Source: Promethearchaeia archaeon
GTDB taxonomy: Archaea; Asgardarchaeota; Lokiarchaeia; Sigyniarchaeales; SOKP01
Length of the DNA: 64,000 bases
Direction: 5' to 3'
NCBI GenBank assembly: GCA_029856045.1
Contig: JAHQWG010000043.1
Location: 55,153-119,152, forward strand
Shown here: positions 1 to 64,000 of the stretch, piece by piece
Position numbering within the stretch: position 1 is the stretch's first letter
Layout of the letters: the number at the start of each line of letters is the position of its first letter
The notes under the pieces: generated by a model
Told to the model about the DNA's origin: nothing
Databases searched by the model: none
The model's input: only the letters and a program-made list of their open reading frames with translations
Translations under genes and position numbers: made by a program

Positions 1-1407
1 ATTTTTAATTCCTGAAATTTTCTTAACCAAACCGAATCCAGGTTTTACTTCAGCTAAATCCTTAACTTCTACTAAATTGCCATTTATTAATTTATTAAAT
101 AAATCATTCCCAACTTTTGTTCTTGTAATAACTGAAGACCAGCCTGCACTAGAACCTATTGAACCTACTGAAATATCTGCAAATTCGGACGTTAAATCAC
201 TACAATAATGGCATACATCTCTTGCTAAGGAAGTTACTTCTTTTAATGGAACTTTGGCTTCTTCTCCATTTTTATCTTTGATAATAAATTTTCCTCCACT
301 AATGTCCATTTTTAAAATGTTCTCTAATTTCTTATTAAAAATTTCAGTGCTTATTTTGATAACATTATCATAGCTGAATGATTCCATGCAGAATAAACCA
401 ATAGTATATTTAATATTATTAAAAAAAGATGTTCCAATTGGATAAATACTTCCTTTTTTGAGTGCTAACATCATACATGGAGTTCCAACGACTGCAATTT
501 TATCAAATTTTTGTGCTTCATTCAAAATTGTTAAACTTGGAGAATTAGCATATTTTGTACCAGCGGTTTTATAAAGATCATCAACATTCTCAATTATAAT
601 AGGTTTTGGCCTCCAAATATCTTCAGAATGGGTTACTGCTATCGCAGCATCAATTTCTTTTTCTTTTAGTAAATAATATAACAATGTTGTTATTATACCA
701 CCATCTTGGCATACTTCTTTAATTTCATCACTTTTTGTACTTGCAGTATATGCATTTATATAATAATTACTTGCGGCACCATCCTTCAAATTAGGATTTA
801 ATTTATTTAAAACTGTAAAAATATGCTCAGATGGAAATGACCTCGGGCAAACAGAAAAACAAAGTCCGCATTTAATGCAAGTCTCAGAATCAATTTTAAG
901 ATCATCTGCAGTTACTGTTATTGAGCCAACTGGGCATATTGATGAACAATAACCACAATTACAACAAAAATTATTCTCAAATACTAAAGACACTGGCTCA
1001 AAATAATTTTCTCGAAAAGAATTATCAAGGGATTTGGCTTGATATCGAATAATTTCAATCTTAATTTCTTTATCTATCAAATTTCCCTCTTTATTTTTTA
1101 CTTTTTTAATTTCTGTCTTTATTTCAATTAATTTTTCAACATAACCTTGTTGGGTTAAATATTCAACTGTTTGTACTAATTTTTTCTTATCATATTCCAC
1201 TTTCTCCACTATTTCTTCAAGAGTAAGCAGAGGAAGCCCTATTAATTTTTTTAATATTAAATTTCTTTCTGTCTCAGCATCGAGAAGTGAATCTAAAATA
1301 AAATTAAAATCTTCCTCACTAAATCTTCCAAATTTTAAAATATCATCTTTTCCTTCATATAATGCACGAATTTGAAAATTACTTATAGCGTTATATGTAG
1401 ATTCCAT
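1..1407 (-). CDS. Coenzyme F420 hydrogenase/dehydrogenase beta subunit (FrhB/FdhB family) with N-terminal extension; runs off the window start
   Basis: Not in the ORF track because there is no stop inside the window. Manual translation from ATG 1407 (in-frame GTG at 1443) gives CCNCGYCSSICP...CIKCGLCFSVCP, then CQDGGIITTLL, AGTKY, VGTPC, IGLFCMESF, CHYCSDLTSEFADISVGSIG. Confidence 0.9.
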   Translation of the reverse strand, partial: MESTYNAISNFQIRALYEGKDDILKFGRFSEEDFNFILDSLLDAETERNLILKKLIGLPLLTLEEIVEKVEYDKKKLVQTVEYLTQQGYVEKLIEIKTEIKKVKNKEGNLIDKEIKIEIIRYQAKSLDNSFRENYFEPVSLVFENNFCCNCGYCSSICPVGSITVTADDLKIDSETCIKCGLCFSVCPRSFPSEHIFTVLNKLNPNLKDGAASNYYINAYTASTKSDEIKEVCQDGGIITTLLYYLLKEKEIDAAIAVTHSEDIWRPKPIIIENVDDLYKTAGTKYANSPSLTILNEAQKFDKIAVVGTPCMMLALKKGSIYPIGTSFFNNIKYTIGLFCMESFSYDNVIKISTEIFNKKLENILKMDISGGKFIIKDKNGEEAKVPLKEVTSLARDVCHYCSDLTSEFADISVGSIGSSAGWSSVITRTKVGNDLFNKLINGNLVEVKDLAEVKPGFGLVKKISGIKN

Positions 1408-1467
1408 TAGATTTTTTAGATCAGTATTTTCTATAAGATTCACCTTCCTAATTAAATTTTTTTTAAG

Positions 1468-1546
1468 CCCCCATATCCCTTGCAGGGATGTCCCAATAAA
1501 ATTTCTTAATTTTAAGCTTTAATTTTAAAGATCATTCAAATGGGGG
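1468..1546 (-). promoter_or_regulatory. Eukaryote-like SECIS element downstream of hdrA-vhuD
   Basis: Minus strand reads CCCCCAT-TTGA-ATGA-TCTTTAAAATT-AAAG-CTTAA AA TTAAG-A-AATTTTATTGG-GA-C-ATCCCTGCAAGGGAT-ATGGGGG. This gives helix I (CCCCCAT/ATGGGGG), an AUGA/GA core, an 11-bp helix II, apical AAA and a mini-stem. Confidence 0.88.
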
Positions 1547-2003
1547 TTTTAGTTTTTAATTTTTTATCTGCATCTTTTATTTCTGCCTTAAAAACTGCTT
1601 GATCTGTTTTTAATGGGTTCAATCCCAATTTTTCTATTTTATTTACCATATCTTCGACCGATTTTACAAATTTTACAGCTTCAGCTCCAGTGCAGTTATA
1701 CATGTTTACTCGGTCTCCTCCCAAACCACGCCTATCTAGAATTCGCCTAACAAATTCGACATGTTTTGCAGCGATAAAGTTTCCAGTTTTAAATTCACAT
1801 TGATTTTCTAGTCAGCCTACAACCATTACTCCATCGGCACCATTATTAATTGCATAGATTAGGTGTTTTATATCAACTCTACCTGTACAGCGCAGACGAA
1901 TAATTTTTACATTGGGACTATATTTCAATCTTGAAACACCAGCTAAATCTGCAGCACTATAACCTCATTTATTACAAGCAAATGTAATGATATTCATTTT
2001 CAT
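1536..2003 (-). CDS. vhuD: Selenoprotein hydrogenase iron-sulfur subunit VhuD/MvhD (155 aa, 2 Sec)
   Basis: ATG 2003 after a GGTGAG RBS. Translation: MKMNIITFACNK-U-GYSAADLAG...RCTGRVD...GADGVMVVG-U-LENQCEFKTGN. TGA codons at 1965-1967 and 1812-1814 sit at conserved MvhD Cys/Sec sites. The ORF track shows only the last 62 aa. Confidence 0.93.
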
Positions 2004-2026
2004 ATATCTCACCTGAATTTTTCGGT

Positions 2027-3970
2027 TTATGCATTTTCCTCCTTTACTAATGCTAAGACTTGATTAAATATTTGCTCATCTGTATAATATCTAATTTGTA
2101 TTGCTTGAGTTGGACAACAAGTTGCACAGATTCCACATCCGTCACAATTGATCTCATCGACCTCAGCAATTTTTCCTTCAGGTACAATAATAGCATTCTT
2201 TGGACAATTTTTTTCGCAGCGACAACAAGAAATACAATTTTCTTCATCAACAATCGCACATATTAATTCAAGCTCCGCTTCTCCCTTGGATGTTAATTCT
2301 GCAACCTTACTTGCGGTTGCTCTCGCTTGAGAAACCGAGTATGATATATTTTTTGGTCCTTGCGCAAAACCACAAATATAAATCCCTAGATATTTTGTTT
2401 CTTGAGGACTTAAGCCAAAATGATGTTCAGTCAGGTATCCATTTGTATCATAATCAATTCCAAGAACATCTGCTATTTGTTTCGTTCCTTTAGATGGTAA
2501 TACTGCAGTTGATAAAACTACTAAGTCTGCATCAATTTTTATTATCTCATCTGTTAATGAAGAATATACTCTTACCTTGAGATTTTTGGTTTCAGAATCC
2601 TCTATTAGTTCTGGAACTTTACCTCGAATAAAGTCAATACCTTTATCACGAGTTCTCATATAGTATTCTTCAAAGTTCTTTTCAGATGCTCTTATATCAA
2701 TGTAGCAGATGGTTATATGGCAATCAGGGATTTCTTCTTTAAGTAATTTAGCATTTTTTAAAGCGATCATGCAACACACACCAGAACAATACGCTCTTTC
2801 TGTATCTCTCGAGCCAACACATTGAATAAATAATATTTCTTTAGGTGTTTTTCCATCTGATGGTCTTTTTACATGGCCCATTGTTGGACCATTTGGTGCT
2901 AATATCCTTTCAAGCTGGATTTCGTTTATAACATTTTGATATTCTCCATATCCATATTCTATAGGATTATATAAGTCCCAACCCGTTGCAACTATTATTG
3001 TACCCACTTCAATTTCGACATATTCAGGTTCTTGACTCAAATCAATTGCATGTGGCTCGCAAGCATCTACACAGGCATATCATTCAACGCAAGATTCTTT
3101 TTCAAGATCATAAACAAAAGGAATAGCTTGCCCAAAACATATATCGATACATTTTCTTGAACCTAAATTTTCTTGCCAATAATTTGGTATGTAAATTGGA
3201 CATACTGGCGTACAATCTCCACAACCATTACACAAATCTTCTATAACATATCTAGGTTTTTTCTTTATCGTAACTTCATAATTTCCAACATATCCTTCAA
3301 CTTTATCAACTTCACTATAACTAATAATTTCAATATTTTCATTTCGATTAGCTTCAAGCATTTTTGGACCAAGAATTCATATAGAACAATCATCAGTTGG
3401 AAATGTTCGATCTAACTGAGCCATTCTGCCCCCAATTGTAGTTTTACTCTCTATTAAATACACCCTTATTCCTTGATTTGCCAGATCTAATGCCGCATTT
3501 AATCCAGCGATTCCTCCACCAACTACCAAAGTAGCTTTTTTTATAGGAATAATTTTTGTCGGTACTATTTCCAATCTTTTAGCCCTTTCATAACCTGCTC
3601 TGCTTAAAATCTTTGCTTTATTGGTTGCTGAAACTTCGTCTTCAGTAATCCAAGAACATTGTTCTCTAATATTTACCATTTGAAAATAAAATTTACTAAG
3701 TCCTGCCCGTTCTAAAGACTCTCTATAAATCGGTTCATGAGTTCTAGGAGTTCAAGCTGCCGCTACAACCCGATTTATCTTTTTTTCTTTGATATCATCC
3801 ATTATTAATTTCTGCCCTTGTTCAGTACATAAAAAACTAAAGATGCGACTTGTTTCAATATTATCAAATTGTTTCATATACTCTGCAACTTCAGAACAAT
3901 TAACTTTCGCAGAAATATTCAAGCCTCATTGACATGCATAATATCCAATGCGTAAAATTTCTTTACTCAA
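2027..3970 (-). CDS. hdrA: Selenoprotein heterodisulfide reductase subunit A (647 aa, 4 Sec)
   Basis: TTG 3970 opens one frame that joins track ORFs 3377-3679, 3080-3361 and 2027-3040. TGA codons at 3926-3928 (CQ-U-G), 3752-3754 (AAA-U-TPRTHE), 3377-3379 (FPTDDCSI-U-ILGPK) and 3080-3082 (CVE-U-YACVDAC). Also contains the GGGIAG FAD motif, IQCVGSRD and ferredoxin motifs. Confidence 0.93.
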
Positions 3971-4760
3971 TTTTTTTTCACATCAACTCGTTTAATAATT
4001 TTTATTTTAAAATTTATACTATTAGATTAAAAAAATTCAAAATGCTCCAAATTAAAAAAATTTTTTATAATAATTTTCAGATTCAATAATTTTATATTTT
4101 GAAATTACCTTATTTAATAATTTTTATCTTAATGATTATATAAATTATTCGATACTGACAGAAATGGAAAATAAAATAATTAATTTTTACGAGAAACCTT
4201 AAGAAATTATTTTGAATTATACAATTTCGGTTATTATCCCCGATTTCCTAAATCTTTATATAAAATCATTTCCGAAATTGATAACTTCATTAATAATAAT
4301 TTCGAAGACTAATAAAAAATCAAAAAAGAATTTTTAAATCCAAAAATATATTTAAAAAAATGTATTATATTCCTAAATAAATTTAACAAAAAGAACAATA
4401 CTTACAAAAGATAGACAATAGAACTATTAAGTAATTATTTCAATTCATGTAATAGAGCAATTTTTAAAAGAGATGTGGTTAAACATTTGGGAGAAATTGA
4501 TGATGAAAAAATTCTTAAGTATCTTTTAAAATATGTAGGAGATTATCATAGTAAAGTCCGGCTTTTAATGACTAAAATGATAAAAAAAATTGAAGCAAGA
4601 ATAGATAACAAACTCAATAATCAATAAAATATCTTTTTTTTCCTCTGATATTTTTCTAAAAAAAATGAATTGTTATTTAATTATAATAATTTTTTTTAAG
4701 GATTAAGGTTTTAAATAAGTATTTCTATTCAAATCTCAGTGTAAATAAAGGTTTTATAGA

Positions 4761-6254
4761 GTGAGTGAAGAAATAAATAAAGTAAAATCTGAATCTAAAT
4801 ATGAACATTCTTTTGAATATATAAGAAAAAAATTAGAAGGAAAAAAAGATTCATTTGGAAAATTAGTAAAGGAAGTTATAAGAACAGGTGTTTGTACTCA
4901 TTGTGGCACTTGTGCAGCGATTTGCAGTGCTCTTGAATGGGATCCAATTTTAGAGGAACCAAAATTAATTGGAGTATGTTCTGGGTGTGGAATTTGTTAT
5001 AATCAATGTCCAAGGACTATTACTAATCCCGAACAACTTGTTGGTCATTTTAAAACAGGTTATGTTACAAAAAGTGGAATTCCTGAAGTTATTGGTGGTC
5101 AGGACGGAGGAACCGTTACGAGCTTATTATGTTATTTATTTGATGAAAATTTAATTGATGGAGCAGTTGTTACTAAAAAAAATCCAAATAAACCATGGGT
5201 TCCGTTACCTCAACTTATTAATACAAAAGAAGAAGCTGTTGAAGCTGCTGGTTCTATTTATAGCCATTCACAAACAGTTGATTCTTTAATTGACGGGATT
5301 AGAAATAACATGGGCTCTATCGCATTTGTAGGAACTCCTTGCAACATAGATGCTGTGTTTAAAATGGAAAGTAGTCCACTTGGAATGTTAAAATATTTTA
5401 TGAGAGCACATGTTTTTAAAATTGGATTATTTTGTATGGATTCATTTTCACATGAAGCATTATTACCATTTTTTGAGAAGGAGGGAATTAAATTAGCGGA
5501 AATAACAAAAATGGATATCAATAAAGGAAAATTTTATCTTTACAGAGGAGATACAGAAGTAAAATCCTATAAAATAAGGGAATTAGATAAATTTAAATCA
5601 TCAAGTTGCAATTTTTGCACAGATTTAACTTCAGAAAATGCTGATATCTCGGTGGGTTCTGTTGGAAGTGGCCCGAAGAAAAACACAGTTTTAGCACGAT
5701 CAGGTATAGGAGTAGAAATTATAGAGGATGCTATAAAAAAGGGATATTTATGTTCTGAACCATTTTCAGTGGAAAATTTAAATTCTGTCTTGTTCTTAGC
5801 AAGATTAAAGAAAGTATCTCAATATACAGTTCTTAAAAGGAAGGTTTTTATAGTTAAAGATATAGATAAAAAAGAACCATTTAAACAATCACCAGAATTG
5901 AAAGAGCAAGCTGAGATCGCAACGCCGTTTGGAACAAGAAAAATTTTAAAGGTTACTCAAAAACTGAATGAAAGTCAAACGGCTACTGCAATTACAATAG
6001 AAAATGTTATTGGATATCTTCTTGAAAATTTACAAATTAGGGTTGCTTTTGTGGAAGAACTATTTGAAAAACGACCGTGGACTACAACAATAAAAGAAAT
6101 TTTTCCTTTTGAATCTATTCAGATTAATTATCCATTAGAAATTAAAGATGGAGAACACGATCTTGGAGAAATAATTATAGATATTTCTGATTCACATAGA
6201 AAACTCTTTTTTAAGAAATATTCTCTTAAACCAAAAGAAAAAAAATCAAAATAA
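4761..6254 (+). CDS. FrhB/FdhB-family F420-binding subunit with C-terminal beta-rich extension
   Basis: Two CxxCxxCxxxC motifs, GQDGGTVT, VGTPC, IGLFCM, CNFCTDLTSENADISVGSVG, plus about 140 extra C-terminal residues. Confidence 0.88.
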   Translation: MSEEINKVKSESKYEHSFEYIRKKLEGKKDSFGKLVKEVIRTGVCTHCGTCAAICSALEWDPILEEPKLIGVCSGCGICYNQCPRTITNPEQLVGHFKTGYVTKSGIPEVIGGQDGGTVTSLLCYLFDENLIDGAVVTKKNPNKPWVPLPQLINTKEEAVEAAGSIYSHSQTVDSLIDGIRNNMGSIAFVGTPCNIDAVFKMESSPLGMLKYFMRAHVFKIGLFCMDSFSHEALLPFFEKEGIKLAEITKMDINKGKFYLYRGDTEVKSYKIRELDKFKSSSCNFCTDLTSENADISVGSVGSGPKKNTVLARSGIGVEIIEDAIKKGYLCSEPFSVENLNSVLFLARLKKVSQYTVLKRKVFIVKDIDKKEPFKQSPELKEQAEIATPFGTRKILKVTQKLNESQTATAITIENVIGYLLENLQIRVAFVEELFEKRPWTTTIKEIFPFESIQINYPLEIKDGEHDLGEIIIDISDSHRKLFFKKYSLKPKEKKSK

Positions 6255-6332
6255 TAGATAAAAAAATTTTTCAACAAAATTTTTATTAAATCAAATTAAA
6301 AATTTAAATAAGAATAAACGAGATATAAAAAA

Positions 6333-7244
6333 ATGAAAATTAGTTTAATAGGATTATCTGGTTGTGGAAAAACCTCTTTATATTCGGTAATATTCGCGGA
6401 AAAAACACCTGAAGAAACAAAGGGATTATCTCCAACGATACTCTATGAAACAAGAAGGCATCCCTTTTTAGGATTAGAAATATCAATTTTTGATTTTGGA
6501 GGTCAAGACCAATACATCAAAGAATATCTTGATAAGCCGAAAATATTCATGGGCACGGATGTTCTCGTGCCTGTCGTAGATTTACACGATCCAAATTCTT
6601 TTGATAAATCAAAAAAGTATTTTGAAGATGTTTTAAAGTTATATAAAGATAATTATCAGAAACCAAAAGTATGTCTATTTTATCATAAATATGATACTGA
6701 AGATTATCAAAAGGAACTTTTAGATACAAATATAATTAAAGCTAAAGAGTTTTTTTCGGACATGTTCAAAGATTATAACCCACAAACTTTCCTAACGAGT
6801 ATCTATGATCAGCAAAATTTAACAAAGATTTTCAGAGATATATTAATGGGATCTTATTCAGAATTAAAGGGTCATATAGAAAAAGCGGAAAAGCACTTAC
6901 AGGAGATAAATGCACGAATTATTATTTCCGATATATCAGGAAATGTTTTGGTTCATAATGTTCAAGGAGTTTCAAGCGGACTATCATTAAGGGCAGACTT
7001 AAGAGACTTTATCAGTTCTTGTAATGTAATTAGAGAGAATGTCTTTTTATCTGATTCTGCAGAGTTTAAAGGAAATTCAGAAGAAGGTAAAGAGCTTCAA
7101 CTATATATCTTTAAATACATATTGGCTGTTTTAATAATGAAATCGGAAAAGAAATTGGATCCTGAATCGAGTGAAAAGATAAGAGTTCTCCTCGAAGATA
7201 TGAAATTATTTTCTGATATAATTGTTTCTATCCATTCTGAATAA
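6333..7244 (+). CDS. Rag/Gtr-like small GTPase with C-terminal roadblock/longin-like domain
   Basis: G1 GLSGCGKT, G2 SPT, G3 DFGGQ, G4 HKYD, G5 TSIYD. C-terminal alpha/beta domain of about 115 aa (IIISDISGNVL). Confidence 0.82.
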   Translation: MKISLIGLSGCGKTSLYSVIFAEKTPEETKGLSPTILYETRRHPFLGLEISIFDFGGQDQYIKEYLDKPKIFMGTDVLVPVVDLHDPNSFDKSKKYFEDVLKLYKDNYQKPKVCLFYHKYDTEDYQKELLDTNIIKAKEFFSDMFKDYNPQTFLTSIYDQQNLTKIFRDILMGSYSELKGHIEKAEKHLQEINARIIISDISGNVLVHNVQGVSSGLSLRADLRDFISSCNVIRENVFLSDSAEFKGNSEEGKELQLYIFKYILAVLIMKSEKKLDPESSEKIRVLLEDMKLFSDIIVSIHSE

Positions 7245-7271
7245 TTTTTTTAGAGCGATCAAACGATAAAA

Positions 7272-8468
7272 ATGAAATTAAGTCTTGTTAATGATGATAA
7301 TATCATTTTGGGAGATTATCTTAGTGTAATTACTAAAATTTTTTTTGAAGAGACAACTGATATCTTGTGGGGAGGTATAAAATTAATTTCTAAAAACCCA
7401 TGTAAAAGAGACTTAATTATAACCAAATCTGAATTATTCAATCAAGGTACTTTTGAGCCTGGTGAATATATCAGAAATAGATCACAACTTATTAATCCCA
7501 AAGTAGTTCCAACAATTCCAGCAAGAAATATTCACTACTTAGTTAAAATGACTTTAAGAATTAAAAGTCCTCTTAATTCTCAAAAAGAAATAGAAATTTT
7601 TAAAGAAAATCCCATTAAAATTCTTCCAAAAGGGAATATGTTTCAAAATAGAACTCCCACCCCAATTAAATTAATTATGTCAGGGATGAATATTGAAATT
7701 TCTAAAGATATTTTTAAACCAGGCGAAACTATTAAGATTGATTATAAAACAGATAATTTAACATTATTTCAAATAAGATTAAAACAGAAGACTAATTTAA
7801 TCTGTATTTGTGAACCTTTTGGTGAACAATGTGGAAGTATTGAGGAATTACCTCCAGTGATTGCGGGTGTAGCAAAAACATCCAAAACAGATCAAGGTTT
7901 TCTATTGATAAAACTTCCAAATCACGCTGAACCAAGTCATGAATATCTTTGGGAACCTCAAGAAAAAGATCAGTGGGGAATTAAATTTGGGGATTATTCT
8001 AAATGGTTTCTGGAGATAATAGGAAATAGGAAGAGAGAAGTTGGGGGAGATACAATCTCTTTTGAAATCCCAATTATTGTAATCCCTCAAAAGGAGCAAG
8101 AAATAGTCGATAATAGTTTATTTAGAGAAAGAGAAGAGGGTTTAGAATTATTTGAACCCCCTCCTGCAATAAAAAAAGGTATGAATATAATTTCTATTGA
8201 TATTAATAAAGATACTTCTTCAAGTACATTTATTTATAAATTACGAATTAAAAATAATCTTAAAGATACTCTTAACGGTGTTACCATAGAAAATTCAGGT
8301 ATTCAACAAGGTCTATTTGAGACTTATAAACATATGATGGGATTTAATACATGGTTACCAGGAGAAGAAAAATCAATTGAATATAAAACAAGACAAGAAA
8401 TTGATACCTTAATTTCTACAATCGAAACAAATTCTCAAAAGCAAATTAGAATTCAAACAATATTATGA
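7272..8468 (+). CDS. Arrestin-fold protein (putative)
   Basis: Arrestin-N-like PGEY...PTI...IHYLVKMTL and arrestin-C-like KDIFKPGETIKI, followed by a third beta-sandwich. Confidence 0.6.
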   Translation: MKLSLVNDDNIILGDYLSVITKIFFEETTDILWGGIKLISKNPCKRDLIITKSELFNQGTFEPGEYIRNRSQLINPKVVPTIPARNIHYLVKMTLRIKSPLNSQKEIEIFKENPIKILPKGNMFQNRTPTPIKLIMSGMNIEISKDIFKPGETIKIDYKTDNLTLFQIRLKQKTNLICICEPFGEQCGSIEELPPVIAGVAKTSKTDQGFLLIKLPNHAEPSHEYLWEPQEKDQWGIKFGDYSKWFLEIIGNRKREVGGDTISFEIPIIVIPQKEQEIVDNSLFREREEGLELFEPPPAIKKGMNIISIDINKDTSSSTFIYKLRIKNNLKDTLNGVTIENSGIQQGLFETYKHMMGFNTWLPGEEKSIEYKTRQEIDTLISTIETNSQKQIRIQTIL

Positions 8469-8727
8469 GCGCAATTTAATTTGTTTTATAATTTTTCAAA
8501 ATATTTTTTTTATCTCCTTTAATCTTTTAAAAGAAGTATTAGAATTTGAATACAGATTTCCCTTATTTTATTATTAAATCTCAATTTTTTTTGATTTAAA
8601 ATCTAGTGAAATTTAATTACAAGAAAGAAACCAGTGAAATATTTATGTTAAAAAGATAGCATATATTATATTTAAAAAGAGAAATAATTCAAATTGTTTA
8701 AGAAAAAAAATAGAGTAATTATTAAAA

Positions 8728-9933
8728 ATGAGAAGTATATTCCCAAATTTAACGGAACAAGAAATAATGTGGAAAAATGAAGTTGATGAAACGTTAAAAA
8801 ATGAGCTCGCTCCTTTTATTGATGACATTGAAAATGGGAAAAAGGAAATGTGGGATATTATAAAATCTATTGGTAAAAAAGGATATTGTGGTGTTACATT
8901 TCCCAAACGATTCGGAGGGTTGGGACTTCCCACGAAATATGAATTAATATTATCTGAATCTATTTCTGCTTATAGTTTACCAGTTGATATGGCAAGATTA
9001 GCAGGATCTTATCCAGCTTTTTTAATTCGAATGTTTGGTAAATCAAAACAACTAGGAAATTATGTTGAAGAGTTAGTAAAAGGAGAAAAAATTGGAGCTT
9101 TTTGTTTTACTGAGCCTGATGCAGGGAGTGATTTATCACGAATGAAAACAATTGCTGAGAAAGATGAAAATGCCGATGAATATATCTTAACAGGTGAAAA
9201 GCGGTTTATTGTGAACGGTAGTATTGCAGATTATCTTGTTATATATGCCCGTAATGGAGCTTTTATAATAGAATCAGCGTGGGATGGTTTTGAAGTTATT
9301 GAAGAATATCAATTGATGGGACTTCACGGACTACATCTCGGGCATTTAAAACTTAATCAAATAAGAATCCCATTAGAAAATGCGTTATTCTTCAAAAAAC
9401 TAGAAAAAGATTCACCCAAACGCTCATCCGGAAAAACATCATCTATTGATAGTTTGCAAAATATGCTTGCTCCTGAGAGAGTTGCATTATCAGTTCAAGC
9501 TCTAGGAGTCGCAAAGACAGCATTATATACTGCTATAAAATACTCTCAAGAAAGGGTTCAATTCAAAAGACCTATCTCAGCATTTGAGGGAATTAGCTTT
9601 AAAATTGCAAAAATGGCTACTAAATTTGAAGCAGCAAAATCTTTATTAAATCGGATGGTTGATAAGATGGAAAATGGAACATTAGCAGCAATGACTAAAT
9701 TATTTTGTTGCCAAATAGCATTTGAAGTTTGCGATGATGCACTTCAAATTTTAGGCGGAATCGGATATACCAATAAATATTCTATTGAAAGATGTCTAAG
9801 AGATGTTCGCTTATTACGGATTGGGGGAGGAACTGATGAGATAATGATGTATGTAATTCAAAAGGGAATATATAAAGGGGAATTAGAAAAAGAAACGATA
9901 TCTGAAAAGGAAAAAATAAATTCTTTTTGGTGA
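8728..9933 (+). CDS. Acyl-CoA dehydrogenase
   Basis: FCFTEPDAGSD, GEKRFIVNG, ERVQFKRPI, QILGGIGY, RIGGGTDEI. Confidence 0.95.
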   Translation: MRSIFPNLTEQEIMWKNEVDETLKNELAPFIDDIENGKKEMWDIIKSIGKKGYCGVTFPKRFGGLGLPTKYELILSESISAYSLPVDMARLAGSYPAFLIRMFGKSKQLGNYVEELVKGEKIGAFCFTEPDAGSDLSRMKTIAEKDENADEYILTGEKRFIVNGSIADYLVIYARNGAFIIESAWDGFEVIEEYQLMGLHGLHLGHLKLNQIRIPLENALFFKKLEKDSPKRSSGKTSSIDSLQNMLAPERVALSVQALGVAKTALYTAIKYSQERVQFKRPISAFEGISFKIAKMATKFEAAKSLLNRMVDKMENGTLAAMTKLFCCQIAFEVCDDALQILGGIGYTNKYSIERCLRDVRLLRIGGGTDEIMMYVIQKGIYKGELEKETISEKEKINSFW

Positions 9934-9961
9934 GTTTAAAATTTCAAAACAAAGTAAAATT

Positions 9962-10777
9962 TTGTCAAAAGAAGAGATGCAAGATTTTTTTTTTGAGGAT
10001 CCAGTCTCTGGTAAATTAAAAAAGAGTCTTGGAGATACATCTGTAGAATATTTCTATTTTGATGAAAATTTTATCATTGAGACTAAAAATAAACAAGTTG
10101 CAAATGCCGCGTTATTAAAAGGTAAATCTCAATTAACATTAAAAGATAAAAAATATGAATTAAAACAGTTTGATATGTTCTTCCTACCTCCGAATACTTC
10201 GGTTCAAATATTACCAAAAGAAATAGATTTCATAAATAATAAAATTTGTATCGTAAAAACGCCTATTATTAGTACAGATATAAATCCAGATTGTAAATTT
10301 GATTTACAGAGATTTGAATTTAATAACTTTTTACCTCGAGGTGAATTGAGCGACAATAAAAAAATGGGAACATTTAGAACCGTTTGGACCGCATTTAAAA
10401 ATGGTTATTTTATATCAGGATTAACTGATATTCCATCCATATCCTTAAAGGAAGGAGTTGTAACAAGCGTTAATATTGAAAAATCAACAGATGGGAATTT
10501 AGAAATTTACCCTCACATACATCAAGGTTTTCCCGAAGTTTATATTTTTTGCATCCCCGATAAAACTACTGCTGTTACACAATATTTAATAAATAAGAGT
10601 GGAGAATCCATTGTCAGGGAGCGATATAATGGTGAAGGATTACTCTTCCCTGGAGAACTTGGTCATATGAATTTTGCTAAACCTAATTATAAAAATCTAA
10701 AATATTGTATTTATATGTGGATAATTGGAACCTATGGAAAAGTAAAGGAAATTAAACCTATAACACTAAAGATTTAA
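9962..10777 (+). CDS. Cupin-fold protein, possibly IolB/KduI-like
   Basis: YPHIHQGFPEVYIF and a downstream GH metal-binding cupin pattern. Confidence 0.5.
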   Translation: MSKEEMQDFFFEDPVSGKLKKSLGDTSVEYFYFDENFIIETKNKQVANAALLKGKSQLTLKDKKYELKQFDMFFLPPNTSVQILPKEIDFINNKICIVKTPIISTDINPDCKFDLQRFEFNNFLPRGELSDNKKMGTFRTVWTAFKNGYFISGLTDIPSISLKEGVVTSVNIEKSTDGNLEIYPHIHQGFPEVYIFCIPDKTTAVTQYLINKSGESIVRERYNGEGLLFPGELGHMNFAKPNYKNLKYCIYMWIIGTYGKVKEIKPITLKI

Positions 10778-10785
10778 TTTTTTTC

Positions 10786-11193
10786 TTAAATTTTGAAAAA
10801 GATTGTGTTATTTTTTGATTTCCAAAAAATTAAACCCTTTAAAATTAACAACTCTATTTCTCTCTTAATAGTATCTATATCTAAATTAATATTTTTATCT
10901 TTTAAATATTCAAAAATTTCTTTGTAAGATGCTTTTTCCTTTATTTTTGAGAAAGGTAATAAATCTCTACAGATATTTTTACCTCGAACAATGGATTGTG
11001 TATTAGAATAAAGCATGAAAAAATTATGAGCAAGAGCATCATTAAATTCATCATCATCATAATTTTTCATTTTTTCAAGTAAACTTAATGCTTGTTCAAA
11101 TTTTTCTTCCTGGATTAATTTTTCAGCTATGGATAATTCCTCTTTAAAATTGTTTGTATGAACCTTTTCTTTTTTTGAATTCATATCATCCAC
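10786..11193 (-). CDS. Hypothetical protein, helical repeat plus winged helix (PCI-like)
   Basis: TPR-like AEKLIQEEKFEQALSLL and C-terminal IELLILKGLI...NNTIFF. Confidence 0.5.
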   Translation of the reverse strand: MDDMNSKKEKVHTNNFKEELSIAEKLIQEEKFEQALSLLEKMKNYDDDEFNDALAHNFFMLYSNTQSIVRGKNICRDLLPFSKIKEKASYKEIFEYLKDKNINLDIDTIKREIELLILKGLIFWKSKNNTIFFKI

Positions 11194-11374
11194 ATTTTAT
11201 TATCTTTGGAATTGTGTTATTATTATAACCTCATTAAGAAAGATTTCAGAGAGTTTTTCTGTGTATTTATTTAATTCGAGAATATTAAAGGAAACATATA
11301 TATATATTGAAAAATTTTTTTTAGAATTATAATCATTTAGCATCTTGTGATAATAATATTTTAATACTAAAATA

Positions 11375-13447
11375 TTGATTGATTATAAAACGCAAATATT
11401 TTTGGAAAATATTGATCTCTTGGTTGGTATTGTTAATCCAAATAATAAATTTGAATTTGAATTCGTAAATGAACATATTTATATCAATTTATTGGGTTAT
11501 ACAAGTAAAGAGTTAATTGGAGAATCATTTTTAAATTTATTACATCATGATGATTTGCATATAGTAAAAAAAATATTAAAAAGAAAAACTGAATCTGAAG
11601 ATTATTTAAATGAAATAAGACTTAAACATAAAAATAATAAATATATTTGGTTTGAAATTAAGAAAAAAAGTTTTAAAGATGATAGTGATAAAAAAAAAAT
11701 ATTAATTATTTTAAAAAATATTTCAAACCGTAAGAAAATTGAGAAAAAGTTAAGAGAAAATGAGGATAGGTTTAAAAAACTCACTATAACTATACCAGAA
11801 ATTCGTTTTTGGAAATTATTTAACCCAAAAAAATATGAAGCGGTATTACAAAAATCATATGAAATGCTTCATACTGTCATGGAAAGCATTCCTCAATATA
11901 TATTTTGGAAAGATATTAATTCTACATATTTAGGATGTAATCACAGCTATATTAAACTTATAGGTATTGAATATCCTGAGGAAATAATAGGTAAAACAGA
12001 TAATGATTTTTTAACTAATAAAGAAAAGATAAAGCATCTCAAAGAACATGAAGCCAAAGTTATGATAACAAAAAAACCTGAATTTCATATAGTTGAATCA
12101 TGGGTATTAAAAAAGGGCACCATAGTATGGTTGGATATAAATAGAATACCTCTTTTCGATTCGGAAGAAAATGTGGTAGGAATTCTTGTCACTCTTGAAG
12201 ATATTACTGAAAAAAAAATCTATGAGGAACTAATATTTGAATTAAATAATAATTTTTTAAATTTCACAACAGATGTCCAAGAGAATTTAAAATTATTATT
12301 AGATACTTGTTTTAAATTAATGAACGGGGATCTCGTTTTATATATTTATAAAAATTCAAATAATAAAAAAGAGCAGTATCAAGTAATCACATCCGATAAT
12401 CAGGTATTTAATTACAATTCTGAATATTTCTTGGAGAATATTTTTGTAAATCAATTATTTTTGGCTGAGCATGATGTACCTCAAACCTTTTTTGATTTAA
12501 ATGAAACCAAATACGCTAAGACCGATCGATTTATCATTAATAACAAGATAAAAGCATGTTATGGAAAATTGATTCAATCTCATACAGAGTTTAACAGTGC
12601 TTTATGTGTCTTCTATAAAAATAAGCCAAATACAACTGACCGAGACAATATGGTTTTATATTTAATCGGAGATGCAATTGAAATTGAACAAAAACGCCGG
12701 CAAATGCAACAAGATTTAGAAGCACAAAATATAATGTTAAATGAAATTAATAAAGTAAAAACAGAGTTGTTATCTAGAACTTCACATGAATTAAAAACCC
12801 CTCTTGTTTCAATAAAAGGATTTACTGAACTTTTATTGGTACGTTATAAATCCGAATTAGATGATAAAATTGTTTCAATTTTAGAAGAAATTATGAAAGG
12901 GAGTCAAAGACTTGAAAATATTATAAATTCACTTTTGCAAAGTTCAAAATTGGATAAAGATAAGTTAGAATTAAAAATTTCTAAAGGTAATTTGACCTCC
13001 TTAATTAAAGATTGTGGAAAAGAGTTGCAAGGATTAGCAGAATTAAGGAAACAATCAATAATATTTAAGATTCAGGATTCTTTAAGTACAAATTTTGATA
13101 AAGAAATGATTCATGATGTAATTTCAAACTTATTAACAAATGCTATTAAATATACTCCTCCAGAGGGAAATATTATTATTCAATCTAAAATAAAAGATGA
13201 TTTCTATATAATTTCTATAGAAGATAATGGAATTGGGCTCACTGAAGAAGAAAAAAAGCAATTATTTAAACAATTTGGTAAAATTGAAAGATATGGTAAA
13301 GGATGGGATGTAATTATAGAGGGTACTGGGCTTGGATTATATATTTCTAAAAAAATTGTAGAATTGCACGGTGGAAAGATTTGGGTTGAATCGGAAGGAA
13401 GAAATAAAGGGAGTACTTTTTATTTCTCCATTCCAAGAATAGATTAA
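11375..13447 (+). CDS. Soluble PAS-PAS-GAF-like sensor histidine kinase
   Basis: H-box SHELKTPL, N-box NLLTNAIKY, G1 DNGIG, G2 GTGLGL and two PAS domains. Confidence 0.95.
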   Translation: MIDYKTQIFLENIDLLVGIVNPNNKFEFEFVNEHIYINLLGYTSKELIGESFLNLLHHDDLHIVKKILKRKTESEDYLNEIRLKHKNNKYIWFEIKKKSFKDDSDKKKILIILKNISNRKKIEKKLRENEDRFKKLTITIPEIRFWKLFNPKKYEAVLQKSYEMLHTVMESIPQYIFWKDINSTYLGCNHSYIKLIGIEYPEEIIGKTDNDFLTNKEKIKHLKEHEAKVMITKKPEFHIVESWVLKKGTIVWLDINRIPLFDSEENVVGILVTLEDITEKKIYEELIFELNNNFLNFTTDVQENLKLLLDTCFKLMNGDLVLYIYKNSNNKKEQYQVITSDNQVFNYNSEYFLENIFVNQLFLAEHDVPQTFFDLNETKYAKTDRFIINNKIKACYGKLIQSHTEFNSALCVFYKNKPNTTDRDNMVLYLIGDAIEIEQKRRQMQQDLEAQNIMLNEINKVKTELLSRTSHELKTPLVSIKGFTELLLVRYKSELDDKIVSILEEIMKGSQRLENIINSLLQSSKLDKDKLELKISKGNLTSLIKDCGKELQGLAELRKQSIIFKIQDSLSTNFDKEMIHDVISNLLTNAIKYTPPEGNIIIQSKIKDDFYIISIEDNGIGLTEEEKKQLFKQFGKIERYGKGWDVIIEGTGLGLYISKKIVELHGGKIWVESEGRNKGSTFYFSIPRID

Positions 13448-13687
13448 TAAATAAAAAATCCTCATAAATAGAAAACAAATTCCTATTAGAAATTCTCTTT
13501 TTAATAATATTATTTTTAGACTGCCTAGTTAAAATAGGTTTTTAAATGAAAACTCTATTATCTATGAGAGAACACAAATTTTTTCAAAGGGGTTTTTGAG
13601 GAGATTTATAAATATATTTAGGTTTCGAGTTTTTAAAAGAAAGTATTTCCATGTAAAATCAAGAATATTTCTAAAAAAAAATCAGAA

Positions 13688-14041
13688 ATGACTCGCGATA
13701 AAATTAAAACACTTTTAAACATAATTGAAAAATTTAATAATATATTTTTAGAGGATATCAAGAATAATGAAAATAAATTTAAAATAATATTAAGAGAAAA
13801 AAAACCATATTCAAAAAGAAAATATCCTCGTCGAATTATAATTTCTAATTCATATAAAACAAAAACATACTCCATTTCTACTTACGAGATTCATAAAAAT
13901 AAAAATGATGAAGAAAAATATTTAGGGATATATAATGTAAAAGTAGAAGGAAATTATGATATAAAAACAATAGCGAATGATTTAAAAGAAATAATTCATG
14001 GGAAAGATGAAATTAAAATACGCCCCAATTTTACGTTTTAA
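13688..14041 (+). CDS. Hypothetical protein
   Basis: 117-aa ATG ORF with typical composition and no recognised motif. Confidence 0.55.
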   Translation: MTRDKIKTLLNIIEKFNNIFLEDIKNNENKFKIILREKKPYSKRKYPRRIIISNSYKTKTYSISTYEIHKNKNDEEKYLGIYNVKVEGNYDIKTIANDLKEIIHGKDEIKIRPNFTF

Positions 14042-14363
14042 ATAATCTATTTAAAATTCGATTTTTTCATAATTTTTAAAAAATGTGATTTAAAATATGA
14101 TAAATTTCATTATTGTATTTTCAAATTATTTAATCGTATCTATTGGAATTTATCTTAATTAAATAATAAAATTTTTTTAAAATCCTTTTTTTCCCAATAC
14201 TTTCGGGAAAACTTGTTGATAAAAATACATTTTTAAGTATTAATTTTTATCTTTTATATTAGTTCGAGGATTCTTTAATTATTGTCGTTATCAATATCTG
14301 AGGAGATGTAGTATTTTAGATTTTAATTATTACAAAATCTCAAAAGGAGAGTTTCATCTAGAA

Positions 14364-14558
14364 TTGATTTGGTTTGAAGAGGAATTCGATTTATTATTCA
14401 ATAATAAATCTAATCTTTCTAAACAAGAAAAAATAATTGCCCATCAAATTTTAGATATTTTAAGTGAAACTATAAATAAATATTCTAATGAAAAATTCTT
14501 AACTGACTTAGTTTTTACATTAAATAAAATTGAGAAAAAGCACCCCCAATTATTTTAG
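14364..14558 (+). CDS. Small helical hypothetical protein
   Basis: 64-aa ORF with a TTG start, preceded by AAAGGAGAG. Confidence 0.55.
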   Translation: MIWFEEEFDLLFNNKSNLSKQEKIIAHQILDILSETINKYSNEKFLTDLVFTLNKIEKKHPQLF

Positions 14559-14828
14559 GCGAATTATATCATTTAAGGGTTAATTCATTAAAAAACACTT
14601 CTATATTTAGAGAGACATTTAAAATCCTTTCTTAATTGAATATAGAAAGTTTTGATGAAAATTCTTAAAATTGAATATAAAAATTTATTTTCTTTTGTCA
14701 TTAATTACAAAATCCTTATAAAAAAAATTATTTAATTAGAATTTGTTATCCATTAATAGATATATATAAATATACTATTGATATAAGATTAAAACTAACA
14801 AGTAAAATTTTATACAATTGACAGAAAT

Positions 14829-15221
14829 ATGCAACTAGATAAATCATCTTTAGAAAAGCAAATCAGTAAGGCAACGGAATATTTAGACGAAAAAAAAAAT
14901 GTTAAAGCAGAACAATACTTAGATAAAATAGTAAAAAAAGATCCCGTAAATGATGAGGCTTGGCTTCTACTAGGTATAGCAAAACGCCGTTTAGGTAAAA
15001 GAAAAGAGGCTATAGAATGTTTTACCGCTGCAACTGAACTTAACGTATCAAAAGAAGAGGCGTGGGGATTACTTACGATTACCTTAGTTGATCAAGGAAA
15101 TATCGATATGGCCAAAAAAACTATTGAAAAGGCAGGACGATTGAACCCAGATAATTCTAGGATACAGTTTTTGCGCCATGCATTAATAGAAACTTATATC
15201 AAATATGGTCCATTTTTTTAA
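14829..15221 (+). CDS. Tetratricopeptide repeat protein
   Basis: TPR consensus (DPVNDEAWLLLGIA...A...F; EAWGLL...LNPDN). Confidence 0.9.
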   Translation: MQLDKSSLEKQISKATEYLDEKKNVKAEQYLDKIVKKDPVNDEAWLLLGIAKRRLGKRKEAIECFTAATELNVSKEEAWGLLTITLVDQGNIDMAKKTIEKAGRLNPDNSRIQFLRHALIETYIKYGPFF

Positions 15222-15276
15222 TCTTTTTGGAATATAAAATTAATTCCATACAAACATATAGAGTAGGTGTTCGTAA

Positions 15277-16509
15277 ATGATCTTAAAAAAAGAAATTATT
15301 ACTAAAAAACCTGTAAGAACTATTGAAGATTTTCTATATTCTTTTCCAAAATTTAGAGATCTTGATCTTCATGAAGGAATTTCTTTTAGTAGTAAATCAG
15401 GTTGTAAAATTAAACCGAGCATTCAATTAGCAAAACCAAGTGAAGCTAAAGAAATAGTACAGGTTTTTAAGGAAGTATATCGCGGTTCTTACCCTTACAA
15501 AGAACTGGAAGATGAAATAGAAATCCAAAAGATGATAAGAGATCCAGATTTTCATTGGATAGTGTTTAAAATTAATAAAGATGAAATTATTGGTTGTACC
15601 GCCTTTCATGTAGATATTGAGAACAGAAGTGGAACATTTCATGGTTTTGCTATCAAAAAAAAAAATCAAGGGTTAACCGATCTTGTAAAACTCTCGAATG
15701 CATGTTTGTATTCAATTCTAAAACTCTATAAAAATAAGGTTCTGTTATGGTATTGTGAAGTCCGTTCAGCTCATACAAAATCCCAATATATGGGAAGATT
15801 TTTAGGATTGGATCCAATTGCATTCTTGCCCAATAAAGATATTTTCTTTAATCGTGAGGAATCTGAATTTATTTATATTATGTATGATAAAGAAGCATTG
15901 GGGAAATATAGAAGTAAAGAAATTCCTAAGATTACCCATCAAGTGTTAAAATGTTATTATTATGCTTTTAAAAAATATAATCTTGATATTCCTGTCGTTA
16001 AAAATCCTGAGTTAAAACTCAATGAATTAAAAGTTAGGGAAATTAAAAATCAGTTAATAAGGAGTATCGAAAAAGATAGGTTTGGGAATGAACTAGTAAC
16101 GATTTCAATTAAAAATAGTGAATCATATATTAGATTTCTCCATCACCCACTCATTCAAACTATTGAACAAACAACTTATAAAGTTGATAATATTGAGGAG
16201 TTATTTATTTTTGTAGAGCAAGTAAAAGAATTGATATTGAAATCAAATATTCGTTATTTTGAATGTTTTGTGTCGTCATATATACCAACCCATCAAGCAA
16301 TTTTCCTCAATGCAGGTTTGAAACCAACAGGATATATTCCTAGTTGGAGATATAACAAACATAAAAGGATTCTTGAAGATATAATCGTTTTTACATATTG
16401 CAAGAATGAGATTAGTAAGAATATAAAATTAATCAGTGAAACTGAGGAATTTCTTAAAACGATTTATCCTAATTGGGACATTTTTAAAATAAGAATCAAT
16501 AATTATTAA
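15277..16509 (+). CDS. Tandem GNAT-fold acyltransferase
   Basis: GNAT motif A region (GFAIKKKNQG) and a second domain ending FLNAGLKPTGYIP. Confidence 0.7.
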   Translation: MILKKEIITKKPVRTIEDFLYSFPKFRDLDLHEGISFSSKSGCKIKPSIQLAKPSEAKEIVQVFKEVYRGSYPYKELEDEIEIQKMIRDPDFHWIVFKINKDEIIGCTAFHVDIENRSGTFHGFAIKKKNQGLTDLVKLSNACLYSILKLYKNKVLLWYCEVRSAHTKSQYMGRFLGLDPIAFLPNKDIFFNREESEFIYIMYDKEALGKYRSKEIPKITHQVLKCYYYAFKKYNLDIPVVKNPELKLNELKVREIKNQLIRSIEKDRFGNELVTISIKNSESYIRFLHHPLIQTIEQTTYKVDNIEELFIFVEQVKELILKSNIRYFECFVSSYIPTHQAIFLNAGLKPTGYIPSWRYNKHKRILEDIIVFTYCKNEISKNIKLISETEEFLKTIYPNWDIFKIRINNY

Positions 16510-16514
16510 TTAAA

Positions 16515-17543
16515 ATGATAAAAAGAGAAAGTCAATTAGACACATATATTATTGATGATATTCACAAAATATTAGAATATCTTCAATTGGGAACCACTAT
16601 TCCTATATGGCCAGAATTTCATAAATATATCCTATATGATCTCAATCATTTTCATGTAAAATCAATACTACTCACTGAAACAGTTGATAGAGAATATACC
16701 GTGGGACATGTACTAATTTTTCATCACAATAGCGATACACTATACTTTGGATTTTTTGGTGTAGTAAATAATGTTAAAGAGAAGATTGATTTCTTAATTA
16801 GGGCATTAATTGAGTATGCTAAAGAAAATAATTTTAGATCAATTCAAGGTCCCATTAATATCCCAATAATTATCTACGGTTGGGGTTTTATGGAAGAAGG
16901 TAGTTTAACAGACCTTTTTATTGGTAAGCCTGTAAATCCACCCATTTATCAAAATTTGTTCATACAAAATGATTTTTCTGTAAAAACTAAAATATTATCT
17001 TGGGAAGGATACTTCAAAAGGATTCCTGAAAAAGAAATGAATAAATTTGACTTTAGTGAATATGAAATATTCCACCCTAAAAATTGGGACGAATTAATGA
17101 CCCTTAAAAAAATTTTTCTGGAATTAAATGCTAGAAATTTGGCATTTGAAACACAAATAACTCCAGATATTGGAAAACTTTTTGAAAATTATGTAGAGTT
17201 TGTGAAAGAATATGGAGATCTTTTTATGTTCCTTTTTTTGCGATATAAAATAACTGGCGAGATAGTTGGTTGTATAGCGTGTCTTCCAAATCCATTCAGA
17301 AGAAATACTCAAGGAAATTATGACTCCTTCGCTCCGTTCAGCATTGTATTAGATAAAGTTCATCGTAAAAAAGGTGTTGGACTGTTAATAATCAAAACTA
17401 TTTTTGAAGGTGCAAATGAAAAAAATATACGATATTTATCATCACCCGTTGAAAGCAGACAAAAAGTAAGCATTTATCTTGCAACATTTAAAGCTGGTTT
17501 ATCCCTTTCTCGAACGCATTTAATTTTAGAATATATGTTCTAA
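16515..17543 (+). CDS. Two-domain GNAT N-acyltransferase (YghO / bacterial ceramide-synthase-like)
   Basis: YFGFFG, IQGPIN, WGFMEEG, PVNPPIYQNLF, and acyl-CoA motif HRKKGVG. Confidence 0.7.
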   Translation: MIKRESQLDTYIIDDIHKILEYLQLGTTIPIWPEFHKYILYDLNHFHVKSILLTETVDREYTVGHVLIFHHNSDTLYFGFFGVVNNVKEKIDFLIRALIEYAKENNFRSIQGPINIPIIIYGWGFMEEGSLTDLFIGKPVNPPIYQNLFIQNDFSVKTKILSWEGYFKRIPEKEMNKFDFSEYEIFHPKNWDELMTLKKIFLELNARNLAFETQITPDIGKLFENYVEFVKEYGDLFMFLFLRYKITGEIVGCIACLPNPFRRNTQGNYDSFAPFSIVLDKVHRKKGVGLLIIKTIFEGANEKNIRYLSSPVESRQKVSIYLATFKAGLSLSRTHLILEYMF

Positions 17544-17575
17544 ATATTGTTTGATATTAATTTTAAAGATTAATA

Positions 17576-18430
17576 ATGTTTGAACAAAGAAAACCTCAAA
17601 ATTGGCCAGAATCTTATTGGAATCATATCAAAAGAAATATTGGGCTTATTAAAATTCTAGAACAAGAAAAATTACGAGGTGCATCTGTCACTATCTTTGG
17701 CATGGGTGGACTCGGGGGACCAGTAGCAGAGCAACTCATCAGGTCTGGGATTGAATATATTTCAATATGCGATAATAAAACATTTGAAGAATCAAATCTC
17801 AACAGACAAATTTGTACAAGAGAGGATATTGGGAAATATAAAGTTGATATAACTGAAGAACTTCTTAGAAAAATAAATCCAGATATAACAATTTATAAAT
17901 ATTATGAAGTTAGTAAAAAAAACATTTCTAAATTATTGAGAAACGCAGCAGTATCCGTTTTAACTCTTGACGATCCAATTGTATCAATTTTAATCGCCCG
18001 TGAATGTCTAAAAAGGGATATTCCTTTGGTGGAGTCTTGGGGAATCCCTTATCTTTGGGCATGGTGGTTTACTTCTAAGAACATTGATTATGAAACATGC
18101 TATAGATTCGACACCAATGAAATGACCATAAATGAGATCAAACAGTCTGAGGAAATTCTTTTGAATATGAAAAAACGAGTATTTGATATAATGCAACAAT
18201 TCCCAAACATATTAGAAACATATGATCGAGAAAAGGGTACGGTCGAAGGACTACTCTCCGGGCAGTTTCCTTTTATATCTTTCGCACCAATAGTAAGGAT
18301 GACCGTATCGTATCTTTCTTTTGAAATCATCTTCTCTGGAATACTAAAAATTAAACAAATGATTTTAGCGCCAAATATTATAGGTTATGATTACATTCAA
18401 ATGAAACCAATTAATTTTAGTGTTGGTTAA
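17576..18430 (+). CDS. ThiF/MoeB/HesA-family adenylyltransferase
   Basis: RNIG...EQEKL, GMGGLGG, FEESNLNRQ, GKYKV. No CxxC zinc pairs. Confidence 0.9.
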   Translation: MFEQRKPQNWPESYWNHIKRNIGLIKILEQEKLRGASVTIFGMGGLGGPVAEQLIRSGIEYISICDNKTFEESNLNRQICTREDIGKYKVDITEELLRKINPDITIYKYYEVSKKNISKLLRNAAVSVLTLDDPIVSILIARECLKRDIPLVESWGIPYLWAWWFTSKNIDYETCYRFDTNEMTINEIKQSEEILLNMKKRVFDIMQQFPNILETYDREKGTVEGLLSGQFPFISFAPIVRMTVSYLSFEIIFSGILKIKQMILAPNIIGYDYIQMKPINFSVG

Positions 18431-18550
18431 TTAGAAAATAATTAAATAAACATTTACTAATGGTTTAAATATATATATATATTGGTATTATTGATATTTT
18501 AAAGTAAAAAAAATTTTAAAAAATTATTATTTCTAACAGGGGATGGAATT

Positions 18551-19255
18551 TTGATTTTTCAAGGAACAGAATGGATAAGGGAATTATTTATTCTTATCTT
18601 GTATCCATTTCTTGTAATATTTTTCCTAATTCTTGCATATAAAGTGTTAAAAAGAAAAAGAGACCGTGCACCAATAACTTTAAGTACATTTTATATAATA
18701 GTCAGCGTTGGTTTGATGCTAAATATTATATATTTATTAGTGACAATTACCGAAGTAGAAATCGTTCTTTATTTGTTATATTATTTATCTTCGTTTTTAA
18801 CCATCTTTTCCTTTATTTTTATTATTCTTTTTATAAATATTATTCTTAAAGTGGATTTTACAAACAAGAAATATTTGCTTATTGTATTTTTCTATGCTTT
18901 AGGATGTATTCTATTACATCTTTTTCCGGGAGGAATAACTCTCACTGAAAATTGGACACCTGTTTATAATTGGATTTTTTTTATTTTAGCCTATATTTAT
19001 ATTACCTTTTTTATCGCCGTTCCTTCAATCGTATATTCAATACAATTATCTCGTAAATTTATAGATCAAAATTTAAAAAAGAAGTTGAAAATGTTTCTTA
19101 TTGGTATTACTGGAATGATATTTACTTTATATGGAGCTATACTCTTTAATACTTGGCAAGATCCAATCTTTAAGTCCATATATAGTGTTTCCGTAATAAT
19201 TATATTGATTTCATCGGGATTACTAATATATTACGGAATTGGACGAACTCTGTAA
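18551..19255 (+). CDS. Stand-alone 7TM membrane protein (HisKA_7TM-like)
   Basis: Seven hydrophobic segments and no cytoplasmic output domain. Confidence 0.7.
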   Translation: MIFQGTEWIRELFILILYPFLVIFFLILAYKVLKRKRDRAPITLSTFYIIVSVGLMLNIIYLLVTITEVEIVLYLLYYLSSFLTIFSFIFIILFINIILKVDFTNKKYLLIVFFYALGCILLHLFPGGITLTENWTPVYNWIFFILAYIYITFFIAVPSIVYSIQLSRKFIDQNLKKKLKMFLIGITGMIFTLYGAILFNTWQDPIFKSIYSVSVIIILISSGLLIYYGIGRTL

Positions 19256-19509
19256 AATTAGATATTTTTCTGCTTTTCTTCATCCGATAAATTTAAAGGA
19301 TATTTATGGAAAAGGTTATTTCAAAACGAAAGTTTTAGAAAATAGTTTTTTCACTTTATTTTTTATAAGGTAAAGTTTTAACTTATAAAATTCTTTAAAC
19401 TTATTTACAATATATCTCTTATATTTTATAATAAGAACAGATAATAAGTTAATTCCATAATTATTAGATTGAATATATCAGTTATTATATAAAATTGAGG
19501 TAATTTGAA

Positions 19510-19734
19510 ATGAAAGAAAAAGTAAATGAAATTATTCAAAAGATAAGACCGCAGCTTCAAATGGATGGCGGTGATGTTGAACTTGTCGATGTATCAGACG
19601 ATGGAATCGTAAAAGTAAGATTACAAGGCCATTGTCGTGGATGTGCTTACTCGCAAATGACTCTCAAACTCGGGATTGAAAGGGCATTAAAACAAGTAAT
19701 TCCTGAAATTCAATATGTAGAATCTGTACCTTAA
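19510..19734 (+). CDS. NifU C-terminal domain (NfuA-like) Fe-S carrier
   Basis: IRPQLQMDGGDVEL...LQGHCRGC. Confidence 0.95.
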   Translation: MKEKVNEIIQKIRPQLQMDGGDVELVDVSDDGIVKVRLQGHCRGCAYSQMTLKLGIERALKQVIPEIQYVESVP

Positions 19735-19843
19735 ATAACTGTAATTTAAGTTTATTTAAGCACTTTTTTTATCAATTCTACATTTAAGATTAATTCCCAA
19801 TAAAATAAATTATATAAAGTTACTATACTTTATTGAATTAATT

Positions 19844-21094
19844 ATGAAAAGAGAAAACGATACTAATACATCTGAAAACTCCGAACAAGGAGCAGAAAAA
19901 GAAAAAGAACCTATTAAGAAAACTCAAGGACAATTAATTCAAGAAGCCTTAGGTTTAGATCAAGAAGCTATCGGTAAAATAGAAAAACAACTCTTTATTT
20001 CGAAATTTATAGATTCAATTTCTGAAGATATTTTTGATTACATTTATCGAGATCGCATTTTAGAGAAATATCTGGATATGTTAAAAAAGAACCTAAGTGA
20101 ATTAGATGAAGGTCCTGAAGCTTTAACACAAGAAACTTATGAACAAAAACAAATAGAACCTACTATTTTTGAATTAAAATCTAAAGCAGAAGAAGTTGCT
20201 CAAGAAAACGATATAAACAGATCATTGAATTCAAAATTAAAAAGAAATGGTTTAATCGGTATGTTACCGCTTTGTATTTTAGTAATACTTATTTATATCA
20301 TACCCCCTGAATTTACTTTTTATCTTATGATACCCATTTGTTTTCTTTGTTTCCTCCCACAATTACTACGCTCTCGAATAGTCCAAAAATGGAATAATTT
20401 TAAGGAAGAAAATAAAAAGATGTTTTATCAAGAAAATAGAGAGAAAATAATTTTATTAAAAGAATTTGTACAAATTGTATTAGATAATATCCATAAATCT
20501 CTTCTTGACAAGAAAATACCTCTAGAATTAATCAAGTTCTCATTAAGTTCCAGTGATTATAAGAATTTGAAATTGATAAATGAACAAGTATTAAGAGGTG
20601 GAATAACACAATTTTTTTTTACATTTGAATATCCGCCTGGAGTAGAACCATTTCCTATTCCAGAAATAATTAAGGAAAAATATATGGAACCTGTTGTTTC
20701 TGGGAAAAGAACAGAACAAGTCGACAATTTTTTAATTTTAAAAAATATTAAAGTGTTAAATGGAGAAATTGAAAAATTCGAAGTTGAACTAAAAGAAGAT
20801 TTAAAGAATGACATAAATACTCTATTAAATTCTTGCAAGTTTGAGAAGGCTAAAGATTTTAGTTTAATAATGCCAAATTATACGCCTGAAACAGCCATTC
20901 ATTGTGTTTGTGGAGAAATTGCTGAGTTTTCAAATGTGCAGAAATGTTCTTGGAGTGAAACTGAATCAGAGGAAAAATTTGAATTTTATCTTTTTGAGTC
21001 TGAAAAGTGTAAATGTGGAGAAAAAATCTATGTTCTCTCACCTATGGAAGAACAAATAAAAATTCCAGATAAGTGGAAAAAGATTTTTGGTTAG
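19844..21094 (+). CDS. Hypothetical membrane protein (2 TM, C-terminal Cys cluster)
   Basis: Hydrophobic hairpin mid-protein and CVCGE...CKCGE. Confidence 0.75.
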   Translation: MKRENDTNTSENSEQGAEKEKEPIKKTQGQLIQEALGLDQEAIGKIEKQLFISKFIDSISEDIFDYIYRDRILEKYLDMLKKNLSELDEGPEALTQETYEQKQIEPTIFELKSKAEEVAQENDINRSLNSKLKRNGLIGMLPLCILVILIYIIPPEFTFYLMIPICFLCFLPQLLRSRIVQKWNNFKEENKKMFYQENREKIILLKEFVQIVLDNIHKSLLDKKIPLELIKFSLSSSDYKNLKLINEQVLRGGITQFFFTFEYPPGVEPFPIPEIIKEKYMEPVVSGKRTEQVDNFLILKNIKVLNGEIEKFEVELKEDLKNDINTLLNSCKFEKAKDFSLIMPNYTPETAIHCVCGEIAEFSNVQKCSWSETESEEKFEFYLFESEKCKCGEKIYVLSPMEEQIKIPDKWKKIFG

Positions 21095-21119
21095 ATTTTT
21101 TTTCAATTCATTATAAAAA

Positions 21120-22466
21120 TTATTCTTTTTTTATATCTTTATAATATTTTAAAAGCATAGCGTAGCCCCGTACAGCCCTCTCTACCTCGTTTTCAAAAAC
21201 TGGAATATTCAATTTTGTTGCAATATCAATCACCCGCATTGCACCTTCTCTTTCCGCTTGGATTAGAAGAGTTATTATTGGCTTATTAGGAAATTTTTCT
21301 TTTATTTTTGAAAAAATATAGAAATCAAATTCAATTTCTTGGAAAAATTCGAGAGCTAAAATTAAACCATCAACATCATCATCATTTAATAAAATTTCAC
21401 TTCCTAAATAATAAATTGTACATATTTCAGTGCCAATAAATTTCTTTGGAGGCCAATAATCTACTGGATTACCGTATTTACAAGTTGATCCTCCTATTTT
21501 CATTGATATTAAATCTTGACTTACTTGTGAAGGCTTTGCCAAACTTAAGCCTTGCTTTCTCATTTCTTTAACAATTAATAAAATTGCGCCGGAAGATGGA
21601 CCTATAATTCCTAATTTATTTCCACCTGGCTTTGGAAGCCAGAGAAATAATTTTGATAATTCAAAAAGTTCAATATAATTTTGAACTGCAAGACCACCAG
21701 CCATTTTCAATGATTCTTCTGCAACAGTATCTTTTCCAACATAAAAAAATAGAATTGGTTTATTTGGTGCAATTTTCGAGACTGAATCTATTAATGTTTG
21801 ATCAATTTGTCTTAAAAAAAGAGAAATGACTCTTGTTGTCTCGTCTTTTTCTAGATAAAATAATGTATCTGCAATGTTGATTTTATATCCTTCACCAAGA
21901 TGTATTACTTTTGAGATAGGCAAGTTTTGGCTTGGACTCCACCACCCCAATCCCCCTGCAAGACCTCCTGATTCGATAATTATGCTAACACCAAATTTTA
22001 ATCCACGATTTTTTTGAAGAATATGACGTCTAACTGGAATTATCGAAGTTGTAAAATTATCAATATAATTCATGACACCAATCATAGAGGGCCCCATATA
22101 TCTAATATTATATTTATTACAAGTTTCTTCTAATTCTTGGATAATGTTCCCATTTATGCTTTTTTCCCCTAATTCTGATTCAATCATAACATTTTTTATA
22201 CCAAATTTACCTAATTCTTCGAATAAGTCTTTTAAATTATTTCTTAGCATAATTATTGCTAATTCCGGAATTTCAGGAAGTGATGATAGATCATTATATG
22301 ACTGGATACCTAAAAGTTCATTTGTATTTGGATTAATTATATAAATATTTCCACTAAATCTGATATCTAGTAAATTTCTTACAACTATTTGATTAAATGT
22401 AAATTCTTTTCTTGAAGCGCCAATTATTACTAAAGATTTTGGATTAAAAAAAGGTTCTAAATTCAT
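21120..22466 (-). CDS. ADP-forming acyl-CoA synthetase alpha-subunit homologue (CoA-binding) lacking the phospho-His loop
   Basis: FFNPKSLVIIGAS, GPSMIG, ESGGL, NPVD. No SHTG motif. Confidence 0.85.
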   Translation of the reverse strand: MNLEPFFNPKSLVIIGASRKEFTFNQIVVRNLLDIRFSGNIYIINPNTNELLGIQSYNDLSSLPEIPELAIIMLRNNLKDLFEELGKFGIKNVMIESELGEKSINGNIIQELEETCNKYNIRYMGPSMIGVMNYIDNFTTSIIPVRRHILQKNRGLKFGVSIIIESGGLAGGLGWWSPSQNLPISKVIHLGEGYKINIADTLFYLEKDETTRVISLFLRQIDQTLIDSVSKIAPNKPILFFYVGKDTVAEESLKMAGGLAVQNYIELFELSKLFLWLPKPGGNKLGIIGPSSGAILLIVKEMRKQGLSLAKPSQVSQDLISMKIGGSTCKYGNPVDYWPPKKFIGTEICTIYYLGSEILLNDDDVDGLILALEFFQEIEFDFYIFSKIKEKFPNKPIITLLIQAEREGAMRVIDIATKLNIPVFENEVERAVRGYAMLLKYYKDIKKE

Positions 22467-22601
22467 AACTTACAGATTATTAAATTCGAATAGAAATTCA
22501 AATATTTAGTTTTATTTATTTTTAAGTTAAATTAATCATTAATAAAATATTAAATTAAATGATTTATTAAAAATCAAAAGAAAATAAAATGTGGGTAAAG
22601 T

Positions 22602-23102
22602 ATGGATAAAGAGCAAATTAAAAAAAATGCTGAGTTTTTAATAAAAGAACTCCCAAGTATGGAAATTCCTGGCGTGGCAAAAGTTAGATGTAAATATAAA
22701 AAAATGGTTGATTTTGCAAAATGTTTTGGAATTACTGATAAGAAATATATTGGATCTGAAGAAGAGGGGATTATCGCTTGTCCTGCTTTTGCTAATTCTT
22801 ATGCAGTTAAGGCTTTTTATACTCTAGTTCCGGGTGTAAAATTAGAACAGGATGGTGTAAAAAGAGATTTAGCTTTAGTCCCAACAAAATTACTTCATGC
22901 CTCCCAAAAATATAATTGGGAAAATTGTTTTCCAATTAAACCTGGTGATGTTCTTATTGCAAAAGCAAAGTTTGGTAAGGTATGGGTTCATGAAGAGTCA
23001 ATGCGATTATTCGCTCAAATGTTTTTAACAGTTAAAAATCAAAATGATGAATTAGTATGCCAAATTACTGCTGGGGCAGCAATAGCTGCAGGAGGTTATT
23101 AA
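22602..23102 (+). CDS. MaoC-like hot-dog protein (dehydratase partner subunit)
   Basis: IIACPAF, LLHASQKYNW...PIKPGDVL. Confidence 0.8.
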   Translation: MDKEQIKKNAEFLIKELPSMEIPGVAKVRCKYKKMVDFAKCFGITDKKYIGSEEEGIIACPAFANSYAVKAFYTLVPGVKLEQDGVKRDLALVPTKLLHASQKYNWENCFPIKPGDVLIAKAKFGKVWVHEESMRLFAQMFLTVKNQNDELVCQITAGAAIAAGGY

Positions 23103-23105
23103 CAA

Positions 23106-23645
23106 ATGCCGAATATTTCTGATATAAAAGTTGGACAAGTCTTACGTTCTGAATTCGATCAAATAACTCGAGAATTATTACAGAAATACGCAAAATCTTC
23201 AGGTGATACAAATCCCATACATACAAATGATGCAATAGCTGAAAGAGCTGGATTAAAAGGAGTAATAGCTCATGGATTATTTAGCTCTGGCTTTATAATA
23301 AAAATGTTGGATGATTTTGTTGGAAAAAGTGGAAAACTAATAGAACTCGATATTGAAATGCGTGGCATGGTCAGGGTTGGAGACATCCTCATCACAGAAG
23401 GAACTGTTACAAAAATTGAGAGTAATAGGGTTTATTTGGATATCAAACAAACAACAATTACACCTGTGGAAATTAAAAAAGATGGAAATGTAGTAAAAAA
23501 ATTTGAAGCTGGGGAAAGAGGATATATTTCAGAAAAAGATATTGCTAGAAACCTTATTAAAACCAAGGAAGTTGATGAAGGAACTCTAACTTATAGAGAA
23601 AGAGTTGCAGCCCCAGGACATGCAATTATTGAATTAAATAAATAA
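23106..23645 (+). CDS. MaoC-family (R)-specific enoyl-CoA hydratase
   Basis: YAKSSGDTNPIH...IAHG hydratase-2 motif. Confidence 0.92.
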   Translation: MPNISDIKVGQVLRSEFDQITRELLQKYAKSSGDTNPIHTNDAIAERAGLKGVIAHGLFSSGFIIKMLDDFVGKSGKLIELDIEMRGMVRVGDILITEGTVTKIESNRVYLDIKQTTITPVEIKKDGNVVKKFEAGERGYISEKDIARNLIKTKEVDEGTLTYRERVAAPGHAIIELNK

Positions 23646-23757
23646 TTTGGGAGATATTTTTAATAATATTATTCTTTATTTTTTTGTTATAATTGAATGT
23701 AATAAAATTTCTTTAATTTTTTTTAAAAAAAATTATCATGATATAAAAAAAATCATT

Positions 23758-26700
23758 TTACATTCCATAAATTAAATATTTTTTACAATATAAACAATTT
23801 ATTGAATCCCCACAACGATATTTCTCAACTAATTCTGGTGGTATCTTTCCCCCACAATATGGGCATTTATTTGAAAAAATAGATATTTTAATATCATAAA
23901 ATTGCTCTCCAGAAGTAATTAATTTTTTATTTTTTAACTCCCTTCTAATATCATTTCCAACTTCTGCTAATAAGGCTGTTATTTGTTGTTCACTATCTCC
24001 AGATGTTTCCAATTCTAATGTGTGATTATCACCATTTAATAAGAAATGTATAATAATCTGATTATTTTTTACTTTTGTTATTCCATAATACCATGCTTCA
24101 CCAAATTTATCTTTTTCAGAAAATTCCTTATACACTAATTTTATATGATGTTTTCCTAGTGCATCTAAGACTGATAAATAAATTAAATATAATTTTCCCA
24201 AATCAATAATTGGAAAAAGTTTCCTATCACAATGTTTTAGAGATCTATGGCGACTTTTTACTTTTGCTAAATTTGCTTCACTTTCTGTAAAAAATAATGG
24301 ACATTCAATAGATATTTCTTTTGGGTTCATTGTGATCGCTTGAGGTTTATCTTTTGCGTCATGGAATGAGATTGTTGCATTTACAGGGCTTTTAAGGCAT
24401 TGAGTAGGTTCTAGCCATAATGAAATCGATTTTTTTTCATGTAATCCTAATTTGGAGATATAAATTGTGTCTCCCCTACGATTGTATTCTATAGGTTCAT
24501 GAAAGATCCATTTTAATGAAATAGGTATATCAAAATTGATTTTAAAATTTGTTAGAGGAGAAGATGTATTATTTTCTAAACCTATTTTAAATCTAATTTG
24601 ACCACCTTTTAATTCATATTCTCGGGTAATAATTAAAGCTGATTCCCTTTTTTCACTTTTTAGTATAGTTGTAATTTTAGGTGAAATTTCTTCACTCACA
24701 TCATCAATTATAATCTTTGTGGCTGGTGTCGTAATATCATACATTTCATCTAACTTTTCTTTAATTTGGTCTTGTAATACTCTGACATTATTCATTTTAT
24801 TTTTAATTATTTCTAATAATTCATTAAATTGAGGATATTTTTTTGCTTTGAATAATGCATTGGAATATAATTCATATGATTCTTCTGAAGTTTTATTTGC
24901 TCGATTCAAGTCTGTATTTTGTAATGATCGGGTTCTTTCAACTTTTTTATCAGCGCTTAAACAAATTTTTTCTATTTCTATTTGTAGTAGATATAAATCT
25001 ATTGAACTTATTTTCGATTTTAATGATTCAAAATCTATTGTAAATCCTTCAGATTTTATTTTTTCAATAGCCTTTTGATAAGATGTTTTAGCAAATATCC
25101 ATTTTTTCTCTGCATCTTCTAAATTTTGTACCTTATGAGATTTAGATGCAATTGTTTCAAAATTCTTCCCATTTTTTATGTGAGCATTACATATATTTTT
25201 ATTGAGGTCTTTTTGATTTCTTTTAATTTTTAGCACTATTTCTTCTGATGGTGCTTTTTGTAATGCTAATTGATAATTCTTAATTGCTTCATTCCAATTA
25301 TTTATTGCAACCTCATAAGTGGATTTTGAATAATTTTTATTAGCTTCTTCTATTAAAGTCTTAGATTTACTTATTAAATATTCAAATTGGCTTTCTTGTT
25401 CAAGTATTATCTTTTCTATTAGCTCTTGGTCTTTAATTTTCTCAACAACACGTGTTTTTATTTTTCTTCTTCCCTTTATCACAATTAATAATATTGGAAC
25501 ACTTGCCAAACTTATAAAAATAATCCATAAAAATATTTTAAATAAAAGATCTGCTAATTGTCTTCTTGTTTCTATATTATCTAAGGCAGATAATGGGTTA
25601 GTTCCATAAGAAACTTCATTTCCATCAGAATATCCATCACCATCAGTATCGGGGTTATATGGATTTGTAAGATATTCTTTTATTTCTGACCAATCATGTA
25701 ACCCATCATTATCACTATCCATTGAATATATTGATAATATTATATCTTTAGAATTAGCACCATAACTTTCTGTTGTCCCAACCTCATAAATTATATTATT
25801 GGAATCTACAACCACTCCATTTACAACATCACGTGAAGATCCTCCCCACGTTTGATTGTTTATTAAATCACCAGAAGAGTTATATTTCAATAATACAAAA
25901 TCAGTTAGTCCCGCACCAAAATTTTCAGTAGAACCGACTATTATTATATTGTTATTAGCATCAATAGCAATGTCCATCCCTAAATCATCTAGAAAACCAC
26001 CCCAAGTTTTATTCCAATATTGATTTCCTGAAGAATTATATTTTATAAGAATAATATCATTTTCACCAGCACCATAACTCCTGGTATTACCAGTAATATA
26101 AATATCTCCATTAGAATCAGTTATAAGTGCCTTTCCTTCATCGTTTGATGAATTACCCCAGGTTTTACTCCAAATTTCATTTCCTGAGGAATCAAATTTA
26201 ATTAAAACTACATCTCCAGAACCCGATCCATAACTATCAGTTTTACCAGTCACATAATAATTATCGTTAGAGTCAATCTCAATATCATATCCAATATCAT
26301 CAGAAGAACCACCCCATGCTTTATCTTCAAGTTGGTTTCCTGATGCATCATATTTAAGGAACTTAATTTCATAACCATTATTTCCAGACTCAGTAGTACC
26401 AATTACATAAATATAGTTATTGGAATCTACTGCAACGCCTCGTCCATAATCATCATCAGTAAACCATCCCCATGATTTATCTAATATTTCTATTCCTGAA
26501 GAATCATATTTATATAATTTTATATTATGCGCTGGTTCGGATGTTACAATAGAGCCTACAATATAAATATCATCATTAGAGTCAAATGTTAGATCATATC
26601 CTCTTGTATTCTTATTAGGATCTCCAAATATTGTTTCCCATTCTTGGATTGCCAAATGATTATATTTTATCAAAACTATATTTTCACAGTTTCTTTCGGT

Positions 26701-26991
26701 ATTAAACGTATGACCAACTGTATATAAATTATTTTCAGAATCAAAACCTATTGCAAAACCCTCATCATCACCTGAATCACCCCAAGTTTTATTCAATACC
26801 GAATAATAATTATGGGGTCCTTGCGCCAAATTAGGATCAACATTTTTATTATACAGATAATCTTCCTGTTTTTTATACTCAAAAATATTTTGCGAAAAAA
26901 TAGTTATAGAGAAAGAAATTGTTATCAAACAAATTAAAAAAGTAAATGTTATATATTTTTTAAAAAAATATCTATGAAAATGAAAATTCAA
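23758..26991 (-). CDS. Membrane protein: SBBP beta-propeller, TSP3-type Ca repeats, TM, TPR-like solenoid, appendage-like domains, Zn ribbon
   Basis: About seven WGG..DD.G..IAVDS..NIYVTG.T repeats, DSDNDGL/DTDGDG repeats, hydrophobic span LLFKIFLWIIFISLASVPILLIVI, and C-terminal CPYCG...CLYC. Confidence 0.85.
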   Translation of the reverse strand: MNFHFHRYFFKKYITFTFLICLITISFSITIFSQNIFEYKKQEDYLYNKNVDPNLAQGPHNYYSVLNKTWGDSGDDEGFAIGFDSENNLYTVGHTFNTERNCENIVLIKYNHLAIQEWETIFGDPNKNTRGYDLTFDSNDDIYIVGSIVTSEPAHNIKLYKYDSSGIEILDKSWGWFTDDDYGRGVAVDSNNYIYVIGTTESGNNGYEIKFLKYDASGNQLEDKAWGGSSDDIGYDIEIDSNDNYYVTGKTDSYGSGSGDVVLIKFDSSGNEIWSKTWGNSSNDEGKALITDSNGDIYITGNTRSYGAGENDIILIKYNSSGNQYWNKTWGGFLDDLGMDIAIDANNNIIIVGSTENFGAGLTDFVLLKYNSSGDLINNQTWGGSSRDVVNGVVVDSNNIIYEVGTTESYGANSKDIILSIYSMDSDNDGLHDWSEIKEYLTNPYNPDTDGDGYSDGNEVSYGTNPLSALDNIETRRQLADLLFKIFLWIIFISLASVPILLIVIKGRRKIKTRVVEKIKDQELIEKIILEQESQFEYLISKSKTLIEEANKNYSKSTYEVAINNWNEAIKNYQLALQKAPSEEIVLKIKRNQKDLNKNICNAHIKNGKNFETIASKSHKVQNLEDAEKKWIFAKTSYQKAIEKIKSEGFTIDFESLKSKISSIDLYLLQIEIEKICLSADKKVERTRSLQNTDLNRANKTSEESYELYSNALFKAKKYPQFNELLEIIKNKMNNVRVLQDQIKEKLDEMYDITTPATKIIIDDVSEEISPKITTILKSEKRESALIITREYELKGGQIRFKIGLENNTSSPLTNFKINFDIPISLKWIFHEPIEYNRRGDTIYISKLGLHEKKSISLWLEPTQCLKSPVNATISFHDAKDKPQAITMNPKEISIECPLFFTESEANLAKVKSRHRSLKHCDRKLFPIIDLGKLYLIYLSVLDALGKHHIKLVYKEFSEKDKFGEAWYYGITKVKNNQIIIHFLLNGDNHTLELETSGDSEQQITALLAEVGNDIRRELKNKKLITSGEQFYDIKISIFSNKCPYCGGKIPPELVEKYRCGDSINCLYCKKYLIYGM

Positions 26992-27260
26992 ATAATTTCA
27001 CTCTTTTCATTCAATACTTATATTTAATCTTATATTAATTCAAAATTGTTCATATTAATAATTTTTAATTATAAATCTTTCTTACTTTTTAAAAATATAT
27101 ACCCTTATTCTTCAATCTGGAAATTTTTTTTAAAACTTGATTTTATATCAATAAAAAAGCATAATCTCAAAATTAATTTTAAATGATAAATAGAGATATC
27201 GAAATTATTGATAAAATAATAATTTGATTTTTAAAAATCCTTTTATTAATATGCCTACGA

Positions 27261-27908
27261 TTAAGTAGTTAAAGCAGCTTTCTTTTCCAGTTCAAAAGGA
27301 CTAATTATTCTTTTCTTTTTGGCATCATAAAAGGGTAATCCTGATTGTTTTAGAAATTTTTCATCTTTATAATGCAATAAAACAGTTTGGCATTTAGTAG
27401 GTAGTTTTATATTTGCAATTCTTAATCGATCTTTTACCAAAGGTAAATCTTTCTCATTACACATCACTTCACAGATAATCTTGCCCGCCTTTACCCGAGC
27501 AGCCTTTCCTATCGATTTCCCAAAGCTATTACGCATTCCAGATTGGATTCTATCCGCTCCAGCGAAATTGAGTTGTCTATTTTCTCTGATAACTTGGAAC
27601 GGTTTTATTTTAATTGTTAAATGGTAATTTTGACGTCCTATGCTTTTCTGAAGACTACTATTAATTGTGATTCTTATCGCTTCTAAGGCATAATGGCTTA
27701 TTTGCACATTTTTTTCCGCCTTTAGTCCAACAACAAAATCATATTCTTCTCTTTTCTTCTCTTTAAGATTCAATCCACCTTGAAAAAATCTTAGTTTTGA
27801 ATCAGCTCCTCCTCGAGCATATTCTCGTCGATGAGACCTACTTCTTTTCCGCTGAAAGGCAGGTCCTTTAATTTTTGAATAGCAGTGCCATGGTCTCTTT
27901 GAAGCCAT
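27261..27908 (-). CDS. rpl10e: 50S ribosomal protein uL16 (archaeal L10e)
   Basis: RPWHCY, ALEAIR, RENRQLNFAGADRIQSGMRNSFGK. Confidence 0.96.
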   Translation of the reverse strand: MASKRPWHCYSKIKGPAFQRKRSRSHRREYARGGADSKLRFFQGGLNLKEKKREEYDFVVGLKAEKNVQISHYALEAIRITINSSLQKSIGRQNYHLTIKIKPFQVIRENRQLNFAGADRIQSGMRNSFGKSIGKAARVKAGKIICEVMCNEKDLPLVKDRLRIANIKLPTKCQTVLLHYKDEKFLKQSGLPFYDAKKKRIISPFELEKKAALTT

Positions 27909-28080
27909 TAAAAATCACTTTCTAATATTAGCAAATTGAGATAAAAAACCTTTCATAACTTATATTCTTTATTATCTTATAGTTTAAAGGAATGTGATTT
28001 AAATTTCGATAAAATTTCTTAAAAAGTGAATGATTCTCTTAAATAATCATAAATTAATTTAAAAAATTTTATAAAATAAT

Positions 28081-29235
28081 ATGCTGAAATTAAAAAGGAT
28101 ATTAGAGATTAAAACGGAACTTCTTTGTAAAGGAGTAAATCTTGATGAGAGATTTATAGATAAATATAAATCCAAAGGAATTCCTTTTAAAGAAGGAAGA
28201 AAAGGTGGAGCGGGTCCTTTAGGGGGGCGATATTTTGCATTTGATGATAATAAGACTATTTTAAATGTTCCATTATGGCATAATAATAAAGAAACTAATT
28301 TTGTATTGAAAAATGAGAAGGATGGTTATTTTGAAATATTTGATAAATCAAAAAATTCAGTTTTCGTTAAATTAAGATTAATTCCATATCCAAATTATTA
28401 TAAAATAACCACAACAGACGATATTCTCATGGAAAAAATTGCTTTAATACATGGGCTTGATTGTCTAGCTACAACTATTTATCAGAGATGTTGTTATTGG
28501 GAAAATGGAAGTAAATGTCAATTTTGTGGTATCGAATTAAGTTTGGCAAGAGGTGATACTATAGAAGAAAAAACTTCAAAACAACTAATTGAAGTAATAA
28601 ATGCAGTTAAGATTGAAGGAAAGTTTAAACATTTACTATTAACCACAGGAACCACATCATCAATTGATAAAGGTGTATTAAAATATATAAATATACTAGA
28701 AGATATTAAAAATAAGTTTCCAGATATTCCCATTCATGTTCAAATTGAAGCGGTGGATAATCTTGAGTATATAAGCATGTTGAAAGAAGCTGGAGCTGAT
28801 ACATTAGGAATTCATATTGAAATACTTGATGATTCTATTAGAAAAGTTATATGCCCAGGTAAATCAAAAACTAGTTATGAAGTGTATGAAAAGAATTGGA
28901 TTCATGCACTTGAAATTTTTGGAAAAGATCAAGTAGATTCTTTCATTTTAATAGGTTTTGGAGAACCTACAGAAGAATTCTGGAATAAACTTGAAAAAAT
29001 GATTAAATTAGGCGTAATTCCACATATAACTCCTGTTAGACCAGTTCCACAATCCAAATTTAAAGCACCGATTTGTAATCCTCTAATATTATTAAATATT
29101 TTTGAATACTCAGCCAAATTAATGAAAAAATTTAATGTAAATCCATTAAATAATAAGGCTGGTTGTGTAAGATGTGGAGCTTGTAGTGGAATTATAGAAG
29201 CATATCGCTTAATAACTGGAAATTACTGGAGTTAA
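28081..29235 (+). CDS. Radical SAM protein, MSMEG_0568-like
   Basis: RKGGAGP, IALIHGLDCLATT, Cx8CxxC (CCYWENGSKCQFC), C-terminal GCVRCGACS. Confidence 0.85.
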   Translation: MLKLKRILEIKTELLCKGVNLDERFIDKYKSKGIPFKEGRKGGAGPLGGRYFAFDDNKTILNVPLWHNNKETNFVLKNEKDGYFEIFDKSKNSVFVKLRLIPYPNYYKITTTDDILMEKIALIHGLDCLATTIYQRCCYWENGSKCQFCGIELSLARGDTIEEKTSKQLIEVINAVKIEGKFKHLLLTTGTTSSIDKGVLKYINILEDIKNKFPDIPIHVQIEAVDNLEYISMLKEAGADTLGIHIEILDDSIRKVICPGKSKTSYEVYEKNWIHALEIFGKDQVDSFILIGFGEPTEEFWNKLEKMIKLGVIPHITPVRPVPQSKFKAPICNPLILLNIFEYSAKLMKKFNVNPLNNKAGCVRCGACSGIIEAYRLITGNYWS

Positions 29236-29357
29236 AATTTTTTAGATTTAATAAAGATATAATTTAAAATAAAGAATTTTTATTAGGAATTAATTAATTA
29301 TAATTAAATAAGTTAGATTATAATTTATTTAAATATATTTATACAGAGTTAATCACT

Positions 29358-31028
29358 TTGACTGAACTTGATGATTTTTTAAAAGAATTAACAAAATGGG
29401 AAGAAAACATATTAGGAAAATCCATTAATGGTAAAGAAATGCGACAGACGCAGTTTAAAAATTTATCAGATATTGACATAAAAGGACTTTTTACTCCATT
29501 AGATATAAAGGAAACGAAATATATAGAAAAATTAGGATTCCCTGGGCAATTTCCTTTCACAAGAGGGGCATATCCATCAATGTATAGGGGTCAATTTTGG
29601 ACGATGCGTCAATTTGCTGGTATGGGATCAGCAGAACAAACAAACAAACGCTATAAATTCCTAATAGGGCATGGTCAAACGGGTTTAAGTGTAGCGTTTA
29701 GTTTGCATACGATATATGGGTATGAAGCAAGCGATAAAAGGGCATTGGGAGAGATTGGAAAAGAAGGTGTCGCAATTGATACCCTTAAAGATATGGAAAT
29801 CCTTTTTGATGGTATAGATTTATCAAAGATATCTACTTCAATGACCATAAATGCTCCAGCATCTATTTTACTTTCTATGTATATAGCTGTTGCAGGGAAG
29901 CAAGGTATTTCTCCAGAAAAATTAAGAGGAACAATTCAGAATGATATTTTAAAGGAATATATTGCGCAAAAATCGTGGGTTTTTCCTCCAGAACCTTCAA
30001 TGAGACTTATTGTTGATACTATTGAATATTGTACAAAATATGTGCCACAGTGGTATCCTATAAGTATTAGTGGGTATCATATTAGAGAAGCTGGTTCTAC
30101 AGCAGTCCAAGAATTAGCATTCACCCTTGCAGATGGATTTGCTTATGTAGAAGCAGCAATAAAAAGGGGATTAAATATTGATGATTTTGCTCCGAGATTA
30201 TCTTTTTTCTTTAATAGTCATAATAACTTTTTTGAGGAAATTTGTAAATATAGAGCAGCACGTCGGATATGGGCAAAACATATGCGCAATAAATACAATG
30301 CAAAGAAAAAAGAGTCTATAAGATTAAGGTTTCATACTCAGACCGCAGGAGTTTCTTTAACCGCTCAGGAACCCGAAAATAATATAGTTAGAGTTACTTT
30401 ACAAGGGTTAGCTGCAGTTTTGGGAGGAACACAATCACTTCATACAAACTCATTTGATGAGGCTTTGTGCTTGCCTACAGAGAAAGCTGCTAAAATTGCA
30501 TTAAGAACTCAACAAATAATTGCATATGAATCTGGTGTTGCAGATACAGTTGATCCTTTAGCTGGCTCATATTATATTGAATGGTTAACTGATAAAATGG
30601 AACAACAAGCTGAAGAATATTTTCGTAGGATTGAAGAATTGGGTGGTGTAATTCCCGCGATTCATAAAAACTTCTTTCAAACAGAAATTGCAAATGCAGC
30701 ATATAAATACCAGCGAGAAATTGATTCTAATAAAAGATTTATTATTGGAGTTAATAAATTCCAATCAGAAAAATTTGAATTACCTGAATTATTAGCCATT
30801 GAAGAAGCTGTTTCTGAACACCAAATTAATAGGTTGAATGAAATCAAGAAAAACCGAGATAATGAAAAAGTAAATATATTATTAACTAAATTAAAAGAAG
30901 CTGCAAAAGGAACTGAAAATTTGATTCCTTATATTTTGGATGCTGTTAAAGAATATACATCTGTAGGAGAAATTATTGAATCACTAAAAGAAGTTTTTGG
31001 AGTTTATAGAGAGAAACAAATAATATAA
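29358..31028 (+). CDS. B12-dependent acyl-CoA mutase large subunit, isobutyryl-CoA mutase-type
   Basis: PFTRG, WTMRQFAG, QNDILKEYIAQK, ISISGYHIREAG, QSLHTNSFDEA. Confidence 0.93.
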   Translation: MTELDDFLKELTKWEENILGKSINGKEMRQTQFKNLSDIDIKGLFTPLDIKETKYIEKLGFPGQFPFTRGAYPSMYRGQFWTMRQFAGMGSAEQTNKRYKFLIGHGQTGLSVAFSLHTIYGYEASDKRALGEIGKEGVAIDTLKDMEILFDGIDLSKISTSMTINAPASILLSMYIAVAGKQGISPEKLRGTIQNDILKEYIAQKSWVFPPEPSMRLIVDTIEYCTKYVPQWYPISISGYHIREAGSTAVQELAFTLADGFAYVEAAIKRGLNIDDFAPRLSFFFNSHNNFFEEICKYRAARRIWAKHMRNKYNAKKKESIRLRFHTQTAGVSLTAQEPENNIVRVTLQGLAAVLGGTQSLHTNSFDEALCLPTEKAAKIALRTQQIIAYESGVADTVDPLAGSYYIEWLTDKMEQQAEEYFRRIEELGGVIPAIHKNFFQTEIANAAYKYQREIDSNKRFIIGVNKFQSEKFELPELLAIEEAVSEHQINRLNEIKKNRDNEKVNILLTKLKEAAKGTENLIPYILDAVKEYTSVGEIIESLKEVFGVYREKQII

Positions 31029-31060
31029 TAGAAGAAAAAAATATTAGAAATGATAAAAAA

Positions 31061-31462
31061 ATGAATAAAACCAGAAGAATTAAAATTATTGCTGCTAAAC
31101 CTGGTCTGGATGGGCATGATAGAGGTATTAAAGTTGTAGCGCGCGCATTACGAGATGCAGGAATGGAAGTAATTTATACAGGTTTACATCAAACTCCAGA
31201 AGATATTGTAAACGCTGTTATACAAGAAGATCCTGATGTTTTAGCTCTAAGTCTTTTATCTGGAGCGCATAATACTCTCTGTCCAATAATTATGGAAAAA
31301 CTTCACGAAAAGAATATCGATGATGTTTTAGTTGTCGTTGGAGGAATAATACCAAGAAAAGATACCTCATTTCTTCAAAAAAAAGGACTTACTGGCTTTT
31401 TTGGTCCTGGAACCCCCTTACAGATAATTGTTGATTTTATTAAGTCCAATTTAAAGCGTTAA
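31061..31462 (+). CDS. Cobalamin-binding small subunit of acyl-CoA mutase
   Basis: KPGLDGHDRG (DxHxxG), SLLSGAH, GGIIP. Confidence 0.95.
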   Translation: MNKTRRIKIIAAKPGLDGHDRGIKVVARALRDAGMEVIYTGLHQTPEDIVNAVIQEDPDVLALSLLSGAHNTLCPIIMEKLHEKNIDDVLVVVGGIIPRKDTSFLQKKGLTGFFGPGTPLQIIVDFIKSNLKR

Positions 31463-31499
31463 AAAAAGTCAATTTATTTTAAATATTTTTATTCTAAAT

Positions 31500-31748
31500 T
31501 CATTTTTTCTTAGGTATTTTCCATTCTGAGAATATTTCACTAATGTAGAGAGCTTTTTTTTTACAAGAAGAGCATATTTCATCAGTTAATTTCTTAAAAA
31601 CATGATCTCCCTCTTGAAATAATCTTTCATTTTTAACTTTACATGATTTGCATTTTATGATTGAATATTTACTCTCTTCCATCTTTTTTTTCCGAATTAA
31701 AGCATCTCCAAGTGATGGAATTTGGGGAAATTGTGGTTCGTCACTCAA
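31500..31748 (-). CDS. Small zinc-ribbon protein
   Basis: CKSC...ERLFQEGDHVFK...CSSC. Confidence 0.75.
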   Translation of the reverse strand: MSDEPQFPQIPSLGDALIRKKKMEESKYSIIKCKSCKVKNERLFQEGDHVFKKLTDEICSSCKKKALYISEIFSEWKIPKKK

Positions 31749-31786
31749 ATTATATCCACTATTTTTATTTAATTAAATATAACATA

Positions 31787-32515
31787 TTAGTTATTATTTT
31801 TATTATTATTAATTTTTTCATTATTATTTTCATTTTGATGAATCTGATTTTGTTCTTTTTTATCCTCTTTCTCTTTTTCCTTTTTATCTATATCTTGTTC
31901 AGGTTCTTTAGGAATTTTGGAAATAATAACTTTTGAATACCGTAAAATGTCTTTTCTCATTTTCCAACCTGTTTGCAATATATCTACAATTGAATTTTCT
32001 GGTAAATCTGGATTTTCAATATGTGAAATAGCTTCATGTACTTTATAATCATATAAATCTCCTTTAGAAGTCGGAATTTGTTCGACTTCATACCTTTTAA
32101 ACTGATTTAATAATTGATTATATATTGATTTTATATCTTTAAAATTTAATTCTTGGGAATTATTAATATGATCTATTGCGCTCTCAAATGAATCCATTAT
32201 TCTTAAAAAATCTCTTAAAATTGAAGCTCTTTCAATACTTTGAATATGTATTCTATTTTTTTCCATTCGCTTTTGATAATTTTCAAAATCAGCCTGGATT
32301 AGCATAAATTTTTTTTTCCATTCTTCTATTACTTTATCTTTTTCTTTTAATTTCGTATCTAATTTTGATTTTAATTCTTCAATAGTTTCTTGCGGAGTTT
32401 TTTCTTTTGAAGATTTTGTATCGACAGATTTTTCTCCCACTTCTGTGGTCTTTTCCGCATTTTTTTTCTTTTTTAATGTATTATCTGGTGAAATATTGTC
32501 TTCCTTTGGTTTCAT
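31787..32515 (-). CDS. grpE: Nucleotide exchange factor GrpE
   Basis: QADFENYQKR, HEAI, QTGW...LRYSKV. Confidence 0.93.
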   Translation of the reverse strand: MKPKEDNISPDNTLKKKKNAEKTTEVGEKSVDTKSSKEKTPQETIEELKSKLDTKLKEKDKVIEEWKKKFMLIQADFENYQKRMEKNRIHIQSIERASILRDFLRIMDSFESAIDHINNSQELNFKDIKSIYNQLLNQFKRYEVEQIPTSKGDLYDYKVHEAISHIENPDLPENSIVDILQTGWKMRKDILRYSKVIISKIPKEPEQDIDKKEKEKEDKKEQNQIHQNENNNEKINNNKNNN

Positions 32516-32889
32516 TTAATAATCATTTCAAATTTTTGAATTAGATATTATTCTTAAAGACCCATTATTTCAATTTAATAGATCTTTAATTTAATAATAT
32601 AAAATAATGTTTTAATTTTTATTGTTTTCTGGATTTTTAATCGTGAAATTATTGAATTTTTATATGCAATTCATAAGACATGGAAGAATATTTCCTTATA
32701 CTATTAACGATATTAATAATTAAAGTATCCACTTAAAGAAGTTTTATTTTGACATTGAGATCATTTAAATATAAATCTAAAAATTTATAATTTTTATTTA
32801 CTACTTAATTCATAAATTGTTAATCTTAATGGTTTTTATAATTAAATAAAATATAATGATTATAAAACTCCAAATTAAAGTTGAGATTT

Positions 32890-34887
32890 ATGAGCGATAC
32901 AGAAAGCAAAGAAAAGCCTAAAAGGAAAGAATTAATTGTTGGGATTGATTTAGGGACATCAAATAGTGCATGTGCTTATCTAACACCAACAGGAAAGCCA
33001 GAAATAATACCAGCTGTTGAAGGGCGAACTTTAGGAGGTAAAGCTTTTCCATCTTATGTAGCTTTTACCGAAGATGGTCAAAAAATAGTTGGGGAACCTG
33101 CTAGACGCCAGGCAGTTTCCAATCCGGATGGAACGATTACTGCAATTAAGCGTAAAATGGGTACAAAATATAAAGCAAAACTTAAAGTAGGAACTGAGAG
33201 TAAGGAATTTACACCAGAAGAAATTTCAGCGATGATACTAACTAAAATTAAAAACGACGCCTCAAAATATCTTGGTCAAAGTGTCAAAAAAGCAGTTATC
33301 ACAGTTCCAGCATATTTTAATGATGCTCAAAGAACTGCGACAAAAAATGCTGGCCAAATTGCAGGATTAGAAGTTGTAAGAATGATCAATGAACCGACTG
33401 CTGCTTGTTTAGCTTATGGATTAGATAAAATCAGCGGAAAACTTTTAAAAATTTGTGTATTAGATTTAGGTGGTGGAACATTTGATGTAACTATTATGGA
33501 ATTTGGAGAAGGTGTGGTTGAGGTATTATCTACTGCTGGAGATACTCAACTTGGTGGAACAGATATGGATAATGCCATTGTTGATTGGATTGTTGAAGAA
33601 GTTAGGAATAGACACGGAGTCGATGTAAGAAATGATAGTAAAGCTATAATAAGGATAAGAGATGCTGGCGAAAAAGCCAAAATAGAATTATCAACTACAT
33701 TATCAACAAAAATAAACCTTCCATATCTTTCTCAAAAAGAAGGTGAACCATTTCATTTAGAGATGGATTTTAGTCGAGCTAAACTAGAAAGTTTGATTGA
33801 ACCCACTCTTAAAAGACTTGATCCAATAATGCGAAGATCTATTTCAGATGCGAAGCTCTCTGTGGGAGAAATTGAAAAAATACTTCTTGTTGGTGGCCCT
33901 ACTAGAATGCCATGTGTTCAAGAACGATTTAAAAAATTTTTTAAAAAAAATCCAGAACTTTCTGTTGATCCAATGGAATGTGTTGCAACAGGAGCTGCAA
34001 TTCAAGGAGGTATAATTGCAGGTGATATTGGGGATTTATTATTGTTGGATGTTACGCCTTTATCATTAGGTGTAGAAACATTAGGTGAAGTTTTTACAAA
34101 AATAATTGAAAGAAACACTACAATTCCAACCGAGAAAAGTCAAATCTTTAGTACTGCAGCAAATAATCAACCAGCAGTTACTATCAATGTTCTACAAGGT
34201 GAAAGAGCCATGGCTAAAGATAATATAACGCTTGGCCAATTTCATTTAACAGGTATTCCTCCTGCTCCAAGAGGAATTCCACAAATTGAAGTTACCTTTT
34301 CAATTGATGCAGACGGAATAGTAAATGTAAAAGCAAAAGATTTAGGGACAAGAAAGGAAACAGGAATTACTATAACAGGCGCACATGGACTTAATGAAGT
34401 GGAAATAAATCAAAAAATTGAAGATGCTAAAAAATATGAAGAAAAAGATAAAGAAATTATGGAAATGGTACAAACAAAAAATCAAGCCGATGCATTAATT
34501 TTTAGCACGGAAAAAATGATGGAAGAATATAAAGATCAACTTCAAGAAGATGAGAAGAAAAATATAGAAGCAGCCATTAAAGATCTACAAGAAGATATTA
34601 AATCAGATGATGTGCAGAGAATAAAAGAAGGAATGGATAAGTTACAAAAATCAATGTATGGATTTTCTCAACGTATTTATACCCAACAAGCTCAGCAAGA
34701 TCAATATCAACAAGCAGCTGATCAAGCTCAAAAAGCCGCACAAGGATTTCCTGGAGGGGTTCAAGCTGAACCTCAAGATGTAGGAGCTGGTGGTGCTAAA
34801 TATACAAAAAAAGCTGAAGATGAAAAGAAAGAAGATAAAAAGAAAGTCGTAGATGTTGAATGGGACGAAGAAGACGAAGATAAATGA
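32890..34887 (+). CDS. dnaK: Chaperone DnaK (Hsp70)
   Basis: [39 protein letters not shown] 32890 preferred over TTG 32881. Confidence 0.98.
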
Positions 34888-35266
34888 TTTTCATTATTAT
34901 ATAAAGGGCGCAAAAAATTCACCTCTAAGAATTTAGGAGGGTTATCATTATCATCATTATTATGGTTCTTGTCCAATACGTCATAATGATTTCCTTGTAT
35001 TTACCCCATACTGATAGATATCCGATTTGAACTAATAAATATAGAAAGATTATCAATTTAGTATATATTTTAATTAAAATTTTCATCGCATTTCATATCT
35101 ATATCTGTAATAGTTTACTTTATTGTACATTTTTTAATTTCCATTTGATGAACATTTCTATTAGAAAATGATTTTTAGTTAAGTTTATAATAATTGATAA
35201 TAAAAATATTTAAAAATTTTAAAAAACAAAAAGTTACGGTTAATATTTAAAAATAGGTGAAAAACA

Positions 35267-36721
35267 ATGAAAGAAAATGAAAAAAAAGAAGTAAAAAAAT
35301 TAACCACACAGGCAGGTCGTCCTGTCCCAGATAATCAGAATTCACTTTCTGCTGGTGAGAGAGGACCTCTTTTATTGCAGGATGTCTATCTTTTAGAAAA
35401 ATTAGCACATTTTAATAGAGAACGTACACCAGAACGAATAGTTCACGCTAAAGGAGCTGGAGCCTACGGTACTTTTACTGTAACTCATGATATTTCAAAA
35501 TATACTAAAGCAAAAATCTTTTCAAAAGTTGGAAAAAAAACAGAGATGTTTGCTAGATTTTCAACAGTAGCTGGTGAAAGAGGCTCTGCTGATACGGTTA
35601 GAGATGTGAGAGGTTTTGCATTAAAATTTTACACGGAAGAAGGTAATTGGGATTTAGTTGGCAACAATACTCCCGTATTTTTTGTGAGAGACCCCATAAA
35701 ATTCAGTGATTTCATCCATACTCAAAAACGTGAGCCTCATACAAACCTTCGATCCCAAACCATGTGGTGGGATTTTTGGTCTTTAGTTCCAGAATCATTG
35801 CATCAAGTAACTATCCTTTTTTCTGATCGCGGTATACCAAGAGGTTTTCCACACATGAATGGTTACGGAAGCCATACGTATAGTTTTATAAACGCTAATG
35901 ATGAACGTTTTTGGGTGAAGTTTCATTTTAAAACCATGCAAGGAATTAAAAATTTTATGCAAGAAGAGGCTGATAGAATTGCTGGTACCGATCCTGATTG
36001 GGGCACCCGTGATCTTTATGAAAGAATTGAAAGGGGAGAATATCCAAAATGGGAATTATCCATTCAAATAATGCCTGAACTTGAAGCTGAATCTTATCGA
36101 TGGAATCCGTTTGATTTAACTAAGGTATGGCCTCATGGAGATTATCCTTTAATTAAAGTAGGAATAATGGAATTTAACCGAAATCCCTCAAACTATTTTG
36201 CAGAAGTAGAACAAGCAGCTTTTGATCCCTCTAATAGAGTTCCCGGCATTTCTTTTTCACCAGATAAAATGTTACAAGCTAGAACTTTTTCTTACGCTGA
36301 CGCACATCGATATCGACTTGGCGTTAATTATCAAAGTCTACCTGTAAATAGACCAAAAAACGCTAATATATCCAATTATCATCGTGATGGTTTCATGCGG
36401 TTTGATGGTAATTTTGGAGGTTCTGTTAATTATGAACCAAATAGTTTTGGTGGACCTACAGAGAACCCAGCATTTAAAGAACCACCATTAAAAATTTCTG
36501 GTGATGCAGATGCATATGACCAACCTACAACTGATGATGATTTTGTTCAACCAGGAAATTTATACAGATTACTACCATCTGATGAACAGGAAAGACTTAT
36601 TCAGAATCTTGTGAATAGTTTAAAAACTGTGCCAAAATTTATACAAGAAAGGATGCTCAAGCATTTTTTTAAAGCTGATCAAACTTGGGGTGAAAGGGTT
36701 AAAAAAGGATTGAATTTGTAG
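35267..36721 (+). CDS. katA: Monofunctional heme catalase (small subunit)
   Basis: [55 protein letters not shown] upstream. Confidence 0.97.
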
Positions 36722-36723
36722 AA

Positions 36724-36752
36724 TTTTTTTTTTCCCCCCCTTTTTTTTTTTT
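36724..36752 (+). terminator. Archaeal oligo-T terminator-like tract
   Basis: T10-C7-T12 immediately after the catalase stop. Confidence 0.5.
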
Positions 36753-36806
36753 ACTCTTATATTTCTTTGAATTAGAATAAAAAATATAAATAGATACAGG
36801 AGAAAA

Positions 36807-37232
36807 ATGTCCGAAAAGGTAGAAGAATTAGATAAAAGCGATTTTAATAAAGAAATATTAGTCCAAAATAAATTTAAAAGGAAATTATACTTCATCGCTG
36901 GTTCAAGCTGCTTAATTTTTGGATTTATTGGAATTTTTTTTCCAATTCTCCCGACGACTCCCTTTTTACTTCTGGCGGCTGCTTGTTATGCAAGAAGTTC
37001 AGAAAGTGCTTATAATTGGCTTTTAAATCATAAGATTTTCGGTAAATACATTAGAGATTATCGAGATGGTAAAGGATTGCCACTTAAAGTAAAAATAATT
37101 ACAATTACTCTTTTATGGATAACAATTCTGATCTCATTAATATTTATAAAAATTTTTTGGGTTCAGATCATATTAATCATAATTGCGATTATAGTTTCAA
37201 TACATGTGGCTTTAATTAGACCAAAAAAATAA
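36807..37232 (+). CDS. YbaN / DUF454 membrane protein
   Basis: GIFFPILPTTPFLLLAAACYARSS...WLL. Confidence 0.93.
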   Translation: MSEKVEELDKSDFNKEILVQNKFKRKLYFIAGSSCLIFGFIGIFFPILPTTPFLLLAAACYARSSESAYNWLLNHKIFGKYIRDYRDGKGLPLKVKIITITLLWITILISLIFIKIFWVQIILIIIAIIVSIHVALIRPKK

Positions 37233-37480
37233 TAAAGATTAGTTTTTCCAAAACTTTAAAGGTTTTTTTTTGAACATTTTAATTTATTTTATTTTGAATT
37301 ATAATTTTAAAAAATATTTTAATAATTATTGTTATTTACAAAAATAAAATTAAGTAAAATGAAAATAATAATAATTATCCTTTTACTAAACTAATAAAAG
37401 TAATAAGTTTTATTTCTTTACTAGATAAATAACAAATAACTTAATCGAATAAGTTAAAAAAGCGATCATTTACTACTAAA

Positions 37481-38608
37481 ATGAGTTCCAGAAAGAAAAA
37501 AAGAGATTATTATGATGTTTTGGGGATTAGCAAAGAGGCATCAGAAAATGATATAAAACTATCTTATAGAAGACTTGCTAAAAAATATCATCCTGATTTA
37601 AATAAGACGGATCCTAGTGCTGTAGAGAAATTTAAAGAAGTTCAAGAAGCATATGAAGTGTTATCAGATCCTCAAAAAAGAAACCAATATGATAGATTTG
37701 GGTTCGATGGTGTAAGTATAAACGTAGATGAAATTTTTTCTGGGGGAATTCCAGGAATTGACGAAATTTTTCGAAGTTTTTTTGGAGATGATTTTGGATT
37801 TGGAGGTTTTGGAAGTTTTGGAAGGAGAGGAAGAACAAGAGCATATCAAAAGAGAAGGGTAAGAGGTGGAGATATAGAAGATTCTATAGATATAACTTTC
37901 GAAGAATCAATATTTGGAAAAAAGAAAGAAATTACAATAGAAAGAATGGTTCCATGTGATGAATGTGAGGGAACTGGAGCAGAATCCCCTTCCAATGTTA
38001 AGGATTGCCCTCAATGTGGTGGAAGTGGGCAAATGACTTATAGAAGGCAAACTATAATGGGTACAATAATCCAGCAAGCAACTTGTTCAAAATGTGGTGG
38101 TGAAGGAAAAATCATCACAAAAAAATGTAAAGTTTGTAAAGGAGAAAAAGTTTTACCAGAATCTAAAAAAATAAAAATAACATTACCACCTGGAGTAGAG
38201 AATGGCATTCATTTAAAAGTTCAGGGAGCAGGGCATATTCCAACTCGAGATGCAATTCCAGGAGAACTCTATATTAAAATCAATGTAAAGGAGGAGAATA
38301 CATTTTATAAAAGAAATGACGATATTTATTCAGATGTAAAAGTTGATTTTATAACAGCAATTTTGGGAGATAAAATAAAAGTAAAAACATTTGATCATAA
38401 AAATAAGAATATAATTGAAGAAGATCTACGTATACCACCTGGAACACAATCTAATACCGAATTTCGATTTAAAAAAAGGGGTGTTCCACATTTATATGAT
38501 AGAGATCGTGGTGACCATTATATTCGAATAATCGTCGAGATTCCAAGAGTTATTTCTGAAAAACAAAAACAATTGCTCCAGAAATACAAAGAATTTGAGA
38601 AAAATTAA
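37481..38608 (+). CDS. dnaJ: Chaperone DnaJ
   Basis: J domain with HPD, G/F-rich region, four CxxCxGxG-type repeats. Confidence 0.97.
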
Positions 38609-38769
38609 TAATTAAAAAATTAAAATAATTTCATTTCAATACTAATTTTTCATATAATAATTAGAATTTAATACATAAACAAATAATACATGTTAGAACT
38701 ATTCAATAAAATAGTTATAGAAAAAATATTAGAAATATAAAGATTATCTGTCTATTTTGTGGCTAATAA

Positions 38770-39765
38770 ATGGTTAAAAAAATAAAAAAAGTTGAAATTT
38801 TTATTGGCACTGATAATCTTGTTGATTATCATGTACCTATTGATAAAGAAATCATGGAATTACCCAGAATAAAAGGAGCTAATTTAGTAGGAGAACATGG
38901 ACTAGCTTTTTTTATTAATATTTATTACGACAATGAAAAATATATTTTATTATTTGATACAGGTTCGATAAACTGTACAGTATTAAATAATTTTACTCAA
39001 TTAAATCTTAATATCAATGAGATAAATGCTATTGCCATATCTCATGGACATTACGATCATACTGGGTGTTTAATAAAAATTTTAGAAGAAATTTCTGATT
39101 CTCAAAATCTTCAATTATATATACATCCAGATGCATTCTGTGAAAGATTTTTTAATCGAAATAAAGAAAATACTAAAAATAAATTATTGGGTAAGACAAG
39201 AAAAGAGATTAAAAGTCTTGAAGGTATTTTTTATCCTCAGAGAGTTGATTACAATTCAATTCTTAAATATATAAAAAAAGATAATCTTCATCTGACTGAT
39301 ATTACAACGGAAATTTTCCCAAATGTTCATGTTACGGGTGAAATCCCAAGAATTAATAATATTGAAATGGTTTCAGGTTTTTATTATTGGAAATCCTCAG
39401 AAAGAGAAGAATTTACGGAAGATGATGAAATTCTTGATGATCAAACGATTTTTATTGATTTGGGACAAGATAAAGGCTTAATAATAATTCTTGGTTGTAC
39501 TCATTCGGGATTAATAAATACTATAAATTTTATAAAAAACCAGTTTGAGAGAAAAATCTCTTGCATCATTGGAGGGATGCATTTAGTAAACGCTAGTGAA
39601 AAAAGGATAAATGAAACAATAGCCTATCTAAAAAAATTACAAATTGAAAACCCTAAATTAGTAATTGTTCCCTTGCACTGTTCTGGTATAAAATTTAAAG
39701 ATAAATTGAAGTTAGAATTAAGAAATGTTTATGATTTAGGTGTTGGAACTAAATTAACATTTTAA
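38770..39765 (+). CDS. MBL-fold metallo-hydrolase
   Basis: GEHG, FDTG, SHGHYDHTG, GCTHSG, GGMHL, PLHCSG. Confidence 0.92.
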   Translation: MVKKIKKVEIFIGTDNLVDYHVPIDKEIMELPRIKGANLVGEHGLAFFINIYYDNEKYILLFDTGSINCTVLNNFTQLNLNINEINAIAISHGHYDHTGCLIKILEEISDSQNLQLYIHPDAFCERFFNRNKENTKNKLLGKTRKEIKSLEGIFYPQRVDYNSILKYIKKDNLHLTDITTEIFPNVHVTGEIPRINNIEMVSGFYYWKSSEREEFTEDDEILDDQTIFIDLGQDKGLIIILGCTHSGLINTINFIKNQFERKISCIIGGMHLVNASEKRINETIAYLKKLQIENPKLVIVPLHCSGIKFKDKLKLELRNVYDLGVGTKLTF

Positions 39766-39960
39766 TCTTTAAATTAAAATAACCTAGAGTTTAATCTATT
39801 AAAAATTTCTAAAATTTTTTAAATTACATTGATTTTTATAACTTAACTCAATTTCAGTTTGAAATGAGAACAAATAATTGACGTTACTTATAGCTATTAT
39901 CGTTTTAAAGCAAAAAACATCTAAATTAACTAAAATGAGTAAATATCAATGGTGTGTTGA

Positions 39961-40527
39961 ATGTTATCTCAAGACTCTAAAACAAAAATTGTTAAGGAGT
40001 CAATAGTTGGTGAGATAATATCAATTACTGGTGATCTTTTTGCTGGAATAATAATGGTTTTCTTTATAATACCTTTTGAAAGTTTTTCTTATTTAATAAT
40101 TATGATTCCAGCACTATTAACGCTACGTGGAAATGTAAGTGGGACTTTCATTGCTCGAACAACAAGAGATTTATTTACTGGTGAATTATCCAAAACGCTA
40201 AAACCAATAAAACGTTGGCTTGAGAATATTGGAGCAACTTTATTCATATCACTTCTTGTTGGAGTCTTTATTGGAATTTTATCTCAGATTGTGAGTATTC
40301 TATTGGGAAATGAAATTTTTAATCTGTTTATTTTTCTGTCAATTCCATTGTTTACAATTCTGTTTGATCTAATTATATCTATTCCACTATCTTCATTTCT
40401 AAACATCTCTTGCTTTCGCTTTGGTTTAGATCCAAATAATCTTGTAAATCCAATAATGACATGCGTTGATGATTTTCTAACGGTTTTTGGCTTTCTTCTA
40501 TCTTTAATACTATTGGGGGTGCCTTAA
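39961..40527 (+). CDS. MgtE/SLC41-like divalent cation transporter, N half
   Basis: IPALLTLRGNV, GLDPNNLVNPIMT. Confidence 0.85.
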   Translation: MLSQDSKTKIVKESIVGEIISITGDLFAGIIMVFFIIPFESFSYLIIMIPALLTLRGNVSGTFIARTTRDLFTGELSKTLKPIKRWLENIGATLFISLLVGVFIGILSQIVSILLGNEIFNLFIFLSIPLFTILFDLIISIPLSSFLNISCFRFGLDPNNLVNPIMTCVDDFLTVFGFLLSLILLGVP

Positions 40528-41079
40528 ATGGAATATTTCAAGATGATTGTTAAAGAATCAATAATAATTGTCTTATTAACCTCTTTTTTAGGATTAATTT
40601 CTGGTATTTATTTATCTGATCAATATGATTTATTAAGCTCTATTCCTATTTTTATAATGGTTATACCACCATTAAATGCATGTATTGGTGATTTATCTAC
40701 AATTTTGATTTCTAAGTTCACTACATATCTATATATAGGATTAATTCCTCCTAAAATTCAAAAATCTGAAACATTAAGAAATAATTTTTTCGCATTATTA
40801 ATTACCGGAATTTTATCAGTATTATTTTTAAGTATAATAAGCATAATTATTAGTCCTCCAAATTCACTTTCAATTCTTAATCCATTTATTTATACTTTCA
40901 TTTTATTTATTACAATTATAGTTTTATTTACTGTATTTTTCATAATATGCTTCATAAGTGCAATTTTTTTATTCAAACATGGAAAAGACCCCAATAATAT
41001 TATGATTCCAACCTTAACTTCAACAGCAGATTTAATTACTCCAATTATCCTATTAATAATTCTACAAATATTTATATAG
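40528..41079 (+). CDS. MgtE/SLC41-like divalent cation transporter, C half
   Basis: PPLNACIGD, GKDPNNIMIPTLTSTADL. Confidence 0.85.
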   Translation: MEYFKMIVKESIIIVLLTSFLGLISGIYLSDQYDLLSSIPIFIMVIPPLNACIGDLSTILISKFTTYLYIGLIPPKIQKSETLRNNFFALLITGILSVLFLSIISIIISPPNSLSILNPFIYTFILFITIIVLFTVFFIICFISAIFLFKHGKDPNNIMIPTLTSTADLITPIILLIILQIFI

Positions 41080-41118
41080 CAAAAATGAAAAATAATTTAT
41101 GAGGGATTAATAAAACAA

Positions 41119-42375
41119 ATGCCGAAACTAAAAAGATTTAAATATAAACCAATTTCACTCAAAGAAATATTAATTGAAATGAAAGAAAATTTAGATTTGA
41201 TGATAGATCTAGCTTATAGCGCTATACGGTTCCAAAGTAAAGAGATTGCTAATGAAGTCGTAAAAATTGAAGAAAGAATCCATGAATTAGTTTTTTTAAT
41301 CGATTTACAAGCAATGATGGCTCATCCAGGATTTCAGGATGCAAAAAGTATTGAACCAATAGTAAGAATAGGTTATGCTATAGATAAAATTTCTGATGCT
41401 CTTGCAGATATTGCTAAAGTTACCTTTATTAATGATGAAATTTGGGTTTTTACTCAATATCTATGGGGATTTATACCTGAACCTATAATTAAGGTAAGAA
41501 TTTCACCTGAATCAGAGATTGTTGGAAATTTAGTCGGAGAAATTAATTTTAGAGCAAATTTTGGGGTTGATTTAATTGCAATACGAAGAAAAAAACGATG
41601 GATTTATAATCCAATTGCAGAACAAAGAATTCTTGAAAATGACAGAATAATAGTTAGAGGAGAAATGCCATCCCTAGTACAAATTAAATCTTATTGTAAA
41701 GATGAAGCGCCGATATCTTTTAAATTTGAGGGTGATGAGAAAATTAGTTCATTTGATATAAAACAACCAGAAATTGAAGGAATTATGCCAAAAATAAAAA
41801 ATACATATATTCAGATGATTGATATTTCAGAAACTATGATACAACTCGCAATCTCAACAGCATTTTTTATTAACGAAGAAGTAGCAGAGGATGTTCTTGA
41901 AATGGAGGAAATTATGGATGGATTAAATATTATTTTTGAAAAACAAATATTAGAATTAGCTAAATTTGTACCAAATACAAGGGATATTGTTGGAATTTTA
42001 AGAATTGGTTTCTGTTGTGAATTAATATCAGATGCCGCATCTAACATTGCCGAAATGATAATTAAAGGTTTTAAACCTCATCCAATTTTAGTAAAAGCAA
42101 TAAAAGAAACCTCTGAAATTTTATTAAGAGAACAAGTCTCCTACCAATCTAGATTCAAAAATATCACACATGATGAAATGCTAGATAAATATCAATTAGG
42201 GGTTCATATTATCGCTGTAAAAAGGGGAAAAAATTGGATATATGATTATAAACGTGATTTTAGATTTGAAGTAGGAGATATATTAATAGGACTAGGTCCT
42301 AAAGAAACGATTATTGAATGGCACAAACTTGTTAATCCAGAGAGATGTCAGCTTTATTTTCAAAAAAAAAAATAG
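41119..42375 (+). CDS. Duplicated PhoU + TrkA-C domain protein
   Basis: LMIDLAYSA...E, GVDLIAIRR and GVHIIAVKRG repeats. Confidence 0.88.
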   Translation: MPKLKRFKYKPISLKEILIEMKENLDLMIDLAYSAIRFQSKEIANEVVKIEERIHELVFLIDLQAMMAHPGFQDAKSIEPIVRIGYAIDKISDALADIAKVTFINDEIWVFTQYLWGFIPEPIIKVRISPESEIVGNLVGEINFRANFGVDLIAIRRKKRWIYNPIAEQRILENDRIIVRGEMPSLVQIKSYCKDEAPISFKFEGDEKISSFDIKQPEIEGIMPKIKNTYIQMIDISETMIQLAISTAFFINEEVAEDVLEMEEIMDGLNIIFEKQILELAKFVPNTRDIVGILRIGFCCELISDAASNIAEMIIKGFKPHPILVKAIKETSEILLREQVSYQSRFKNITHDEMLDKYQLGVHIIAVKRGKNWIYDYKRDFRFEVGDILIGLGPKETIIEWHKLVNPERCQLYFQKKK

Positions 42376-42387
42376 AGGGAAATATTT

Positions 42388-42972
42388 ATGTCGAAAGATA
42401 TTAATAAACGTTTTAGTGATACAATGGCTGAGATTGCACAACAAATTAAAAAAATTTCAAGACTTGTAGATAAAGGTATAATTTTAGATTTAATAACTCT
42501 AATTCTTGATATACATAAAAATGATAATAGAATTTTTATATATGGAGCAGGACGTTCTGGTTTTATTGGTAGATGTTTTGCTCAAAGATTAATGCACTTA
42601 GGAATTAAGTCTTGTTTTATATCAGATGCTGTAACCCCTCAATACACAGAGAAAGATTTACTTATTATAATAAGTGGAAGTGGAGAAACCACAAGTTCTG
42701 TAGCATTAGCTTTGAAATCAAATAAAATTAGGGGTAAATTAGCTCTCTTTACGGCTAACCCGAATAGTATTATTGGAAAAATCTCAAATATTACCATAGA
42801 AATTAAAGGGAAAAGTAAAGATGTTGCTATGAGTGAAAAAAGTCTTGCTCCATATACAAGCCTTTTTGATATATCAACACTGTCTGTATTGGATTCAATT
42901 TGTGGAGCAATTTGTGGAAAATTAGGGGTAACTGAAGCTGATATTGATAAAAGACATGCGACATTAGAATAA
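42388..42972 (+). CDS. hxlB: 6-phospho-3-hexuloisomerase (SIS domain)
   Basis: YGAGRSG, FAQRLMHLG, ISGSGET, C-terminal RHATLE. Confidence 0.92.
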   Translation: MSKDINKRFSDTMAEIAQQIKKISRLVDKGIILDLITLILDIHKNDNRIFIYGAGRSGFIGRCFAQRLMHLGIKSCFISDAVTPQYTEKDLLIIISGSGETTSSVALALKSNKIRGKLALFTANPNSIIGKISNITIEIKGKSKDVAMSEKSLAPYTSLFDISTLSVLDSICGAICGKLGVTEADIDKRHATLE

Positions 42973-42981
42973 ATTTTTTTC

Positions 42982-43419
42982 TTAATTCGATGGCTTTTTG
43001 TTAATTAACTTATGGTTTTCTCCCGTATCATCTGAATTTTTATTCAAGGTAGAAGGACTGGAATAGATAAAATCTTTTGAATTTTGCGCAATAAAAATGT
43101 TATCAGACGAATCCAATTCGATTTCTGCTCTAAGTGGGTTATCGTTCCGTATATTAAATTTGATCGGGTCTTTTACCTGAATTACCTTAGCCATGCTTGA
43201 GATATACTTAATGAACGATAACGAATGAACCGATAAACACTGCTTATCTTTAGCAGCATAAATAACACAAACATCGATGTTCTCAGCACTCATTTCAAAG
43301 AGTTCTATTAGTTTCTTTAGCACATCTAAAGTAATTGTATTTCTTTCTTCAAGCTTATTTAATATTATTTTTCCGATGTCTCCACTTTTTTCATATAATA
43401 CAATATCTTCCAAAATCAA
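42982..43419 (-). pseudogene. Truncated enoyl-CoA hydratase N-terminus fused to unrelated sequence
   Basis: The first ~60 aa resemble the crotonase N-terminus (VLYEKSGDIGKIILNK.EERNTI). The remainder has no crotonase motifs. Confidence 0.55.
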
Positions 43420-43486
43420 ACCCTCTTTTTTCTTAATGATTTATCCTCATAAAAAGTTTTTTAGAGAGAAAAAATAGGTCATAATT

Positions 43487-44983
43487 ATGGTGTTGGAAAA
43501 TTTAAAACCTAAAATTGTATGGGATATTTTTGAAAATATTATTGCTAAAACTCCGAGACCTTCTAAACATGAAGAAAAAATCCGTGAAGTGATAAAAGAT
43601 TTTATATTGGAATCTGGCAAAACAAATAATAATGATTTTCAGATTTATCAAGATGGAGTTGGAAATATCCTAATCAAAAAACCAGCGACATCCGGACAAG
43701 AGTCAATTCCATCAATAATGCTTCAAGCTCACCTCGACATGGTATGTGAAACAGATAAACCTGAAGGATTTGATTTTTTCAATAAAGGAATTCCAGTACG
43801 TATTCAGGAAAATAATGAATGGGTTTACGCAGATGGAACATCTCTAGGAGCTGATAATGGTATTGGCTTAGCATTTGCTTTAGCAATCCTAATTGATAAA
43901 TCGATAGATTCTCATGGACCCATTGAAGTATTATTTACTGTGAATGAAGAAGATGGGTTTGATGGAGCAACTCATCTAGATCCTAAAACTCTTAATATAA
44001 AAAGTAAATTGATGATTAATCTAGATGGAGGACCTGCCGAAGTAGTTGTAATTGGTTCTGTTTGTGGACGAGGGGTGAGATTTTCAAAAAAATTTAATTG
44101 GATTTCCCCTGAAGAAAGTAATGAGCTTCAATTTTTTGAACTTTCATGCCAAGGATTATTAAGTGGGCATTCGGGAGAAGATATTCATTTACCAAGAGCA
44201 AATGCAATTAAAATAGTAGGTAGAATATTATCAATTCTTGCCCAAGAAATGAAAATCTATATCTGTAAATGGCAAGGAGGCACTAAAGGAAATGTCATAC
44301 CTGCTAAATCTATAGCAAAATTTGGTATTGAATCAAAAGATCAAAAGGCATTTGAAGAATTAATTAAAAAAGAAATTGCATCGATTAAGGATTATTATGA
44401 AAAATTTGAGCCTAACCTAAAAATCGAATATAAACAATCTCTTCCAGACAATTATCTTTCAAAAGAAGGTTCACAAATATTATTATCTACCGCTCATTTA
44501 ATCCCTAATGGTGTTCTTAAAAAGTCTCACATTTATGAAGGATTTGTAGAAAGTTCGAACAATTTTGCTATTGTAGATACTGAAAAAAATGACGAAATTA
44601 TTTGGCTTTATCCGCGTAGTATATTAAGAAGTGAATTGGATTCTTTTGTTGTTTCAATGAAACAATTAGGGAAATTAGGGGGTTGGAAAGTGTTTTTAAG
44701 ACCTGTATTACCCGAGTGGTTACCTAATTTAGAATCTAAGTTCTTAAAATATGTTGTTAAGCAATATGAGAATCTTATAAAAAAACCGGTAATAACTAAT
44801 GTCATTCATGGTGGATTAGAGACTGGAATGATTAGCACTAGGATAAGTGGTCTTCAAATGGTTTCTCTAGGTCCAACAATCGAAGGCTTGCATTCGCCGA
44901 GTGAAAGATTAAAAATCTCTGATGTGGGATTAATATATAACCTTTTAAAATTAATTATTAAGGAGCTTAATGGTATAGCTTAA
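43487..44983 (+). CDS. pepD: Aminoacyl-histidine dipeptidase (M20C)
   Basis: PRPSKHEE, QAHLDMV, LGADNGIG, NEEDG, IHGGLETG, HSPSE. Confidence 0.93.
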   Translation: MVLENLKPKIVWDIFENIIAKTPRPSKHEEKIREVIKDFILESGKTNNNDFQIYQDGVGNILIKKPATSGQESIPSIMLQAHLDMVCETDKPEGFDFFNKGIPVRIQENNEWVYADGTSLGADNGIGLAFALAILIDKSIDSHGPIEVLFTVNEEDGFDGATHLDPKTLNIKSKLMINLDGGPAEVVVIGSVCGRGVRFSKKFNWISPEESNELQFFELSCQGLLSGHSGEDIHLPRANAIKIVGRILSILAQEMKIYICKWQGGTKGNVIPAKSIAKFGIESKDQKAFEELIKKEIASIKDYYEKFEPNLKIEYKQSLPDNYLSKEGSQILLSTAHLIPNGVLKKSHIYEGFVESSNNFAIVDTEKNDEIIWLYPRSILRSELDSFVVSMKQLGKLGGWKVFLRPVLPEWLPNLESKFLKYVVKQYENLIKKPVITNVIHGGLETGMISTRISGLQMVSLGPTIEGLHSPSERLKISDVGLIYNLLKLIIKELNGIA

Positions 44984-45009
44984 ATAAAGAAGCTACTTTA
45001 TAATGGACC

Positions 45010-45090
45010 TTATAGATTAGTACTTAAAAATTTCAACCCACTATCACACATCAAACAAACCACTGTTTTTCCCTTTGATTTTACCTTAAC
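45010..45090 (-). pseudogene. C-terminal remnant of a cysteine-synthase-family (PLP) gene
   Basis: Translates VKVKSKGKTVVCLMCDSGLKFLSTNL*, matching the CysK-type GKTxV.I..DSG.(R/K)YLST terminus. Stops lie just upstream. Confidence 0.55.
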
Positions 45091-45261
45091 ATATTTTCAG
45101 CTTTTTTATCTTAATGAAAGGTAAAGATCCAAGTAATTTTTGGTTAAAAACCGAAGATAATGGAAAAGGAAAAATTCTAAATTATCTATCTCCTCTTATT
45201 CTATAAACTACAAACAAATCTAATGTTCCAATTAGGGGCATGCGATAATAGAATTAGTTTT

Positions 45262-45340
45262 TAATGATGACACCACACAGGTGAGAAACTCAATAAGCAC
45301 CCACTTACAAGTGTTTAAGCTTATTTCATAGTCATCATTA
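45262..45340 (-). promoter_or_regulatory. Eukaryote-like SECIS element of selD
   Basis: Minus strand directly after the stop: TAATGATGAC-T-ATGA-AATAAGCTT-AAA-CACTT GT AAGTG-GGT-GCTTATT-GA-GTTTCTCACCTGTGTGGT-GTCATCATTA. This gives a 10-bp helix I, AUGA/GA core, helix II, AAA and an apical mini-stem. Confidence 0.9.
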
Positions 45341-46366
45341 TTATTTTTTTGAAACCTCCTCAAATTCAATATTTTTGGAGAGTCTTACTAATCCTGGCTC
45401 TTTTTTATCAATTAACCCTACAACCCAATTATGTATATTATTACTTGATAGAAGGTTTGAGAATTCCTCAACATTGTCTGCATCAACCGAGAGAAGCATC
45501 CCCCCCGCAGTTTCTGAAGCCTCACATGAATCAAGGCGGTAATTGAAATCCTTGGCAAGTTCTTTTGCATATTTTATAATCGGAACTGTTTCAATTAACG
45601 CGGAAAGATTTGTACCCTCAAGCATTTCTCTAGTATGACCTGCAAGTCCAAAACCAGTTACATCGGTCATTGAATGAATAAATGAAAAATCATCATAGGA
45701 ATGTATTGTTTTTACAACATTTTGATTTGATGTAATCATTAATTCAATAGCATAATCGATTGAACTTTTTAACTCATTAGCCGAATAAAGTTCTAAGATT
45801 TCCGGAGTATTTTTTAATATTCTATAGGCAGCCATTACCGGTTGAAGTCCCGTAGGTTTAGTGATTATTAATTTATCACCTTCTCTTGGACCCTGTTTTC
45901 TGATGAGTTTATCTTTTTCCACAAATCCGGACGCTTCTCCACCAATAAGTGGCCATTCGCAGTAAATTGTATGCCCTCCTAACACTTTTGAGTTAATTTT
46001 TTTCATAAAATTGTTTATTCCATTCATAATTCCTTCAGCAACCTCCATGGGCATCATTGTATCCATTGCTAGGAAAACAAGCATTCCTTGTATCTCAGGT
46101 ACATTCATGGCAAAAATATCGTTTGTTACATTACATGCAGCGATTTCTCCCATAATCTCTGGCTCATCTGCAATAGGAGTAAATATATCTATATTTTGAA
46201 GCAATAATAAATTAGTATTAGGAACAGGAGTAATTGAACAATCTTCAGTAAGACCAGCTAAACCAACATTCTCTAATAACTCCTTCAATTTTTTCGGACC
46301 TAATTTGCATGATCAACCAAAAATTTTAACCTGTTGAGTTAATCGATACTCTTCTCTACTTTTCAA
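45341..46366 (-). CDS. selD: Selenophosphate synthetase, itself a selenoprotein (341 aa, Sec18)
   Basis: TTG 46366 after a GGAGG RBS. YRLTQQVKIFG-U-SCKLGP with TGA at 46313-46315 (UxxK motif). Also DIFTP, NDIFAM, GGHT, TDVTGFGLAGH, ETAGGML. Confidence 0.95.
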
Positions 46367-46444
46367 CTCAACCTCCTTTTATTTTTTAAAATTATAATTA
46401 AAGATACATTAAAAATTTTTAAAAAAAACACTTTCTAAAACAAA

Positions 46445-46678
46445 TTAAGCTTTTTTTATGTAAATAGTAAATTTATACGGATCATTCACTTCTTGAAGAT
46501 CCAAAATGTCATGTCCTTCCTTCTCTAAAAATTCGACTATATTTTCTTTAGCTGGTAAAAAATCTCCAATAAGTTTCAATGTTTTTCCAGATCCCATAGG
46601 TTTTAATTTTTTTTTCGTTAAATATAAGGGCATGGGACATGATTTTCCTTCTACGTTTAATTCCTCATCCGAATCCAA
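46445..46678 (-). CDS. TusA/SirA-family sulfur (selenium) carrier
   Basis: LNVEGKSCPMP (CPxP motif). Confidence 0.92.
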   Translation of the reverse strand: MDSDEELNVEGKSCPMPLYLTKKKLKPMGSGKTLKLIGDFLPAKENIVEFLEKEGHDILDLQEVNDPYKFTIYIKKA

Positions 46679-46696
46679 TTTAATCCCTCCAATAAT

Positions 46697-47044
46697 TTAA
46701 AATGTGATATGATTTTCACTTTCACCCACTGCTTGAACAATCTCATGCATTCCAACAATCTTGGCGCCTTCAACTAAATGTTCTTGCTTAATCCCACGAG
46801 ATTTACAGCAAACTCCGCACACAATTACTTTCAATCCTTCTGAAATCGCACTTTCTAAATATTCTAAATGATTAGGGTATTCATTTGGATTTTGTTCTTT
46901 CAAACCAACATATATTCCATCTTGCATTAAAGTAAGTGTTACATCATTACCATCCAATATTGCAGTTAGTGCAAACCTAAGAGCAGTATATGGTTTTTCC
47001 CTTCCATAGGGTGATTCCATTATCATAACTGAAAATTTTCCCAT
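46697..47044 (-). CDS. DsrE-family sulfurtransferase
   Basis: SPYGRE, LMQDGIY, VCGVCCKSRGI. Confidence 0.92.
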   Translation of the reverse strand: MGKFSVMIMESPYGREKPYTALRFALTAILDGNDVTLTLMQDGIYVGLKEQNPNEYPNHLEYLESAISEGLKVIVCGVCCKSRGIKQEHLVEGAKIVGMHEIVQAVGESENHITF

Positions 47045-47169
47045 AATTTAGAATTCCTTATTTAATTTTTAAATCAAATTAATCAAATTTAATTACATTA
47101 AATTAAAATAAGAGGATTTATTAATTTTACTTTAAATATTTATTAGAAAAATTAATATCTTGATTATAT

Positions 47170-48072
47170 TTAACTTTTATTTTCAAAAATAAAATTCCAA
47201 AATTTTTTTGCAACTTTATTTAATTTATTTCCTTTATTTTTGACAAAATATAATTCTCTTCTTAAAGGAGGTATATTTGAAATGTTTATTATTTTAATTA
47301 GTTTTGCATCTTCTGCTTTTTTGGCACTCATCTCACTAATAATTGATATATTATTTGAATTACTTACTGCAGAAATTATTGATTCATTACTAGTCATTTC
47401 TAGCAAATGATTTAATTTATCATACTTTTCTAAATTTTCCATAGCAAATTGTTTTGTACCAGAACCATCTTCACGGGAAATAAATGGATATTTAATTAAA
47501 TCCTCAAAAAGGACATTTCCTTTTTTAATTCTAACCAAGTCGTGATCATCAGCACAAATAAAGACTAAATTCTCAGTAAAAATTGGGAAATATTCAAATT
47601 TTTCACGGTCCTCCTTTATAAAACTCCCAATTGCAGCAAATTCAACGTGCTTATTTTTTAGATCTATTAAACTCTGCTTACTATTTCTTATCCAAATATT
47701 GATTGTAACATTAGCATACTTATTCTTAAAATCCGCAATAAATTTTGGTAATATATGATTTCCTGGAATAGTTGAAGCAGCAATAGAAAGTGTTCCTATA
47801 AATTCTTTACTGAGATTAAATATTTCTTTTTGACTTTTATCAAATAAGGAAACTATATCCTTTGAATATCTTAATAAAATTTCGCCTTGTTTTGTTAATT
47901 TGAATGTTCTTGTACTCCGATCAATAAGATTGCACTTAAAATAATTTTCTAAATGCTCAATTTGTTGAGACAAAGCGCTTTGAGTTATCGAAATTTTATC
48001 TGCAACTTTTGAAAAACTTTTCTCTTCTGCTAATAAAATAAAGTGGCGTAGAAAATCAATTCTTAAGGTCAA
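47170..48072 (-). CDS. LysR-family regulator (selenium-metabolism-associated type)
   Basis: HTH SFSKVADKISITQSALSQQI, ASTIPGNHILP, SREDGSGT. Adjacent to dsrE-tusA-selD. Confidence 0.92.
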   Translation of the reverse strand: MTLRIDFLRHFILLAEEKSFSKVADKISITQSALSQQIEHLENYFKCNLIDRSTRTFKLTKQGEILLRYSKDIVSLFDKSQKEIFNLSKEFIGTLSIAASTIPGNHILPKFIADFKNKYANVTINIWIRNSKQSLIDLKNKHVEFAAIGSFIKEDREKFEYFPIFTENLVFICADDHDLVRIKKGNVLFEDLIKYPFISREDGSGTKQFAMENLEKYDKLNHLLEMTSNESIISAVSNSNNISIISEMSAKKAEDAKLIKIINISNIPPLRRELYFVKNKGNKLNKVAKKFWNFIFENKS

Positions 48073-48169
48073 ATTATAATCAATTTATTTGTTATACATC
48101 TTATGGTATATTATTCAGATTTATTAACTTTTCTAATAAATAACTGAATAAAAATTAATATTTAGATCC

Positions 48170-49036
48170 TTAATTTTTAATTAATGATCTTAAAATCTTC
48201 AAGTTCTTAACATCATTAGTTGTATCTTTTGAATTTTTTGGGGTTTCTAGAATACCAGGATAATCATTAAAACGCTCATCGTTTAGGAAAAATCCGAATG
48301 GTTTTTTTCCAATTTTTCCTTGCCCAATATGAGTATGCCGGTCAACCCTGGAACCTAACTCGTTCTCAGAATCATTGAGATGAAAAATAAATAAATATTT
48401 TAATCCAATAATGTTATCAAACTCATCCCACATTTTGTTATAACTTTTTTCAGTTAAAAAATCATACCCAGCTGCAAATACGTGGCAAGTATCAAAACAT
48501 ACACCTATTCTATTTTTATTCTTAATTTGATCGATAATAGATTTTAGATGCTCAAATTTATATCCAATATTATTACCTTGCCCTGCCATAGTTTCTAAGC
48601 AAACTATAGATTTATATTCTGAGGTTTTTTTGAATAGGATATTTAAATTATTTGCAATTCTTTTAAGAGCATCCTCTTCAGTCTCACCCTCTTCCTTACC
48701 AGTAGCAGTTCCAGGATGTAATACAATATATTCTAATCCTAATGATTCGGCTCGATTAATCTCTATTTCCATTGAATCAATTGACTTCTGTAGGGTTTCT
48801 GGATTATGAGCTCCCAAATTAATTAAATATGATGTATGGGAAAAAATTGGCCAAATATTTTTTATTTTCTTTCTTTTTTCTTTAAAAGATTTAATATCTT
48901 CTTCGGTTAATGGTTTAGCTGCCCATTGACGATTAGATTTTGTAAATATTTGAATTGATTCGCAATTAATTTCATCTCCACTCTCAATAGCTTTAAATAA
49001 ACCACCCGCTATACTCATATGAGCTCCTAATCTCAT
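48170..49036 (-). CDS. nfo: Endonuclease IV
   Basis: LGAHMSIAGG, HTSYLINL, HPG, LETMAGQG, DTCH, HLNDS, DRH, ILETP. Confidence 0.96.
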   Translation of the reverse strand: MRLGAHMSIAGGLFKAIESGDEINCESIQIFTKSNRQWAAKPLTEEDIKSFKEKRKKIKNIWPIFSHTSYLINLGAHNPETLQKSIDSMEIEINRAESLGLEYIVLHPGTATGKEEGETEEDALKRIANNLNILFKKTSEYKSIVCLETMAGQGNNIGYKFEHLKSIIDQIKNKNRIGVCFDTCHVFAAGYDFLTEKSYNKMWDEFDNIIGLKYLFIFHLNDSENELGSRVDRHTHIGQGKIGKKPFGFFLNDERFNDYPGILETPKNSKDTTNDVKNLKILRSLIKN

Positions 49037-49141
49037 AAATAAGAACTTAATATTGAATAATATAAATTTTACTAATATTTAATTAATTAGGGAACAATTA
49101 ATTTTTGTCGTTAATTTTTTCCGTAACAGGATGAGAAATAA

Positions 49142-49645
49142 TTAATATAACGAATAAAAAAAAATTCCAAGAATAAGTATAGAAATAATTAAAGTTACGA
49201 ATACTATATTAATATAAATAAAATTAATCATTTCTTTCTTATCCATTTTAGTAAAGTTCGTATAATAAAGAACACAGCTAGCTAAAATAATAATATTGGT
49301 TAAAAATATCAATATACTAAACCAATCCATTGAGAAATACAGTATTATAGAATTCATTAAGCTTAAAAAACCAAGAGTTCCTTTAATAAATGAAGTAATA
49401 ATACAAGAAAAAGTGAGTAATTTATTTTCTTTTAAAAAAAGAAGAAAAATTCCAAGAATCCCATAAAATACAATAAAAATTATTTGTATCAAATCATATG
49501 CAAAAAGTCCATAAAGTATTAAGTAAATTAGTCTGACGATATCGTTCCATGTAAATTCTGCTAGATTAACTTGAAGCGAACGAATAGACGCTGATAATAA
49601 TAAAATTAGTGCCGCCAATATTCTAAATCTATCGTGGTTTTCCAT
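49142..49645 (-). CDS. Hypothetical membrane protein
   Basis: Several hydrophobic segments and a GGAG RBS upstream. Confidence 0.65.
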   Translation of the reverse strand: MENHDRFRILAALILLLSASIRSLQVNLAEFTWNDIVRLIYLILYGLFAYDLIQIIFIVFYGILGIFLLFLKENKLLTFSCIITSFIKGTLGFLSLMNSIILYFSMDWFSILIFLTNIIILASCVLYYTNFTKMDKKEMINFIYINIVFVTLIISILILGIFFYSLY

Positions 49646-49706
49646 TCTTCTCAGCTCTCCTGTCTAACCCTCTTTAAATCTTTAATACGAATCATTGCCT
49701 TCTTTT

Positions 49707-50447
49707 CTATAAATATATTATAAATCTTCCGATCTCCATCAAAAATAATAAATGTATAATCAATTCTATTATCAAAATTGAAAAAAACCAACTTAAAATT
49801 AGAACATAATAGCGCAAAAAATAATTCTTTTTTTTAGCACTTATTTTACCTATTTCTCTTAACCGTATTTTTGGAATAAAAAATCCGACATTTTCTTTAT
49901 AAGTTTTAAATTCTTCTGGAAATTTTTGTTGTATCTTCAATTCTTGGAGGTCTGAATAAATAATCATACACACAATAAATAATATCCTCAACGGAATTCC
50001 ACCTATTTGAATTCCTAAATCCTCAGTTGATGGAAGGAAAAGTACACATGGAAGAGATGTTAAAATAATTCCTACATTTTGAGGGTGACGAATAAATTTA
50101 TAAGGTCCACAATTTATGATTTTTTTATTAACTCTTTTTGCTTGAAAGCTATAAATTAAACCTATTAAAAAAAGCGTTAAACCTCCTATAAATACAATAA
50201 TTTCAATAATTAAAATAGTATAAAAGGAAAAAACATTTTCTAAAGGTATTCCATACCAGACATTAAATAACCATTCACCTTCCTCTAATAATCTAAATAT
50301 TACAATTGAAGAAGACGGAAAATTTATTGGAATCATTGAATTTATTTCTCTGAAGATATCAATAATAATTAAGTCATAATAAATATACAGCGAAAAAATT
50401 AATAGACCATATCTCAACAAGTTTATTGAAGAGTTTAAATATTTCAT
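49707..50447 (-). CDS. ICMT/PEMT-family membrane methyltransferase
   Basis: GPYKFIRHPQNVG and YKENVGFFIP. Confidence 0.8.
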   Translation of the reverse strand: MKYLNSSINLLRYGLLIFSLYIYYDLIIIDIFREINSMIPINFPSSSIVIFRLLEEGEWLFNVWYGIPLENVFSFYTILIIEIIVFIGGLTLFLIGLIYSFQAKRVNKKIINCGPYKFIRHPQNVGIILTSLPCVLFLPSTEDLGIQIGGIPLRILFIVCMIIYSDLQELKIQQKFPEEFKTYKENVGFFIPKIRLREIGKISAKKKNYFLRYYVLILSWFFSILIIELIIHLLFLMEIGRFIIYL

Positions 50448-51373
50448 AAGACCCTCATATTCATTTTATTTTTTTAAAAATTATATTTATAATTATTGTT
50501 TAACTTTTATGGATGAAGGACCTCCTTAATCGAGTGGGGTTTTTTTAAATATCTTGTTAATTTAAATAATCTTATTAATCATTTAATTTAAATAAATTAT
50601 AGGTAGCCTAATTGGGATATTTTCAACAATTCTGGTTATGTTATATATAAATACTTTTAAATAAATATTTTATTTTTAAATTCTAGATAATTATTTTTTG
50701 GTATAATATCTAAATCTACATTGGTCTATCTAATATGGTTGTATTTAAATTTAATTGGAAAAAAGTGAAGAATGTCATATTTATCCTAAAAAAGACGAAC
50801 TTGTTTTACTTTAAGTAAAAAAGGAGTTCTACGTTTTTTCTTTCTTTTTTTTAATTTACTTTAATTTCGTTAGACTCATAGATATAATTGGAATTATTTT
50901 TAAAAACGTCATTTGTTACTATTTCATTAATAAAATCTATGATCAAGATGGTTTTGCAAAGGTTGATTTTCGAGTTAATATAATGGTATAAGAAATATTT
51001 ATTGATGCTAATGGAGTTAAGATATAATGAGAAAAAAACTAAAATGTGTAAAAAATTTAAAGTATTTAAGGGATCTTTTGATAAAAAATAAGCAGTTTTT
51101 GGAGGACTTTTTAAGTTTTAGCTTTATTATATGTTAGCAAATATAATAGCAACGAATTCGAAAAATATCCCAATTTTCAACAATATACTTATTGTTTTAA
51201 AATATCTTCTTTCTAAATTACTTATCAAGGTTAGAATTAAAGTAAAACCTAAAATAATTATTCCAAAAACCATGGGAAAAAAGAAATGTATAGAATTAAT
51301 AATATTAGTGAAGATTATTAGAAATAAAATCGAAAAGAAATTATAACTAATAAAATCATACAAGCGGAATATC

Positions 51374-51919
51374 ATGGGAATAGTTGGCAAAAAACTATCA
51401 ATTTTACGCTTCTTAGGATGGTTTATAATACTCGGTGGCTTAATTTATACTCTAATTGTTGATTTTTTTTATTTAAGTCATCCATTTTATATTTTAGGTT
51501 TAATTTTAGTCATTTCGCTTACTCTGATTATATTAAAACTACCCTATGATTTAATTGAAGATAATAGACTCTTACTTGGTATAATTTCTCTGATCTTCAT
51601 AATAATATTTAACGCTGTTATACTAATCTTTACAGTTGATCAGGACTATTTTTTAAGATATCTTACTGTAATTATTTCAGATTTTGCATTATTTATCACC
51701 TTACACTTTACCTTATCAATAAAGCAAAAGGAAAAAATAATTTTTATAATCGCTTTTGTGATATATTTGATTCTCTCAATTACTTTTAAATTGGATTTTC
51801 TAATTGGACAAATTAATATTGGCAATTCTATTCCTATAATAATCTCAACCATGGGATTTTTTTGTAATTTTATAGCGGAAACAAGTATGAGAAAAAAAGG
51901 GTTAATGAAATATATATGA
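51374..51919 (+). CDS. Hypothetical membrane protein
   Basis: About six hydrophobic segments. Confidence 0.75.
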   Translation: MGIVGKKLSILRFLGWFIILGGLIYTLIVDFFYLSHPFYILGLILVISLTLIILKLPYDLIEDNRLLLGIISLIFIIIFNAVILIFTVDQDYFLRYLTVIISDFALFITLHFTLSIKQKEKIIFIIAFVIYLILSITFKLDFLIGQINIGNSIPIIISTMGFFCNFIAETSMRKKGLMKYI

Positions 51920-52106
51920 TAATTTTATATTATTTAAGAATAAGAATTATTTAAGTAATCTTATATTATTTATCTCTGGATTGGATTTTATTTTGGGAAT
52001 ATATTAAAATCGTATATGATAGTCAAAAGAAATTAATTCAAAAGGATTAAATTATGTTTATAAATTTAAGTAATGTTTTTTAATATATTATTAGAGAATT
52101 TTTACT

Positions 52107-52754
52107 ATGTTGGATAAAAATGAGTTATTAAAGCTCCTACCAAAATTAATTCGAGAGGACGACGAGGTTAAAGGTGCCATAATTACAGCTCTTTCTGGAG
52201 TAGTAGCTACTAAAGATGATATAAAGCTTGTAATAGAAGAATTCAATAAGAGATTTGAAGGGATGGACAAACGATTTGAAGCAATGGATAAGCGATTTGA
52301 AGAATTAATTAAACTAATGAATAGAGGATTTGAAGATGCAAGAAAAGATCGAGAATTATTAAGAGTATCTATAACAACTTTAAGTACTAGAGGAGGGGTT
52401 GAGTTGCAAAATACAATTTTAAGTCTTTTAAAAGATAAATTAATTCAAGAGAATATTGGAGTCAGTGAGATTAAACGAGAAGATCTTGTCGACAGCGAAG
52501 GAAAAATATTTTATGAAAATTATAATACAGATATTGATATTTTAATAAAGAATGATAAAATTATATTAATAGAAGTAAAATTCAAGGCAGATAATAGAGA
52601 TATTTTCCAAATCCTTAAGAAAGGGGAATTGTTTAAGCAAATCAAGAAGAAAAATTATGATGAATTGATGCTTGTATGTTTAGAAATCAATTCAATGAAT
52701 TTTGAACAGGCAATAAAACAAGGAGTAAAAGTTATTGCCGGAAAAATTACCTAA
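52107..52754 (+). CDS. Coiled-coil + PD-(D/E)XK nuclease-fold protein
   Basis: Heptad repeats (KRFEGMDKRFEAMDKRFEE) and TDIDILIK...LIEVK. Confidence 0.8.
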   Translation: MLDKNELLKLLPKLIREDDEVKGAIITALSGVVATKDDIKLVIEEFNKRFEGMDKRFEAMDKRFEELIKLMNRGFEDARKDRELLRVSITTLSTRGGVELQNTILSLLKDKLIQENIGVSEIKREDLVDSEGKIFYENYNTDIDILIKNDKIILIEVKFKADNRDIFQILKKGELFKQIKKKNYDELMLVCLEINSMNFEQAIKQGVKVIAGKIT

Positions 52755-52799
52755 CTTTTGAAATTTCTTAAATAGAATTAAACCTTTTAGGTTATTCGG

Positions 52800-52925
52800 T
52801 AGATTATTTAAATGATCCGTAAATTAACATTTATCTATCCCAATTATAAGAATTAAAGCAAGATTTTCCTGCAATATAATAGATGAAATAAGCATGAAAA
52901 AAAAGGGTTAATGAAATATATTTAA
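52800..52925 (+). repeat. Degenerate duplicate of the 3' end of the 51374-51919 gene
   Basis: 52885-52925 gaaataagcatgaaaaaaaagggttaatgaaatatatttaa versus 51878-51919 gaaacaagtatgagaaaaaaagggttaatgaaatatatatga. Weaker similarity extends upstream. Confidence 0.85.
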
Positions 52926-53095
52926 AATATTATTCATATAACCTATTCCACACGGAGTTTGAAATTTCCTTTTTAATATTAAGGGGTAGTTCCTGTTAGA
53001 TGTTATAGTTCGATTTTAAAAAATTTAGACAAAAATATAAAAATATTAAAAAAGATATATTAAATAGAAGTTTTTGAATAAAAAATAAATTAAAT

Positions 53096-53455
53096 GTGAT
53101 AGAAATTCCAGTTAAGTCATATCCTATTAAGAGAACGGATGTAAGAATTTATTTGGCAGGATATATTATATTGCTATTCCTAGGAATTTTTTTTATGTGG
53201 CTTATGTTAATTATATCTTTATTTTTTAGCACTTCGATTTTATTCATTGGATGGGGGCTTGTTGGCATAGCTGTTTATTTTCTTAATCCTGAAAAGTTTT
53301 ACTTAATGTCTATTGGTTATTGGAAAAGAAAAAAATATAGAAAACAACGTGAGCAACAACTTGGTAAAGGTTTTTTTATGGATTGTCCCAGTTGTTTGAC
53401 CCATTTTAAAAATCAAAATTTTAATTATTGCCCTTATTGTGGATCACTCTTATAA
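53096..53455 (+). CDS. Small 2-TM protein with C-terminal zinc ribbon
   Basis: Hydrophobic hairpin and CPSC...YCPYCG. Confidence 0.75.
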   Translation: MIEIPVKSYPIKRTDVRIYLAGYIILLFLGIFFMWLMLIISLFFSTSILFIGWGLVGIAVYFLNPEKFYLMSIGYWKRKKYRKQREQQLGKGFFMDCPSCLTHFKNQNFNYCPYCGSLL

Positions 53456-53581
53456 TACTTATTTCTTAATTTATTTTAATCTTAGTTTCAACTATTAAAT
53501 ACCATAAATAAGTTCTAAACTGTATTAAACTGCTTTATTAAAATAGGAAACTTTTTTTAAATATATAATAAACATTGAAAT

Positions 53582-54979
53582 ATGTCTAATAAAAATAAAA
53601 GTGTAATCGAACCCTTTTCAACTAAATTTGCTATTTCTTATAGTTTTGCTCAAATAACGGACGTTATTGGCTATTATATGTTTACATTTTTGATTTTTAC
53701 ATTTTACTATGCAGTTGTTGGATTAAATGTTAATTGGATAACATTTGGTTTTATAATTTGGAGTATTTGGAATGCAATAAATGATCCTTTAATCGGAGCA
53801 TTATCAGACCGCACAAATACGAGATGGGGAAGAAGATTACCTTATGTTCTAGTTGGAATTGTTCCATTCTGTATTATAATGATTTTATTATGGACACCAC
53901 CTACAACCTCGGATATCCAATCTTTAATATATTTTATAATTATAATAATTTTATTTGATACATCATATACTTGTTATTCCATGGGTCAAGCAGCGATGTT
54001 CCCAGAACTATTTAAAAATTTAGAGGAGAGGGCTAAAGCAAATAATATTAGGCAGATTTTTACAGTTTTAGGCTTAGTTGTTGGTTTCATTATGCCAACA
54101 TTTTTTATACCAAAGCTTGATGATCCCAAATATTTTATAAATTATTCTTATGTAGGAATAATTGCTGCAATTACCATGGCAATATTTGCTTTTCTCTTTA
54201 TTAAATTTGGAACAAGACAAACTCCTGAATTTTCTGAAGATTATAAAGCGGCTCCTTCATTTTTTAAATCTTTAAAGATTTCATTAAAAAATAAATCATT
54301 TAGGTGGTATATAATTTGTCATTTTGTTAATTGGTATGTTTATGGAATGTTACCTACAATAATGCCACTTTATAGTACTTTTGTTTTAAAAATTGGTGAA
54401 GGAGAATCGCTATTAATCGGTCTTTTACTTGCACTTACATTTATTTCTGCGATGATTTTTATTCCTCTATGGAAATTTGTTGCATTAAAAATTGGGGCCA
54501 GAAAAGGGATAATGATATCGATGAGTGTATTTATAATTACACTAATTCCCTTTTTATTTGTATCTGATGTATTTATAGCATTTTTTATATTCTTTTTTGT
54601 TGGATTGGGATTATCTGGGTCTTTCTTTTTCTTAGATCTTCTTAGTTCTGCTGTAATTGATGAAGATGAATTAGATACGAAAATTAGGAGAACTGGAGGA
54701 TATTTAGGAATAAGTACTTTTTTCTTAAGATTTGCAACAATATTGGTATTTCTTTCTATTGGTTTAGTTTTTAATAGTACTGGATGGGCTATATTTGATC
54801 CCATAGGAACTGCTGATACTGAACTTGGACTTCGGCTTTTAATGTTTCTTTTTCCTTCAATTGCATTAGGATTTGGATTATTATCAATGATAAAATTTCC
54901 TATTACTAAGGATAAATATGTGGAAATTAAACAAGCAATAGAAAAATTACATAAAGAGAAAATCGAAAAAATAAAATAA
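53582..54979 (+). CDS. MFS transporter, GPH (MelB-like) family
   Basis: WNAINDPLIGALSDRTNTRWGRRLPY, AVIDEDE...RRTG. Confidence 0.93.
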   Translation: MSNKNKSVIEPFSTKFAISYSFAQITDVIGYYMFTFLIFTFYYAVVGLNVNWITFGFIIWSIWNAINDPLIGALSDRTNTRWGRRLPYVLVGIVPFCIIMILLWTPPTTSDIQSLIYFIIIIILFDTSYTCYSMGQAAMFPELFKNLEERAKANNIRQIFTVLGLVVGFIMPTFFIPKLDDPKYFINYSYVGIIAAITMAIFAFLFIKFGTRQTPEFSEDYKAAPSFFKSLKISLKNKSFRWYIICHFVNWYVYGMLPTIMPLYSTFVLKIGEGESLLIGLLLALTFISAMIFIPLWKFVALKIGARKGIMISMSVFIITLIPFLFVSDVFIAFFIFFFVGLGLSGSFFFLDLLSSAVIDEDELDTKIRRTGGYLGISTFFLRFATILVFLSIGLVFNSTGWAIFDPIGTADTELGLRLLMFLFPSIALGFGLLSMIKFPITKDKYVEIKQAIEKLHKEKIEKIK

Positions 54980-54981
54980 AT

Positions 54982-55890
54982 TTATTTATTACATACAACT
55001 TCAAATTCTTTTTCTTCAATTCTTTCAGTTATTGCTTGAAGAATTGTTTCACTCAATTCGCCTTTATCTGTATATAAATCTCCTTTTCCAATTTTTTCAT
55101 ATTTTGTTTTAGCCATTTTATTATATGGCATTAAATGAATCGGTCCGGAATAATTTATTTTTATTAAGAAATCAAGAATTCGATCAATTGTTTTAAAATC
55201 AGTATTAACCCCGGGAATAAGAGGAATACGACAGATTATTCTTTTACTTCCAGCTTCAGAAACAATTTTTTTAAAATTTGAAAGAATTTTTTCATTCGGA
55301 ACATTAGTAAATTCTTTATGTACATTACTATCGATATGTTTGATATCGAATAGAAAAAGATCAACATATTTTAAAAGCTCATCAATTAAATTTTCCTCAA
55401 AAAATCCACAAGTTTCAATTGCTGTTTGTATTTCTTTTTCTTTCAATGCATTAAGAAGTCCAATAAGAAATGCAAATTGAAATGTAGGCTCTCCTCCTGA
55501 TATGGTTACGCCACCGCCCGAATTATCATAAAATGGTTTATCTCTCGCAATAAGTTCTAAAATTTCTTCGACACTCATATATTTTCCAATTATCTGCATT
55601 ACTTCATTTGGACATGCTTCAACGCAGTCACCACATATTTTACATAACTTATCATCACGAATAACACCATCCTCTTTAAGCTGAAGAGCATTATTAGGAC
55701 AAGCATCAACACACTTCCCGCATTTCACACATTTTTCTTTATAGTATGAAATTTGTGGTTCTAATAATTGACTTTCAGGATTATGACACCAAGCACAACG
55801 TAGAGGGCATCCTTTTAGGAAAATAGTGGAACGTATTCCTGGACCGTCATAAATTGCATAATGTTGTATGTCAAATACAATGCCTTTCAT
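54982..55890 (-). CDS. Glycyl-radical enzyme activating enzyme
   Basis: DGPGIRSTIFLKGCPLRCAWCHNPES, ferredoxin insert, GGVTISGGEP. Confidence 0.96.
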   Translation of the reverse strand: MKGIVFDIQHYAIYDGPGIRSTIFLKGCPLRCAWCHNPESQLLEPQISYYKEKCVKCGKCVDACPNNALQLKEDGVIRDDKLCKICGDCVEACPNEVMQIIGKYMSVEEILELIARDKPFYDNSGGGVTISGGEPTFQFAFLIGLLNALKEKEIQTAIETCGFFEENLIDELLKYVDLFLFDIKHIDSNVHKEFTNVPNEKILSNFKKIVSEAGSKRIICRIPLIPGVNTDFKTIDRILDFLIKINYSGPIHLMPYNKMAKTKYEKIGKGDLYTDKGELSETILQAITERIEEKEFEVVCNK

Positions 55891-55894
55891 TTAC

Positions 55895-58477
55895 TTACAA
55901 TTTAAGGTGTTCTGTTCTTGATATAATTTCATCTTGAATTTCTCTACCTAATTCTGTGAAATAGGCGCTATATCCCCCAACTTTAACAACTATATCACAA
56001 TACTCTTCCGGATTTTGTTGAGCAGCGAGTAAGACTTCTGTAGAAACCACAGTAGGTTGAATTTGAGCACCTCCTAAATTGTAATATGTCTTCAGAAGTG
56101 AAATCCACTTTTTCCTAGCTGCTTCGGTTTCCCCAATTCCAGAAGGATGCATGCGTATATTGACAGCACATCCACAAACATGCTCAAAATCAAGAGCAGA
56201 TACAGATCGTAATACGCCAGTTGGTCCATGTTTCTCAACATTATAAGGATTGCAACTTGCAGCAAATGGTTTACCAGCTAATCTACCATCTGGAGTTGCT
56301 ATTGAGATACGTCCATCATATGTATGTGAAGTCATGCTTATAATAAAAGGAGCCACTTTACCTCCTTTATATGTTTTATATTTATATGTATCTTCAAATA
56401 AGCGAGTTGTTACTTTACGAGCAAGATCATCGCATTCTGGATTACCATTACCCCATTTTCCTTCGATATTTAAAATCAGTTCATGAATATGTTTGTATTC
56501 ATCTCTATAATTATTATCAATGGCATCAAGTAATTCTTTAAAAGTAATTTTCTTTTGATCAAAAATCAGTTTTTTAATAACATATAAGGAATCAACGGTA
56601 TTCGCAATACTATTCATAAATAAAATACCTTCAAAATTATATATTGCACCACCTTGAGTTACATCTTTCTTTCTCTCAATACAATCTTGCATAAATGCAG
56701 AGATAAATGGTGAAGGAAGATGTTCAGCAAATATACGATCACGGATTTCAACAGCATCAACAATTTTTTGGTTAACAAAACTTGATTGAGTATTAAATGC
56801 GTCCAAAAAATCTTCAAAACTTTCAAAAGAATCAGGATCTCCAGTTTTTAGTCCAACATCCATTATTAAGCCACCTAAAGTCATACAATTACCATTTCGA
56901 AGTGTCATATCAAGGGTGCGACATAATAAAATTGCAGAAAAACCAATTCCTCCTATTTTTCCTGGAGAACACATATCTACACAGCCCGTTAGTGCATAAT
57001 TCCTTGCATCCTCTGTAGAATAACCTCTATTTATTAATGCTTGAATATTAACATTATCATTTAAGACTGCAAAGCTCGAAATACCATTATAATGTATTTC
57101 TGCTAAAGTCATTAAGAAATCTTCAGGTGTATTATCGTTAACTCGCACTGCAAAATTAAGTGCGGCTTTTGAACGAGCTGCTGCTTCTAGTATTACATAT
57201 GATAATTCATTAGTAGCATCTTCTCCATCTCTATTAAGACCCCCCATTGTAACTGGTTCTGAACCTTCATAACGTTGGCTAAAATCTCCAAGTGCATTTG
57301 AATAAGGACGAATATTATGACTCATTACTTTTAAAACAAGTTCTTCAATTAATTCTCGAGCTTCTTCTCGTGTGATACGTCCTTCATTAATGTCATTTAT
57401 ATAGTAGGGATAGAATATTTGATCAAGACGTCCTGGTGCGTGGACATCGAAGGGAAGTGATAAATCAACTGTTGTTTTAATAATCCAAAATAATTGAATA
57501 GCTTCACGAAAAGTTTTAGCGGGTAATCGTGGAACATTTTTACAATTTTCAAACATTTCAGATAATATTTTTTTCCTGTCAGGGTCTGTGGTTTGATTTA
57601 GTTCCTCTTCAATTTTTTCCAACATTCTACGTGCAAAAATCATTATTCCTTCAAGTGTTATATCAATTGATTTTAGAAAATCCAGTTCATCTTGAGATAA
57701 TTTTTTATTACTAAGGATTTCTTTTTGAACTTCATTTCTCATAGCCAACAAGCCCTTTTTAATTGCGTTCTCGTAATCAAGTATTAAATGTCCTTGCCAG
57801 AGAGCTACTACCGCACAAGGTGAGATAACAAGATCATTTTGAGTCGTTTTGAGTGGAAGATGAGCGATAAATTCTCCAAATTCTCCAGTATAAAGATCAG
57901 ATTCTGCATACGCTTTTTCAATTATATCAGCAACAGTTTTGTTTTTCCAATAGGGAATTAATTTCTTAAGTAAAATTTTTCTATCTTTTACGTCTATTTT
58001 ATATGGATTAATCTTTCGTTTATCTAATGTATCAGATCCCAATGTTGTTATTAAAGCTCCAGTCTTTTTACTATTTTGAAGGATTCTAAAGAAACTAAAT
58101 AGACCTTCTTTTCTTATTTTGTAAAAAGCAAAGCGCAAATTAGATTTAAGCCCAAAGAATGACATTTTTCTTCTCCTAAGTTCAATTTTGAAAACTCTAT
58201 TCCATATACCTCTCTCAATCTCGATTGGTATGCCTAAGAAATTTTCGCTCCATTTACCAGCAATTCGATCATCTGGGTCTATGTAGTGATTCATATTCTC
58301 AAAAACATGCTTCATAGATAAGGCAACTCTTACACCAATCGGAAGATCATTTTTTTCAGTTTCATGCCATTTTTCTGTGAAATATTTTGCTCGTTCTATA
58401 GATATAATAGGAATATCTTCAATAAATCTTCTACGTATTCTTTTAATTCGCAGACTTGGATTATCTAATATACTCAT
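55895..58477 (-). CDS. Glycyl-radical enzyme (PFL superfamily), substrate unknown
   Basis: GRLDQ, Cys loop TGCVD, KWGNG, ATPDGRLAG, Gly loop VKVGGYSAYF. Confidence 0.93.
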   Translation of the reverse strand: MSILDNPSLRIKRIRRRFIEDIPIISIERAKYFTEKWHETEKNDLPIGVRVALSMKHVFENMNHYIDPDDRIAGKWSENFLGIPIEIERGIWNRVFKIELRRRKMSFFGLKSNLRFAFYKIRKEGLFSFFRILQNSKKTGALITTLGSDTLDKRKINPYKIDVKDRKILLKKLIPYWKNKTVADIIEKAYAESDLYTGEFGEFIAHLPLKTTQNDLVISPCAVVALWQGHLILDYENAIKKGLLAMRNEVQKEILSNKKLSQDELDFLKSIDITLEGIMIFARRMLEKIEEELNQTTDPDRKKILSEMFENCKNVPRLPAKTFREAIQLFWIIKTTVDLSLPFDVHAPGRLDQIFYPYYINDINEGRITREEARELIEELVLKVMSHNIRPYSNALGDFSQRYEGSEPVTMGGLNRDGEDATNELSYVILEAAARSKAALNFAVRVNDNTPEDFLMTLAEIHYNGISSFAVLNDNVNIQALINRGYSTEDARNYALTGCVDMCSPGKIGGIGFSAILLCRTLDMTLRNGNCMTLGGLIMDVGLKTGDPDSFESFEDFLDAFNTQSSFVNQKIVDAVEIRDRIFAEHLPSPFISAFMQDCIERKKDVTQGGAIYNFEGILFMNSIANTVDSLYVIKKLIFDQKKITFKELLDAIDNNYRDEYKHIHELILNIEGKWGNGNPECDDLARKVTTRLFEDTYKYKTYKGGKVAPFIISMTSHTYDGRISIATPDGRLAGKPFAASCNPYNVEKHGPTGVLRSVSALDFEHVCGCAVNIRMHPSGIGETEAARKKWISLLKTYYNLGGAQIQPTVVSTEVLLAAQQNPEEYCDIVVKVGGYSAYFTELGREIQDEIISRTEHLKL

Positions 58478-58751
58478 CTTTTGACCATCTTAAAAATTTT
58501 TTTAAGAAATCTTAATTACATAGTTTTTAATAAGATACTTTAAATTAGATTTAATAAATTTAAAAAAAAATTTAAGATTACCCATTTCTTATCTGAAGGT
58601 TATATGTTTTCTTAATATCTTCATTAAAAAAAATTAAATTTTAAGTATAAAACCTTTTGAAAATTCGACAGATTGCTAAACCTATCCAGAATTTAAGGTC
58701 TTTATCTTCTATTTCTAACATTTTTAATTCCAAAACTCCATCTTATCTTTA

Positions 58752-60473
58752 TCATGATTCATCTAATTTTTTCCACATTGATGCTAATACTTCTTTTTTA
58801 ATATTAAAGGTTAGTCCTGTGGGCTCTGACGGTTCGATTCTAAAAAATTCAGGTAAGTCATTCATATTATTCGTTATTCCTGCTCGTTTATTGAAGTCTA
58901 ATTCTCTCTTTATAATGTCCTTGCCAAAATTCATCATATCCCCTGCGGACATGTCCCATCCATACATAGCATTTAATAAATCCGCAACATAACTCATATT
59001 CTCCCAACTTGGTCCGATAAAATAGCAGCAGCCAATAGCATCTAAAACCGCAGTAAAAATTTGTAATTCATAAGAAAGTTCCACTTTCATATTAGGGTTA
59101 GTCAATTCACCATAATTCTTATTTATTCTAGCCTTTCTTCCATAAATTGCAGCTCCTGCTGTGTGATCCGCCCCCATTGGTGATGTACTGAAAGTAACAG
59201 CCATTGCTTTAAAAACTCGAGGATCATATGCTGAAATTGCTTGTCCCTTAACTTGAGGAATTCTTTTTATACCTAAAGAGGTTCCGGCATGAACAACTCC
59301 ATTCCCATACAGAAATCCCGTTTCTGAACCATTTCGTATTTCATTTAATATGGATTTAACTGCTTCTGCATCACCCCATTTAATTTTTCCCGATTCCATT
59401 GCTACCCCCATTGTTGCTCCAAATTCAATAGTATCTATACCAACATCATCACAGAGATGATCAATTTGTGCTAGCTCATCCAAATCTCCAATTAATAAAT
59501 TAGAACCATTCATTACAATCGTTTCATATTCAAAGCTAGAAGTAACATGGTTGCCATTTTTGTCATTAAAAAGATTTGAACATCTTATTACGCAGGTTGG
59601 AGAACAAGCAAGCCGATTTTTACCTCCCCTCTCTTGAATGAGTTCAATCAATTTTTGACCCGTTATATTTTGACTTTTATCAAAACTGCCCGATGAAAAA
59701 TTCTTAGTGGGAAGACCTCCTAAACTATTCATTAAATCAATCATTATTGCAGTTCCATAAGTGGAAAATTTTTCCCTTGTTTCGACTAAATTTTTCGCAA
59801 ACGGTCTTGCGTAATTGGTAAATTCTTCAAAATTATGATATTTTAATTCACTTGTCTTACTTGGAAAGGAAACTACTGCTTTAATCCCTTTTGAACCCAT
59901 AACAGCACCCAATCCCCCTCTCGCAGCATGACGACTAGGATACCCTTCTAAATCCGTTGATGAGATCGAAGATGCTTTCATTTTAAACTCGCCAGCAGGT
60001 CCTATCGAATAAACTCCAATTTTTTCTCCATATTTTTCCTTTAAAATTTCAGAGGTTTCATAAGTTCCCTTACCTTTTAAGAAATCACCTGGGATTAACT
60101 CTGCGTTTCCATCCTTTACTATTAGAATCCTCAAAATATCTGAAATTCCTTCAAAAATAATTGCTCTTACACCCTGTCTTGCTAAGATCATAGCTGAGTT
60201 TCCACCAGTGTTTGCTTCTTTTATGCCATTAGTTAAAGGACTTTTCGCACCAATAGACGTCCTAGCAGAACAAGCCGCTGACCCCCCAGTAATCAATCCA
60301 TTTGAAATTATTAATTTATTCTTTTCTCCTAAGGGATCACATTTTGGTGGAACTTCTTCAGAAACAACTAAGGATGTTAATGCACGACCTCCAACTCGAT
60401 AAAATTTAGAATCAACATTAATCGCTTCATGGACAATATTTCCATCTGAAACATTTACTCGAATAACTTTCAT
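58752..60473 (-). CDS. Aldehyde:ferredoxin oxidoreductase family (tungsten)
   Basis: AKSPLTNGIKEANTGG, IGPAGE, RGGLGAVMGSKGIKA, CSPTCVIRC, EYET, CDDVGIDTI. Confidence 0.95.
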   Translation of the reverse strand: MKVIRVNVSDGNIVHEAINVDSKFYRVGGRALTSLVVSEEVPPKCDPLGEKNKLIISNGLITGGSAACSARTSIGAKSPLTNGIKEANTGGNSAMILARQGVRAIIFEGISDILRILIVKDGNAELIPGDFLKGKGTYETSEILKEKYGEKIGVYSIGPAGEFKMKASSISSTDLEGYPSRHAARGGLGAVMGSKGIKAVVSFPSKTSELKYHNFEEFTNYARPFAKNLVETREKFSTYGTAIMIDLMNSLGGLPTKNFSSGSFDKSQNITGQKLIELIQERGGKNRLACSPTCVIRCSNLFNDKNGNHVTSSFEYETIVMNGSNLLIGDLDELAQIDHLCDDVGIDTIEFGATMGVAMESGKIKWGDAEAVKSILNEIRNGSETGFLYGNGVVHAGTSLGIKRIPQVKGQAISAYDPRVFKAMAVTFSTSPMGADHTAGAAIYGRKARINKNYGELTNPNMKVELSYELQIFTAVLDAIGCCYFIGPSWENMSYVADLLNAMYGWDMSAGDMMNFGKDIIKRELDFNKRAGITNNMNDLPEFFRIEPSEPTGLTFNIKKEVLASMWKKLDES

Positions 60474-60552
60474 TTATAATTCTCTCTTAACGTATTTCTT
60501 GTTAATTATGATTATCTACTTAATAATTTAATGAAAAAACTTAAAAAAATTT

Positions 60553-61053
60553 TTAAGAAAAATATTGCCTTGCAATCTCTTCCGCTGGCTTAAATATTGA
60601 TACATCACCTGCAAAATTATTTAACTCATATATGAATCTTTTCTCAAATTCCTCAGTAAATTTTTCATGGGCTAATTCTGATGCTTGAGTTGTATATTCA
60701 ACTAATAGAGCTGATAGAAAGGTTTCTTTATTAATAATCCGTAATTCTTTTCCCACTAATAATATCGCTTTTACTTTACCAGGAGTTTTAGTTACCTCCT
60801 CAAACATGGAAGTTACTGCTGAAAATCCTCCAGATAATAGAAGCGAATCATCAGATGTAAGTTCTTTGCTAAAAACCTTTGAATATAAAGACACACCACC
60901 ATGAGCAGATACTACAAGTAAGTGGATTCTCTGCCGCTGTAATAACCAAGGGCTTTTACTGACTCGTAAAAAAGCAATTCCAATAATGAGCATGCCAATA
61001 TTTTGAAAGATACTTTGTAATAGTACCATCCCTGTAGAAAAAATGGGTGGAAT
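60553..61053 (-). pseudogene. 5'-truncated membrane-anchored longin-like domain gene
   Basis: TM segment then HLLVVSAHGGVSLYSKVF...LLSGGFSAVTSMFEEV...FTEEFEKRF. The track's N-terminal 30 aa are the antisense of the adjacent gene. Confidence 0.6.
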
Positions 61054-61490
61054 TGATGTATAACATTTTGGGTCAAGTTGCGAGAAAGATTGGGAAAATC
61101 TACGATAAATCTTATAAAATTTCTGAAGATAAAAGTATCGCACAGCTGGCTCAAAATTACTTCATTATGGAGGATGAAATTAGGATTCTCTCCATTTTAG
61201 TTAAACAACAACTCCCAGAATACGACCTACAGATTATCGAGAGTTCAGCAAAATTAATGGATTTTAGACAAACTGATTGTATAGCAGTATGTGCGTTTAT
61301 TGAAGTCTTTGGATGTGCACTTATAGCTGGTTTTTTTTGCGCTGTGGTTATATTGATACTCGGTTTGATTGGTTGGTGGGCTTTCATTTTTGCTATAGGG
61401 TGTGAATTCGTATATGGTGTTATATGTGAAGGGGGATTAGGTTCCATGACTTTGGAAGAATGCTGTGATTGGTGTTTAGAGATTTATTAA
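61047..61490 (+). CDS. Halocin-C8-like Cys-rich peptide precursor, probably 5'-truncated
   Basis: Helical pro-region then a 75-aa hydrophobic C-terminus with nine Cys. No signal peptide. Confidence 0.5.
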   Translation: MELMYNILGQVARKIGKIYDKSYKISEDKSIAQLAQNYFIMEDEIRILSILVKQQLPEYDLQIIESSAKLMDFRQTDCIAVCAFIEVFGCALIAGFFCAVVILILGLIGWWAFIFAIGCEFVYGVICEGGLGSMTLEECCDWCLEIY

Positions 61491-61967
61491 ACAAATATAA
61501 ATAAAATAAATCAAATATTTTTTTTTTAACACCTTTTCTTTAGTGTTTGGGGTAATTGTTTTACGATCTGCTTGTTTTATCTCGCTAGGTTTATTTTCTT
61601 TTACCTTCTCTTGTTTTTTGAAAGTGATATGGTACAATATTGCCCAACATAATGATATAAGAGGGATAAAAAGATATGTCAAGGAGTTAAACAATAAACA
61701 AATTATCAACAAGATTATTCCAATAACATAAAGAGCTATAACTTCAAATTTAGAAGGTCTTTCTGGCTTGTTCTCGAAAAATGACCACCCGATAAAAAGT
61801 ATTATACTCAGAATTAAGACTCCCCCAACAAAAATTGTATAGTCCAAAACAATCCAAGTTATACAAATTATAATAGCTATAACTAATGCAACTAGATTTG
61901 AATTTTTATAAGTTAACTGCATTATAACACCTTTTTGAAGTTTTTTAAAGCTCCTTTCTTCATTCAT
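61476..61967 (-). CDS. Small 4-TM membrane protein
   Basis: Four hydrophobic segments and a charged tail. Probable start is ATG near 61923. Confidence 0.65.
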   Translation of the reverse strand: MNEERSFKKLQKGVIMQLTYKNSNLVALVIAIIICITWIVLDYTIFVGGVLILSIILFIGWSFFENKPERPSKFEVIALYVIGIILLIICLLFNSLTYLFIPLISLCWAILYHITFKKQEKVKENKPSEIKQADRKTITPNTKEKVLKKKYLIYFIYICLINL

Positions 61968-62297
61968 TAAATTTGCTTACAAATGCACGCGAATTTTTTC
62001 CTTTAGAAGCATTTTTGTATTACATGATACAGTTGGTTAAGGTTTTATTTAAAGTTCTTTATCTGACACAAAACTGTAATCTCCCATAAAAAATAAATAT
62101 TCAGTACTATTGACGGCGTAATCAGTATTATTGGGGGATAAATTAAAAAATCTAAAAACAAAGTTTCTTGAAAAATCACACTTATCCCTCATTTTTTAGT
62201 TTTTTATGTCTTTAAGGTTTTAATTTTTAATAAAATTAACTAATGCAATTTTTCAGCGAGAAAACCTTATGTATTCACTCGAATATATTCCATTTCT

Positions 62298-62837
62298 TTA
62301 TTTTTTGCCTTTATATTTTTCATAATACATAATTTTCTCAAGATTTTTCCGTGGAGTTGGTTCATAGTCTTTTTTAGCATATCCCAATGGAGTAATACCT
62401 ATAACTCTAAATTTATTTGGAATTTCTAAAATCTCTTTAATCTTCTTTTCATCAAAATATCCAATCCAACAGGTAACTAAACCTTCCGCAGTAGCAGCTA
62501 ATATTAAATGATCAAAACAAATGCCAAAATCAACCATAAAATATTGCAACCCACTCTTAGCATTTTGTCCAGAACCTCTTTCAGAAATTATTCCTACAAT
62601 AAATATAGGTGCTGACCTAAATTTGTTTCCCTGACCGATTGCTTGCCAAATATAATTTACCTTATCGGGTTCTCTAACAATAATATATTCTACTCCCTGC
62701 ATATTTGCCCAAGTAGGAGCTAATCTAGCAGTATCAATTATTTTTTCAACAACCTCTAAAGGAGGAATCTTTTCGGAAAAGGACCTAACACTTCTTCTCT
62801 TTTTAATCACTTCATAAAAATCCATTATATCTTTCAC
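62298..62837 (-). CDS. Nitroreductase-family protein
   Basis: IKKRRSVRSF, LAPTWANMQ, LAATAEGLVTCWIG, PLGY...RK. Confidence 0.95.
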   Translation of the reverse strand: MKDIMDFYEVIKKRRSVRSFSEKIPPLEVVEKIIDTARLAPTWANMQGVEYIIVREPDKVNYIWQAIGQGNKFRSAPIFIVGIISERGSGQNAKSGLQYFMVDFGICFDHLILAATAEGLVTCWIGYFDEKKIKEILEIPNKFRVIGITPLGYAKKDYEPTPRKNLEKIMYYEKYKGKK

Positions 62838-63530
62838 TCTCTTTTATGATTCTTAAAATAATTTATTTTTAGGTGATATGAATTACGATTTTTACAATTA
62901 ATTATTATGAATATTGAATTATATTTTAATCATTATTGAATTATTTACATAAACTTCCTTGTTAAATTATATACTCTAATTCATCCCATTTTATATGCTT
63001 TCAAAATTGATAATTATTATTAAATCCTTTAAAAATTCTTAAAAAAAAGGCTGTTTAAAATACATTTCACAACAAAAAGTAGTCATTTTCAAAAATCAGA
63101 TGTCTTTCTCTGGTTCCAACGAAACCATTTTCGATTAAAGCAAAAAAAATGCTTGAAATCTAAAATTTAAGAAGCTTGGGCATATATTATAACATTTTTT
63201 AATTTTTTATTTTTATCATATAAGTAATTTTATCATTTCCATAACGAAATATTTAAATAGTATTTATAAGAATAATACTATATTCAATATTAATAGAAAA
63301 AAGAATTTAAACATACAAAATATAGGTAAAATATTCGGAAATAAAAGTTGGGAAGATTGTGGGAAGTGGGAAAAAAAGCCTTTTTTGTCCCATTGCTACA
63401 AAATCGTTAAGAAAACATAGATATAATTATAAATATTGATGTTTTTCTTACAGAATAAGTTAAAAAATTTTCTATTTTCAAAAGATATTTTCCTTAATAT
63501 AATTGAAATAAATAAAAGGTACCCCCATCC

Positions 63531-64000
63531 ATGAGTGAAAATTATAGAGAGAGATTGAAAACTAAAGATACAATTGAAGACAAAAATGAAATCGAAACTT
63601 GTTGTGATAATCCTAATATCGAAGTTAGAGATGGAGATAAAGTATGCTTGAACTGCGGATTAACCTTCGGTAGAAATCTCGTAGGGAGTGAAAGAAGAGC
63701 TTATACCATTGAGGAAGTTCAAAAACGTAGGCGCACGGAGCCTAGATGGAGAGACTTTGGTCCACGTACAATGCTCCCGAACACCAAGACGGACTCCAAG
63801 GGCCGTGTGATTGGGGCAAAAGAACAAGCCTTATTTTCGCGATTATCAAAGATACAAAACTCATTAATCTCATCAATAGAGCGAAATTTTTGGGAAGCAA
63901 AACCTAAACTCAAAATGCTCGCATCTAAGATGAATATTCCGGAATATATTGTTGAAACTGCGTGGAAGATATATTCCGTGGTGGCTAGAAAGAAATTGAC
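63531..64000 (+). CDS. tfb: Transcription initiation factor IIB (TFB), runs off the window end
   Basis: Not in the track because there is no stop. Translation: MSENY...CCDNPNIEVRDGDKVCLNCG (Zn ribbon), ERRAYT, SIERNFWEA...MNIPEYIVETAWKIY (cyclin fold). Confidence 0.9.
   Translation, partial: MSENYRERLKTKDTIEDKNEIETCCDNPNIEVRDGDKVCLNCGLTFGRNLVGSERRAYTIEEVQKRRRTEPRWRDFGPRTMLPNTKTDSKGRVIGAKEQALFSRLSKIQNSLISSIERNFWEAKPKLKMLASKMNIPEYIVETAWKIYSVVARKKL

Follow-up and report, generated by a model that had tools for sequence, protein, structure and literature searches.

We describe a selenocysteine (Sec)-type hdrA-vhuD tandem in a Lokiarchaeia (Promethearchaeota) genome, in which six in-frame UGA codons are almost certainly read as Sec and a single SECIS element located after vhuD quite probably serves both cistrons, this being the reading best supported by the comparison of sequences. 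The sharing of one SECIS by hdrA and vhuD has already been proposed. Mariotti et al. 2016 (Mol Biol Evol, PMC4989117) made the point for Lokiarchaeota HdrA-VhuD tandems, which would share one lokiSECIS acting on "up to six UGA codons... ~2 kb", and Huang et al. 2024 (ISME J, PMC11227280) repeated the proposal for 227 Asgard genomes, stating that hdrA and frhD(vhuD) share one structure. The locus is a good but ordinary example of this arrangement, and its value is that of a clean test case at the upper end of the range, with six UGAs starting at codon 15, only 23 nt separating the two genes and 24 nt to the next gene, to which related loci add comparative arguments: free switching between Sec and Cys, avoidance of UGA as the hdrA stop codon and covariation in a three-helix junction. 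Table 1 gives the features of the locus within the whole 64-kb stretch of DNA that was analysed (the window).

Table 1. Coordinates of the hdrA-vhuD tandem, the downstream RNA element and the flanking features.
Feature	Position	Strand	Description
hdrA (heterodisulfide reductase subunit A)	3970..2027	minus	647 codons; TTG start; TAA stop at 2029-2027
hdrA UGA codon 15 (U15)	3928-3926	minus	first Sec codon; 42 nt past the start; 2393 nt ahead of the SECIS AUGA
hdrA UGA codon 73 (U73)	3754-3752	minus	U in 45/45 related hdrA
hdrA UGA codon 198 (U198)	3379-3377	minus	canonical HdrA Sec position; U in 45/45 related hdrA
hdrA UGA codon 297 (U297)	3082-3080	minus	second position of ferredoxin motif C294-x2-U297-x2-C300-x3-C304-P
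hdrA-vhuD spacer	2026-2004	minus	23 nt; Shine-Dalgarno-like AGGTGA at 2014-2009
vhuD/mvhD (FlpD family)	2003..1536	minus	155 codons; PF02662, 1e-43
vhuD Sec codons	U13 = 1967-1965, U64 = 1814-1812	minus	both Cys in Cys-type paralogues
vhuD stop	1538-1536	minus	TGA, third in frame; directly abuts the SECIS AUGA
lokiSECIS-type element	1546-1468	minus	79 nt; three-helix junction
Element helix I	1546-1540 with 1474-1468	minus	lower stem; 5' loop UUGA
Element AUGA core	1535-1532	minus	3' GA at 1492-1491
Element helix II	1531-1521 with 1503-1493	minus	11 positions including a UU/UU mismatch (2 mismatches)
Element apical loop	1520-1504	minus	17 nt, starts AAA; AAAGCUUAAAAUUAAGA
Element extra hairpin	1489-1475	minus	AUCCC-UGCAA-GGGAU (conserved UGCA hairpin), between the 3' GA and the lower stem
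frhB-like gene	1..1443	minus	GTG start at 1443; 2x[4Fe-4S] + FrhB_N + FrhB_C; 493 codons in the genome
Upstream region of hdrA (AT-rich leader, divergent intergenic region)	3971..4760	minus	without a SECIS-like element

The initial annotation had assigned the four in-frame TGAs of hdrA and the two of vhuD to conserved Cys/Sec positions, and alignment bears this out: the six codons correspond to Cys in the genome's own Cys-type paralogues and in solved structures of HdrA, and 45 related loci support the same assignment. The HdrA product aligns with PDB chain 9sfi_A over residues 7-639 (672 bits), with U198 paired to the X (Sec) of that chain. Three near-identical related loci first retrieved with one protein held no informative variation, and the wider comparison set was obtained from genome searches. 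In this set position 15, a Cys in the solved structures, is U in all 45 hdrA sequences. Position 297 is U in 4 of 45, all from the genus itself, and Cys in the other 41, so Sec297 is confined to the genus. Close relatives switch between Sec and Cys at four hdrA positions, namely 48 (22 U, 23 C), 297 (4 U), 300 (2 U) and 612 (1 U). The six TGAs of the tandem are retained in four genomes of the genus, within which the pN/pS ratio of hdrA is 0.11-0.33; both hdrA and vhuD are intact and under purifying selection.

The only hairpin of the AUGA/AAA/GA kind had been placed after vhuD, about 2.4 kb from the first UGA and ahead of frhB. Its location and distance stand, and the frhB-like open frame, which is the next co-directional gene, starts 24 nt past helix I. 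The assigned type stands in part: the element is SECIS-like and carries the AUGA/AAA/GA signature, but it is enlarged, sits in a three-helix junction and is not a canonical 9-bp/11-nt lokiSECIS. As in the strict lokiSECIS definition, AUGA lies immediately 5' and GA immediately 3' of the stem; the strict form itself (9-bp stem, 11-nt loop starting with As and ending in G) is found in orthologues of other genera and not in this element. All three helices have covariation support in 46 related elements, and the element diverges by 1-2.5% within the genus, against 5-13% at synonymous sites.

For homology searches, a covariance model was built from 42 canonical related elements, leaving out the element under study. 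Applied with filters off to the whole 64-kb window, the model returned a sole significant match at 1460-1553 on the minus strand (38.4 bits, E 1.3e-7), with the next best match (E 0.9) elsewhere in the window. In 46 related loci it yielded exactly one significant match per locus, always 3' of vhuD, and in the genome itself it matched four Sec-type vhuD genes and one vhuU but none of the seven Cys-type hdrA-mvhD pairs. Folding energies are uninformative on their own, since the region 1444-1570 folded as a single sequence gives z = -0.5, with shuffled sequences folding equally well, and a minimum free energy (MFE) structure that does not contain the SECIS arm. The SECIS-like fold (-16.4 kcal/mol) lies 2.7 kcal/mol above the MFE fold (-19.1 kcal/mol), which uses a second UAAAAUU copy; the assignment of the element therefore rests on homology to the canonical orthologous elements.

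A first alternative is that the element serves only vhuD and that the hdrA UGAs depend on another signal within that gene or its leader, be it local hairpins as in bacteria or a different SECIS class. A loose motif scan following the criteria of Huang et al. 2024 detected the element itself (at 1534, stem 10-11, loop 17-19) among 23 matches at 15 UGA positions, and revealed 14 further UGA-anchored stem-loops on the sense strand, such as AUGA...AA at 2769; a loose match also follows UGA-15 in 35 of 45 relatives. Such matches arise, however, at the rate expected for AT-rich sequence, and the recurring ones have the conserved UGA codons as their anchors. Being neither conserved nor structured in orthologues, these stem-loops were rejected as recoding signals. 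RNAalifold applied in 90-nt windows to a codon alignment of 41 hdrA orthologues, a scan of limited power, found no conserved structure (minimum -1.4, versus -5.9 for the SECIS alignment). The covariance model has no match in hdrA, though it recognises the VhuD/VhuU type specifically and a signal of unrelated kind could escape it. At a permissive threshold (E <= 10), Rfam reported no SECIS family in 1-6000; its matches there to CRISPR-DR62, SAM-II and others are at chance level and were discarded. The Rfam, unfiltered covariance model and alifold searches thus show no second SECIS in or upstream of hdrA, in agreement with the initial annotation, which had seen none in the hdrA leader. The relatives add to this argument, because Sec has been gained or lost at positions 48, 297, 300 and 612 without any accompanying local element while the single SECIS stays unchanged, a pattern expected if the position of the UGA is free. 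A separate hdrA signal is accordingly improbable. A Sec-type hdrA followed by a Cys-type vhuD with a SECIS would have proved action across cistrons; no such combination occurs among ten more distant loci.

Still less probable is that hdrA and vhuD are transcribed or processed apart, with the SECIS acting in trans or not at all and Sec entering HdrA by SECIS-independent read-through with abundant Sec-tRNA. In about half of the orthologues helix I is directly followed by four or five Ts (T4-5), a sign that transcript ends can occur near the element. Against separate transcripts, the 23-nt gap between the genes, measured as the initial annotation had given it, contains a Shine-Dalgarno-like sequence and offers no promoter-sized space, and spacers of similar size, with the same gene order, are found in the 45 related loci. 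The order hdrA-vhuD-element-frhB-like gene is kept in 40 of 40 orthologous loci. The stop codon of hdrA is TGA in none of 46 relatives, even though 12.5% of the long open frames across the genome end in TGA, and this avoidance can be understood only if the mRNA has its UGAs recoded. For vhuD, TGA is the first stop in 32 of 47 loci. The ordinary use of TGA as a stop elsewhere in the genome also argues against general read-through.

That the TGAs are sequencing or assembly errors, pseudogene marks or the product of genome-wide UGA reassignment, an idea for which the metagenome-assembled origin and 29% G+C of the genome might speak, is effectively refuted by the recurrence of the same TGAs in the four genus genomes and in 40 orthologues of other genera, by the purifying selection on hdrA, by the use of TGA to end 175 of 1399 long open frames and by the presence of Sec machinery. 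The genome carries tRNA-Sec, SepSecS (483 bits), SelB/EFSec (268 bits) and a Sec-type SelD with one TGA. The initial annotation had proposed to look for the first three of these and for PSTK; the best match to PSTK is a PSTK-like kinase that, at 148 bits, falls below the curated cut-off of 290 bits. The single TGA of the hdrB/C-like gene downstream of the SECIS was also considered as a Sec codon and rejected, as it is a stop, beyond which the read-through frame would run on for 15 codons.

For the shared element, we propose that hdrA, vhuD and the SECIS lie on one transcript, which probably runs on into the frhB-like gene. Within the three-helix junction, the element would fold as a kink-turn arm with the AUGA...GA core and the A-rich apical loop, and would recruit the Sec-specific elongation factor and Sec-tRNA to ribosomes anywhere on that mRNA, either via a binding protein or via a ribosomal protein of the L7Ae/L30 type. 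Upstream in-frame UGAs far enough away would then be read as Sec in whichever cistron they stand, the vhuD stop UGA, at 0 nt from AUGA, would be too near for recoding and would terminate translation, and termination of hdrA would require UAA or UAG. With the first UGA at codon 15 and the element 2.4 kb downstream, such a mechanism would need either translation that is not coupled to transcription or ribosomes that pause for long at UGA-15.

The tandem resembles those of Mariotti et al. 2016 (PMC4989117) in gene order, in its very short spacer, in a multi-Sec HdrA that includes a Sec near 198 and a two-Sec VhuD, in a single element with AUGA, A-rich loop and GA found only after vhuD, in the closing of hdrA by UAA or UAG and of vhuD by a UGA that abuts the core, and in the extent of the presumed recoding, with up to six UGAs over about 2 kb. 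It differs in that helix II spans 11 positions with a UU/UU mismatch and carries a 17-nt loop, instead of a 9-bp stem with an 11-nt loop, in that the loop ends in GA rather than the 'ultraconserved' AG, and in the presence of Sec297 in a ferredoxin Cys motif without a spare Cys beside it. In the accessible portion of that paper (PMC4989117) we found no description of a three-helix junction with an extra UGCA hairpin. In the eSECIS-like model of Huang et al. 2024 (PMC11227280), a GA_[G/A]A core is combined with an upper stem that is 7-15 bp long and has no more than 2 mismatches, topped in type I by a loop of 8-20 nt and in type II by a bulge and a ministem. The element fits this general model, or alternatively type II, where AAAG would form the bulge, CUU/AAG the 3-bp ministem and 6 nt the loop. 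The model covers core, upper stem and loop only, and the paper reports none of the nucleotides of the internal loop or the lower stem as highly conserved, whereas in the present element a covarying hairpin separates the 3' GA from the lower stem.

Eukaryotic SECIS elements (Rfam SECIS_1 and related; the SBP2-bound kink-turn) share with this element the AUGA...GA quartet motif, an apical loop or bulge rich in A and, by inference, long-distance 3' action on several UGAs, as in SelenoP. The element differs from them in having no Rfam match, a shorter helix II and an extra hairpin in the 3' internal loop, and in lying between cistrons of a prokaryotic operon. The SECIS of Methanococcales VhuD, studied with a Bla reporter in M. 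maripaludis (PMC9622424), is likewise a 3' element behind vhuD with AUGA and GAC sides and hdrA just upstream. Experiments in that system showed a 3'-UTR SECIS to work at 520-679 nt and revealed no strict limit on distance (PMC9622424). The Methanococcus elements are nonetheless of the GAA_A-bulge archaeal type, and the distances tested, 88-679 nt, lay inside a single cistron (PMC9622424), whereas the present element would have to act over 2.4 kb and from one cistron to another.

More tentatively, and with somewhat less than an even chance of being right as a whole, the evidence may be read jointly: the conserved element would be a three-helix junction and not a simple kink-turn hairpin, enlarged in this genus, placed 24 nt before the following gene of a long operon and acting mRNA-wide, Sec297 would have arisen at a ferredoxin-ligand position, and Sec15, Sec73 and Sec198 would converge on the N-terminal [4Fe-4S] cluster. 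New UGAs could then arise at any Cys codon of hdrA because the element acts mRNA-wide, and the Fe-S clusters would be ligated largely by selenolates.

Recoding by one 3' RNA of UGAs lying 0.3-2.4 kb away in two cistrons would bear on how a SECIS communicates with the ribosome, here in the archaea that are the nearest relatives of eukaryotes and that have no known SBP2, a protein reported as undetectable in Lokiarchaeota (PMC4989117). In practical terms, standard annotation will split both hdrA and vhuD, as is to be expected in such genomes.

The two products carry HdrA-type FAD/ferredoxin domains and a FlpD/MvhD domain (1e-43) in Pfam, and HdrA aligns over its full length with the solved chain 9sfi_A (672 bits). 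In alignments to solved HdrA chains, U198 is paired with residue X, a known Sec, of 9sfi_A, and U15, U73 and U297 are paired with Cys, while the Cys-type paralogues of the same genome have Cys at all six Sec positions. These alignments confirm that the four in-frame TGAs of hdrA and the two of vhuD lie at Cys/Sec positions, as the initial annotation had proposed; the 23-nt gap between the genes is likewise as described there. All six TGAs are retained in four genomes of the genus, within which the pN/pS of hdrA is 0.11-0.33.

Features of the hdrA-vhuD locus, its RNA element and associated genes
Feature	Position	Strand	Details
hdrA	TTG 3970 to TAA 2029-2027	minus	647 codons
hdrA in-frame TGAs U15, U73, U198, U297	3928-3926, 3754-3752, 3379-3377, 3082-3080	minus	
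hdrA-vhuD spacer	AGGTGA at 2014-2009	minus	23 nt
vhuD	ATG 2003 to TGA 1538-1536	minus	stop is the third in-frame TGA
vhuD in-frame TGAs U13, U64	1967-1965, 1814-1812	minus	
SECIS-like element	1546-1468	minus	79 nt, directly 3' of vhuD
Element helix I			CCCCCAU paired with AUGGGGG
Element 5' loop			UUGA, includes the vhuD stop
Element AUGA	1535-1532	minus	
Element helix II	1531-1521 with 1503-1493		11 positions, UU/UU mismatch
Element apical loop			17 nt, AAA at its start
Element 3' GA	1492-1491	minus	
Element extra hairpin	1489-1475	minus	AUCCC-UGCAA-GGGAU; helix I 3' strand directly after
AT-rich region upstream of hdrA	3971-4760		790-nt spacer, borders the divergent gene
Third frhB-like gene	4761-6254	plus	497 aa, divergent from hdrA
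selD (selenophosphate synthetase)	45542-46345	minus	one in-frame TGA; inside the same 64-kb window

Single-sequence folding does not pick out the SECIS-like fold (z-score of -0.5 for the element region; -16.4 kcal/mol for the SECIS-like junction versus -19.1 for an alternative fold using a second UAAAAUU copy), and the assignment of the element therefore rests on its relatives. The enlarged part of the SECIS (1504-1531, minus strand) holds two near-identical units of 12-14 nt, CUUUAAAAUUAAAG and CUUAAAAUUAAG, so that either copy can pair with AAUUUUA; the minimum free energy fold uses the second. A U-to-G change at 1521 within the genus gives a slightly better match to the SECIS-like fold.

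The genome (Promethearchaeota/Lokiarchaeia; 3.34 Mb, 29% G+C, 55 contigs) contains eleven hdrA-mvhD-like pairs, four of them of Sec type, namely the present pair and those on contigs C15, C46 and C32. The comparison set for this locus comprised three loci of the same genus, 40 orthologues in other genera of the family and ten loci from lineages further away. In the other genera, vhuD is followed by a canonical lokiSECIS (AUGA, 9-bp stem, 11-nt loop AAAAA..AG, GA), flanked, as here, by helix I and the small UGCA-loop hairpin. Double-sided changes occur in 16 of the 18 pairs of a MAFFT alignment, supporting all three helices, and none of 500 shuffles scored as high; a model-fitted alignment, which leans towards the structure, gives 17 of 18. 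The enlarged helix II and loop are local to this locus and common to the four genomes of the genus, which differ at 1-2 of the 79 nt, synonymous divergence in the adjoining genes being 5-13%.

The extra UGCA-loop hairpin, placed after the 3' GA and ahead of the lower stem's 3' strand, is present in all hdrA-vhuD lokiSECIS elements and in the vhuU element of the same genome (locus L065, 1501-1583), and covariation supports it (A1/A3 alignments). Elements with this hairpin are three-helix junctions; no description of it was found in the main texts of PMC4989117 and PMC11227280. Behind vhuD of a more distant relative (L054, genome G010), helix I, helix II, the A-rich loop and the extra hairpin are kept, the AUGA/GA core is replaced by AAAAU...AAAU, and three TGAs are still found in hdrA and two in vhuD.

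The initial annotation had placed the only SECIS behind vhuD, with none in the hdrA leader, and the searches concur. A covariance model trained on 42 canonical elements, the own genus being absent, recovers the present element (38.4 bits, E 1.3e-7) with its helices aligned as assigned; run without filters, it yields no other notable match in the 64-kb window, where the second-best has an E of 0.9 and lies far away. Across the whole genome it detects five elements, one after each of the four Sec-type vhuD genes and one after vhuU, and in 46 related loci exactly one element per locus. Rfam found no SECIS family, and 41 codon-aligned hdrA orthologues, scanned with RNAalifold in sliding windows, revealed no conserved structure (minimum -1.4, versus -5.9 for the SECIS alignment). 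A loose scan with published Asgard criteria yields matches at chance level in AT-rich sequence; its recurrent matches were rejected as a second signal, being anchored merely on conserved UGA codons. In one orthologous hdrA (L027:2530-2590, minus strand; genome G074), the gene is broken after 'MVNIR' by an insert, about 36 nt long, that includes an in-frame TAG; it resembles a SECIS 5' half (AUAGAAUGACUCUUGUA; weak covariance-model match, E 0.007) and may be either an artefact of assembly or a stray, partial SECIS copy.

The most telling result comes from the Sec positions themselves. Among 45 HdrA sequences, positions 15, 73 and 198 are always Sec, and Sec and Cys are divided 22 to 23 at position 48, 4 (own genus only) to 41 at position 297, 2 to 43 at position 300 and 1 to 44 at position 612. 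Close relatives thus exchange Sec and Cys freely in hdrA while the single downstream element stays constant, the pattern that a position-independent, mRNA-wide signal would predict. TGA is never the hdrA stop (0/46), although 12.5% of the genome's long open frames end in it. For vhuD, the first stop is a TGA in 32 of 47 cases, usually overlapping or abutting AUGA; at the present locus it lies directly before AUGA and is not part of it, a local trait. The single element, the Sec/Cys swaps, the hdrA stops and the Sec machinery together support the proposal that one element behind vhuD serves both cistrons, on a presumed common transcript.

As to that machinery, which the initial annotation had suggested looking for, tRNA-Sec and SepSecS are neighbours on contig 1, SelB/EFSec lying about 3 kb from them, and selD contains Sec. 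The best PSTK candidate falls under the curated cut-off, PSTK nonetheless being its top family. The VhuD-type model did not detect the selD SECIS, a negative that the literature leads one to expect.

The sharing of a SECIS by two cistrons has already been proposed. In the Lokiarchaeota tandem of Mariotti et al. (2016; PMC4989117), which has precisely the present arrangement, HdrA and VhuD invariably form a tandem pair separated by a very short spacer, only VhuD is followed by a lokiSECIS, both genes are described as lying on 'most likely... the same polycistronic mRNA', the hdrA stop is always UAA or UAG, and a minimum-distance rule is put forward for UGA stops close to the element. Huang et al. 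(2024; PMC11227280) extended this to 227 Asgard genomes and defined a general model, which the present element fits. In Methanococcus, a 3' SECIS is functional at 520-679 nt, with no strict distance limit (Peiter et al. 2022; PMC9622424). Beyond the observed anatomy, conservation, element uniqueness and Sec machinery, we propose that hdrA, vhuD and the element would be co-transcribed, that the kink-turn arm would recruit SelB with Sec-tRNA and act across the cistron boundary, and that the vhuD stop adjoining the element would escape recoding. Since a ribosome would arrive at UGA-15 long before a coupled RNA polymerase has transcribed the element, 2.4 kb further on, hdrA translation would have to wait or be uncoupled.

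The AT-rich upstream region and the divergent neighbour indicate that its unit opens with hdrA. Downstream of the element, an frhB-like gene (1-1443, minus strand) begins 24 nt past helix I, a very short spacer local to this locus, and seven close co-directional genes follow the element, including two frhB-like genes, an hdrB/C-like gene, a 1041-residue fused double HdrA of Cys type and a Cys-type mvhD (locus L067, G000:C44:46000-56700). Given this tight packing, the SECIS lies close to the start of a probable operon of seven to eight genes, which also holds a second, Sec-free hdrA-mvhD pair. The order hdrA-vhuD-element-frhB-like is retained in 40 of 40 orthologues. In these, however, the spacer that follows the element exceeds the present one by 30-60 nt, and a T4-5 run, absent in the own genus, stands directly after helix I in about half; the position inside the operon given in the initial annotation is thus plausible for the present element. 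Another SECIS between co-directional genes occurs at L065 (G000:C35:55823-58905), where vhuA precedes a short selenopeptide gene, vhuU, which terminates at the UGA contained in the AUGA core (an AUGA...AA variant), and an HdrC-like ORF begins about 30 nt after the element.

Sec297, also confined to the own genus, occupies the second Cys position of a ferredoxin motif (C294-x2-U-x2-C300-x3-C304-P) with no spare Cys alongside. Sec at this position, or at 300 (two orthologues) or 612 (one), suggests selenolate-ligated [4Fe-4S] clusters. According to the summary of the M. wolfeii structure in PMC9012536, the N-terminal [4Fe-4S] cluster is bound by Cys197 of one HdrA and N-terminal-domain Cys residues of the other; Sec198, Sec15 and Sec73 correspond to those Cys and, by homology, may all surround one cluster, together with Sec48 in half the orthologues. 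In one state resolved by a 2026 cryo-EM study, a Cys-Sec197 bridge is seen instead (PMC13518236).

Follow-up and report, generated by a model that had tools for sequence, protein, structure and literature searches.

The window analysed here, a stretch of 64,000 nucleotides of contig JAHQWG010000043.1 from a Promethearchaeia archaeon, carries a run of four genes on the minus strand: a lysR gene (47170..48072), a dsrE-like gene of the YchN type (46697..47044), a tusA-like gene (46445..46678) and selD (45341..46366, stop codon included). Along this run, which the first-pass annotation had described as co-oriented at the same coordinates, the intergenic gaps measure 125, 18 and 78 nt. A type II eukaryote-like SECIS element follows selD (45263..45339, minus strand), and a copy of a 44-nt motif lies on either side of lysR. 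The same genome also encodes the remaining Sec machinery (tRNA-Sec, SepSecS, EFSec and PSTK), and a search of it for the YedE importer (PF04143) found none. Taken together with the regulon and carrier mechanism proposed below, the comparisons suggest that the locus probably serves selenium utilisation in a Loki-type (Promethearchaeota) Asgard archaeon. A scan for bacterial sigma-70 promoters and intrinsic terminators, which returned fewer matches than shuffled sequences did, was set aside as inapplicable to an archaeon.

The selD gene starts with a TTG codon at 46366 and encodes a selenophosphate synthetase of 341 aa, itself a selenoprotein. The product falls within its family by TIGR00476 (192.1 bits, cut-off 125), has both the AIRS and AIRS_C domains (PF00586, PF02769) and scores slightly below the archaeal model PRK14105 (278 against a cut-off of 291). 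The single in-frame TGA (46315-46313), read as the selenocysteine codon UGA (46313..46315, minus strand), places Sec at residue 18 in the N-terminal glycine-rich loop, within the motif FGUSCK (residues 16-21). Confamilial SelD proteins, with which it shares 59-67% identity, all have the TGA, and a TGA lies inside the match in the selD of 39 relatives.

The SECIS begins immediately 3' of the selD TAA stop. Its kink-turn core, formed by AUGA (45329-45326) and GA (45291-45290), lies 984 nt from the UGA and flanks helix II (45325-45319 / 45298-45292); helix I spans 45339-45331 / 45271-45263. The apical part contains AAA (45316-45314, in the UUAAAC after helix II) and then a mini-helix (45313-45302), and an extra 3' hairpin is present at 45283-45271. 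Folded as a single sequence, the element reaches -23.6 kcal/mol (z = -2.9), a value equalled by none of 200 shuffles. Among 17 aligned selD 3'UTRs the AUGA and GA columns are near-invariant, and compensatory changes occur in 15 of the 19 consensus pairs and in the mini-helix. By fold and covariation the 3' element is thus a type II eukaryote-like SECIS, predicted to serve the selD UGA. An Rfam scan of 44900-48300 (E <= 10) returned no SECIS family and only two chance sRNA/snoRNA matches; helix II of the Asgard elements is shorter than in the eukaryotic Rfam model. The 3' internal loop of the SECIS also contains a small hairpin that is conserved and shows covariation.

SelD selenoproteins with a type II eSECIS-like element have already been published for Lokiarchaeota and other Asgard archaea (Mariotti et al. 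2016, PMC4989117; ISME J 2024, PMC11227280). With these the present gene shares the in-frame UGA at the catalytic position and, in the 3'UTR, the AUGA_GA core, the short main stem and the extra apical mini-stem; we find no essential difference, and the locus adds one more member. The first-pass annotation was right to place a 3' SECIS about 1 kb from the UGA of a Sec-containing selD, as the measured distance and the covariation bear out. Its further point, that the cassette is joined to a eukaryote-style recoding signal, turns out to be uninformative about this locus, since every relative has this type of SECIS behind its selD, irrespective of the upstream genes, and the element has been published. 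The autoregulation of SelD that it proposed stands insofar as dependence on Sec logically gives feedback, but the same is true of any Sec-containing SelD and is not specific to the cluster.

The lysR product (300 aa) combines the HTH_1 and LysR substrate-binding domains (PF00126 and PF03466) that are common to LysR_Se/HrsM regulators. Its best NCBIfam match is NF040786 (LysR_Sec_metab) at 233.7 bits, 16 bits short of the cut-off of 250, and the second-best LysR family reaches 121 bits. All Loki-type orthologues score 200-233 bits against NF040786, and the LysR_Se orthologues of other Asgard families and of a Bathyarchaeia metagenome-assembled genome (MAG) pass the cut-off with 252-274 bits. 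We assign the regulator to the LysR_Se/HrsM subfamily, by far the best match among the models. LysR_Se is present in seven Asgard families, six of them with SelD, and absent from 19 other families, which lack SelD; confinement to SelD-bearing lineages and selenium-related gene neighbours are likewise features of the subfamily, and co-occurrence with SelD has been reported for both LysR_Se and YedF (Lin et al. 2015, PMC5322559), a study that also points to subfamily-specific residues of LysR_Se in the substrate-binding domain, a conserved proline among them. HrsM is the selenium-responsive LysR regulator of Methanococcus, described in PMC11097638 (which cites Sun and Klein 2004 and Quitzke et al. 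2018) as a repressor of the frc and vhc operons for the Cys-isoform hydrogenases, whereas the gene found here adjoins dsrE-tusA and selD. In this genus lysR is also co-oriented with its neighbours, unlike its divergent LysR_Se relatives, and the candidate operator proposed below is new.

The closest solved relative of the DsrE-like protein (115 aa; PF02635, 84.5 bits) is E. coli YchN (PDB 1jx7), with E = 1.8e-19 over 115 of 117 residues in a profile comparison. Its CxxC aligns with that of YchN, C76 falls at the position where TusD and DsrE have their persulfide cysteine, Cys78, and the C76-G-V-C79 motif is invariant across orthologues. The TusA-like protein (77 aa) matches PF01206 with 64.7 bits against a cut-off of 28.6, and the C14-P15-x-P17 of its C14-P-M-P17 motif is invariant in 13 orthologues. 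What the DsrE-like protein has in common with YchN and with TusD/DsrE (2d1p, 2hy5) is the DsrE fold family and the cysteine position. We know of no function for E. coli YchN, and it is only through its archaeal gene neighbours that the protein is connected with selenium. Assignment to TusD was rejected (TIGR03012, 32.2 bits against a cut-off of 89.25), as was membership of a TusBCD complex: unlike TusD/DsrE, the pair has no TusB/TusC (DsrF/DsrH) partners alongside, and no dsrF/dsrH-like, TusB/C/E or MnmA gene stands beside it in any locus examined. Nor did a SaoD-like assignment (bioRxiv 2022.07.06.499078) find a corresponding NCBIfam match.

YedF, as portrayed in PMC5322559 after Zhang et al. 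2008, joins a SirA/TusA-like N-terminal domain to a DsrE-like C-terminal domain with CGXC. The pair has both YedF-type cysteine motifs, CPMP and CGVC, each invariant across orthologues, and shares with YedF the combination of TusA-like CPxP and DsrE-like CGxC domains and the genomic association with selD and LysR_Se. It differs in being encoded by two genes rather than one, with dsrE preceding tusA and the order thus reversed, in having a DsrE of the YchN type that lies outside the YedF model, and in the lack of a YedE partner in the genome. We therefore did not classify it as YedF (TIGR03527), for which the TusA part reaches 32.4 bits (cut-off 110) and DsrE gives no match.

For comparison we used 80 other species loci, mostly from Asgard archaea. 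Nearly all have tusA directly downstream of dsrE, and in 57 of the 80 lysR is divergent from the adjoining dsrE-tusA. The four-gene string lysR-dsrE-tusA-selD is confined to the genus of the present genome, so that the first-pass view of the cluster as a conserved unit does not extend beyond it; related genera have two transcription units, lysR<>dsrE-tusA and selD, which share the motif. In this genome nothing occupies the slot where selD ancestrally lay (HEAT protein > selD > c5 <). In the gene trees, a check proposed with the first-pass annotation, lysR is placed in the Loki-type LysR_Se clade and dsrE nests in a Helarchaeota clade. From gene order and phylogeny we conclude that in this genus selD has moved out of its ancestral slot, lysR has been inverted and dsrE is of Helarchaeota type. 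In other genera, lysR<>dsrE-tusA is accompanied by genes for a helicase, CdhD, an FGGY kinase, aconitase and two unknown proteins, and selD by those for a HEAT-repeat protein and MaoC dehydratases; no selenium-related gene is among these neighbours.

At the level of families, the co-occurrence with the Sec trait that was proposed as a check with the first-pass annotation is seen, in that LysR_Se and the YchN-type DsrE are found in exactly the same seven Asgard families, six of which carry SelD, the lone exception (f5) being a single genome. LysR_Se is missing from one large SelD-bearing family (f10; 50 of 65 genomes), and five genomes of another family (f1) keep SelD, with neither lysR nor dsrE found; if the absences in f1 are real, the module is accessory. 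Similar carriers have been placed beside selD independently in genome G012 and in a Bathyarchaeia MAG. The module is an old one, widely distributed among Asgard archaea, and is not a recent bacterial acquisition, and the label of a bacterial-style cassette given at first pass describes a resemblance rather than an origin.

The 44-nt motif consists of an ATC-N9-GAT dyad with the LysR-type T-N11-A geometry, directly upstream of a BRE/TATA-like element. It lies between the divergent lysR and dsrE-tusA in 54 of the 57 loci, about 90-115 nt upstream of selD in five other genomes (G024, G017, G014, G023 and G013), and also upstream of the split-YedE-carrier-selD cassette of G012. In a pattern search of five whole genomes (<=2 mismatches), 12 of 13 matches fell at lysR<>dsrE or upstream of selD, and the motif occurs at only two to three places per genome. 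PWM scores at the selD-type sites of other genomes range from 17 to 35 and the maximum in the present genome is 20; the scan of the present genome was informative only with softened pseudocounts, hard ones leaving nothing above 14 bits there.

In this genus the dyad is changed symmetrically to ATT-N9-AAT, and the 21-nt box occurs twice in 3.34 Mb (<=1 mismatch), once on either side of lysR. Copy A (48120..48163, plus strand; box TATTAACTTTTCTAATAAATA at 48122-48142) has a PWM score of 16.7, the fourth-best match genome-wide; it is conserved within the genus and keeps the ancestral position beside the lysR 5' end, pointing away from lysR with no dsrE facing it. Copy B (47116..47159, minus strand) comprises the dyad box TATTAATTTTTCTAATAAATA at 47157-47137 and the BRE/TATA-like element AAAATTAATAAAT at 47128-47116. 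It scores 15.6, the seventh-best match genome-wide, and is also conserved in the genus; its TATA-like element stands about 76 nt upstream of the dsrE ATG, with the spacing and layout of the motif in divergent lysR-dsrE intergenic regions. There is no box directly upstream of selD in this genus, and a run of eight T lies between tusA and selD; selD may therefore have a promoter of its own. Because the motif of dsrE-tusA recurs at selD and is nearly absent from other places, the simplest reading is that they constitute one small regulon. There are published descriptions of SelD(Sec), of the SECIS type, of LysR_Se and of YedF-like carriers; what looks new is the operator shared by the two units and the YchN-type pair encoded as separate genes.

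On balance we favour an explanation that joins regulator, carriers and SelD. LysR would bind the predicted operator dyad and, according to selenium status, set the transcription of dsrE-tusA and of lysR; in this genome, transcription of dsrE-tusA probably reads on into selD. The cysteines of DsrE and TusA would carry reduced selenium, as perselenide or selenotrisulfide, and hand it over to SelD, which would make selenophosphate for Sec-tRNA synthesis. Such a circuit would have built-in positive feedback, given that SelD is itself dependent on Sec. The connection of DsrE/TusA to selenium metabolism and LysR control, proposed at first pass, is supported by comparative evidence, namely the LysR_Se subfamily, the adjacency in 57 of 80 loci, the shared motif and the family co-occurrence.

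A less likely arrangement, although the strongest of the competitors, is that the pair is linked to selenium without feeding SelD, and instead buffers or detoxifies selenide or Se(0), or provides the sensory input of LysR, with the selenium-loaded carrier as signal. Redox or detoxification roles have been proposed for the CGxC of YedF (PMC5322559), the signal of HrsM is unknown, with free selenide ruled out (PMC11097638), and the module is tied more to lysR (in those 57 loci) than to selD. Detoxification fits less well with an operator shared with selD, which accords better with scavenging or delivery, and with the induction of M. maripaludis TusA/TusD on selenium depletion, not excess (PMC11097638). 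Delivery and sensing roles of the pair fit the present data equally.

That the pair is an ordinary sulfur relay, for tRNA thiolation, molybdopterin or Fe-S, with LysR sensing sulfur or redox and the adjacency to selD accidental, seems to us improbable. The TusA and DsrE/TusD folds are established persulfide carriers, the JGI annotation of the orthologues is 'tRNA 2-thiouridine synthesizing protein D', the four-gene string is limited to one genus, and SelD works without the module in f10 and apparently in the five f1 genomes too. Against this stand a regulator that resembles the selenium-associated LysR subfamily far more than any other, a motif common only to selD and dsrE-tusA genome-wide in five genomes, the restriction of the module to SelD-bearing Asgard families bar the single f5 genome, and the independent joining of similar carriers to selD. 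The want of a TusB/C/E or MnmA partner alongside, and a TusD equivalog score of 32 bits against a cut-off of 89, point the same way.

We note that the motif includes a core promoter, and part of its conservation may therefore reflect promoter rather than operator function. Three genomes of one genus, in which lysR and dsrE both went undetected, keep the motif upstream of selD, and two other genomes without detected lysR or dsrE gave no motif match on their selD-holding contigs; there may be an assembly gap, which could remove both genes at once because they adjoin, or the motif may work without LysR. That the motif is nothing but a strong lineage-specific core promoter, with LysR acting through another site, nevertheless strikes us as quite unlikely: its 3' half is BRE/TATA-like and those three genomes would fit, but its 5' half is a dyad of LysR-type geometry that has changed symmetrically in this genus, a general promoter would be expected at many genes, and copy A has been kept beside the lysR 5' end though it faces no dsrE.

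Returning to the favoured reading of regulator, carriers and SelD, delivery of reduced selenium to selenophosphate synthetase and sensing of selenium status are open questions in archaeal selenium biology (PMC11097638). In M. maripaludis, another archaeon that uses Sec and has both an HrsM regulator and a pair of TusA and DsrE-family proteins, the TusA/TusD pair rises 4.5-4.6 log2-fold on selenium depletion (mSystems 2024, PMC11097638); the authors took the pair for tRNA thiolation genes, and sps transcripts are unresponsive to selenium (PMC11097638). The Methanococcus pair thus responds to selenium supply, and is likened to the Asgard pair by description, not by sequence. Of the searches aimed at it, the single-protein search gave named matches that were all from Asgard archaea, bar one partial bacterial protein; the best 120 matches of the profile search were all Asgard; and the ESM Atlas search gave generic DsrE clusters only.

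More tentatively, the YchN-type DsrE and TusA could act for HrsM/LysR_Se as the chaperone devoted to selenium, and perhaps also as its signal input, forming with selD and the operator a complete but minimal regulon for selenium homeostasis across Sec-using Asgard archaea that is mirrored by Methanococcus TusAD. If true, this would explain both the route of selenium to SelD and HrsM targets beyond the hydrogenase isoforms, and the locus offers a possible explanation for the induction of TusAD on selenium starvation in M. maripaludis. What emerges from this locus and the related ones is a short set of parts (a regulator, an operator motif, two small cysteine carriers and SelD) that is conserved across dozens of Asgard species and provides testable candidates for selenium sensing and delivery. 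Because the components are already known, the gain is a defined regulon with such candidates, and not a new kind of system.

Finally, contigs from one salt-marsh metatranscriptome, an RNA library that may contain DNA and whose contigs are silent on operon structure, give a weak hint at most of selD transcription: none lies on dsrE, tusA or lysR, and four identical 151-nt contigs all fall inside selD (45421-46144).

The window belongs to a Promethearchaeota (Loki-type Asgard) MAG of 3.34 Mb in 55 contigs, and its minus strand carries four genes in a head-to-tail array. The first, lysR (48072..47170), encodes a 300-aa protein with HTH_1 and LysR_substrate domains that scores 233.7 bits against NF040786, the selenium metabolism-associated LysR family (LysR_Se, or HrsM; cut-off 250), with the second-best family at 121 bits. 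It is followed by a dsrE-like gene (47044..46697; 115 aa; PF02635, 84.5 bits), a tusA-like gene (46678..46445; 77 aa; PF01206, 64.7 bits) and selD, which runs from a TTG at 46366 to a TAA at 45343-45341 (341 aa; TIGR00476, 192 bits against a cut-off of 125) and is preceded by a GGAGG conserved in the tusA-selD spacer. The sole in-frame TGA of selD (46315-46313) falls within F-G-U-S-C-K, and a TGA-bearing SelD was detected in 39 of 41 relatives. Since contig C1 of this genome holds the genes for tRNA-Sec, SepSecS and EFSec, and C20 a PSTK-like gene, decoding of the UGA as Sec is fully plausible. Four identical 151-nt contigs from one salt-marsh metatranscriptome, all within selD (45421-46144), give a weak hint that it is transcribed. 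The whole of this stretch is also present in salt-marsh and marine-sediment DNA runs from several studies.

Directly 3' of the selD stop lies a fold comprising helix I, AUGA, helix II, an AAA loop, a mini-helix and GA (-23.6 kcal/mol, z = -2.9). The same SECIS consensus recurs in 17 selD 3'UTRs of the family, with compensatory change in 15 of 19 pairs and near-invariant AUGA, AAAC and GA. A small extra hairpin, CACC-UGUGU-GGUG (45283-45271, minus strand), located between the core GA and helix I within the 3' internal loop, also covaries, being conserved with compensatory changes across these 17 3'UTRs. The element has no match in Rfam and is of the published 'SPS lokiSECIS' type, a type II eSECIS-like element (Mariotti et al. 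2016, PMC4989117; ISME J 2024, PMC11227280). Coordinates, family scores, the TGA, and the SECIS fold and covariation together confirm the four co-oriented genes, Sec-containing selD and 3' SECIS described in the first-pass annotation. Its further proposal, that a bacterial-style cassette had been joined to a eukaryote-style signal, loses its meaning, because the SECIS trails selD in all relatives, whatever genes lie upstream.

In an alignment of orthologues, Y13, E16, R23, F24, Q51, P53, C76, C79, R83 and G84 of DsrE are invariant, as is the CPxP of TusA. The closest solved structure to DsrE is that of E. coli YchN (1jx7, E = 1.8e-19), with which it has the CxxC in common, and C76 falls in the alignment column of the persulfide cysteine, Cys78, in TusD and DsrE. 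The fused selenium-associated protein YedF carries two motifs, CPxP and CGxC (Lin et al. 2015, PMC5322559). Both are also found in the TusA/DsrE pair, whose members are separate proteins whereas YedF is a fusion, and the YedF model matched neither DsrE nor TusA of the window. A distant second pair (~25-30% identical), in the order tusA then dsrE, lies elsewhere in the genome (G000:C51:208046-208600).

The view that the four-gene cluster is conserved does not hold, as only the window's genus (G000, G002, G003 and G004; loci L081-L083) has lysR-dsrE-tusA upstream of selD. In the rest of the family, selD has a HEAT-repeat protein of ~980 aa on one side and a small convergent gene on the other. 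In the window's genome these two genes (C47:79758-76831 and C47:76385-76813) adjoin with no selD between them, and G000:C47:76385-79758 is the empty ancestral selD site. The DsrE profile yielded 80 species loci, and in 57 of them lysR and dsrE-tusA are divergent; most of these 57 are in Promethearchaeota, with minority labels of Helarchaeota, Hermod-, Hod-, Thor- and Odinarchaeota, one Bathyarchaeia MAG and one bacterium. The last (L124, DATKTW010000038.1), labelled 'Candidatus Nanopelagicaceae bacterium', has a typical Loki-type arrangement and falls among Promethearchaeota in the DsrE tree; its bacterial name is probably due to faulty binning or labelling and not to gene transfer. The dsrE-tusA pair ranges more widely, extending to Jord-, Sigyn-, Borr- and Atabeyarchaeia-labelled MAGs, and the genes flanking the trio elsewhere are unrelated housekeeping genes. 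In many genera of the family lysR is adjoined by two conserved proteins of ~331 and 466 aa (L061:4068-6520 and orthologues), neither of which has a match in Pfam or NCBIfam.

The array of the window's genus is a mosaic. In the DsrE tree this genus is nested in a Helarchaeota clade, and 66 Loki-type sequences are separated by a long branch (support 99, length 0.85). The closest database relatives of DsrE are 57-77% identical, and those with a named source are nearly all labelled Helarchaeota. TusA is 53-56% identical to Helarchaeota-type versus 31-45% to Loki-type sequences (one short match, 55%). LysR falls in the Loki-type clade (support 100/99), and SelD shares 59-67% identity with its confamilial counterparts. 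Therefore lysR and selD are native, dsrE-tusA is of another lineage's type, lysR has been inverted and selD has moved.

A 44-nt motif, TTTATCGA-N7-RATAAA-N6-ACGAAAAAATTAATAAAT, is found in 54 of the 57 divergent lysR-dsrE intergenic regions, 55-85 nt upstream of dsrE. LysR (LTTR) boxes classically have the geometry T-N11-A. The left half of the motif is an ATC-N9-GAT dyad, a putative operator of this geometry, and the right half resembles an archaeal BRE/TATA facing dsrE. Its PWM, for which the highest score across the window's own genome is 20, scores 17-35 immediately upstream of selD in six relatives (G024, G017, G013, G008, and both copies in G014 and G023), and again 5' of a split-YedE/TusA/DsrE cassette preceding selD in a seventh (G012). 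A degenerate-pattern search of five whole genomes gave 13 matches at ≤2 mismatches, 12 of them either between lysR and dsrE or in front of selD or its cassette, whereas the reversed pattern gave 0-3 per strand at ≤3 mismatches. The promoter/operator motif is thus common to dsrE-tusA and selD and near-absent elsewhere in these genomes, and from this sharing we read the two as one small predicted regulon.

In the window's genus the box takes the form TATTAAYTTTTCTAATAAATA, the dyad being altered symmetrically to ATT-N9-AAT. Allowing ≤1 mismatch, the genome holds exactly two copies (0 matches in random sequence of equal composition), and both are kept within the genus. One, at 47157-47137 on the minus strand, is followed by AAAATTAATAAAT and lies ~76 nt upstream of dsrE; the other (48122-48142, plus strand) adjoins the lysR 5' end and is directed away from it, exactly the ancestral divergent layout minus dsrE. 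No box was found upstream of selD in the window, and the 78-nt tusA-selD spacer contains an eight-T run; selD is likely transcribed by read-through from the dsrE promoter.

Co-occurrence was scored in an even draw of 251 genomes of the phylum, each ≥80% complete (SelD, E ≤ 1e-50; LysR_Se and YchN-type DsrE, E ≤ 1e-40). SelD was found in Asgard families f1 (57/61), f2 (4/4), f10 (50/65), f11 (2/4), f16 (2/3), f19 (2/2) and f21 (6/6), and in 0 of 105 genomes of 20 others. LysR_Se was present in f1 (54/61), f2 (2/4), f5 (1/1), f11 (4/4), f16 (3/3), f19 (2/2) and f21 (5/6), with none in f10 or the remaining SelD-less families of the sample. YchN-type DsrE occupied the identical seven families (52/61, 1/4, 1/1, 4/4, 3/3, 2/2 and 5/6, respectively), with only weaker, paralogue-level matches outside them; as kin are not independent, this agreement is descriptive only. 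The main caveat for the regulon reading comes from five f1 genomes that keep SelD and lack both lysR and dsrE, three of which still have the motif upstream of selD. As the two genes are adjacent, an assembly gap could explain their joint absence; alternatively, the motif could function without LysR.

The definition of LysR_Se, YedE and YedF rests on gene neighbourhood and on their co-occurrence with SelD (Lin et al. 2015, PMC5322559). HrsM of M. maripaludis acts as a repressor of Cys-isoform hydrogenase operons, and selenium depletion in this species raises a TusA/TusD pair and YedE by 4.5-5.3 log2-fold with sps unchanged (PMC11097638). The Asgard selenoproteome papers (PMC4989117, PMC11227280) do not mention DsrE, TusA, YedF or LysR, and searches on TusA with DsrE and selenophosphate, HrsM with Asgard, and YchN with selenium found no description of a dsrE-tusA/selD regulon in the literature covered. 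The components, Sec-SelD and SECIS were already known; what appears new is that the YchN-type pair is split, that dsrE-tusA and selD share a motif, and that the locus is fused in this genus. The best-supported reading, which we hold with moderate confidence, is of selenium-linked carriers under LysR control that would serve SelD, the carrier chemistry and regulation being predicted from sequence; the comparison adds to it a concrete predicted operator and regulon.

Carriers of the TusA/DsrE kind have been joined to selD independently in other lineages. In G012 (L175:5932-9140, contig C47), the HEAT-repeat gene and selD are separated by an inserted cassette with a motif copy at its 5' side; it encodes a YedE split into two Sulf_transp halves, TusA, a DsrE-domain protein of 417 aa, a 74-aa protein with weak similarity to TusA and a further protein of 119 aa. 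In a Bathyarchaeia MAG (L109:3827-8923), LysR_Sec_metab (258.9 bits, over the cut-off) is divergent from DsrE, TusA, a double-cubane reductase, an activase and SelD. The double-cubane-cluster reductase (NF040772, 508 bits) follows tusA in 7 of the 80 loci, this one and six Loki-type (L098, L103, L105, L107, L120 and L121); a close orthologue is absent from the window's genome. Bacterial selenium genes are adjoined by 2-hydroxyglutaryl-CoA-dehydratase-like and activase genes (Lin et al. 2015, PMC5322559). Separately, several genera carry paired nearby selD copies (G014:C5:26598-28954, G023:C16:19037-21540 and G017:C51:14316-18599; L173, L179 and L171), and multiple selD genes are known from Loki- and Thorarchaeia (ISME J 2024, PMC11227280). 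In G014 and G023 the copies are in tandem, each with a motif match upstream and a SECIS-like 3'UTR.
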